From a virus (lineage: Duplodnaviria > Caudoviricetes): DNA of 38,373 nucleotides. Below are positions 1-38,373 of the stretch, piece by piece. Each line of letters starts with the position of its first letter. Positions within the stretch are counted from its first letter, which is position 1. The stretch lies in the IMG/VR virus record IMGVR_UViG_3300025647_000098, positions 1-38,373 of that record, one strand, 5' to 3'. The notes beneath the pieces were generated by a model. That model was not told the DNA's origin. It saw nothing but the letters and a program-made list of their open reading frames with translations, and did not search any database. The translations under genes and the position numbers were made by a program.

Positions 1-331
1 CCATATTCAAGTCTTCCTGATTAGCAACAGCAATCGCTGTATTCGGCGCAACGGGAACTTCCGAAGCAATCTCGGAAGCAGCGATGACATTTTTAGCCCG
101 CTTCACAACCTTAGCAGACTTAGCCACAGTCTGAGCCGTAACGCCAGAGTCGTCAAGAGTATAGACACCGCGACCAATGCGGCGCGATTCGTCTTTGACA
201 AGCCACGTCGGATAGGAAACATCGCAGTTATCATAAAGATGAACCAACTGCTGGCGAGTGATGGTCTTGATATCACCATACTCGGCCTTGACAGCGGCGA
301 AAAAGGCACTCTTATCAACGGACTTAGCCAT
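1..331 (-). CDS. 5' part of a probable CobS/MoxR-like AAA+ ATPase (runs off the left edge)
   Basis: Not in the ORF track. Manual translation from ATG at 331: MAKSVDKSAFFAAVKAEYGDIKTITRQQLVHLYDNCDVSYPTWLVKDESRRIGRGVYTL... stays open to base 1. AAGGA RBS and a sigma70 promoter lie upstream. Product inferred from its position after the CobT-like vWA gene; the ATPase motifs are outside the window. Confidence 0.6.
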   Translation of the reverse strand, partial: MAKSVDKSAFFAAVKAEYGDIKTITRQQLVHLYDNCDVSYPTWLVKDESRRIGRGVYTLDDSGVTAQTVAKSAKVVKRAKNVIAASEIASEVPVAPNTAIAVANQEDLNM

Positions 332-368
332 TAGAACTTTCCTTGTGTGTGTTTTGGATTATGTGTAT

Positions 369-397
369 ATTATAGTCTAGGAAGAGGTGGTTGTCAA
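369..397 (-). promoter_or_regulatory. Perfect consensus sigma70 (early) promoter
   Basis: Minus strand TTGACA (397-392), 17 bp, TATAAT (374-369), upstream of the ATG at 331. Confidence 0.9.
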
Positions 398-2622
398 GCG
401 GCAATTCGCTTGACAAACCGAGAGAGTAGAACGCGGGACACAGCTTTCTTTTCCGAAAACTTGATGAATTCCGATGCCATCTTTTTCTTGGTCATATCGG
501 ACTTGATGTTAAGATTTCCAGTCGAAACATCAAACGTCTTCTGGTTGATGATATAGTATTCATCGTAACCAGAGGTAGTTGCACTGAAGAACCCGTTTGT
601 TTTCCAATCAGCCGAAGCTTTCTTGTAAGCTTCACCAGACTGACCGTTGACACGGCTGTAAGATTGATTGAAGCCATACGAGGTGATGTAGAAGCCAATC
701 AGATTGCAGCCAGTCCGGTCCTTGAGAACACGGAGAAGCAAACCAGTCATAGCCTTATCAGAGTAAGGGTCCCGATGATAATACGAGTTCTTAATCTCAG
801 ACCGAATCTCATAAGTCTTCTTGGTGATATCATCCTGAAGAATATACTTGCGCTTCTTCCAAGACGAATGCAAACCGTGAACCATGTGAATTGGATCAGA
901 ATCACCGTCAGTCAGGAAGATTGTGTTAACAATCTGAACCCGAGACTTAGCCTTGAACCGATTGACAATCATGTCAGCTACACCAATACACTCGTTAAGC
1001 GGAGTGGACTGGAGACTGTCACACCGAAGATGCCCATTACAAGCCATCACATACAGATGGAACATTGCGTCATTGAATTCTGCAACATTCATCCGCGATG
1101 AAAGCAAGTTACGAGCCACGAAATTGTCAAAGTACAGTTCATTCTGGTTCTGAGTAAACGAAGCGCCGTTGATACGACCCTCATCAACATCAAAGCCAGT
1201 GGTACTACGGAATGAGTAGACTTCAAACGGAATCTGAACCTGCTTACAGAACATGGTCAGCGAAAGAAGCTGCTTTACAGTCTTCTTAAGATGAATGTCC
1301 ATGGAGCCAGACCAGTCAATGAACATGACAAAGCCGTGGTTCTTACCAGAAGCAACAGTGGTGATACGACGGAACAGGTCATCATTATACTTGTATGAAT
1401 GAAGCTTGTTTGTGTCAATCACACCAGTTTTGGAGATGCTAGTGCGGCTGTACTCATCAGCCGATTTCCGCATCTCAAACTCCTTCACCATGAAAGAGAT
1501 TGAAGCTTTTTCATTAGCCTTGAACTTCTGGAGTTCCTCACGAACAGCTTTGAGCCAATCCTGGTTCCAGAAGCCAGCAATACATTTGCGCTGGTCAGCA
1601 AGAACAATCTTGTAATCATTTACAACCTGTTCATACTTGACAGGGCGAGGGATCTTGACGTAAACATATTCCTCGTCCGACTTGATGACAAGGTCTTCCT
1701 GATTTTTCTGCCAAGCCTTTTCAGTTTCAGACTCGGGAATGTCATCATCAGACTTTGCACCGACGTTTATCGGATCATCAGAGTCGCGCTTGTCATCGCC
1801 GTCACCAGCTTCGGTGTCGTCCGAGTCAGACTCACCATCGTCCTCTTCCTCATCATCAGAGTCGTCATCGCCGCGACCAGAGGTATAGTTTTCTTCCTCA
1901 TCATCATCGCCGAAATCTTCCTCATCAGACTCGTCGGAAAAGTCATAGTCGTCCTCGTCGGACATTCCACCCTTAGCACGAATATCGTCCGAGTCAGTTT
2001 CAGGCTCGTCCTGTTCCTGCTTAGACTTAGACCAACCGAAGATTTCCTCGGTGAGTGCAAGCACCTCATCAAAAGTCTCAGCCGCTTCAACCTTAGCGAC
2101 CATTGCCTTTTCTTCGGCCGAGAACTTGATACCAGACATTGCACCGCCCTTGAAGTAGATATTCAAGCGGTCAATGAAAGCCATAGAGTTAACGTCCTTG
2201 GACTTGGTACCAAAGAAGTCGCGTTCAATGAGTTCGGCGTAGCCCTTGACATAGTTGCGGCGAGAGCCAGGGAAGCGCCGCTTCTGGCGCTTGTCAATGC
2301 GGGCGTCTTCAATGACGTTCAGAAAGCCCTTGACTGCACCCATAGCACGATTGGAAGCCGCACCAGTGACTCGCTTTGCAATGTCAGACAATGCGTCAAG
2401 CCAGCCGTCAGAGGGTGTGTCAAGAGCATGACCAACCTCGTGAACAACCAGCATATCATACAGGTCATTGGACATTTCGCGCCAGATAGGGAGAATCAGA
2501 ACACGCTTAACCACATCAAACATAGCAGTTTGTGCGGCGGCCGAGTGCTGTACCGTAATGTTTTCCGTAGCCAGCAACTTGGCTAGCTGGGACTTAGCAT
2601 TGTGATTGTGTACTATTTCCAT
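394..2622 (-). CDS. CobT-like protein: zincin metallopeptidase domain, acidic linker and vWA domain
   Basis: HEVGH (HExxH) followed by NVIEDARI; long D/E-rich linker; MIDAS motif DWSGS and later LTDG. Confidence 0.8.
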   Translation of the reverse strand: MEIVHNHNAKSQLAKLLATENITVQHSAAAQTAMFDVVKRVLILPIWREMSNDLYDMLVVHEVGHALDTPSDGWLDALSDIAKRVTGAASNRAMGAVKGFLNVIEDARIDKRQKRRFPGSRRNYVKGYAELIERDFFGTKSKDVNSMAFIDRLNIYFKGGAMSGIKFSAEEKAMVAKVEAAETFDEVLALTEEIFGWSKSKQEQDEPETDSDDIRAKGGMSDEDDYDFSDESDEEDFGDDDEEENYTSGRGDDDSDDEEEDDGESDSDDTEAGDGDDKRDSDDPINVGAKSDDDIPESETEKAWQKNQEDLVIKSDEEYVYVKIPRPVKYEQVVNDYKIVLADQRKCIAGFWNQDWLKAVREELQKFKANEKASISFMVKEFEMRKSADEYSRTSISKTGVIDTNKLHSYKYNDDLFRRITTVASGKNHGFVMFIDWSGSMDIHLKKTVKQLLSLTMFCKQVQIPFEVYSFRSTTGFDVDEGRINGASFTQNQNELYFDNFVARNLLSSRMNVAEFNDAMFHLYVMACNGHLRCDSLQSTPLNECIGVADMIVNRFKAKSRVQIVNTIFLTDGDSDPIHMVHGLHSSWKKRKYILQDDITKKTYEIRSEIKNSYYHRDPYSDKAMTGLLLRVLKDRTGCNLIGFYITSYGFNQSYSRVNGQSGEAYKKASADWKTNGFFSATTSGYDEYYIINQKTFDVSTGNLNIKSDMTKKKMASEFIKFSEKKAVSRVLLSRFVKRIAA

Positions 2623-2645
2623 AGTGTCCTCTTGATTATGGACAT

Positions 2646-2674
2646 ATCTTAAACTGAATCAGTTCAAGTGTCAA
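2646..2674 (-). promoter_or_regulatory. sigma70 promoter with a palindromic spacer
   Basis: TTGACA (2674-2669), 17 bp, TAAGAT (2651-2646). GAGG RBS precedes the ATG at 2622. The spacer contains AACTGA-A-TCAGTT (plus strand). Confidence 0.8.
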
Positions 2675-2808
2675 TCGTTAAAATACTTAGGAAACATCTT
2701 ATGCAGACGAATCTGTGATTTGAGAGCATACAGATTGAGGGGATATCTTGCAAACACGGATTGGGTTGCAAGGAACTGTTCAAGAGCATAGAGGGAGCGT
2801 TTCATCAT
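2671..2808 (-). CDS. Small hypothetical protein, 45 aa (MMKRSLYALEQFLATQSVFARYPLNLYALKSQIRLHKMFPKYFND)
   Basis: Manual translation. Fills the gap between two promoters, co-oriented with its neighbours. No SD sequence, so possibly leaderless. Confidence 0.5.
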   Translation of the reverse strand: MMKRSLYALEQFLATQSVFARYPLNLYALKSQIRLHKMFPKYFND

Positions 2809-2814
2809 ATACTA

Positions 2815-2844
2815 TAGATGGGGATTGCAAGTCGGTTTTTCAAG
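2815..2844 (-). promoter_or_regulatory. sigma32/RpoH-like promoter
   Basis: Minus strand CTTGAA-N15-CCCCATCTA, matching the classical RpoH consensus, 6 nt upstream of an ATG. Confidence 0.55.
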
Positions 2845-2858
2845 TGGCACAAATGCAT

Positions 2859-2887
2859 ACCAGCTATGCGATGGACACATAGCTGGT
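2859..2887. repeat. 10-bp perfect inverted repeat (hairpin or operator)
   Basis: ACCAGCTATG-N9-CATAGCTGGT, located just after the end of the glycosyltransferase gene. Confidence 0.7.
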
Positions 2888-2917
2888 TGGCTAAATGCTT
2901 GATTTTATTAGGTTCGG

Positions 2918-3871
2918 CTAAGTCTTTGATATCTTTCGCAGAACCATCCCATAATTGTTGACCTTAGGGAAACTCTTCAGATCAACTCCTGGTTTCAATC
3001 TCAGCTTATTATCCTCTGGTCCCAAACCAAGCTGTCTTCTCAACGGATGGTTGAGATTCTGAAAAGGCTCATAGTTCACATAATGATGCCAGCGTCCATA
3101 TTTCCAGACGATTCGAGCCACATCTGGATGCATATCCACTAGCATCTGAGACTTATTTATTGTACCTGTTGCGTTCAACTGACCATCACGCCACTTGCTC
3201 TTGTCAAGATCACCCTCAGCGTGATAAAACTCCGCAGTGTTACCACCCTTGACAGTTTGAGTTGCAGCTTTGCCTTGCAGAAAGTTATTGAACTGAATCG
3301 TGCAATCACCATCTTTCAATACACGAAGGCAAATGTCAGTGTCCTCATTGTAACGACCACGCCATCTATGCTTGCAATCATTAGAGATTAGCAGTGTGGA
3401 ATAGATACGAGTATTCAGCACGAAAGGATAGTAATGCTGATTAGGTGCAATGAAGAACCGATACTGTAGACCAGATATGGGTACATTCTCAAATCTATCA
3501 ACAAAGTCTTCACATGCTTTGAACATTGCACCAGACTCCACACGAATACGCTGATTGAGATGTAGTCTATAGAAGTCTTGAATGTTATCATCACACACCC
3601 AATGCTTCTCAGCACCTATAGAGATTGAGTGATCCCAACACCAGTTTCTCGCACGACCAGGACCGTCACCGTGGTTAGAAAAAGGAGCAACAAGAAGGAT
3701 AACATAATCGCGAATGCTAAAGTTATCCAGCGCATTTTCATAGTTCTCTTCATCTTGTGGTTCAATAGCAATGTAATGTGGTATCTTCATACGCGCGAGA
3801 GAGCGCGAGGTATACATCGTTTCATGTCTACCCTTAGAGATAATGTATACTGGATGTGTTGGATTAGTCAT
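2918..3871 (-). CDS. TET-associated (TAGT/GREB1-like) GT-A glycosyltransferase, putative DNA base glycosylation
   Basis: PVYIISKGR N-terminus, GPGRARNW, HWVCDDNI (acidic metal-binding motif), RIYS, RYNEDTD and T.KGGNT motifs typical of this family. Confidence 0.7.
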   Translation of the reverse strand: MTNPTHPVYIISKGRHETMYTSRSLARMKIPHYIAIEPQDEENYENALDNFSIRDYVILLVAPFSNHGDGPGRARNWCWDHSISIGAEKHWVCDDNIQDFYRLHLNQRIRVESGAMFKACEDFVDRFENVPISGLQYRFFIAPNQHYYPFVLNTRIYSTLLISNDCKHRWRGRYNEDTDICLRVLKDGDCTIQFNNFLQGKAATQTVKGGNTAEFYHAEGDLDKSKWRDGQLNATGTINKSQMLVDMHPDVARIVWKYGRWHHYVNYEPFQNLNHPLRRQLGLGPEDNKLRLKPGVDLKSFPKVNNYGMVLRKISKT

Positions 3872-4551
3872 TCTCCATTCCTACAATAAACAATGTTTAC
3901 CCATGCACCCTTTGTGTCTTCTCTGGCCTGAACATAACCAAAATGCTTGCGAAGAAGATCAAGAGTGTCATTATACTTCTCATGTGTCTTTAGATCATTC
4001 AAGTGAGCATGATGAAACTCCATGATGAACTCACGAATATTGTACCAGTTATTGATTGCGGGCAAACACTCTAGTTCACCACCTTCAATGTCCATCTTGA
4101 CTACTGTAGGCTTAACAGTCTCAAAGACATAGTTGATATTGGTACAATTGACTGTAACTGTATCTCTGCCTCGTTTTGCAACAAGAGAGTGTGCGCCTTT
4201 GTTCTTCTTTAGATTGATAGAAAAGTCGCGTGTCTTATCATTGTTACCGATAACAGCTTCGTTGTGTAGTACATACTTGCTTGTGTCTGGAATATTCATT
4301 GCCACATTTTTACATGCGAGATTATAATTGTCAATATCAGGTTCGTATCCATGAACAAGTGCTGCACCTTTCTTCAATGCAAATGTTGTAAACATTCCGA
4401 TATTCAAACCAAAGTCTACTACAACATCATCAGGCTTGATCTGTAGCTTATTGTACTCACCAGAAAATACCTCATGAACTACAAATTCATCTGAGGTACC
4501 TTCTCTTACTTCTGCTTGAATGTCTCTATAAGTTATTGTCTTGACTGTCAT
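3868..4551 (-). CDS. FkbM-family SAM-dependent methyltransferase
   Basis: VVVDFGLNIGMFT (motif I), GYEPDIDNY, KMDIEGGE. Confidence 0.8.
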   Translation of the reverse strand: MTVKTITYRDIQAEVREGTSDEFVVHEVFSGEYNKLQIKPDDVVVDFGLNIGMFTTFALKKGAALVHGYEPDIDNYNLACKNVAMNIPDTSKYVLHNEAVIGNNDKTRDFSINLKKNKGAHSLVAKRGRDTVTVNCTNINYVFETVKPTVVKMDIEGGELECLPAINNWYNIREFIMEFHHAHLNDLKTHEKYNDTLDLLRKHFGYVQAREDTKGAWVNIVYCRNGE

Positions 4552-4898
4552 TCTTCAAACCACCTCTTTAAGGAGTTCTCATCCTTATCAAGATGAGGAT
4601 ACCACATGCTTTTTGTTTTCTTTGAAATCGTCTGCTCATCATCAACAGACTTATACTTAGCCACAAACTCATCAAAATCTTGCTGATTGCGGAAATGCAA
4701 ATAGATTGTCTTGAATGGAGGATTGTCTTTCTGAATAAACTCAGGCATTCCTACCCAGAGTTTTTCGCGCTCGTTTTCATTATCATCTTCCATACCAAGG
4801 AATTCTGCAAGAGATGTTTCTTCTGGTTCTACTGGTACAGTAGTTTGTCCAAGGAAGTTATCATATGGTGCAGATTCTTCAACGGGTGTCTTTGTCAT
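4548..4898 (-). CDS. Small conserved protein with WxGMPEFxQ motif (probable glycosyltransferase-associated accessory)
   Basis: WVGMPEFIQKD...IYLHFRNQQDFDEF...KSMWYP. Overlaps the gp46 stop and the FkbM start, suggesting translational coupling. Confidence 0.55.
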   Translation of the reverse strand: MTKTPVEESAPYDNFLGQTTVPVEPEETSLAEFLGMEDDNENEREKLWVGMPEFIQKDNPPFKTIYLHFRNQQDFDEFVAKYKSVDDEQTISKKTKSMWYPHLDKDENSLKRWFEE

Positions 4899-6610
4899 TA
4901 TACCATCCTACTAAAATTCTTTTGCTTCTCAAAGCGGTATACTTTATCAAACTTGTCTAGGAGTTGATCTTGTTTGTGCGAGATTATATATGTATTTGTA
5001 TCGTCTGTCAATGTCTGAATGATCTTGAGGAACTCATCGGTACCGTTTGCGTCCAGACTTCCATCCAAAATCTCGTCCAGAATAAGCAAGTTGGTATTCA
5101 CACTGTTCTTCATCTTTGCAATAGAACGCCAAGTGAAGAGAAGTGCCAGATCTATTCTGGTTTTCTCACCTTCTGAAAAGTTGGAATAAGAAAACTCATC
5201 ACGAAATCTGGACTTGATGACCTCATTGAAGTTCTCATCTATATTGAAGTTGACAAAGAAACCCATCTGAGCAAGGTACTTGTTGACTAGCTTGTTGATG
5301 ATTGGAATATACTGCTTGATGATCTTCGTCTTGATACCGCCATCCTTGAGTAGAGACATGGCCGTTTCAATCATGGTACGTTCGTTTAGACGGAATTGCA
5401 AAGAACCTTCCATGCGATAGATTTCTTCTTCCGCAGACTTCAAGTCTTTCTCACTGTCCAATACAAGCTTGTCAGAGTTGCGAATCTTGTCCATGTTGTC
5501 TTCAATGTCATTCATCATGGATACGATGTGCATCATTGTCTGCTTGCTGGACTTGATTTCAGCAGAGATAGAATGTGAACGCTTAGACTTATCTTCAAGA
5601 TTATTGATCTTTGTAAGCAGATCATCCATATGCTTCTTTAGCAGATCAGCATACTTCTGTGCTTCGGCAGCTTGTTCGTGAAGCTTGATCTTACGTCTTT
5701 CTCTAAAATGTTCATCAATGTGCTGCTTACAGGTTGGACATTCATCATGCTCTGTAAGGAACTCAATCTCTTTGTCACAGCGATGGATATTTGTTTCCTG
5801 AGTTGTAAGAGATACGATAGAGTTGGAATAATCGTTTCTAACATCTGCAAGATTGACAACATCATTCATGAGGTCTTCTTTTTCGTCCAGAAGACCTTTT
5901 ACTTTATCTAACAAATCTTTCTTTTGCTGTGTAAAGTCTGCAAGCTGCTTTTCAAGTTCAAGCAGTCTGTCATCATTGTTCTGCTTTAGATTGGCCAGTG
6001 TACGCTCAACATAGTCTCTCTTGTCCTGTGCAGACTTGAGAAGCATACGATTTTTCTCTACACTTTCCTTATTCTCTTGCCAACGCTGCTTTACTAAAAG
6101 ATTCATCACTGAGAAGATTTGGATGTCCAGCAAGTCTTCAATAATAGTGCGACGATCAGCAGATGTTAGCTGCATGAACGGTGTAAAAGATGCTGAACCA
6201 AGAATGACAATCTGACAGAAGGACTTCATGTTCATCTTGAGAATGAACTTTTCAAGATATTCCTGATAGTCTCTGGAAGCTGAGTCCTGATTCAGCAATG
6301 AACCATCAACCCATATCTCAAAGATATTAGGACGAATGCCACGCACAATCTTGTAGTCTTTGCCATAGGCCTTGAATACAATCTCAACCTTACAGTCTTT
6401 GTTGTTTACACTGTTTACAAGTAGAGGCTTGTTGATCTTGCGGAATGGTTTGCCAAACAAAACAAAAGTAAGCGCGTCAAGTATGGTTGATTTACCATGC
6501 CCGTTCGCGCCTACTATCAAGTTTGTCTTTGAGGAATTCAGTTCAATCTCAGTCCACGCATTACCAGTAGAGAGAAGGTTCTTCCATCTAATCAGTTCAA
6601 ATGTAATCAT
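4898..6610 (-). CDS. gp46: Recombination endonuclease subunit (Rad50/SbcC-like)
   Basis: Walker A GANGHGKST, coiled coil with CPTC zinc hook, FSEGEK signature, LLILDE Walker B. Confidence 0.95.
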   Translation of the reverse strand: MITFELIRWKNLLSTGNAWTEIELNSSKTNLIVGANGHGKSTILDALTFVLFGKPFRKINKPLLVNSVNNKDCKVEIVFKAYGKDYKIVRGIRPNIFEIWVDGSLLNQDSASRDYQEYLEKFILKMNMKSFCQIVILGSASFTPFMQLTSADRRTIIEDLLDIQIFSVMNLLVKQRWQENKESVEKNRMLLKSAQDKRDYVERTLANLKQNNDDRLLELEKQLADFTQQKKDLLDKVKGLLDEKEDLMNDVVNLADVRNDYSNSIVSLTTQETNIHRCDKEIEFLTEHDECPTCKQHIDEHFRERRKIKLHEQAAEAQKYADLLKKHMDDLLTKINNLEDKSKRSHSISAEIKSSKQTMMHIVSMMNDIEDNMDKIRNSDKLVLDSEKDLKSAEEEIYRMEGSLQFRLNERTMIETAMSLLKDGGIKTKIIKQYIPIINKLVNKYLAQMGFFVNFNIDENFNEVIKSRFRDEFSYSNFSEGEKTRIDLALLFTWRSIAKMKNSVNTNLLILDEILDGSLDANGTDEFLKIIQTLTDDTNTYIISHKQDQLLDKFDKVYRFEKQKNFSRMV

Positions 6611-6981
6611 AGTGCGTTGTGATACTCACGCTGTTCCTTGATGTATTCTTCAGCTTCTTCTTTGGTATGGAAATAAGAAGTATAGTGTCCGCGATGTTCA
6701 CCATCAAATTCATCTTCCCACACTTCATCGTAGTGATCACCGATCTTCATACAGTAGCGGTCACAATACTCTTCTTCATTCCAAATGTTGTGCCCTTCGA
6801 CAACAGCATTGAATGTACCTACAATTTCGACTTCCATCAAGTCAAAATCGACACTATCCTTATCATAGCGATACCATTCAATACCATCAGCATCAACCAT
6901 CTTCAGCTTCTTCTGTACGCCTGTGAGACGGTTGAATATCTTATTCACACGCCAGAATTTGTTACCAATGTTATACTTCAT
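6607..6981 (-). CDS. Hypothetical protein
   Basis: 124-aa ORF with ATGA overlaps to gp47 and gp46. Confidence 0.7.
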   Translation of the reverse strand: MKYNIGNKFWRVNKIFNRLTGVQKKLKMVDADGIEWYRYDKDSVDFDLMEVEIVGTFNAVVEGHNIWNEEEYCDRYCMKIGDHYDEVWEDEFDGEHRGHYTSYFHTKEEAEEYIKEQREYHNAL

Positions 6982-8057
6982 TCTATAGTCTCCAACGACA
7001 ATGCTTCGGTATATACCTCACGCATGTAATGTTTCATCTTATCATTTTCTACAGGCAAAGTCAACCCACTTATAAAATTATCTAGGATCGTCAATGTGTC
7101 TTGTGCTTCGTCTACCAGTTCATCTGCATTATTGTCAGTGAACGAATTGATATCTTCCACAATAGAAATGTCTGCTGCTTGTGCTTGATACAGTTTGTCA
7201 AGTAAAACATCAAACGAATATGGATTAGTCTTGTTCACACAAACAATCTTAACATATGTGTCCTTGAACTTGCTATAGTCAGTTGCGCTAATCTTCTCAA
7301 GGATATCAGGATGCTTCACATCATCATAAGCGACCATATGAAATATGCGATAAGGATTACGATGAAAAACTGTATCGCGGGATTCAGTATCAAAGACAAC
7401 AAAGCCCCGAGGATCATTATAATCACTCCATATATGCTCACAAAAAGCGCCAATGTAATGAATATTATCCCTGCTGCTACGGTGATGATAATGACCAGTA
7501 AATACGCTATCAAACTTGCCAAGAAGCTTATGATTCCATCCATGGTCTGATAACAATCCTTTCTGCATCTCAAAGCCATCAAGTTCAAGATGACCACAAC
7601 AAATAAGTGACTTGGTATTCTCTACTGCTTCATAACAAGACTTCTCGTTAGCCTTTGTGATCCAAGGCAACAGAAAGAACGCACAACCATCAATCTCAAT
7701 CTCTGTGGGTGTTGAGTATATCTTGATGTTGTTATAACGATTACCAACAAACTCTTCAAGAGCATTCACTGTATATGTATCTTTGAAATACTCATCATGA
7801 TTGCCTGCGATGATGTACATCTCACACAGTTCATTCAGCGGCTCAAGAAAGTCAGTTCTCAATCTGGAATGGGTAAGGACGTTAATATACTTCCTGCGGT
7901 CAACAAGATCGCCAAGATGAATGATATGCTTAATGTCATTCGCCTTGATAAATGGAATGAGAAATTCATCTACGCTCCTCTTGAAATAGTCAAGGAAAAC
8001 TGGGGAGTCATTTCTAACTCCCCAGTGAGTATCGGTAATGAGTAGAACTTTAGTCAC
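6978..8057 (-). CDS. gp47: Recombination endonuclease subunit (Mre11/SbcD-like)
   Basis: DTHWG, GDLVD, GNHD and GHYH metallophosphoesterase motifs. Confidence 0.95.
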   Translation of the reverse strand: MTKVLLITDTHWGVRNDSPVFLDYFKRSVDEFLIPFIKANDIKHIIHLGDLVDRRKYINVLTHSRLRTDFLEPLNELCEMYIIAGNHDEYFKDTYTVNALEEFVGNRYNNIKIYSTPTEIEIDGCAFFLLPWITKANEKSCYEAVENTKSLICCGHLELDGFEMQKGLLSDHGWNHKLLGKFDSVFTGHYHHRSSRDNIHYIGAFCEHIWSDYNDPRGFVVFDTESRDTVFHRNPYRIFHMVAYDDVKHPDILEKISATDYSKFKDTYVKIVCVNKTNPYSFDVLLDKLYQAQAADISIVEDINSFTDNNADELVDEAQDTLTILDNFISGLTLPVENDKMKHYMREVYTEALSLETIE

Positions 8058-8239
8058 GCTCTCTTTTTCCTAGTATTGGACATGTAGAGTTCATTATCGT
8101 ACTTTTTTAGTGATTTGTCAATAGCTTCTTTTATCGTTTCCAGTCTGTTTCTATAGTTGCCACGAATATGGATGTTCTCTTTCTGGTTCAGAAGGCTATT
8201 GATCAAGTGTTCAACCTGAAACGGCACTTCGTTGTTCAT
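8054..8239 (-). CDS. Hypothetical protein (MNNEVPFQV...)
   Basis: ORF between gp55 and gp47; GAGG RBS before the ATG at 8239. Confidence 0.65.
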   Translation of the reverse strand: MNNEVPFQVEHLINSLLNQKENIHIRGNYRNRLETIKEAIDKSLKKYDNELYMSNTRKKRA

Positions 8240-8792
8240 CTTTATCTTCCTCATAAAATTTTGTTAAACCCAACTTTTGTTCTTTTCGTTTTTGCTTTTT
8301 CAACTCTTCCTTCTCTTCAAATCTTCCCATGAATGAGTTGATGTTATCGTACATATGAGTAGGAACAATATGATTGTCTTCCGTATCTGTCAAATAAGCA
8401 TTGTATCCATTGTTTATAATTGTTTCCTGAAAGTTCTTGTATATGATATACCTGTTTTTTTCTTCTTTATTGATGCGTCTCAGGAACGCATAATATATGA
8501 TCTGTGTAAAGTATGCAAATGGATTCTGTGTCTTGTTAGGATCAAAGTCCTTGAAGTACATGATACAGTTTTCTATGCCATCTGATATCATCTCATCTCT
8601 ATATGAATAGTTGATGAAACATGGTTTGTTGGAAAGCTTGTTAGCTATTTTCCATATACATTCACCAATATACTCAGGAAGTCTCGGTGGTTCTAAACCT
8701 TTCTGTGCGCTCTCTTCCACTCTTCTTCTATGTTCAACGATTGTCTCATAGAACTTCTTGTTGTCTACATAGTTTACTTTTTTTTCTTTCAT
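8211..8792 (-). CDS. gp55: Late-transcription sigma factor
   Basis: YVDNKKF, YIGECI.KIA..LS.KP.F.NYSYRDEMISDGIENC, NPFAYFTQI. Start set at the ATG at 8792 after GAAGGA. Confidence 0.95.
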   Translation of the reverse strand: MKEKKVNYVDNKKFYETIVEHRRRVEESAQKGLEPPRLPEYIGECIWKIANKLSNKPCFINYSYRDEMISDGIENCIMYFKDFDPNKTQNPFAYFTQIIYYAFLRRINKEEKNRYIIYKNFQETIINNGYNAYLTDTEDNHIVPTHMYDNINSFMGRFEEKEELKKQKRKEQKLGLTKFYEEDKDEQRSAVSG

Positions 8793-8805
8793 ATGCACTT
8801 CCTTC

Positions 8806-8834
8806 TTGACAAACGCTTGACACGACAGTAATAT
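8806..8834 (+). promoter_or_regulatory. Antisense-oriented sigma70-like promoter, back-to-back with gp55
   Basis: Plus strand TTGACA (8806-8811), 17 bp, TAATAT (8829-8834). A second TTGACA lies at 8817-8822. Confidence 0.5.
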
Positions 8835-8862
8835 GGCTATGCCAGCGATGATATGAATAACT

Positions 8863-9129
8863 TTAATCTACATTCGTTAGATCAATCATCTTCTTGATCT
8901 GCTTATCCAGTATATCTTTTCTGTTAGGCCATTTGATCATAGGCTTATCTGGATCTTTAGCTAAATGTTGGAGCAAAGGCAAATATGTTTTCCTAATAGT
9001 TCTCAGCTTTTCTTTTAGAACTTCTACTTCATCAGTTACGCCAGATGAAGTTACTATTTCTTCTTCATCATGAAATGTAAAGCCAAAATCGTTAGATTCA
9101 TCTAACTCTGTTACAGTTTCTTTTGCCAT
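8863..9129 (-). CDS. Hypothetical protein (conserved T4-like type, DFGF...IKWPNR)
   Basis: 88-aa ORF, coupled to the upstream gene. Confidence 0.7.
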   Translation of the reverse strand: MAKETVTELDESNDFGFTFHDEEEIVTSSGVTDEVEVLKEKLRTIRKTYLPLLQHLAKDPDKPMIKWPNRKDILDKQIKKMIDLTNVD

Positions 9130-9578
9130 TAGTGTAGTTTTCCTTTACCATTCTTGGTCTTGTTGATTAGATTGTTTAGCATCTCAACACCATCTTCGTT
9201 ATCTAACATACCAAACTCATCATCTTCTTCATCTGATATCTTGGTAGGATCATGCTTACTGAAAGTAATCAGTGATTCTTCATAGTGTTCTTTCAGTTGC
9301 TGGTCAGCGTCAGTCATTACAAGAACATTATGTAAGTCCATATCAAATGTCTGATTCTTTGATATTCTGGTAAATATCCACTGCATGAGTGATATGGACA
9401 GAAATCCAGTTTGCAAAGATGGAGTATAAACAACCTTCAATGGATTGTTCATCATCAGCTTGCCATTAGCAACATCAGTGACTTCAGTAACAATGTCTTC
9501 ACCTGTTACCAGTCTAATGAATCTGATATCACTTGAGTTCGATTTTGTAGATTTTGAACTTGAACTTTTCCTCGCCAT
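9129..9578 (-). CDS. Hypothetical protein downstream of uvsW (possible Sm-like fold)
   Basis: IRLVTGEDIV...NPL...W motif and C-terminal 'KLH'. Start at 9578 is preceded by AAGGA and overlaps uvsW by 50 nt. Confidence 0.7.
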   Translation of the reverse strand: MARKSSSSKSTKSNSSDIRFIRLVTGEDIVTEVTDVANGKLMMNNPLKVVYTPSLQTGFLSISLMQWIFTRISKNQTFDMDLHNVLVMTDADQQLKEHYEESLITFSKHDPTKISDEEDDEFGMLDNEDGVEMLNNLINKTKNGKGKLH

Positions 9579-11016
9579 ATATTTTGATCCTTTCAGCAAA
9601 ATGCTTCAATGTGTAGTTCTCACGCTTGTTGTATCTCATATCATCGGCGATATCAAACAAAGTTGCTGAATCTTTTGTTTCACTCTTACGCAATCCACGA
9701 CCAATGGATTGCAAGTTTCTTATCCTAGACTTAGATGGGCTAGCAAATATAATGTTATGCAAATTTCTAATATTGATGCCAGTGCTAAAAGTGCCAAAAC
9801 TAGCAACAATAATAGCCTGCGTTTCCTGTTCAACGATCTTACGAATCTCTTCACGAATATCCACATCTGTTTCACCACTTACGAAAAATATCTTTCTGTC
9901 AGTTCCCAGTCGCTCAGAAATAAGCTTGTGGAGTATCCGTCCATGCTTGTCAACGTACTGGTAGAGGACGAGGGTATTACCGTCCAAGGATACAGCGAGG
10001 TTAGATATGAATTTGTTCCTTGCCTCATTGAGTACAAGGTATTCAATTTCCTGCTGATAGCTAAACTGCTTCGCAGCTTGACAAATAGATTCACTATGTC
10101 GAAGAAGTAAGCACTTGATTTGAAACTCAGCCAAGTGCTTTGCATCCATGAGTTCTTTGGTGGTGATAACTTTACGAACTGATCCAAAAAGTCCTTCAAG
10201 TACAAGTTTATGAGTTTTTGTTCCATCAAGGGTACCAGTGGTCCCAATTCTGTATCGCGCATTAGATAACCCCGTCATAATATCTATAAGAGATTTGGCC
10301 TTGAACAGATGTGCTTCATCACCGATCACAAAATCATAGTCAGCAAAGTACTTCTTCGGCAGTTGATAGATAGACTGCCAAGTTGAAATCGTCAGAAACT
10401 TATCGCTATACTTTTCCTGACCTTGATATATCTTATGTACTTTGTCGCTAACATTCCATCCATTCGTTTCACTATAATCTTTGAAATCGCTTGTCAACTG
10501 CTCTACAAGAGAGACAGTCGGTACAATTATCAGACCTCGTTTCAGTCCTCTATTTTCCAGAAAACGAGTAAGAAGATAAATAATAAGAGACTTACCACTT
10601 GCAGTGGGGCTAAGTAATAAAGTTCTCCGTACACGAATTGCATGAACGAATGCATCCAGTTGGTAATCTCTTGGTGCATGTTTTGGCCTTATTAGTTCTA
10701 TAAACTCTTTTGCTTCAGTTAAAGAAAACTCTTCATCATAGTCTTCGTTCTCATAATCCCAATCATAACCACGTTCTTCACAAAACTTTGCAATCTCAGG
10801 AACAAGTCCACGATATATCTGACGCTTGTTCGCATCCCATAATCTAATCTTACCATCCCACAACCTCGCACGATACTGAGGCGTGAACTGGTATCCTGGA
10901 ACCATAAAAGTAAAATGTTCCCGTAGTTCATACGACACACCATCTGTGCAATCAACATGCACGAATGCTTCATCTTTGTTTCGTATGATTATTTTACTAT
11001 TACTGTCCACCGACAA
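9529..11016 (-). CDS. uvsW: SF2 DNA helicase
   Basis: WDGKIRL, PRDYQ, SPTASGKS, GDEAH, LQSIGRGLR. Confidence 0.95.
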   Translation of the reverse strand: MSVDSNSKIIIRNKDEAFVHVDCTDGVSYELREHFTFMVPGYQFTPQYRARLWDGKIRLWDANKRQIYRGLVPEIAKFCEERGYDWDYENEDYDEEFSLTEAKEFIELIRPKHAPRDYQLDAFVHAIRVRRTLLLSPTASGKSLIIYLLTRFLENRGLKRGLIIVPTVSLVEQLTSDFKDYSETNGWNVSDKVHKIYQGQEKYSDKFLTISTWQSIYQLPKKYFADYDFVIGDEAHLFKAKSLIDIMTGLSNARYRIGTTGTLDGTKTHKLVLEGLFGSVRKVITTKELMDAKHLAEFQIKCLLLRHSESICQAAKQFSYQQEIEYLVLNEARNKFISNLAVSLDGNTLVLYQYVDKHGRILHKLISERLGTDRKIFFVSGETDVDIREEIRKIVEQETQAIIVASFGTFSTGINIRNLHNIIFASPSKSRIRNLQSIGRGLRKSETKDSATLFDIADDMRYNKRENYTLKHFAERIKIYGEEKFKFKIYKIELK

Positions 11017-11449
11017 ATCTTTCCCATGACATGTATTCTTTCAACTGCCAAGTACGATTGTTCAACTCCTTCAATACATTCTTACAGAACTCAACAATCT
11101 CTTCATGTATCACTTTCTTTAACAGTATGTTATTTAGTTCAGTGTCCGAATCAAGATAGTGGGACAAGTCTGCGCGAAGAACCTTTTTCATCATAGGTTC
11201 AAGTCCATACTTCTCAAGGTCTTCTGGGTTGTTCAAGTCTCCACTATAATATTCCCACTTGATCTTGCGTCTGGTATTATACTCAGCATAAAGCTTCTTG
11301 ACTAACAGATTGTGATGTGTCATGATACGCAAATACTTCGCATGAAGCTTTGGTATGTTAGCCATAGCTTTCTGCGGTTCAGTTTCATCCCATGCTGAGT
11401 CTTTGACCCATTCTTCCATGAGTGCGTCAATGTTCACTGGCGGTTTCAT
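11000..11449 (-). CDS. uvsY: Recombination mediator protein
   Basis: W.KDS, IPKLHAKYL, KWEYYSG, NRTWQLK...WERF; sits next to uvsW. Confidence 0.9.
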   Translation of the reverse strand: MKPPVNIDALMEEWVKDSAWDETEPQKAMANIPKLHAKYLRIMTHHNLLVKKLYAEYNTRRKIKWEYYSGDLNNPEDLEKYGLEPMMKKVLRADLSHYLDSDTELNNILLKKVIHEEIVEFCKNVLKELNNRTWQLKEYMSWERFVGGQ

Positions 11450-11477
11450 TACATCTCCATTACAAAAAATGATTGTA

Positions 11478-11506
11478 AGTATATAAGGAAATCAAGTTCC
11501 TGTCAA
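11478..11506 (-). promoter_or_regulatory. sigma70 promoter for the uvsY-uvsW operon
   Basis: TTGACA (11506-11501), 17 bp, TATACT (11483-11478). Confidence 0.85.
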
Positions 11507-12025
11507 CTACAATCTTTCAATATCAAATATATCATATCTGAAGGTAACATCTGCGGTAGGTGTAGTATCTGCGGAGTTCATTGTGCTGAATTGTATTCCT
11601 CCAAGAGAAACAGGAAACACATTTCTGAACTTTATTCTGATGTTTGATATGTTAGCGTTGGTATTTATAGTCAACAAACCATCTTGATATGGAGAAGCAT
11701 CTGCATTTATGCTTTTGATGTATTGAGAGTAGCTTTCTGGTCTTGTTAGAGAAACAATCCATTTGAATGTTTCTTCCCATACTTTCAAATCTTCGTCTAC
11801 CAAAAATGTGATAGTGAAAGCTTCAAAAGACATTTTTGTTGGATGTCTATATGCACTTGCAAAAGGATTAGGTACTTCAATCTCGTTTGATGTTACACCT
11901 GGAAGATTGACATTTTGACAGAAGTATCTTGCAAAAGGTAAATTAGGAATAACAAAAGTATACTTCGTTGTTTGAAGAAAGTTTGTGTTCTCTGGATTTA
12001 TGTTTAGAAAAGATCGTTGTGTCAT
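11507..12025 (-). CDS. gp3: Tail completion / tube terminator protein
   Basis: NFLQ...YFCQ.VNLPG...FLVDEDL..W motif (gp19-like fold); position after gp23. Confidence 0.85.
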   Translation of the reverse strand: MTQRSFLNINPENTNFLQTTKYTFVIPNLPFARYFCQNVNLPGVTSNEIEVPNPFASAYRHPTKMSFEAFTITFLVDEDLKVWEETFKWIVSLTRPESYSQYIKSINADASPYQDGLLTINTNANISNIRIKFRNVFPVSLGGIQFSTMNSADTTPTADVTFRYDIFDIERL

Positions 12026-12043
12026 TTGATACTCCTATATGAG

Positions 12044-12051
12044 TATTTATG
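12044..12051 (-). promoter_or_regulatory. T4-type late promoter variant CATAAATA
   Basis: Upstream of the gp3 RBS (AGGAG). Confidence 0.7.
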
Positions 12052-12089
12052 CTTTGGTGGCTTTGTAATAACTGTATGTATTTGGTGAC

Positions 12090-12115
12090 AAAAGAAAGGG
12101 GAGCCGAAGCTCCCC
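12090..12115 (-). terminator. Intrinsic terminator after gp23
   Basis: GGGGAGC-TTCG-GCTCCCC followed by TTTCTTTT (UUCG tetraloop). Confidence 0.9.
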
Positions 12116-12144
12116 AAACTTATATCGCAAAGTGCAACAATTTG

Positions 12145-13467
12145 TTACATGAGGTTGCGGACACGGAAGATGCGGTAATACTGATTTGTACGATCAGCAA
12201 TAACACCAAGACCAGGTGAAGATGCATCATCGCCACGCGCAAATGGATTTGCAACCATGCCGTAACGAGTCTTGAAGCCAATCTTAGGCTGGAATGTATC
12301 CTGACCGATAGCACGGACCATCTGTAGAGGTACGTATGGGCAGTAGAATAGACCAGCATCATATGGTGATGTACCCTTATAACCAACGGTTACAAGTTCG
12401 TCGCCAGCAGATGAACCACCGAAGTATGGATCAATGTAAACCTTTACACGACCGTGCATTGTACCAGCAAAAGTGTTGCCAGTATCGTCTACTTCAAGAT
12501 TAACCTGAAGAGCAGGTGTGTAATCAAGAACACCAGCCATCGCAAGAGCGGATGCAACATCTGATGAAACGATCAGAATGTTACCCTTACCACGACGAGT
12601 TGCCTTCGCAATTGCATTGCACTCACGCTCAATCTGGAATACAAGACCCTTGAACTTTTCAACTGACCAACGGCCGTTTGAGTCTGTGTCAAGATCGAAT
12701 GTACCAGCTGTGGTTGTTCCGTATGTAGCTCCACGAACAGCAGATGTGTAGATTGTACGAATTACTTCACGATTGATTTCTGCTAGGATTTCTGTAGACA
12801 GAATGTTAGCAAGTTCTGTCTCAGCGTCTAGACCGTGAACAGCCTTAAGATCCTGAGCGAGTTCCATTGTGTATTCTGCCTTTAGCGCACGGCTACGAGC
12901 AGTTACAGTTACCTTCTCAATGCTGAATGCCATTTCAGCGAATGCGTTACCAGCGGTACCATCGCCTAGTGCTTCAGCTTGAGCAGTTGTCATACCGTTA
13001 GCAGTTGTATAAAGACTTGAGTTTAGTGTGTTTGCTACAGGATTTGTGTTAGCATGAGCGCCACCACCAACAAGACCACCAGCTGCGTTCTGAGAAGAAA
13101 ATGCAGTGTTAGCTTCGTTGAAGAATGCTTCTGTGCCAGTCTGTGAACCATAGCGTGAACGCATAGCAAAGATAAGTCCTGTTGGACCAGTCATAGGCTG
13201 TACACCTGCAACATCATAAGCAATCAACTTTGGAAGCGCACGACGAACCAATGAAATAAGAATTGGATCGTAGTTTGAAATTGCATTACCTGTTGCGTTT
13301 GTTGGTGCAGCTTCGTTAAGCATACGAGATTCTTCTGCCATAGCGCGTTCTTGATTTTCAAGAACGATAGCTGTAACAGCGCGCTTGTATGCATTACCAA
13401 TCTTGCCTGCACCTTCGTGGTCCAATACTGGAGACCACTTCTGTTCTAATTGTTCTGTAAGATACAT
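12145..13467 (-). CDS. gp23: Major capsid protein
   Basis: KWSPVLDH, GVQPMTGPTGLIFAMR, RALKAEYT.ELAQDLKAVHGLDAE, FQPKIGFKTRYG. Confidence 0.98.
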   Translation of the reverse strand: MYLTEQLEQKWSPVLDHEGAGKIGNAYKRAVTAIVLENQERAMAEESRMLNEAAPTNATGNAISNYDPILISLVRRALPKLIAYDVAGVQPMTGPTGLIFAMRSRYGSQTGTEAFFNEANTAFSSQNAAGGLVGGGAHANTNPVANTLNSSLYTTANGMTTAQAEALGDGTAGNAFAEMAFSIEKVTVTARSRALKAEYTMELAQDLKAVHGLDAETELANILSTEILAEINREVIRTIYTSAVRGATYGTTTAGTFDLDTDSNGRWSVEKFKGLVFQIERECNAIAKATRRGKGNILIVSSDVASALAMAGVLDYTPALQVNLEVDDTGNTFAGTMHGRVKVYIDPYFGGSSAGDELVTVGYKGTSPYDAGLFYCPYVPLQMVRAIGQDTFQPKIGFKTRYGMVANPFARGDDASSPGLGVIADRTNQYYRIFRVRNLM

Positions 13468-13497
13468 TTAAATTCTCCTTTTGAGATATCTTATTTT

Positions 13498-13505
13498 TAT
13501 TTATA
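13498..13505 (-). promoter_or_regulatory. Late promoter TATAAATA (gp23)
   Basis: Exact T4 late consensus upstream of the AGGAG RBS. Confidence 0.85.
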
Positions 13506-13513
13506 AAATTCCA

Positions 13514-14842
13514 TTAATTTGGAAGAGTTTTACCAAGTGCGCGAACATACTTGTTCATTGGATTATTTTCTTCTGAAATCATTGTTTGACCTTCAGTACC
13601 CGGTACAATGCTATCAAGTTCTGTCTGAGACTTGATGTTTGATGGGAAATAATTTTCGCGCAAAGTCTGAATTTTTGTTGCGAATGACTCTTCGTCAACA
13701 AACTCAACACCTTCAGAAAGGGACTTAAGCTTTTCAGCTTGAGTCACTGTCAAACCATCTGTCATATCATTGATAATTTCGTTTCTAACACTTTCAGAAA
13801 GAATGTTTGTCAATTCAACATTACGCTCAATTTCTTCATTTAGTTTTTCTTCTAGTTTTTCAACCTTAGAACCTAATTCTTCAACAACTGAAATCTGATC
13901 TTCAGGAATGTCAATGTAGTGTTCTGCAAATAGCTGGCGAAGACCAGAAATAAAATCTTCTGTTAGTTCTGTGCGGAGACCTGCTTCAATAGCAACTTCG
14001 TTTTCAGATACCCAGTTTTCTACAACATAGTTTAGGTAATCGTCAACATTGTTGGACAGTTCTTCCTTAATTGTTTCTACCTCTTCTTCTAGAGTAGCAG
14101 CATATGCTTCTTCCAGACGAGCAATCTCAGACTGCATCTTTGCTACAACAGCAGCTTCAAAGATTGTCTTTGCTTTTTCCATGAACTCTTCTGAAAGGTC
14201 TTCGCCTGCAAATAGAGCCTGAACATCTTCATTCATGTCTACTTCATAGTCGTAGTAAGGAACTTCTTCTGTTTCCTCTGCAACAAACTCAAAGTTTTCC
14301 TCAATTGCTTCTGCAATTTCATCTTCAGACATACCTTCTTCAAGGCACTGATCAATGAAAGCTTCTAGTTCTTCTGAGATTTCAATGTCTTCTTCTAGGT
14401 CTTCTTCTTCTCTCATAGGCATAGGTCTACGAACTGCGCCGCTTTGAGTTGAGTTTGCCATTTTGTTTCTTATAGGTAGATTGGATGAAGATGTTGAAAC
14501 GTCTTCTACACCTTCTTCAATATCTTCTTCTTCGGCCATCATCTTTTCTGGTGGCTGTGCAGGAACTGCACCCTTGCGAGATGGAGAAGCTTGTGATGTG
14601 TCCTGCTTCATTGTAGCAGCTTTAGCGCCAACATTGTTGCCTTCACCTGGCTTCTTTGGTGCATCACCTACCAATGTAGCTTGATTGCTCATTGGAGATG
14701 GTTCAGCACCACCCTTTGAGCCACCACCTGGCTTCAATGTTGCCATATTAGGATTTGAAGACTTAGCGCCGCGATCTGGTTCTGAGTCGTTTGACTCATT
14801 CATCAAAATCGCTTTCGCCACTTCTGTTAATGACTTACCCAT
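13514..14842 (-). CDS. gp22: Prohead core scaffolding protein
   Basis: LSEEF..KAKTIFEAAV, VDDYLNYVVE.W, LF.EHYIDIPE. Start set at MGKSLTE (14842) after AAGGAG. Confidence 0.92.
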   Translation of the reverse strand: MGKSLTEVAKAILMNESNDSEPDRGAKSSNPNMATLKPGGGSKGGAEPSPMSNQATLVGDAPKKPGEGNNVGAKAATMKQDTSQASPSRKGAVPAQPPEKMMAEEEDIEEGVEDVSTSSSNLPIRNKMANSTQSGAVRRPMPMREEEDLEEDIEISEELEAFIDQCLEEGMSEDEIAEAIEENFEFVAEETEEVPYYDYEVDMNEDVQALFAGEDLSEEFMEKAKTIFEAAVVAKMQSEIARLEEAYAATLEEEVETIKEELSNNVDDYLNYVVENWVSENEVAIEAGLRTELTEDFISGLRQLFAEHYIDIPEDQISVVEELGSKVEKLEEKLNEEIERNVELTNILSESVRNEIINDMTDGLTVTQAEKLKSLSEGVEFVDEESFATKIQTLRENYFPSNIKSQTELDSIVPGTEGQTMISEENNPMNKYVRALGKTLPN

Positions 14843-14868
14843 ATGAAAATACTCCTTGTTTCTATTGT

Positions 14869-14876
14869 TATTTATA
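14869..14876 (-). promoter_or_regulatory. Late promoter TATAAATA (gp22)
   Basis: Exact consensus between the gp21 stop and the gp22 RBS. Confidence 0.85.
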
Positions 14877-14879
14877 ATT

Positions 14880-15530
14880 TTACAATTTTGAAATGAAATG
14901 TTCAAAAAGACGAAGACTTACTGCTTCAATCTCATTTTTAGATGCTTCTCTGATCATTTTCTTAGCACGATCAACATGAACTTGTTGCCAACCATGCTCA
15001 GTTAAAATCCATTCTGCATTTTCCATTATACCTTGCACAAAAGCATTAGGTGCTGAAGGATCAGCTACAACATCTGCTGCTGTAGCTAGTCTAAAATCAT
15101 CTTGCACCAACTGATAACCGTTGGAAGGTTTAAGAGACCCTACGCCTCTTGTTGAAACACCTAAACTAGCACCACCATCTAGTAAACTTTTCACAATATT
15201 TCCGTTAGGAGTATCTAAAATTTTTGCTTTACCTATAAAGTTATTACCATCTGGATAAAGCTTTGTAATCATGTGAGACACACGATCCAAATTGATTGTC
15301 GGAGAATCAGGATGCCCTAATTCACCAAATGCACGATTTTTTGTGACATACTCACTATTGTATCTGTCAACTTCTTTGTTAAGAACACCAAAAGGATACA
15401 CACGACCGTTCTTGTTCTTCTGTTCAGCCTGCATAAAGATGCCTTCAATGAACATCTCTTTCTTACCAGTCTTCTCATTCATCTCTGTAAGAAAACGGAT
15501 TTCGTTTACTTCTTCTTTTATAAGCTTCAT
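14880..15530 (-). CDS. gp21: Prohead protease
   Basis: IEGIFMQAE.KN.NGRVYP, GELGHP, GVSTRG.GSL, D.VADPSAP.A. Confidence 0.97.
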   Translation of the reverse strand: MKLIKEEVNEIRFLTEMNEKTGKKEMFIEGIFMQAEQKNKNGRVYPFGVLNKEVDRYNSEYVTKNRAFGELGHPDSPTINLDRVSHMITKLYPDGNNFIGKAKILDTPNGNIVKSLLDGGASLGVSTRGVGSLKPSNGYQLVQDDFRLATAADVVADPSAPNAFVQGIMENAEWILTEHGWQQVHVDRAKKMIREASKNEIEAVSLRLFEHFISKL

Positions 15531-16636
15531 AGACCTAAAGCCTTTCTTCTTCTGATTGATCTTTGGCGCTTCATAAGAGTTCTTGTCATTTTTGTTCTAC
15601 GCTTGATTTTTGCTCTTCTTGCACCCATTTTTCTTCTGCGTCTTTCTGCTGGTGACATACGCTGTAAGGTTGAACCTTGCATTCTGTAACCTGGAACATT
15701 GGATATTTTTTTGCGGCGTTGTATTTTACCACCACGAATTCTTGCTTTGACTATTTTAAATCTTGCTTCGTCTAACTGCTCTTCTTCGTTGACTTTATTG
15801 ACAGTAGTTGTTCTTTGCTGAACATTTGTTTTTATAGGAGAAGCTGGAATAGGTCTATCGACTTTACCTGCTCTGTTTACCTGTGAAGAACCTTGAGTTG
15901 TTGGACCACGTAGAGGCATCTGTTCTGCTCTTGGAGGCACATACGGCTTATTTGTTCTTGCGTCAGTATATCCGCCAGCACGAGGCGCTGGAGTTTTTAG
16001 TTGTGTATTTATTTGTTGTGTTTTATTTGCACTCATTCTTTCAGAAGGAGTCATATCGTCTCTGGCCAGAGATGATGCAATGCTTGAAGCAACAGGTTTT
16101 CCTGTTATAACTCTATTTATCCATGTTGTTTGTGCTTGCTTGTAAGCAGGACTACTTGACTTAGTGCTACGATTTACCATTTGCTCACTTACAAGTTTCC
16201 ACTCTTTGCCAGGATGTTTGACTGATCTTATTCTTTTTCTTGATTCTGAATGTTCATATTCCTGTGACTCATTATCTTTCTTCTTTACAGGTCCTAGATC
16301 ATCACTCTCTTTCATATTCTTGTAATGTGTGCTACCTGGCTGTGATTTAGGAACCACTGTAACATTTTTTGATTGTGCTGGTCCTTTTTCAGCAGACATG
16401 CTACTATCTTTTGGATCAACAGCTTCTTCTACTTCCTCTTCTTCAACTACACCAAGTCTTACAAGATTTGATGCTGTTCTATTCATTGAATGACTTTGTT
16501 CAGCAGTCATCTTTGCAGCAGACATCTTCTTTGCTTCTTCCAACTTGACAATGGAAATATGTGAAAGTTGTTCTTCTAGAAGATCATTAGCTTCTGTATA
16601 GTTTTTGTTGATTATGGAATTAACTAAATCTCTCAT
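15527..16636 (-). CDS. Prohead core protein: gp67-like N-terminal helix, inserted low-complexity segments and gp68-like basic C-terminus
   Basis: C-terminus R/K-rich (MSPAERRRRK...RRRKALGL); lies immediately upstream of gp21. Confidence 0.65.
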   Translation of the reverse strand: MRDLVNSIINKNYTEANDLLEEQLSHISIVKLEEAKKMSAAKMTAEQSHSMNRTASNLVRLGVVEEEEVEEAVDPKDSSMSAEKGPAQSKNVTVVPKSQPGSTHYKNMKESDDLGPVKKKDNESQEYEHSESRKRIRSVKHPGKEWKLVSEQMVNRSTKSSSPAYKQAQTTWINRVITGKPVASSIASSLARDDMTPSERMSANKTQQINTQLKTPAPRAGGYTDARTNKPYVPPRAEQMPLRGPTTQGSSQVNRAGKVDRPIPASPIKTNVQQRTTTVNKVNEEEQLDEARFKIVKARIRGGKIQRRKKISNVPGYRMQGSTLQRMSPAERRRRKMGARRAKIKRRTKMTRTLMKRQRSIRRRKALGL

Positions 16637-17124
16637 GATTGTATCCTGTTGAATGCATATGGATCTGCTGTCTGCCCTGCATCATAATCTAAGCTTTCTT
16701 TTCTAATATCTAAAAATATCGTTGTGGTATCACCAAAAACAAGATTTGCTGTGCTGATTAAAATATCACCTGTAGCATTTGCTTCTGGATTAGGAATGAT
16801 TGCGCCGTCGTTTTCAAATGTAAAGTCTACTGAACCAGAACCAAATGTAATGATTTCAGAGTTTGCATCGCCTTCCCACTTCAATCTAAAAGAACCACCT
16901 GTTCTGGAATATGCTTTGATCTTTCTTACAGTTGATCTATAGCTTGACTTTGGATGAGTGTTAGACTGCATAATATAACCGTTCGCATTTAGTGCAAATT
17001 GCAATGTAGACGCATCAAGCAAACGAGTATTTGCTTCCTGAGTGCCATCAGAAAGAATTACATACTTTATCAATGCTCTTTTGTTAGAGTCTATTAGTCT
17101 TTGTTCTGTTATTAAGTTTGCCAT
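16633..17124 (-). CDS. Hypothetical virion-associated protein (beta-rich)
   Basis: 163-aa ORF within the head gene cluster. Confidence 0.6.
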   Translation of the reverse strand: MANLITEQRLIDSNKRALIKYVILSDGTQEANTRLLDASTLQFALNANGYIMQSNTHPKSSYRSTVRKIKAYSRTGGSFRLKWEGDANSEIITFGSGSVDFTFENDGAIIPNPEANATGDILISTANLVFGDTTTIFLDIRKESLDYDAGQTADPYAFNRIQS

Positions 17125-17125
17125 A

Positions 17126-18844
17126 TTATTGCCTTATTGCGAATGATATTACTTTTTTTAGACTTTCATTGCTCTCGTTCATCATTTGAAGCATTTTCTT
17201 TTTGTTTTTGATATTGAGAGATTCATATAGTCTTAATACTTTGTCAGCTTCTTTACTATTTATTTCAAATAAATTTCCATCTAAATCCAATTGAACATTT
17301 TCAGTCATTGACTTTCTAAACAAACTTCTTTCCAAAGATTTGATAGCATCATCTGTTCCTCGATATGTGGGTTCAATTGTAGGTATTTTGATTGTTGAAC
17401 TTTTGGTTCCAGTAAGCTTCTTTTCGCCTTTGGCTTTCTCCGATGAACCGCCACCTCTAAGTCTTGCAAGTAATCCTAGACCTGCTGCTGCGGCTGCTAA
17501 CTTGGCTGCTCTACCCAATTTGCTTTTTGCATCAGTTCTGGTACCTGTGTTATTTTGAGGTTGCTTCTCTAAATCTTTCTTTTTATCAGTCTTCTTGTCC
17601 GGTTTTGGTTTCTTATCTGGTTTTGGTTTCTTATCTGGTTCTGGTTTCTTATCCGGTTCTTTTCTTACTGGAGTTCCAGGACGAGTGCGAGGATCTTCAA
17701 AAGGCTTATCTCTTCTATCAGGAGATTTTCTTTTAGGCACAACTCTCTTTGGCGGTCCAGATGGTTTTGGATCAGCTATTTCAGCTTGTTTTTTCTCAGC
17801 TTGCTTCTTCCAAAAATTCTGTGCTGAAATTTCGTTTCTCTTCTGTTTCACATCAACTTGAACATCTTGCTTGACTTTTTTCATAGTCTTTACAGGAGAA
17901 TGCGCTAAAGGATTTTTCAATGTTGTGTCTGACTTTGATCTTCTCAAAGCACCAGAAGATATTCTTCTGCCGCCATAAAGTTCACCGCTACCAGTTCTTC
18001 TTGAATTTATACCACCATAAGGAATTTGTGCTGGATTAAAACCGCCGCCCGGTCCAGAGTATACTCTAGCATCTTCAGGACCTCTCTCTCCTGATGTTAC
18101 TTTTTTATAAATTTCATTTATATTTACATTATTGGTTTCCTGAACTTGAAGAGACTGTCTATACTGTGATCTCATCTTAGATTGAATAGCAGGTGAATCA
18201 TTATCAGGATCAATTGCAGATTTTGGTGCAATACCAGCCACGGTAAACTTAGATGACATTGGTGTAGTGTATTTTGGTTCTGATTTACTACGAGACGATG
18301 TACCTGAATTTTCACTGTTAGCTGAGCCAAAAAAGTTGTTGGCTATGCCTTTGCCGATTTTTTTGATAATGTCTTTTACGCCTTCATCTAAACGAATCTC
18401 TTCATTCACATCAGCAACACCAATTTCATTGAATGGAATTGTTACATACTTGTCGAGTGCTTGAGCATAGTAAAGACCAACTTTTTGCCCATCAGGAAAA
18501 GCACGAATTGCTTTTCTTTTTAGAACTACTACAGCAGGAATGTTTGTTACATCTTTAGCTATACCAGCTTTTGATTCCTTCATCATTACATCTTGTTTGA
18601 TCTTTCTGTATACCATCTTGTCTGAAAGAACTTCGGACATTAGAGCGTCCAGCAAATTGATCATCATGCGCTTTTCTTGCGCTGTCATCTTATCTGCTGG
18701 TTTTTCCATAGCGCGTTTTAGTGCTGATAGCTTTTTAGCATCAAACAAACCTGCACGAACAAGCTGGGTAAGCTTATTCATGTCGTGTTCTTCTTTTTCA
18801 GTAATGAGATTATACTGTTCTCTTAGGTCTTTGATGCTTTTCAT
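17126..18844 (-). CDS. Large basic internal head / prohead core protein
   Basis: N-terminus MKSIKDLRE, several hydrophobic-x-E sites, K/P-rich repeat; located in the head cluster. Confidence 0.6.
   Translation of the reverse strand: MKSIKDLREQYNLITEKEEHDMNKLTQLVRAGLFDAKKLSALKRAMEKPADKMTAQEKRMMINLLDALMSEVLSDKMVYRKIKQDVMMKESKAGIAKDVTNIPAVVVLKRKAIRAFPDGQKVGLYYAQALDKYVTIPFNEIGVADVNEEIRLDEGVKDIIKKIGKGIANNFFGSANSENSGTSSRSKSEPKYTTPMSSKFTVAGIAPKSAIDPDNDSPAIQSKMRSQYRQSLQVQETNNVNINEIYKKVTSGERGPEDARVYSGPGGGFNPAQIPYGGINSRRTGSGELYGGRRISSGALRRSKSDTTLKNPLAHSPVKTMKKVKQDVQVDVKQKRNEISAQNFWKKQAEKKQAEIADPKPSGPPKRVVPKRKSPDRRDKPFEDPRTRPGTPVRKEPDKKPEPDKKPKPDKKPKPDKKTDKKKDLEKQPQNNTGTRTDAKSKLGRAAKLAAAAAGLGLLARLRGGGSSEKAKGEKKLTGTKSSTIKIPTIEPTYRGTDDAIKSLERSLFRKSMTENVQLDLDGNLFEINSKEADKVLRLYESLNIKNKKKMLQMMNESNESLKKVISFAIRQ
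17592..17660 (-). repeat. 18-bp tandem repeat encoding P(E/K)PDKK, about 4 copies
   Basis: ggttttggtttcttatct-type units; protein KEPDKKPEPDKKPKPDKKPKPDKK. Confidence 0.8.
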
Positions 18845-18850
18845 GATGTA

Positions 18851-19228
18851 TTACTTTCTCTTTCTAAGCATATCTTTAGGATTTTCGTAAGTGCCACTCT
18901 TCATAAAGAACGCTCTGGCTCCACGATCATAATCACCAGTATCTTTAACTCTTTTGCCTTGACGAACTTCAACTTCCGATCCTTTTTCATCAGAATTCTT
19001 AGATTTTACTTTCCACTTTGTTCCTTTACTTGACTTTTTAGAAGCTATTGTCTTCTCATCAAGTTCTTCAACTTCTTCCATTACCTGACCGAAGTAACTT
19101 TGTGCGATATCAATCTTGCGTTCTTCCAACTTTTCAACAGCCTTTGTAGCGAGAGCGTTTGAAAAATGTGTACGCATAGCATCTAGATTGCCTTCTAGAA
19201 TGTTTTCTAATGCTTTGTTTACTGACAT
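18851..19228 (-). CDS. gp67-like prohead core protein with C-terminal extension
   Basis: ALENILEGN...F.NAL..K..EKLEERKI.IA.SYF helix. Start at 19228 after AGGAG and TATAAATA. Confidence 0.65.
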   Translation of the reverse strand: MSVNKALENILEGNLDAMRTHFSNALATKAVEKLEERKIDIAQSYFGQVMEEVEELDEKTIASKKSSKGTKWKVKSKNSDEKGSEVEVRQGKRVKDTGDYDRGARAFFMKSGTYENPKDMLRKRK

Positions 19229-19251
19229 TTTATTCTCCTGAGTGTTTAGTA

Positions 19252-19259
19252 TATTTATA
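19252..19259 (-). promoter_or_regulatory. Late promoter TATAAATA overlapping the ART stop codon
   Basis: Exact consensus. Confidence 0.8.
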
Positions 19260-20184
19260 AATCTTCTATCAATACACAATGGAAAAGATTTATCGTTACC
19301 GAATCTGCTTCTGGATTTAGTATACCATAATCAATTTGATGTGGACCAGAAACAATTTTGACTTTTGAACCTCTCGGCAACATTGTTTCCAATTCGCCTC
19401 TATTAGAAGAAAGTGGATCAACATAGATAGATTTTTGACCCTTCGAAATCTCGATTTGAAGCACTACGGGTTTTTCATTGCCCCAGTCCGAATCGGTAAA
19501 TCCATTAATGGCTGTATTGAAATTTATAGAAGTAGACAAATAACCTCTGAAGATATATTCACTGCCAGGTTTTATTTTTTCAGCTTTATATCTTTCACTC
19601 AGACCTGTGTATACAGTATAATCAAATGGAGCTTGTGTTTCTTCAAAAGCTGAATCTAGTGCTTCTACCATACTTTCTATAAAAGAAGCGTATTCTGGCT
19701 CTGTATCTGGATCATGACCTTTGTAAAGAAATCTATTTATAGGATCAAAAGCATCACTAGTGTATTCTTCGATTGCTCGTATTTCTTCGTCATCATACAT
19801 TCCAGGCTTATAGAACTTGTATAGTTCTTTATTCAAAGCTATTGTTTCTTTGTATTTCTTGTTAAGAATCTTAATATCTTCTGCTTCTCTTTTTGACAAA
19901 ACTTTTGAATGAGTATCAACTTGAGTCATTAACTCTTTGGATTTATTTGGATTACTTGTGCTTCTAGCTTTGTCATATATACTTTGAATTTCTTCTATAT
20001 GTTTGTATGGCACAAGTCTATCGTTATCTACTGTATATGCTATTCTGCCTTTAGAGTCAGCATATCTGCCAAAACCCATATAAGTCAGCCCAAGTCTTCT
20101 TGCTTCTTTGGATGCGTTTGTTTTTGGTTCTGACTTGACCTCAGCAGCTAAAGATTCTGATATAAAGTCTTCAAATTTCATCAT
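19255..20184 (-). CDS. Alt/VIP2-like ADP-ribosyltransferase, probably virion-packaged
   Basis: AI.EYT...INRFL, VYTG, GYLSTS, VLQIEI.KG and E-x-E (ELETMLPRG); N-terminus MMKFEDFISE. Confidence 0.8.
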   Translation of the reverse strand: MMKFEDFISESLAAEVKSEPKTNASKEARRLGLTYMGFGRYADSKGRIAYTVDNDRLVPYKHIEEIQSIYDKARSTSNPNKSKELMTQVDTHSKVLSKREAEDIKILNKKYKETIALNKELYKFYKPGMYDDEEIRAIEEYTSDAFDPINRFLYKGHDPDTEPEYASFIESMVEALDSAFEETQAPFDYTVYTGLSERYKAEKIKPGSEYIFRGYLSTSINFNTAINGFTDSDWGNEKPVVLQIEISKGQKSIYVDPLSSNRGELETMLPRGSKVKIVSGPHQIDYGILNPEADSVTINLFHCVLIEDL

Positions 20185-21923
20185 CTTACTGGTTCCATAG
20201 TATCATTGACAAATCTTCTGCGATTTGTTGCTTGTCCCATCTCTAATGGATCTATCTGATCTTTACCTGTTCCATCTTGAACGGGTTGTTGTTCAGGAGG
20301 CACTCCCTGCTGCGCTGCATACTGCTGCATCATACTCTCTTGAGGAGTAGGTGGAACCATATTAGATGCAGGTGCTTGAGGCGGCAACGGATTACCCTGA
20401 TCATCTGTAGGCAATGGATTACCGTTTTCATCAACCGGAGTGTTTGCAGCTTGTTCTTCTTCTATCTGCGCTTGGATTTCTTCAATGTCTTCATCATCCA
20501 TCATTAGAACATTCTTGCGAACCCACTGCATAGAATAATAACGGCCAACATACGGATCTACAGCTTGAAGAGTTGCAATACGATTCATTAATAGTTCAGA
20601 CTCTTTCAACTCATCAAAGTTGTTGTCTTTCTTGAAATCGTAGTAAACATCTTCTTTGAACTCTTTCCACTCTTCTTCAGTACATATTTTCTTTAAAACA
20701 AGCTGAACACGAAGAACATCATCAAATAGAGTTGCAAACTTGTTACGAAGTCTGTCAATAAACTTTGCAAACTTAAGTTCTTCTCTGGTAATTTCCGTTG
20801 CACGACCAAGAATACCACCACCTGGTTGTTGCTCAAGACGACCAATAGGAACACCAAGTGCTTTGTATAGCTTGCGTTCAAAATACTTTACATCTTCCAA
20901 CTCGCCTAAATTCTGTGCGCCAGGAAGAGTTGTAATTTCTGTTCCCTTACCGCCTTCACGACGAGGAAGCCAGAAATCTTCAAGCATGGAAAGATGCTTG
21001 CGATCATCTTTGATTTCACCTGTGCTGCTATCGTAAACAAGCTTGTTACGATACTTAGTCATAATATCTTTTAGATACTGTTCTGCTTTGATGGTTGGCA
21101 TGTTACCAACGTCAATGTAAAATATACGGCGCTCAGGCGCGCGTGAGAGACGATAAATGACTGTCGCATCTTCAATCATTCTAAGATTGTTTAGTGGCTT
21201 GATAGCCTTGTGTAGATGAGAGAGAACCATCGCTCTCTTGGAATCCATTAGACCGGAATTGACATTGACGATTGCATCAACAGCAATCTTTGCACCTAAA
21301 TTGGAATGTGCGCCAATAATACCGCGCTCATTGTATAGGTAGTATTCGTTTATCTTCTTGATGATATCGATTGTCGTGCGAGGATCTTTTGTTTTCTGAA
21401 TTTCACGGATTTTGCGAATTCTGCGCGGGTCAATATATCTTAGTTCCAAAATGCCTTCACCCGCTCTCTTTTCGTCAATGATCACATGATAGAACATGCG
21501 ACCGTCAATATACCAACGACGGAATATTTCATGCCCCATATTACCAAAGTTCAGAAGCTTTAGAACAGTATCAAACTCATCTCTGATCTTCTTCTTGACA
21601 CCTTCTGGCTGCTTAAGGTCGTCCATGTTGATTTCCACAGCCTTATCTTTAGCTGTGTTTACAATTGCTTCATTAACGATTTCGTCAATAGCAGTTTCCA
21701 ACTCTGGCTGCATTGACATTTCACGATACCGAGTGATAAGTTCAATTTCGTTGCGAACAACACCGTCTAAATCAACATAGGTGCCATAATAAGCACCTGA
21801 TTGAATAGTTACAGCACCATCGTCATTCTGCGGTAATGCGAATGTTTTATTGACTTCATCTTGCGAAGCGTTGTCTTGCTTCGTCTTTTTTCTTGAGATT
21901 TCAAAACCAAAAAGTTGAACCAC
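20181..21923 (-). CDS. gp20: Portal vertex protein
   Basis: LFGF, RRWYIDGR, IYRLSRAPERRIFYIDVGN, EDFWLPRREGGKGTEITTLPG. GTG start with GGAGG RBS. Confidence 0.97.
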   Translation of the reverse strand: MVQLFGFEISRKKTKQDNASQDEVNKTFALPQNDDGAVTIQSGAYYGTYVDLDGVVRNEIELITRYREMSMQPELETAIDEIVNEAIVNTAKDKAVEINMDDLKQPEGVKKKIRDEFDTVLKLLNFGNMGHEIFRRWYIDGRMFYHVIIDEKRAGEGILELRYIDPRRIRKIREIQKTKDPRTTIDIIKKINEYYLYNERGIIGAHSNLGAKIAVDAIVNVNSGLMDSKRAMVLSHLHKAIKPLNNLRMIEDATVIYRLSRAPERRIFYIDVGNMPTIKAEQYLKDIMTKYRNKLVYDSSTGEIKDDRKHLSMLEDFWLPRREGGKGTEITTLPGAQNLGELEDVKYFERKLYKALGVPIGRLEQQPGGGILGRATEITREELKFAKFIDRLRNKFATLFDDVLRVQLVLKKICTEEEWKEFKEDVYYDFKKDNNFDELKESELLMNRIATLQAVDPYVGRYYSMQWVRKNVLMMDDEDIEEIQAQIEEEQAANTPVDENGNPLPTDDQGNPLPPQAPASNMVPPTPQESMMQQYAAQQGVPPEQQPVQDGTGKDQIDPLEMGQATNRRRFVNDTMEPVR

Positions 21924-21937
21924 CTATTATCCTCCGG

Positions 21938-21968
21938 AAATAAAGAGTGGGAAGAGCATTCCCACTCT
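21938..21968 (-). terminator. Intrinsic terminator after gp19
   Basis: AGAGTGGGAA-N5-TTCCCACTCT followed by TTATTT on the minus strand. Confidence 0.7.
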
Positions 21969-21985
21969 CTAGTATATATTAGATA

Positions 21986-22585
21986 TTAGGTAGTGGTAGG
22001 TCCAGCACTGCTGATTGATCTACCTGTATCTTCCCACCACTGATATGCAAATGTTACAGCAAACTCTTCAATTGTATCGTTTGCGCCCCAATCCATTTCA
22101 ATAGGTGAAAGATCAATTGGAAACATACCGATGAACTTATATTCTTTAATGATGCGTCCTGTTGTATCTGCGGTAGTAAGACCACCAGCTTTTCCGTGTT
22201 GGCGAATAAATGCGTCTCGTTGATATGTTGATGGCGAAACACGATTTAAAGCACGAACATTTTCTCTGTGAGAATTAATGAAATTCATCCATCTTTCTAT
22301 AGCATTACGGACAGCAAAGTCTTCGTCATTGATGATAGTAACTGTCCATTCTGTGAATGTACGATTACCAGCAAACTTTAGTTCGCGTCCGAAGTAGTTA
22401 ACAGGAACAGCGTTGACTGTTGAGCCTGGTAACTGTGCTGCGCGACACATAAAGTTAAACTTAGATTGTGCTGTAGTTATTCCTGTTAAAGCACTTAGAT
22501 CATCAATAGAACACTCAAACAGATTAGGTCTTGCACCATCACCTGTCATCTGTGATCTAAATTCTGAAATGTCAAAAGCTGCCAT
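21986..22585 (-). CDS. gp19: Tail tube protein
   Basis: GARPNLF, AAQLPGS, GRELKFAGNRTF..WTVTIINDEDF, IEEF.VTF.YQWW. Confidence 0.96.
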   Translation of the reverse strand: MAAFDISEFRSQMTGDGARPNLFECSIDDLSALTGITTAQSKFNFMCRAAQLPGSTVNAVPVNYFGRELKFAGNRTFTEWTVTIINDEDFAVRNAIERWMNFINSHRENVRALNRVSPSTYQRDAFIRQHGKAGGLTTADTTGRIIKEYKFIGMFPIDLSPIEMDWGANDTIEEFAVTFAYQWWEDTGRSISSAGPTTT

Positions 22586-22605
22586 TTTTTTACTCCTTTT
22601 TTATC

Positions 22606-22613
22606 TATTTATG
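22606..22613 (-). promoter_or_regulatory. Late promoter variant CATAAATA (gp19)
   Basis: Between the gp18 stop and the gp19 RBS. Confidence 0.7.
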
Positions 22614-22621
22614 TCTTAAAA

Positions 22622-24343
22622 TTAAAATCTACCAACAATTTCTTCGAAGGCTACACCAGTTCTAACAGCAATAAAGTTTAGCTGGATAAAGTTGATGCTT
22701 CTTGCTGGTTTGATATAAATGTCACCGACAAATTCGTTTCTGTCGATAATTTCAGGAGTATTGTTAGTTTCATCGCAAACGACACGATAATCAAAGATAC
22801 CACGACGACCCTGCACATCACGCAAGAACGGATCTACTAGAGCAACGAACTGTGAACGAGTAAACTCATCGTTGAATTCAAACAAGCTGAATTTTGCTGC
22901 TCTTGCGATTGCTTTTTCAAGAACAATGAACAGTCTGCGAACATTGATGCGATCAAATGCTGATGGACGAGCCAACAGAGTCTTATCACCATATAAAATG
23001 GTACCTTCACCGCGGAATGTTACAACTGGGTTAACACCGTTCTTGTATAGTTCGTCACGATCTGTTTTGTTTGGATTGTAAGAAAGTTTTACAACATTTC
23101 TGATTTGACCACGATTGAAACCAGCTGGTGAGAACCATGGATCACGCTCAAAGTCTGTTCTTACACATAGACCAGCAATGTCACCGTTCATTGGTACCCA
23201 ACGATATACATTGTTGTATTTGTCAAACTGATATTTCCAAGCAGAATCCATTACAGCATATGATGTTGATCTGTTCAATGTGTTTCTGCGATCAATGATG
23301 TCATCTGCTTCATCACCAGCATTGTTGACAACATCAGCAAATTCAGGTGAAACAAAAGCAACAGCATCTTTACGAGTTTCAGCAAGATCAATTACAGCTT
23401 GTGCTACTGTTGTATTAGCGGCACCAGTCATGAACAATGAAACATCTGTCTCATCAGCGTTTGAGAACAAATCATAACCTAAAATACGATCACCATCTGT
23501 AACTGCACCAGAAACACCGCCACTTAGTGAAGCTGTATATTCAGGTAAGCCCTGTGCAAATGTTGTATTAGCTGCTGAAAGACCCCAAGTTGTGGTATTT
23601 GCTGCACCATTACCATTTAGTGCCTTGTTAAGGATGTAAATGTATTGTGAACGATCATTGATTACATTTACATAGTAGTTAGATGAACCATCATCATTTT
23701 TAGCGTCTGAAGCTTTGGAAATGAAAGCGAACTTTTCTAGAATTGTATTTGCTCTTCCTGAAAATACACCATCTTCGTCAATAACGATAAGATGCATTTC
23801 ATCATTTTTACCATTTACATTTGTAGCATATACAGATGTTGCTGGCGGACCATCAAATTCGGAAGCATATGTCCATGTTGCTGCGTTCCATGAAGTTACT
23901 GTTGTATTGATTGTATTTGCATAAACAGAAACTTTTAGTGAGTTGCCTAGTTCACCTGCATACTTAGCTGCAAACATACCAATCAAACCATTAGCAGAAA
24001 GATCACTATATTCTGTTAAATATTGATCATTGTTCTTGATAAGAACATTTTGTGATCCTGATGTAGCATTATTTGCGATAGATGTGTTTGCTACGCGAAC
24101 TAGCTTTAGATTACGAGCATATGCTAAGAAGTTAGCTGCTGTGAAAAAGTCAATGAATGTGTTATTATCTGGCTTACCAAATGTAGCAGCCAACTCAATT
24201 TCATTACTTATTGTAACTATATCGTTGATTGGACCCCACTGAAATCGACCAATATACGCACCCTCTGTAGTACCTACAGCAGGAACAATAGTTGTTAAGT
24301 CAATTTCAGATACATTTACGCCTGGTGACAATTGAAATGCCAT
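22622..24343 (-). CDS. gp18: Contractile tail sheath protein
   Basis: LSPGV.VSEIDLT, PWFSPAGFNRG, FDRINVRRLF, IKPARSINFI.L.F. Confidence 0.97.
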   Translation of the reverse strand: MAFQLSPGVNVSEIDLTTIVPAVGTTEGAYIGRFQWGPINDIVTISNEIELAATFGKPDNNTFIDFFTAANFLAYARNLKLVRVANTSIANNATSGSQNVLIKNNDQYLTEYSDLSANGLIGMFAAKYAGELGNSLKVSVYANTINTTVTSWNAATWTYASEFDGPPATSVYATNVNGKNDEMHLIVIDEDGVFSGRANTILEKFAFISKASDAKNDDGSSNYYVNVINDRSQYIYILNKALNGNGAANTTTWGLSAANTTFAQGLPEYTASLSGGVSGAVTDGDRILGYDLFSNADETDVSLFMTGAANTTVAQAVIDLAETRKDAVAFVSPEFADVVNNAGDEADDIIDRRNTLNRSTSYAVMDSAWKYQFDKYNNVYRWVPMNGDIAGLCVRTDFERDPWFSPAGFNRGQIRNVVKLSYNPNKTDRDELYKNGVNPVVTFRGEGTILYGDKTLLARPSAFDRINVRRLFIVLEKAIARAAKFSLFEFNDEFTRSQFVALVDPFLRDVQGRRGIFDYRVVCDETNNTPEIIDRNEFVGDIYIKPARSINFIQLNFIAVRTGVAFEEIVGRF

Positions 24344-24401
24344 CGTGTTTCTCCTTTACAAGAAAGATTGTTTCATTCTCTACATTATTTAGAAAAACGA
24401 G

Positions 24402-24409
24402 TATTTATA
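24402..24409 (-). promoter_or_regulatory. Late promoter TATAAATA overlapping the gp17 stop (gp18)
   Basis: Exact consensus; a CTAAATA variant also lies at 24386-24392. Confidence 0.8.
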
Positions 24410-26057
24410 GCTTTGGAAACCAGTTCAGATCATCAAATGGATATAGTTTTTTACGGTCTTCTACCCATAAATCTCTGTCTGAACTATCATCAAAAGGATC
24501 ATCAATACCATTGTCAATTATACCCATGGGAACAACATCCTGATCCATCAGATTGAACTGCTCTTGCTGTAGGACTTTACGAATGTCATTGTTTATGTTT
24601 TCACGGAAATACTTCTGTGCTGATAGCCAACCAAAATGTACCAGTGTCATTACCAGATCATCATTATTACCTTCTTCGGCCTTGAACGTCTTCTTGTCTG
24701 CTGAGAACGTAGTCAACTCGGTAATCATCTGAGCGTCATTTATGATAAGCTTATCACTTTCAATCAGAGTTTTCAGATTGGTACAACCAATCATCTTAGA
24801 CTGGTTTGTAGTTTTTAGACCATATGCTATCTTCTTTTTGAACCCGGGTGTTTGCTGCTGTCCCTGCTTGCCTTTCATCTCAATCTTGATTAGATTTTCA
24901 TATGCAAGTTCATGATGAATAATGTCTGAAACTTGAAGTCCGATAGAGTTGATTTCCACCAATACAAAAGCTTCATTGTATAACTTTGCTGTTTGCACTA
25001 TGATAGTTGGAAACAGTAACGGCGAAATCTGGTTGTTTCTGTATTTTGCGACAAGACGATATGGTATTTCCGTAACATCTATAACAGAGAATGTGGAATA
25101 GTCTAGCCCCTGCCCCTCGGCCACGTCCACTGTCATTGTATATGTTCTGCCCGGTACAGGATCTTTGTAGATATCCAGTTTGCCTTCTTGACGAATAGGA
25201 TTGTGCCATACAAGCGAACGAAGCTTGACTGGATGAATGAGTGTGTTTGTAGAACCGATAAACTCACACTCAAACTCTTGGCGGAACTGATCTGGAGAAG
25301 TGTTTCTAATCGTCTCTTCTTTCCACTCTTCATCTCTACCAGGCACCATGCTCCAGTGGATCTCAATTGGTTTATATAGACTGCGCTGTTCTTGTGCTTC
25401 AGTCCACATACGATAAAACAAGTTTAGACCGTTAGGTGTAGAAACGATAATAACTTTAGTTGTCTTACCAGAAGAGATGGTAGGATATGTAGACATGAAG
25501 AATGCTTCTGCGATGTTGTTTGGAACGAACGCGAATTCGTCCAGAAAGATAACATTGAACGATCTACCACGAACAGATGAACCAGAAGTGGAATCAGCGA
25601 CCGCGCGAGAGCCATTGGCCAACTCAATAGAACCTTTGTTCCATTCCTTGACACCCTGCTGTAGGAATCTTGGTAGATACTCAAACGCAAGCTGAAGTCT
25701 GCCCATGATTTCTCTTGCTGTTGCGGATTTGTTAGCAAGAATGGCTACATTAACATTCTCATTGAACAGAATGAAGTGTAGCAAAAATGCAACACTGGTT
25801 GTAGTCTTACCAACCTGACGAGGAAGCTTACAAATAGAGAATCTGTTTTCATGGAATGTTGTGAGCATTTCCTTCTGAAAGTCCCACATCTCAAACGGCA
25901 TAAGACCGCGGTCAACGTTGATGATACGCATATATGTGCAAGCGAAGTACACAGGATCTTGCGAACACTTGATAAACTCGTCCAGTTCAGCCTGAGTGAA
26001 GGCGTGCATAAAGTCTTCGCGCGGGAGATTCGGATTATTGTTATAACCTTTACTCAC
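24405..26057 (-). CDS. gp17: Terminase large subunit
   Basis: PRQVGKTT, LDEFAF, IIVSTPNG, DVAEG, DDLVM. Confidence 0.97.
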   Translation of the reverse strand: MSKGYNNNPNLPREDFMHAFTQAELDEFIKCSQDPVYFACTYMRIINVDRGLMPFEMWDFQKEMLTTFHENRFSICKLPRQVGKTTTSVAFLLHFILFNENVNVAILANKSATAREIMGRLQLAFEYLPRFLQQGVKEWNKGSIELANGSRAVADSTSGSSVRGRSFNVIFLDEFAFVPNNIAEAFFMSTYPTISSGKTTKVIIVSTPNGLNLFYRMWTEAQEQRSLYKPIEIHWSMVPGRDEEWKEETIRNTSPDQFRQEFECEFIGSTNTLIHPVKLRSLVWHNPIRQEGKLDIYKDPVPGRTYTMTVDVAEGQGLDYSTFSVIDVTEIPYRLVAKYRNNQISPLLFPTIIVQTAKLYNEAFVLVEINSIGLQVSDIIHHELAYENLIKIEMKGKQGQQQTPGFKKKIAYGLKTTNQSKMIGCTNLKTLIESDKLIINDAQMITELTTFSADKKTFKAEEGNNDDLVMTLVHFGWLSAQKYFRENINNDIRKVLQQEQFNLMDQDVVPMGIIDNGIDDPFDDSSDRDLWVEDRKKLYPFDDLNWFPKL

Positions 26058-26502
26058 TTGACTTCTGCTTTTTAGAATGTTTCATAATTAAAATAGGTGC
26101 TTGTCTAGAAGGTATAGCTTTTTTGGCCCTATCTACATTGCCTTGCCAATAATTACGAACTTGGTCTCTAACAAAACCTTTTGTTGGAATATTGAGAGTT
26201 TTCTTTGTGGCTGCATGTGCAATTGCTTGTGCAACGCTATATCTATTTTTTTCATTACCAAATGTGCTGCCTGTAAAGTAGTCGCCCTTCTTTCGTGCTT
26301 CACCAGCAATTCTATCATGTTCAGCGGCTTCATCTGGCGTGAGAGGTTTTAGGTCATCTTGATTGATGATCTTTGCAGGAATACTTGATTTACCTTTCAT
26401 CTCCGCATTTTTACCACGATTTAGACCATCTATGATGCTGTGTGTCTTACTGTTGAGGGAGTTTCCTCTACCTTCTTTTATAAACTCTCTAAATGTTTTC
26501 AT
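26050..26502 (-). CDS. Putative internal head protein (capsid-targeting N-terminus)
   Basis: Starts MKTFREFIKE, resembling the T4 IP capsid-targeting sequence MKTYQEFIAE; basic protein. Confidence 0.6.
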   Translation of the reverse strand: MKTFREFIKEGRGNSLNSKTHSIIDGLNRGKNAEMKGKSSIPAKIINQDDLKPLTPDEAAEHDRIAGEARKKGDYFTGSTFGNEKNRYSVAQAIAHAATKKTLNIPTKGFVRDQVRNYWQGNVDRAKKAIPSRQAPILIMKHSKKQKSSE

Positions 26503-26503
26503 A

Positions 26504-26932
26504 TTAGTGCTTTTCTAGACTACTTGTATTCCAATTCACTTCAATAGCTTTGTGTTTCTGTTCACCGTTTTTCAAGTTTCTGGTATGAATGACTTGTGTA
26601 TTATCATCCTGATCCATAACAGAATACTCATGCTTTACTTTAGGATGGCTAATTATTGTGACTTGATTTTCACCATCACCAGCACTTGTTACATCTGGTC
26701 CAACACCGTGTACATTCTTGAAATGGTTTCTTGCTATACGAACAGCTCCAGCATGACTTGGACCTCCGCCACCACCACGATCACCTCCATCATCAGTAGG
26801 AGGAGGACCACCACCGCCTATCTTTTTTTTAGGTGGTGTCAACATATTACGGAAATCAAATCCGCCCTTGCCACCCATCTTTGTTGGCGCAAATTCATTC
26901 AACTGTTGTCTAAACTCTCTAAACGTCTTCAT
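26504..26932 (-). CDS. Putative internal head protein (capsid-targeting N-terminus)
   Basis: Starts MKTFREFRQQLNE; G/P-rich linker. Confidence 0.6.
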   Translation of the reverse strand: MKTFREFRQQLNEFAPTKMGGKGGFDFRNMLTPPKKKIGGGGPPPTDDGGDRGGGGGPSHAGAVRIARNHFKNVHGVGPDVTSAGDGENQVTIISHPKVKHEYSVMDQDDNTQVIHTRNLKNGEQKHKAIEVNWNTSSLEKH

Positions 26933-27341
26933 TTTTCTGCTCCTTGATCTTTTTTAGCAAATCGGAAGGTGACCCAACAAACACAGCTTTTTCCACTGTG
27001 ACATTTGGTTGTTCTTTTTTGTCATCACCTTTTAAGTCTTTTGTTTTCTTCTGAAGGTCATATAAGTCTTTCGTGGTATCAGCGATGGTTCGCATCATGG
27101 TAGCAAGGACTTCATACGCGCGAGGGCTTTCTGATTCCTTAGCTAGATCAGTCAGATTTTCCATAGCAGCATTGCCTTTATCTATCAGCGACCTAAAAGT
27201 TCTGCGAGACAGATTATAGTCAGCTTTGATATCATCATCTTCGTGTGGTGTATTGATGACTTCTACTTGCTTTGGTGGTATAATTTCCATTGCGTTTTCA
27301 ATACCAAGTGCTTCGCTTAGTGCTTTATCTGTCTTACTCAT
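26919..27341 (-). CDS. gp16: Terminase small subunit
   Basis: DYNLSR, ESESPRAYEV, AVFVGS.SDL. Confidence 0.92.
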   Translation of the reverse strand: MSKTDKALSEALGIENAMEIIPPKQVEVINTPHEDDDIKADYNLSRRTFRSLIDKGNAAMENLTDLAKESESPRAYEVLATMMRTIADTTKDLYDLQKKTKDLKGDDKKEQPNVTVEKAVFVGSPSDLLKKIKEQKNEDV

Positions 27342-28341
27342 TTATGTCAGGCCATTCTAAAATTTCAGTTGTGTATCCATAATCATTACCAGGTTCCGCA
27401 GTGAGAGGATCTGGCTCAATTGTAATTTTTGCAAGTTTGAGAGGTGATATGTCAAAGCTTGCAAGTTGATAGCTTGCATTAGAAGACAATGCGCGAATTG
27501 TATTGTTTGTTTTGAATTGCCCCTGCACTCCACCAAGCGCAAGTTTTCCTGTATTGGCTGACCAACTTAGAATGATGCCATATGCATTTGCAGTCTCGTA
27601 ACTGTTTCCCTGATATGCGATATCATCCATGTGATATGTGCCGTTATTACCAGATTCTAGATTGATTCTTGTTATGTAGCCAGACTGTAGTGTCGGATCG
27701 TTGAATAGATTTGCGATAACTTTGCGAATAATCTTTGGATTTGTAATAGGACCATAATAGTGTGCCTTCATAGTGAAAGATAATGTCCACATGACAAATC
27801 TTACACTATCAAAGTTACCCTCATATTCAATGTTGTTGGAAACTGTGTTCAATATGATAGGAATGTCTTTGAGTACATTCAGACTTGTTACAGGATTGAT
27901 TGTTACAGTATAATCAGGATTAAAATAAGGCATTATCTGCTCAATGACTTGTGTGCCATCATCTATGTTTCTTGCATATAATGTCAACTCGAAGTTCAAA
28001 TCGTAAGGAACCGACATATAGGAAGACTTAGCAGATGTGCCGCTGTTTCCTTTAGCTACCTTCAACATGGAATTTTGTTTTCTAGCAGCATCATATGATA
28101 TGCCTGTCAATTCAAACGATAATCGTGGTAGTCTAACTTGAATTTGCTTTTGTAGATCAGGATCAGATCGAAGTCTTGATATGTACTTTTCTTTTGGTCC
28201 ATACACAATAGGAACTTTTACTCGTTCAATTTCATTACCAGTGTCTGTATTTGTGCGAACGAGCGTTATATTATTGAACATAGTTCCAAACAGAACGACA
28301 TATTTTCTTGTTATTCTATGATAGAAGTGTGTACCAAACAT
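27334..28341 (-). CDS. gp15: Tail sheath stabiliser / terminator
   Basis: FYH...RKYV.LFGT.FN, VPI.YGPKEK, LPR.SFE, EQI.PYF.P. Confidence 0.93.
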   Translation of the reverse strand: MFGTHFYHRITRKYVVLFGTMFNNITLVRTNTDTGNEIERVKVPIVYGPKEKYISRLRSDPDLQKQIQVRLPRLSFELTGISYDAARKQNSMLKVAKGNSGTSAKSSYMSVPYDLNFELTLYARNIDDGTQVIEQIMPYFNPDYTVTINPVTSLNVLKDIPIILNTVSNNIEYEGNFDSVRFVMWTLSFTMKAHYYGPITNPKIIRKVIANLFNDPTLQSGYITRINLESGNNGTYHMDDIAYQGNSYETANAYGIILSWSANTGKLALGGVQGQFKTNNTIRALSSNASYQLASFDISPLKLAKITIEPDPLTAEPGNDYGYTTEILEWPDINE

Positions 28342-29213
28342 TATGGATTTCCAAACGGATTAATTTCTGATAAGTCTATAAACAATGATGCTTCAGTCTG
28401 TAGATTTTTATTATCTGACTGATCATAGAATACATGATCACCAAGAACATCTGTGGATGTAACAGTATATGAAGCATTAGAAGTTTCACCCTTTATAACT
28501 GTTGCTGTAGCAAATGTGCCAACAATATTATGTAGTGTCAGCTTCTTTGTGGATAGATCATAGCTTGTAACAGTTGCTTTAGCATTAGCTGTTGCGACAT
28601 TTGATCCTTGATATGCAAACTCGCCTTCATAGAACAGACCTGAACCAGATCCAAGAGCAAGTTCTATTGTGTAAGAATTCTGCACTTCAACTTCATCAAT
28701 CTCTTCAACACCTGTTGTAATATTTTCATCAGAGAAGCGGAACAATTCACAACGCAATTCGTATATATATGGATTGCGTTTACCAATAGAGAAGAAGTTT
28801 AGTTCTTCTTCTACAAACTTTACTTCAAACAGTTTACGCATAACAGGAACATAGAACAGATCGCCCTCTCTTGGACGAGCAGCTATGTTTGATGGTACAT
28901 ATTTATTAAATGATCTTGCAGAAATGATAAAGTTTGATGTATCTCGAATTTCTAAACCAAATTTAGAAAAGAAGTCGCCGTCACCTTCGTATCCTTCAAC
29001 GTTTGCGATATATGATTCCATAGAATAAGCGCGAGTAAACTTTGCATTGACTGATTCACCGTAGATTTCATCATCGCTGTTATAAGCATCTCTGGGTATG
29101 TAAAAACAATCATGACCCATTATCTTGATGCTCTCAACAATCAAATCTTCCAAAAGCCTTTGTTCGTTTATAACACCAGGTGAGTAGTTGTTGAAATATA
29201 CGGACGTTGCCAT
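28341..29213 (-). CDS. gp14: Neck protein
   Basis: EQ.L.EDL.VESI...G, FSKFGLEIRD, RPREGDL, NPFG. Confidence 0.93.
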   Translation of the reverse strand: MATSVYFNNYSPGVINEQRLLEDLIVESIKIMGHDCFYIPRDAYNSDDEIYGESVNAKFTRAYSMESYIANVEGYEGDGDFFSKFGLEIRDTSNFIISARSFNKYVPSNIAARPREGDLFYVPVMRKLFEVKFVEEELNFFSIGKRNPYIYELRCELFRFSDENITTGVEEIDEVEVQNSYTIELALGSGSGLFYEGEFAYQGSNVATANAKATVTSYDLSTKKLTLHNIVGTFATATVIKGETSNASYTVTSTDVLGDHVFYDQSDNKNLQTEASLFIDLSEINPFGNP

Positions 29214-29214
29214 T

Positions 29215-29955
29215 TTATCCTACCATAAACTGAGGTGGTTCCTCAAAGGTATCTCTTATCAATTGTTCCAGTGCTTCAATCTCTTGTACAGCTTCTTCAT
29301 AGATTTGCTGCCCGTTCATCATAATACCACCAGGCAATTGCATACCCTGATACTTTTTTAGATTGTTGCCCCACTGACGCTTGATGTATGCTGTGGCCAG
29401 TTTCTTGAGCATACGATCATCATAGACTTTAGGATAAGTCTCAGGATCTACAATGACCCAACCTTCAATAACTGCCCACTCTCCAGGACTGATCATGCCC
29501 CAATTCATATCAATGTACAATTTGTTTGTATGTCTGTTGAAACGAACAGGTGTTTCACCGGAAAACAACATGTCTAGTGTACGAATGTGCTGCATTGTTA
29601 GAGCATAGTTTACATAGGATGTGCTGGTAAAGTCATAGAGTTCGTGAAGACGCAATTGATATCGCAAGTCAAACATATTGATGGTTGCGTTTGAGGATGA
29701 GATTGGAAATATCTTTGTGACACCTATGATGTTATCTGTTATAGGAATCCAACCATTAGATATGTTTTCCGATGTAAATTGATGCTTGAGATACCAACGC
29801 TCAACACCATCAAAGTGAAACTGCTGAATATACTGAAAGGCTTCGTCAATACGATCTTCTACCTGATCGTCGTCCACATTTATGTCAATGACAGGAAATC
29901 CAAGTTGGCGAAGACACCACTCTTTCAACTGTTCTCTGGATGCTGGAATGCCCAT
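29215..29955 (-). CDS. gp13: Neck protein
   Basis: LR.LG.PVI.INV..DQ..DRIDEA, K.QWG.NL.KY..MQLPGG. Confidence 0.93.
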   Translation of the reverse strand: MGIPASREQLKEWCLRQLGFPVIDINVDDDQVEDRIDEAFQYIQQFHFDGVERWYLKHQFTSENISNGWIPITDNIIGVTKIFPISSSNATINMFDLRYQLRLHELYDFTSTSYVNYALTMQHIRTLDMLFSGETPVRFNRHTNKLYIDMNWGMISPGEWAVIEGWVIVDPETYPKVYDDRMLKKLATAYIKRQWGNNLKKYQGMQLPGGIMMNGQQIYEEAVQEIEALEQLIRDTFEEPPQFMVG

Positions 29956-29978
29956 GTGTAAATACCCTCTTTATAGAG

Positions 29979-29986
29979 TATTTATG
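29979..29986 (-). promoter_or_regulatory. Late promoter variant CATAAATA (gp13)
   Basis: Upstream of the GAGG RBS of gp13. Confidence 0.65.
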
Positions 29987-29998
29987 TATATTTACAGC

Positions 29999-31171
29999 TC
30001 ACTTAAACCAGGGACCTACCATCCAAGTTACAACCGTAAATCTTTCGCCCTCTTCAACATCTTCAACACCGTGAAGCAGAAAAGAAGGAAATACCAAAAC
30101 AGTACCTTTTCTTTGTGGTGGGTATAACTTCTCATGTCCAATTTGCAAGAAGAATTTACCTCCTTTGAAATCATCATTTAAGAAAGCGAGAACAGTCAGT
30201 TTTCTACATTCCTCAAAATTTTTTGGATCATTACTTAAAAATGTATCAATATGACCTTTATATCTACCGCCGCCGGTCGGATACTTTAAAAATTCCGACT
30301 GATTTGCTCTCTCAATATCAAATTTCCACCTTTGAGCGTTCGCGTCTAAACCCGCCGCAGCAAGCCTAGCTCCAATGCCTTTATAGACAGGAAGAACTAC
30401 TCTATTAACATTTCTTATTGTTTTATCAATAGTTCCAGTAGTTCCTCCGCCAACACCAGCCTCTTCATCTGGCGCAGTATTATACAACTTAATCAACATA
30501 TCACAATCTTTTTCAGTGAGTATATCGCTATATAACCACATAGTAAGATCATCATTTGCCGGCAGATTTAGTTTGCCGCGTTTGTCATATATCCATTCTT
30601 TGTGTGGTCCATTTGCATCTACATAATGTAGAAATACTTGTGCTTGCCATTTACCTTCTTTATATTCGTCACGCCAATGATACATTTCACAGCCTCGATA
30701 AAGCATTGCATCGCCAACTTTCATTTTGAGTTCGCTGACATCATCTGCATATACAGTATTGTCATGTTCATCAACTCTTGATGTATTAGTTGGATTATCT
30801 GAAGGTTTACCAATATAAATTGGCCAAACATCACCCTCAAAATCTAAAGTCAAAGTAGCACTTACTTCACAAGAAGGGCGATCACGATGGATTTTGAGAA
30901 CTTCACCTGGTTCATACCATCTTGCATAAGCATAAGTTGGTAGTAATTTTAAACCTGAAGCCTGTTCAAAATGTGGTAGCAAATCAACAAGCAACTTATC
31001 AAAGGTAACACTATCTCTAATAGATTTGCTTTTTGGGCATTGTGGATCAAACCAACCTCGATTGTTAATTTCATTCTTCAATGCGAGAGTAAGTTCTTCA
31101 CAGTTCTTCTTGTCAAGAAACCCTTCGAGATGCACATAACGATGTGTTTCATACTGTTCAGCAGTATTCAT
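29999..31171 (-). CDS. Tandem two-domain 2OG-Fe(II) oxygenase
   Basis: Domain 1: HRD...HWR. Domain 2: HID...RKLT...FPSFLLHGV...R (PKHD/prolyl-hydroxylase-like). Confidence 0.85.
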   Translation of the reverse strand: MNTAEQYETHRYVHLEGFLDKKNCEELTLALKNEINNRGWFDPQCPKSKSIRDSVTFDKLLVDLLPHFEQASGLKLLPTYAYARWYEPGEVLKIHRDRPSCEVSATLTLDFEGDVWPIYIGKPSDNPTNTSRVDEHDNTVYADDVSELKMKVGDAMLYRGCEMYHWRDEYKEGKWQAQVFLHYVDANGPHKEWIYDKRGKLNLPANDDLTMWLYSDILTEKDCDMLIKLYNTAPDEEAGVGGGTTGTIDKTIRNVNRVVLPVYKGIGARLAAAGLDANAQRWKFDIERANQSEFLKYPTGGGRYKGHIDTFLSNDPKNFEECRKLTVLAFLNDDFKGGKFFLQIGHEKLYPPQRKGTVLVFPSFLLHGVEDVEEGERFTVVTWMVGPWFK

Positions 31172-31218
31172 AGTATATTCCTTTCATAACGACTGTAATG
31201 CAATTATTCAGTTGGTTC

Positions 31219-31422
31219 TTATATAACTGATTCTGGCTTAATATATAGTTGCCCTTCAGAGTAGTACCATTTATCGGCAGCACAGTCATCTGGACAATCT
31301 ATCCAAAACAAAGGCGGGGCAACTGGAAATTCTGTTTCCTCTACCTGTGCTACTCTTGAGCCAAGTTCAGTGTCATCATAAGAATAAACTTTTTCATTTG
31401 GTGATATTAATGCTTTCATCAA
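31219..31422 (-). CDS. Small fibre-associated protein
   Basis: MKALISPNE...RVAQV...FPVA.PL.W.DC.D; follows the Gly-rich fibre gene with an ATGA-type overlap. Confidence 0.6.
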   Translation of the reverse strand: MMKALISPNEKVYSYDDTELGSRVAQVEETEFPVAPPLFWIDCPDDCAADKWYYSEGQLYIKPESVI

Positions 31423-32591
31423 TAAAACTCCTCAACAACAACTATACCCTGAGCACCAACGCCGTTGGGCGGCGAACTGCCGGATGACGGATTCCGCCAT
31501 CGACCAGACGCTCCTCCGCCATATAAATTACCGCTATTGGGGCTGATCGAACCGCCGGTCGGTGAATCTTGACCACCTTGTGTGCTGCTTAACACTGCTG
31601 CCGCGCCGCCAGCGCCTGCTATTGCCACGGTGGGGTTGGCTAAGGTTCCACTTCCTCGCCCTCCTGGTATATTAATTGTTCCTCCTGATCCGGAACCGCC
31701 GCTACTACCTGCGCCTCCTCCGCCTGTTGCACTACAAAAGGCACCAAAAGAAGATGTTCCTCCTGTTGTCACTGGTACTGAACTAACACTTCCTCCTAAA
31801 CCTACAGTAACAGTGACAGGTCCAGGAATGCTTGGAGCAGGTATATATGACATAGAAGTTCCTCCACCAGCAGCGCCATCCTGCCGGATCCCGGCGCTTA
31901 TAGGTCCGCCATTGCCGCCTCCTCCACCAACGACTGTGACTTTGATAGCTTTCAATTCTGCAGGTTTTGTCCAAGTACCATTTGCAGTAAAAACTTGCAT
32001 CACATAGTTACCACCAACTGATAGTGCAGAACCGTTTATCAATATAGCAGATGTATTGATTGCACCGTTTACATCAAGCTTGACGTTGTTACCCACTGTG
32101 CTGGTTGTACGATTAACGAGAACATTGCCTAAAACCGGCAAATTACCGGAAAAAACAGCGCCTGAAGTATTTGCTAGTGCAGAGTTTGCTTTGCCGAATG
32201 CAGCATTAGCAGTTAAATGTGCAGCATTGGCATGAACTCTGGCAGTATTAGCTTGGTTAAATGCTGCATTAGCAGTTAAATGTGCAGCATTAGCAGTTAA
32301 ATGTGCAGCATTGGCATGAACTCTGGCAGTATTAGCTTGGTTAAATGCTTCACTTACAGATAAAGTTGAACCATTGATAAGTACAGCAGATGTATTGATT
32401 GCACCGTTTACATCAAGCTTGACATTGTTACCTACTGTTGATGTTGTGCGTCCAATGAGAACATTGCCTGTATCATCAAAACGGATTTTTTCAGCATCCG
32501 CAGTGTTTATTGTTACGGCTGTTCCGTTTGCTTGAATACTTTTTGTTCCTGTTGAATCAAAATGTATGTTGGCGACTTTTAGTGTTGACAT
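31419..32591 (-). CDS. Tail fibre-like protein with heptad repeats and Gly-rich C-terminal domain
   Basis: MSTLKVANI N-terminus, duplicated GNVL...KLDVNGAINTSA module, AAHLTAN repeats, FTANGTWTKP...VVGGGGG...GIVVVEEFY. Confidence 0.75.
   Translation of the reverse strand: MSTLKVANIHFDSTGTKSIQANGTAVTINTADAEKIRFDDTGNVLIGRTTSTVGNNVKLDVNGAINTSAVLINGSTLSVSEAFNQANTARVHANAAHLTANAAHLTANAAFNQANTARVHANAAHLTANAAFGKANSALANTSGAVFSGNLPVLGNVLVNRTTSTVGNNVKLDVNGAINTSAILINGSALSVGGNYVMQVFTANGTWTKPAELKAIKVTVVGGGGGNGGPISAGIRQDGAAGGGTSMSYIPAPSIPGPVTVTVGLGGSVSSVPVTTGGTSSFGAFCSATGGGGAGSSGGSGSGGTINIPGGRGSGTLANPTVAIAGAGGAAAVLSSTQGGQDSPTGGSISPNSGNLYGGGASGRWRNPSSGSSPPNGVGAQGIVVVEEFY
32198..32348 (-). repeat. 21-bp-based (21/84-bp) tandem repeats encoding AAHLTAN / AFNQANTARVHAN heptads
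   Basis: gcagcattggcatgaactct occurs at 32221 and 32305. Confidence 0.8.
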
Positions 32592-32616
32592 TTCCTACTA
32601 TTCCTGTTGTTTATCT

Positions 32617-32624
32617 TATTTATA
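32617..32624 (-). promoter_or_regulatory. Late promoter TATAAATA
   Basis: Exact consensus, overlapping the upstream stop codon. Confidence 0.75.
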
Positions 32625-32850
32625 TGCCTTCGTCATGTTCTATCGACTTATGACAATGATTAGGGTCGATCTTATCAGCCAGCCAACAAAACCATCTGCA
32701 CAAAATGCATGTGCTTAATATTTTAGCACACCTTGAAGATATTGTTTCGTCAGGATTACCACCGAGTAAAGTATTGCCCAGCTGGTCAATCGAAATCAAT
32801 ATATTCCAAAGGTAGTTACGAATCATGGCCAGTACGCAGTGTTTGCCCAA
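32620..32850 (-). CDS. Small hypothetical protein (DQ.GN...G.PDETISSR...D..HC family); true start may be the ATG of MIRNY
   Basis: Recognisable small phage protein motif IDQLGNTLLGGNPDETISSR. Confidence 0.6.
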   Translation of the reverse strand: MGKHCVLAMIRNYLWNILISIDQLGNTLLGGNPDETISSRCAKILSTCILCRWFCWLADKIDPNHCHKSIEHDEGI

Positions 32851-33437
32851 TCTTCTGGAATTGGATCCATGTCTTTCAATGCTCTAGCAGCAAAAATATG
32901 CGATCTTTCGTGTTCTGCTGCTGTTTGCCCAAATGAAATAACAGTTGGTGAATCCATCTGAACGATAGAATTATCTTGTGCGATCCATGAGAAAGGTTCT
33001 GTGCCACCATGCCATAGATAGTTGTTTGCTTGTGCGCCCTGTGAAACTGCCATGAAAGCAAGTAGTGCAGCACCCGAGATACGCTTCTGATCTTCTGGTC
33101 TGCTGTCAAACATTATATCATTAAACAAAAATCCTTGAGCGATCAGTTCATCTCTATATCCAGTGATAGAATCAAGTGTTTTAGTTCTTTTAGCAGCAAG
33201 TTCAGCAGCGATCTCTTCTGAAGTTTTGTCTCTAACAATCCAGTCAATCGCTTGTGAATTCCATTCCAAAACTTGTGTATCAGTAATAGTTGGCTTATCA
33301 GATACTTCAGTGTATCCAGCGTCAGTAATTTCTTCTGCTGTAAATGAAGTCGGATCAGTTCTTGTTCTACCATCAGACAATCTAATTCTGAATGGTATTG
33401 TTTGTGGATATGCGCCGTTGTATGAATATAGTGCCAT
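32823..33437 (-). CDS. Tail fibre assembly-like protein (DUF4376-like C-terminus)
   Basis: P.RIRLSDG.TRTD N-terminus; RD..I..G...FDS...W...DN...W.P C-terminus. Confidence 0.6.
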   Translation of the reverse strand: MALYSYNGAYPQTIPFRIRLSDGRTRTDPTSFTAEEITDAGYTEVSDKPTITDTQVLEWNSQAIDWIVRDKTSEEIAAELAAKRTKTLDSITGYRDELIAQGFLFNDIMFDSRPEDQKRISGAALLAFMAVSQGAQANNYLWHGGTEPFSWIAQDNSIVQMDSPTVISFGQTAAEHERSHIFAARALKDMDPIPEDWANTAYWP

Positions 33438-33451
33438 TATCTTATTTCCAT

Positions 33452-34234
33452 TTACCTAAAAGCAACTGTTGTTAAAACACCATATGTAGAACCTGTTGCT
33501 GATATTGAAAGCGTTCCAGTTGTTAATGCTGTAGTAGAAGCACCTTCCAAATAATCATTGCTCTTTGTATATGTATATCGTTCTGTGGTATTTGTCCAGT
33601 TAGCAACTCCATTACCAACACCTAAAGCAGATATAACATAATCTCCTGCATTAACACTTATATTTGTAGTATATGTAGTTGTTGTATTGTTGTGGGCGTT
33701 ATAAACAGGAGATGTGACTGTAGTTACATTTAATAGTCTAAATATTCCTATTGCTATACCATTGGTAATCGTGCCATTAAATGTCAGTGCAATGTTTGCT
33801 GTAGTTCCAGAAGGTACATTAGCATATATTATTGCACTTCTTTCATAACCAGCAGCGTTGCTTGTTTGTAAAAGAGTTGCGCTCACACCACCAATAGTAG
33901 CAGAACTTAATAATCTGCCGGATGCTCCTGCATTCCAACTAACTGTAACAACAACTGTTCTATTTGTGTCAGCATCACCTATGTTAACAGAATTAAATGT
34001 ATAGCTAGAACTTGTGCTTCCTACAGAAGTTGATGTTATGTACGATGCTGAGAACAAATTTGTTCTTTTAGGAAATTGAATCGTTGATCTGAGGTTCCAT
34101 ATACCTTTAGCTTTTGAATAGTCAAGATCAGCAATAGTTTCAGGAGCAGCAACATTCTCTGATTTGAGATCATCCCAATTGTTGAAATATCTTTTTCTGC
34201 CTTTAAAAAACCCACCAAATCTACCTCTGCTCAC
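33452..34234 (-). CDS. Putative fibre tip / adhesin module
   Basis: S/T/N-rich beta protein with GGF...GIWNL N-terminal motif. Confidence 0.55.
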   Translation of the reverse strand: MSRGRFGGFFKGRKRYFNNWDDLKSENVAAPETIADLDYSKAKGIWNLRSTIQFPKRTNLFSASYITSTSVGSTSSSYTFNSVNIGDADTNRTVVVTVSWNAGASGRLLSSATIGGVSATLLQTSNAAGYERSAIIYANVPSGTTANIALTFNGTITNGIAIGIFRLLNVTTVTSPVYNAHNNTTTTYTTNISVNAGDYVISALGVGNGVANWTNTTERYTYTKSNDYLEGASTTALTTGTLSISATGSTYGVLTTVAFR

Positions 34235-35001
34235 ACCGATAATCCTTCTATAACAGCTTGTAGATTAAAAATTCCAGAGTTTAAAATATATGACGGAGTT
34301 GATGAAAATGTAAAATAGAAAGATTGCATAAACTGAGAGCCCGAATCTCCAATATCACCAGTAACATTGGCAGGAGTATCACCTTCGTTGTATAATATGT
34401 AATACAGTTCAATAACGTCTCTGCCTGACTCGTCATCACAAATGATAACAGAAAAACCATCAGGCGTATCCGTGACATTTAATGCATTATTATTACTTCC
34501 TCTTTGCCCCATCGCAAAGAACCCAATAATCGGTCTTGCTGTTTCTGCGCTCATACTTAAAGTTTGTGTACCTGGATTGCCAGTAGTTGCTAGACCAGCA
34601 GAATCATTTATCGTGACACCTGTAATAGTACCAGCATTTGGACGAAATACAGCACACAACATAAAGTGATTAGTAGTTGTTCCGTCAGTGCTAGTAACAG
34701 TAGTTCCGGCATCACCCGCTTGTAGTATTCTATAATATGTCGTGCCTGTTATGTTAGAAAAAACTGAATCTGATCTAATGAGCGTCCAACCAGAAGGAGC
34801 AGATAATGTTCCAGCAGTATCTTCATTGTCTACTATAATCGCAACATCTCCAGCTTGTGCGCTGGCTGGTATGGTTACATTAGGTGTGTTTGTTCCTGTA
34901 GAACTAGCAACAAAAGACATTGCGGTTAATGCGTTTTCGCTTCTATAGCTTTTTGTTACACCAACAAAACCACCGTTAAGATATACACTCTGTAAAGGCA
35001 T
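34231..35001 (-). CDS. Putative fibre tip / adhesin module
   Basis: NGGFVG N-terminus, P...QAGD...APSGWT core, SGIFNL C-terminus. Confidence 0.55.
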   Translation of the reverse strand: MPLQSVYLNGGFVGVTKSYRSENALTAMSFVASSTGTNTPNVTIPASAQAGDVAIIVDNEDTAGTLSAPSGWTLIRSDSVFSNITGTTYYRILQAGDAGTTVTSTDGTTTNHFMLCAVFRPNAGTITGVTINDSAGLATTGNPGTQTLSMSAETARPIIGFFAMGQRGSNNNALNVTDTPDGFSVIICDDESGRDVIELYYILYNEGDTPANVTGDIGDSGSQFMQSFYFTFSSTPSYILNSGIFNLQAVIEGLSV

Positions 35002-35004
35002 AGA

Positions 35005-35364
35005 TTACGAAATTTCCTCATAACTACAAATTGCTTCTAGATCACCAGCTGCTGATGCTGTACATCTAAGTGCATCGCCTTCTTCAAGATATATTGCTGT
35101 TTCTTTTGAAATGACAACTAGTGTAGCATCTGCTGGTACAGTTATTGTACTAGCAATAGAATAAGCACTACCGCCTCTAAACAAATCAACTGTAATATCA
35201 GCAGCATTAGTGCCATCTATGTTTGATATAACTAGAGAATTTATTTTATATACTTTACCGGAAGCTGCGTTGTTAGTTACAACGGCAGTAGCTGACGTAG
35301 TAACTGCCAGTACTTCTGTATTACCACGAATTGTTGTTACATTGACTATGTTTGGCGCTGCCAT
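35005..35364 (-). CDS. Small beta-sandwich virion adaptor protein
   Basis: MAAPNIVNV...N.DG...T.TVPADATL...IYLEEGD...SYEEIS. Confidence 0.6.
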   Translation of the reverse strand: MAAPNIVNVTTIRGNTEVLAVTTSATAVVTNNAASGKVYKINSLVISNIDGTNAADITVDLFRGGSAYSIASTITVPADATLVVISKETAIYLEEGDALRCTASAAGDLEAICSYEEIS

Positions 35365-35373
35365 ATTTTCCTC

Positions 35374-35805
35374 TTATCCAAAAACGATTGCCATTGCGAT
35401 TGCTTTACCTGTTGATACCGCTGTATTGGCTTGATCAAAAGCTGCTGAACCAATTGTTGCTGCTGTATTAGCTTTATCAAAAGCTGCTGAACCAATTGTT
35501 GCTGCTGTATTAGCTTTACCAAAAGCTGCTGAACCAATTGTTGCTGCTGTATTAGCTTGACCAAAAGCTGCTTGTCCAGTTGTTAAAGCAGTATTAGCTT
35601 GTGCATAAGCAAGATTTGCTGTGTTAAATGCTGCGGTGGGTGCAACACCAGAAATAGTACCTGTAAATCTAGGTTTACCACTAAACAATATTTCATCGTT
35701 TGCTGACTGTACTTTGATAAAACCAGACGAGGCATTACCTGTTGTAAAAAGTAAAGGTGTTGTGTTATCGCCGGTTGTTATTTGTGATATAGATAATGTT
35801 GACAT
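35374..35805 (-). CDS. Short fibre/connector protein with coiled-coil repeats
   Basis: MSTLSISQI N-terminus, AAFxxANTAATIGS repeats, C-terminal TGKAIAMAIVFG. Confidence 0.65.
   Translation of the reverse strand: MSTLSISQITTGDNTTPLLFTTGNASSGFIKVQSANDEILFSGKPRFTGTISGVAPTAAFNTANLAYAQANTALTTGQAAFGQANTAATIGSAAFGKANTAATIGSAAFDKANTAATIGSAAFDQANTAVSTGKAIAMAIVFG
35420..35572 (-). repeat. 42-bp tandem repeat, about 3.5 copies
   Basis: caaaagctgctgaaccaattgttgctgctgtattagc at 35436, 35478 and 35520; partial copy at 35562. Confidence 0.9.
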
Positions 35806-35806
35806 G

Positions 35807-37456
35807 TTATACTATTGCTATTCTTGCGTTTGCTTGTATTGTTAATGTTCTGTTTGCTGCAACTGTGATTGGACCAGCAGCAAGCGCGTTATTACCTGAG
35901 TATATAGTTGTGTTCGTAGTTAGCGTATCTGTATGAACACGGAAGATGTCACCAAGTCCAGTTGCGATTCCTGTATCTCCATTATTGCCTTGGAAATATC
36001 CGCCGCCACTAGCACCCTGAATACCTTGTGTGCCAATAGCGCCCTGAGTTCCTGTTGCACCCTGAGTTCCTGTTGTACCTTGACGACCTTGAATACCCTG
36101 TGCACCAGTAGTACCTTGTGATCCAGTTGATCCAGTAGCACCTTGACTTCCTGTAGCGCCTGTTGTTCCTTGAGTGCCTGTAGTACCTTGTGATCCAGTT
36201 GATCCAGTTGCACCTTGAGTACCAGTAGCACCTTGTGTACCAGTAGCGCCTTGTGATCCAGTAGCACCAGTTGTACCCTGACTTCCTGTAGCACCAGTTG
36301 ATCCAGTGGTACCTTGACTTCCTGTAGCGCCAGTCGTACCTTGTGATCCAGTTGATCCAGTAGCACCAGTTGTACCCTGACTTCCTGTTGTACCTTGAGT
36401 ACCTGTAGTACCTTGACTTCCTGTAGCACCAGTTGATCCAGTGGTACCTTGAGAACCAGTTGCACCAGTTGCACCAGTTGATCCAGTGGTACCTTGAGTA
36501 CCTGTAGTACCTTGACTTCCTGTAGCACCAGTTGATCCAGTGGTACCTTGAGAACCAGTTGCACCAGTTGATCCAGTGGTACCTTGAGTACCTGTAGTAC
36601 CCTGAGAACCAGTGGTACCTTGAGAACCTGTTGTACCTTGACTTCCTGTAGCACCAGTTGATCCAGTAGCACCAGTTGTTCCTTGTGATCCAGTAGCGCC
36701 AGTCGTACCTTGAGATCCAGTTGATCCAGTAGCACCAGTTGTACCCTGACTTCCTGTAGCACCAGTCGTACCTTGAGATCCAGTTGATCCAGTAGCACCA
36801 GTTGTACCCTGACTTCCTGTAGCACCAGTTGATCCAGTAGCACCAGTTGTACCCTGACTTCCTGTAGCACCAGTTGATCCAGTGGTACCTTGAGTACCTG
36901 TAGTACCCTGACTTCCTGTAGCACCAGTTGATCCAGTGGTACCTTGAGTACCTGTAGTACCCTGACTTCCTGTAGCACCAGTTGATCCAGTGGTACCTTG
37001 AGTACCTGTAGTACCCTGAGAACCAGTGGTACCTTGAGAACCTGTTGTACCTTGACTTCCTGTAGCACCTTGAATGTTTGTTGGACTACCATTGATGAAG
37101 AATGCTGTTGCATTTACACCACCAACAACATCAACCTTATAATTAGCATCTGATCTACCTACAGCAACATTACCGCCAAATTCTGCTAGTGTGACTAGAC
37201 CACTTGCATCAACTTCTAATGAAGGAATACCAGAAACGTCATTGACGCTAAAAATTGTGCCTGTTAGATCATTGGTAATAGAGAATAGCTGGCCAGCAGA
37301 ACCCTCAAATGAAAGCGTTCCGTTAGATGTTGGATACACGCGAAGAGTGATATCGGTGTTGACAGAAGTGTTACCACCCGAGAACTGAATCTTAGGATCG
37401 TCTGTTGATGAACCGATATTCGGTGTGATAACTATGTTTTTGTAAGTATTAGCCAT
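35807..37456 (-). CDS. Collagen-like fibre protein
   Basis: About 118 consecutive Gly-X-Y triplets flanked by globular N- and C-terminal domains. Confidence 0.9.
36008..37069 (-). repeat. 9-bp-periodic collagen repeat array ([15 protein letters not shown])
   Basis: 1062 bp = 118 triplets, with nested higher-order duplications. Confidence 0.9.
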
Positions 37457-37461
37457 GTTGG

Positions 37462-37469
37462 TATTTATA
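37462..37469 (-). promoter_or_regulatory. Late promoter TATAAATA, 5 nt upstream of the collagen ATG
   Basis: TATAAATA-CCAAC-ATG; overlaps the upstream TAA. Confidence 0.7.
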
Positions 37470-38238
37470 TTCCAAATCTACCGCGAAGCGCGTTAAAGTT
37501 CTGTTGGATTTCTGCTGTTGACAAAGCTACATTATAAATTTTACAGCTATAATAATTTCCTTTAAAAACACCATCATTACCATTAAAATTATGACCGATA
37601 TATGTCGGATCGTTTGCAACAGCAGCAATAGCTCCTCCAGTAACACTTAAAGAACCAATTAGTGTGTCATTCATGTAACATAATATAGTAGTATTTGATG
37701 AAACTACAAATGTTAAAACGATAACTCTATTCAACATTGACGGAACAGTAAAATTATGATACTGTAAACTTTCTGGACTTGTTCTTTTTATAAAAGTTAC
37801 TGAAGTATCACTATTTAATTGTGTAGCATAGTTATAAGTTGCTGCTGTTCCTTTTGTAAAAAGTTGATTTGTTAAACCATAATAGGCATTAGGTTGATAT
37901 CCTGAAGGTTTAAATATCTGTTCTATAGAAAAATTCTGTGTTAGTGAAAGTTTAGAATCTACTGCTAGATTTCCAACTGTAGCAAATCTAGCAGTATTGG
38001 AACTGGGAATTAAAGATCCGCCAGAGTCGTTGCTGAAAGTGCCATTGTTGATCGTTGCATTAATTGGACTGCTTGTTAAGTCTGTCCATGTTGAACCAGA
38101 ACCAGGATATGACTGCGTAACTGCGGCATCAATGTGATATACAAGACCAGTTTGAACTATGCCTTTCGTAGCAATATGATATCTGCCATCATTGGTTCCG
38201 TCTGTCCACCAATCTGCAGGTCCAGCATATACACTCAT
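37465..38238 (-). CDS. LamG/concanavalin-like lectin-fold virion protein
   Basis: GLV.H.DA....[12 protein letters not shown] ... [22 protein letters not shown]. Confidence 0.75.
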
Positions 38239-38373
38239 ATTCCAAACCTTCCTCTTAGAGCATTGAAGTTTTGCTGAACTTCTCCCGCTGATATTGCGCG
38301 ATTGTAAATCTTATACGTATTGCAATATCCTCTAAATTGCATATTGTCGCCTCTGGTATGTCCGTTAAACAAC
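38235..38373 (-). CDS. 3' end of a paralogous LamG-like protein (runs off the right edge)
   Basis: Manual translation: ...[26 protein letters not shown]; ATGA overlap with the next gene. Confidence 0.75.
   Translation of the reverse strand, partial: LFNGHTRGDNMQFRGYCNTYKIYNRAISAGEVQQNFNALRGRFGI

Follow-up and report, generated by a model that had tools for sequence, protein, structure and literature searches.

Gene layout and promoter of the unit

The window, a stretch of 38,373 nucleotides, derives from an uncultured freshwater T4-like phage. Three intact open reading frames lie 3′ of gp46 on the minus strand and encode, in order of transcription, proteins of 116, 227 and 317 aa, making up a unit of a small putative adaptor, a methyltransferase and a glycosyltransferase. 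The features of the locus are as follows.

4983..5011, minus strand: sigma-70-type promoter, TTGACA-17-TATAAT (12/12), inside the gp46 3′ end
4898..6610, minus strand: gp46 (SbcC-like), the upstream neighbour, which hosts the promoter and lies outside the unit
4548..4898, minus strand: candidate adaptor with the WxGMPEF motif, 116 aa; a beta-alpha-beta domain preceded by an acidic leader (residues 1-46); belongs to no named family
3868..4551, minus strand: FkbM-family SAM-dependent methyltransferase, 227 aa; optional insert; PF05050/TIGR01444
2918..3871, minus strand: TAGT (PF20691) GT-A glycosyltransferase, 317 aa, pI 8.8; Pfam and PHROGs matches

The junction between gp46 and the adaptor gene is TAATG, a 1-nt overlap, and the next two junctions are ATGA overlaps. 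The first-pass annotation had described three ORFs with overlapping stop and start codons after gp46, and these are real and intact; its gp47/gp46 layout is corrected by a 124-aa ORF that sits between the two genes. The same trio is present in a close relative of 167 kb (G006; 100 % complete by CheckV, about 92 % nucleotide identity around the unit), with identities of 91, 96 and 96 %. Between the two phages, synonymous codon changes outnumber non-synonymous changes in each gene (21 : 10, 35 : 10 and 67 : 14). Given this conservation and the dominance of synonymous changes, the trio does not consist of chance ORFs.

The promoter is a perfect sigma-70 match located 85 nt before the adaptor ATG. 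Of 45 distinct homologous loci, 22 have an upstream site matching in at least 11 of 12 positions, compared with 2 of 45 control stretches taken 700 nt further upstream, and the sites in homologous loci also occur at intergenic positions. No T4 late-promoter motif is near the unit, the closest one, TATAAATA, being at 11669. From its sequence, the sigma-70 site is likely to be an early, independent promoter of the unit. Other genes, including those for a deformylase, a deaminase and homing functions, often intervene between gp46 and the adaptor gene, and the adaptor-TAGT pair is found far from gp46 in other phages. The proposal that the unit is coupled to gp46 therefore holds for position only; as a functional link it was rejected on account of the unit's own promoter, the intervening genes and the distant pairs.

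The glycosyltransferase, its partner and the insert slot

The 317-aa protein is a member of the TAGT family (PF20691; E 2e-41, 142.7 bits against a curated cut-off of 27.5, residues 7-210) and also matches phrog_842 (1.6e-43). The family motifs are intact (DD 94-95, NEDTD 175-179, GGNT 209-212, RWHH 260-263), and D94, D177, G209, G210 and N211 are invariant among 53 homologues. The AlphaFold model (pLDDT 88.9) has structural matches to GT-A enzymes only, the best with a Z of 15.2 and an rmsd of 4.1 over 202 residues, and there is no close solved relative. The GT-A fold and intact motifs bear out the first-pass identification of a TAGT-like glycosyltransferase. The protein is 47 % identical to the TAGT of Aeh1, which belongs to the same clade.

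The 116-aa protein carries the motif WVGMPEF at residues 48-54 and has no match in Pfam, PHROGs or NCBIfam; in the ESM Atlas it matches unnamed viral clusters and nothing else. Folded alone it gives a low-confidence model (pLDDT 67.9, pTM 0.41), and Foldseek found nothing similar to this model at E 0.001 in either the viral or the PDB library. Its family comprises 2657 clusters at 50 % identity. The adaptor lies upstream of TAGT in 79 of 80 surveyed loci, the 80th beginning at the glycosyltransferase, and in loci found by the adaptor motif alone it is adjacent or fused to TAGT in 77 of 78. It is fused to TAGT in all seven TAGTs of the six cultured phages examined (E 1e-12 to 2e-7). Among the longer adaptor hits, 44 of 74 are TAGT fusions and 7 of 74 are ParB_N fusions; ParB-like fusions account for 12 of 78 in the motif survey, and two fusions to FkbM of the same clade as that of the window are present (P0443 and P0431; E 2.7e-18 and 2.5e-10). 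Forms of about 500 aa, read by eye, seem to hold two tandem adaptor copies before TAGT. Judged by gene order and fusions, the small WxGMPEF protein is the fixed partner of TAGT and the core is two-part. The adaptor role already suggested for it is supported by the fusions to TAGT, ParB and FkbM, which also suggest that it may form a dimer and a complex with TAGT.

The 227-aa protein is an FkbM-family methyltransferase (PF05050, 2e-15, 57.7 against 22.7 bits; TIGR01444, 3e-15, 56.8 against 37.7 bits), with no solved relative by sequence. Motifs conserved in its clade are DxGxNIG (46-52), with the SAM-binding residues D46-G48-N50-I51-G52, KMDIEG (152-157) and EFHHAHL (178-184). It is an optional insert, present in 9 of 80 loci. 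In the motif survey, 7 of 12 inserts in the same slot are an unrelated class I methyltransferase, also found in ParB-type small phages. A second TAGT is also able to fill the slot, and in three of four checked it ends in SLESFF, SLEGFF or SLENFF, endings that speak for a DNA target. No clamp peptide was found in FkbM (0 of 120 tails). The view of the locus as a three-gene module is thus right about the functional tie between FkbM and TAGT, which is seen in fusions (including one partial TAGT-FkbM reading frame) and in all 15 viral loci of the FkbM clade, where TAGT is within about 1 kb; it is not a fixed trio, as FkbM is swappable.

Clamp-type peptides, proposed target and acceptor

Residues 29-34 of the adaptor, SLAEFL, are a candidate gp45-clamp peptide. 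A first regular expression for such peptides (13/43) was dropped as post hoc, and a matrix built from 10 gp43 tails was used instead. The mean matrix score of 44 T4-type leaders is 5.37, compared with -0.22 when shuffled (maximum 1.49 of 300), while 54 other leaders average -2.31 against -2.78. Enrichment is therefore strong at the level of the family. Only four of 43 first-survey leaders exceed the 99th percentile, and the SLAEFL of the window is itself a weak match and not significant alone (p 0.135 by shuffling; 80 of 1012 background windows reach its score). Leaders that are not T4-type carry a beta-clamp-like pattern, Qx[SDTN][LMF][FLI], in 12 of 37 and 11 of 74 cases (shuffled means 0.31 and 0.52), a relaxed pattern that was written after the first leader set was seen; it is present in 0 of 21 and 0 of 25 T4-type leaders. 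The strict QL[SD]LF motif is found in 0 of 37 and 1 of 74 leaders.

Folding residues 5-46 of the leader with the phage's own gp45 weakly suggests binding (score 0.47, best control 0.00), with runs agreeing in at least 84 % of contacts and a partner pLDDT of at least 47. Of 157 solved pairs, 116 reach the mark used, as do 2 of 215 mismatched ones; at 0.60 or under it is reached by both mismatches and by just 18 solved pairs. A complex of this kind has been solved, so the model may reflect memorisation of it. In T4-like phages the partner's leader appears to carry a peptide of the gp45-clamp type and in small phages one of the beta-clamp type, while elsewhere the domain is fused to ParB. This points to DNA as the target, and the adaptor may bind the clamp.

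Clamp peptides and early promoter together make DNA the likeliest target. The ParB-TET/JBP clusters in which cultured FkbM relatives sit, and the TET/JBP, ADDT and kinase genes ahead of one clade TAGT (both described below), also speak for it. The best explanation, which we hold at about even confidence, is a clamp-tethered two-part glycosyltransferase with an O-methyltransferase; the substrate would be phage DNA, and the acceptor there is probably something other than a hydroxymethyl-pyrimidine. The early promoter would transcribe the three genes as a unit; the adaptor would likely dimerise and dock TAGT and FkbM on the gp45 sliding clamp; TAGT would likely transfer a sugar from an NDP donor, perhaps UDP-Glc/GlcNAc of the host or a product of the GDP-sugar enzymes that the phage itself encodes, to freshly synthesised phage DNA; and FkbM would then likely O-methylate the added sugar. 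Since the adaptor-TAGT pair travels through unrelated phages without a constant third gene, the acceptor is taken to be an unmodified DNA position, which could be in the backbone or, on a canonical base, an exocyclic amine or oxygen. The purpose may be anti-nuclease.

The main rival, which we consider rather unlikely, is that protein is what the complex glycosylates and methylates: virion proteins, or else a protein of the replisome or the host to which the clamp gives access. It needs no priming base, fitting the missing hydroxymethylase and TET. Che8 gp108, which we take to serve in virion glycosylation, joins GT2 and O-methyltransferase domains. Capsid glycosylation occurs in mycobacteriophages. 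However, the three glycosyltransferases of Che8 are GT2/GT25 rather than PF20691, and Che8 has no adaptor. GREB1, a relative of TAGT, is reported to O-GlcNAcylate a protein (PMC7968844), and the fused gene of Vibrio phage 1.076.O is flanked by portal and head-morphogenesis genes. Against a protein target are the early promoter with no late promoter nearby, the clamp peptides and ParB fusions, and a TAGT conserved at 37-76 % identity between phages whose virions are unrelated.

It is unlikely that a divergent enzyme makes a hydroxylated or hydroxymethylated pyrimidine that TAGT then glycosylates, the route proposed in the first-pass annotation. As the window's own genome is known as 38 kb plus an overlapping sequence (G008, 100 % identical over 4803 bp), searches for priming enzymes were run in G008 and G006 in its place. 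No dCMP/dUMP hydroxymethylase, TET/JBP or C5-methyltransferase was found in G006, Aeh1 or phage 65 at the sensitivity of these searches, and thus no source of hydroxymethyl-pyrimidine was detected in them; the first-pass annotation had itself named such an absence as a refutation of its route. PF00303 and PF12851 have no match in G006, G012, G013 or G014 (controls T4 gp42 and the TET of locus L187 were detected); PF00145 has none in G006, Aeh1, 65 or 1.076.O (control G015 was detected), and PF13759 is absent from Aeh1, 65, 1.076.O and POP12. Aeh1 does give a weak PF00303 hit (E 8e-5), but this lies within gp47 and is spurious. A Pfam scan of 132 G006 proteins gave no hit to an alpha- or beta-glucosyltransferase (PF11440/PF09198). 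Custom TET and hydroxymethylase profiles found nothing in the 80 first-survey loci or in G006, G001 and G002, and only L187 among 79 flanked loci, with weak hits in L080 and L181 (E 0.018 and 0.008). Neighbour-cluster representatives without a G006 match numbered 379, of which the approximately 290 nearest the adaptor were Pfam-scanned and the rest searched with the two custom profiles. G006 also encodes ThyX and dUTPase, which count against this route. In its favour, L187 has a clade TAGT (46 % identity) downstream of TET/JBP, ADDT and kinase genes, with TET/JBP two genes upstream of the adaptor; a divergent homologue of thymidylate synthase is encoded by PTm1, and an unassigned TIGR02466 oxygenase by G006. 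Divergent TETs barely match each other (E about 1e-3 to 5e-2), so that very divergent members could be missed, and many dioxygenases are reported to be missed by PF12851 (PMC13229309). The T4 alpha-glucosyltransferase, whose position had been offered as support, is an unrelated GT-B enzyme (PMC13216743); with its different fold, the synteny argument is weak and was rejected. Petrov 2010 suggests that major cytosine modification is probably lacking in T4 relatives without genes 42/56, which counts against the DNA reading.

DNA could also be the target with FkbM methylating a base or hydroxyl directly, in parallel to or in competition with TAGT, rather than the sugar; we judge this improbable. 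Among cultured phages, the closest relatives of this FkbM (82-107 bits with the clade profile, other FkbMs scoring 18-20) lie in the ParB-TET/JBP clusters of HTVC112P and MED4-184, and in a third record a related FkbM is beside a DNA polymerase and a C5-methyltransferase. HTVC112P and MED4-184 have no gene of PF20691, the one glycosyltransferase family looked for in them, and therefore FkbM need not methylate a sugar there. However, the window's FkbM clade was always beside TAGT, and other inserts in the slot are glycosyltransferases, fitting sugar tailoring.

Very improbable is a unit that builds a host-surface glycan (LPS or capsule conversion) with the phage GDP-fucose cluster: G006 has genes for GDP-mannose dehydratase, GDP-fucose synthase, GT2/GT4/GT10 and a C-methyltransferase, such clusters are read as surface-polysaccharide modifiers (PMC7824862) and the structural matches of TAGT include cell-wall glycosyltransferases, but these genes are about 13-25 kb and more away, phages of 47 kb carry the unit with no further sugar gene in their annotations, and the adaptor has clamp peptides or ParB. 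The presence in G006 of a SAM lyase and of numerous enzymes for surface glycans was counted against the DNA reading.

Known systems and significance

The founding TAGT, the T2/T6 beta-glucosyl-HMC-alpha-glucosyltransferase, shares the Pfam and PHROG family, GT-A fold and DD and ED motifs with the window enzyme (PMC13216743, PMC2993671), although the T6 protein gives no BLASTP hit at E 10. T4 and T6 lack the adaptor, whereas the window unit has the adaptor and an attached methyltransferase, with no gp42 in its relatives. The T4 alpha-GT, of the same pathway, binds gp45, and the T6 TAGT adds sugar to sugar (PMC13216743). No characterised TAGT acts on unprimed DNA; the phage DNA glycosyltransferases characterised in the cited papers need a pre-made hydroxyl, from hmC, hmU, 5-hydroxy-C or an earlier sugar.

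In 5mYOX (TET/JBP) clusters, glycosyltransferases, ParB activators and O-methyltransferases share neighbourhoods, and the ParBs have an N-terminal domain, a linker and a small C-terminal domain without a DNA-binding domain (PMC8256090, bioRxiv 2023.12.21.572611, PMC13229309). The cultured relatives of the window FkbM and one clade TAGT sit in such clusters, but G006 has no dioxygenase or C5-methyltransferase and in the window the adaptor domain is a free-standing protein with a candidate clamp-type peptide. This domain has no match in the ParBs of HTVC112P and MED4-184. Che8 gp108-110 also combines a phage glycosyltransferase with an O-methyltransferase; unlike these GT2/GT25 proteins, the window enzyme has no GT2/GT25 match.

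Solitary TAGTs such as Aeh1 NP_943971 are of the same clade and likewise lack a priming enzyme, whereas the window unit is split into adaptor and enzyme with FkbM inserted. A 2026 survey records solitary TAGTs with no primary transferase in 288 of 753 phage genomes, left unexplained, and its supplement lists Aeh1 with TAGT only and no alpha- or beta-GT partner (PMC13216743). The Aeh1 glucosyltransferase is assigned an 'unknown base' in PMC8056088, citing Iyer 2013. Neither an adaptor domain nor clamp peptides are mentioned for solitary TAGTs in the available portions of PMC13216743 and PMC8056088. The literature search found no paper on the adaptor domain or on FkbM beside TAGT, and no nucleoside analysis for Aeh1, 65, POP12, PTm1, Kuja or another carrier phage. 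The study of Iyer et al. 2013, which reportedly defined TAGT and its neighbourhoods, lay outside this search and may mention ParB or methylase neighbours.

A bolder proposal, which is possible but tentative, is a widespread machinery that glycosylates DNA on its own, with no hydroxylated base required, and in which a small dimerising adaptor, a transferase and a swappable tailoring enzyme would work on gp45, the host beta clamp or a ParB clamp and place a methylated sugar on canonical DNA. The unit indicates that a large clade of solitary TAGTs depends on an unnamed adaptor, which heterologous screens would have to include. Aeh1, phage 65 and Vibrio phage 1.076.O are cultured carriers whose DNA could be analysed. 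Should that DNA prove unmodified, a DNA-type enzyme that glycosylates phage protein would be the indicated reading; if the proposal is true, it would mean a new nucleoside, a new route and chemistry of hypermodification, and a general clamp-tethering adaptor.

The unit, its candidate promoter and its glycosyltransferase

The three-gene unit is real, intact and widespread; its proposed function is putative. T4-like identity of the window, a 38-kb piece of its phage's genome, is supported by matches to gp46, gp47, gp55, UvsW, gp23, portal and terminase, and at least half of its words are present in nine sequencing runs labelled freshwater metagenome, four of which are possibly its source. After gp46 there are three minus-strand ORFs with overlapping stop/start codons, preceded by a promoter-like site:

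5011-4983, minus strand: perfect sigma-70 site, 85 nt ahead of the small gene
4548-4898, minus strand: small protein, putative adaptor, 116 aa (ORF call)
3868-4551, minus strand: FkbM methyltransferase (family match)
2918-3871, minus strand: TAGT glycosyltransferase (family match)

Of 45 distinct homologous loci, 22 are preceded by a sigma-70 site scoring 11/12 or better, versus 2 of 45 control stretches; gp46 coding sequence may account for part of this conservation, and intergenic cases exist. The closest late-promoter motif is 6.8 kb away. Because of the perfect site, the conserved upstream sites and the distant late motif, the unit looks like its own early transcript rather than an appendix of gp46, to which the first-pass annotation had coupled it.

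Downstream of the unit in most relatives are a phrog_459 peptidase-like gene and a MoxR-type AAA ATPase (window 394-2622, minus strand), with a sigma-70-like site at 2646-2674. A 124-aa ORF without a family lies between gp47 and gp46 (6607-6981, minus strand), and a 12-pair terminator-like hairpin (7999-8026) within the 5' end of gp47, beside a promoter-like site (8121-8093).

The model of the window TAGT shows a GT-A fold with confidence and resembles no solved structure closely; the DD, NEDTD and GGNT motifs are all intact, and the enzyme is basic (pI 8.8). TAGT identity is 37-76% among phages whose virions are unrelated. The T6 TAGT gives no BLASTP match to the window enzyme, though the latter is a PF20691 member, and the adaptor is absent from T4 and T6.

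A two-part core with exchangeable inserts

Among the best 80 of 536 TAGT relatives in IMG/VR, several of them near-identical copies, a small adaptor gene is upstream of TAGT in 79, the 80th contig beginning at the glycosyltransferase. A second survey, by adaptor DNA motif, took in 120 of roughly 1300 stretches. Of these, 80 have flanks, and in 78 of the 80 the domain is in frame: TAGT is the next gene in 53, follows one insert in 12, is fused to the domain in 6, lies just upstream of it in 6 and is absent in 1. All seven TAGTs of six cultured phages (Aeh1, 65, PTm1, Kuja, 1.076.O and POP12) carry the adaptor domain as an N-terminal fusion, and 74 longer proteins with this domain include 44 TAGT and 7 ParB_N fusions. 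The core has two parts, adaptor and TAGT. The adaptor role proposed at first pass for the small protein stands on its fusions to TAGT and FkbM, and since several fusions of ~500 aa appear to hold two tandem copies (read by eye), a dimer is suggested.

FkbM occupies the slot between adaptor and TAGT genes in only nine loci of the best 80 of 536, on ~5 separate TAGT-tree branches. Other inserts in this survey are an unrelated class I methyltransferase (three loci), a second TAGT (two in the slot, four just after), homing-endonuclease-like genes (three loci) and a 354-aa protein without an assigned family (eight near-identical copies). The 12 motif-survey inserts are class I methyltransferase (7), FkbM, a second TAGT, a weak GT-B, the 354-aa protein and HNH (1 each). 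In L026 (8944-10008) the 354-aa insert has no match in Pfam, PHROG or NCBIfam and is GT-B-like on inspection only. The functional tie between FkbM and TAGT proposed at first pass is supported by two proteins fusing the adaptor domain to the window's own FkbM clade, one partial frame joining TAGT to FkbM, and TAGT within about 1 kb in 15 of 15 viral loci of that clade.

Among 50,697 phage records, the top FkbM matches share the window's broad lineage (82-107 bits, versus 18-20 for other FkbMs). In HTVC112P and MED4-184 they are in ParB-TET/JBP-FkbM clusters ahead of terminase, a context that ties the lineage to DNA base modification; the MED4-184 TET scores under the Pfam cut-off, and neither genome has a PF20691 gene. 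The TET/JBP matches are HTVC112P gp18 (L262:4082-4990, annotated 'DnaJ/SNF2'; E 1e-29) and MED4-184 CPAG_00035 (L263:4199-4984, annotated 'queuine tRNA-ribosyltransferase'; E 3e-6). With TET/JBP, ParB and FkbM present and TAGT absent, both phages are cultured candidates for an O-methylated hydroxymethyl-pyrimidine.

Putative clamp links and the search for priming enzymes

The gp43 tails of T4-type carrier phages read [ST]LE[DS]FF, and gp43-type tails bind gp45. With a matrix from 10 such tails, 44 independent T4-type adaptor leaders have a mean score of 5.37, versus -0.22 when shuffled, and 27 of the 44 score at least 3.5 (5.2 expected); 54 other leaders show no excess over shuffled. The beta-clamp motif consensus is QL[SD]LF. 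Its strict form is nearly absent from leaders; a relaxed beta-clamp-like motif occurs in 12 of 37 non-T4-type leaders of the set from which the pattern was drawn (0.31 shuffled), in 11 of 74 leaders of an independent set (0.52 shuffled), and in 0 of 21 and 0 of 25 T4-type leaders. ParB-like fusions occur in 12 of 78 motif-survey loci, ParB_N being confirmed in four of seven scanned. Because the gp43-tail-like, beta-clamp-like and ParB-like forms split by phage kind, the adaptor domain is predicted to come with three different clamp links matching replication type.

Evidence on the other side is that the window's own SLAEFL, in a leader of residues 1-46, is a weak match (p 0.135) and that, among 43 close leaders, just 4 exceed the 99th percentile. 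When the window's leader was co-folded with gp45 of its own phage, the score was 0.47 (best control 0.00; runs agreeing to 84% or more, partner pLDDT 47 or higher). In this score range lie 18 of 157 solved complexes and the two mismatches, out of 215, that passed; the model weakly supports clamp docking. A passage of PMC13216743 reports that T4 alpha-GT co-purifies with gp45.

Glycosylation of a hydroxymethylated pyrimidine had been proposed, with a genome search for a dCMP/dUMP hydroxymethylase or TET/JBP. The complete close relative G006 (167,363 bp, CheckV 100%), with the same three genes and about 92% nucleotide identity around them, encodes ThyX and dUTPase and has no PF00303, PF12851 or PF00145 match; the controls T4 gp42, L187 TET and G015 were detected. 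Neither PF00303 nor PF12851 was found in the genomes G012 (complete, terminal repeats), G013 and G014. Custom profiles, built on three phage TETs and on four homologues of thymidylate synthase, found nothing in G006, G001, G002, the 80 first-survey loci or the window together with G008, which overlaps it; across 79 motif loci they matched L187 only. A T4 gp42 match is absent from Aeh1, 65, POP12 and Kuja, and PF00303 is wholly absent from 1.076.O; Table 4 of PMC2993671, as excerpted, has genes 42 and 56 missing for Aeh1 and 65. The TIGR02466 oxygenase of G006 was not found in four cultured carriers. With no priming-enzyme match in G006, Aeh1, 65 or 1.076.O, the proposed acceptor is not borne out there. 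The exceptions are L187, the only surveyed locus pairing the window's TAGT clade with a known priming enzyme (225-3982, one run of TET/JBP, amino acid:DNA transferase, P-loop kinase, adaptor and TAGT), and PTm1, which has a divergent thymidylate-synthase homologue. In PTm1 (L096:11-2121) this homologue occurs with a kinase-like and a phosphatase-like gene, resembling hydroxycytosine-glycosylation clusters.

Candidate target and mechanism

Based on the clamp links, the FkbM lineage in ParB-TET/JBP clusters, and a TAGT that is basic and kept across unrelated virions, DNA appears the best target for the unit. As the adaptor-TAGT pair is accompanied by no constant third gene, the acceptor committed to is an unmodified DNA position; direct glycosylation of unprimed DNA is offered tentatively, as less likely than not. 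Protein glycosylation, to which GREB1 (in part of PMC7968844) and the domain content of Che8 gp108 point, is unlikely. A hidden priming enzyme is rather improbable given the searches; an oxygenase too divergent for these profiles may be hidden, since divergent TETs recognise one another poorly in profile comparison. It is quite improbable that FkbM acts apart from the sugar, with 15 of 15 neighbourhoods on one side; on the other, it may methylate a base hydroxyl directly, because HTVC112P and MED4-184 have FkbM and no PF20691 gene. A surface glycan, suggested by the GDP-fucose cluster in G006 and a section of PMC7824862, is very unlikely beside the links to DNA.

The G006 glycan kit (L131:8294-19999, L132:707-3118, L133:3407-6330) comprises GT2, GT10 fucosyltransferase, GDP-mannose dehydratase, GDP-fucose synthase, DegT aminotransferase, phosphomannomutase, GT4 and sugar C-methyltransferase, and the window's own phage runs on into it (G008, 81-90% identity). 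G006 also has a SAM lyase domain (PF23780; L135:6344-7177) after an MKTFKQYL-type leader, and several SAM-dependent methyltransferases. An Alt-like ADP-ribosyltransferase (window 19255-20184, minus strand; G006 91% identical) lies between the portal gene and gp67, after a late-promoter motif region. A PF13640 2OG-Fe(II) oxygenase (window 29999-31171, minus strand) lies by tail-fibre genes, and a collagen-repeat protein is encoded at 35807-37456 (minus strand); at the oxygenase's place G006 has no PF13640 oxygenase, but a GT60-type GlcNAc transferase (L133:6797-8068). Fibre hydroxyproline glycosylation is possible from these genes.

Solitary TAGTs are reported in 288 of 753 genomes, Aeh1, PTm1 and Kuja among those listed, in an excerpt of PMC13216743. 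For Aeh1, part of PMC8056088 gives, after Iyer 2013, a glucosyltransferase with an 'unknown base', which may not be the Aeh1 TAGT ORF. PMC13229309 describes O-methyltransferases in 5mYOX clusters and ParB activators requiring a C-terminal dimerisation domain. Acceptors covered in the available text of the Pyle preprint, PMC8256090, PMC13326640 and PMC13390438 are primed only; FkbM has 0 occurrences in the first two, and the supplements of the Pyle preprint and PMC13229309 may list such clusters.

Since the priming enzymes of the T-even system (gp42-type, none found in G006, G012, G013 or G014) and the 5mYOX system (TET/JBP, not found in those four genomes) were tested for and not found, the unit is outside both, yet probably works like them. 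Most likely, after expression from the early promoter, the adaptor would dimerise, grip gp45 and hold TAGT and FkbM at new DNA; TAGT would transfer a sugar from an NDP donor, which FkbM would then O-methylate. DNA modified in this way would hinder nucleases, and swapping of inserts would vary the decoration.
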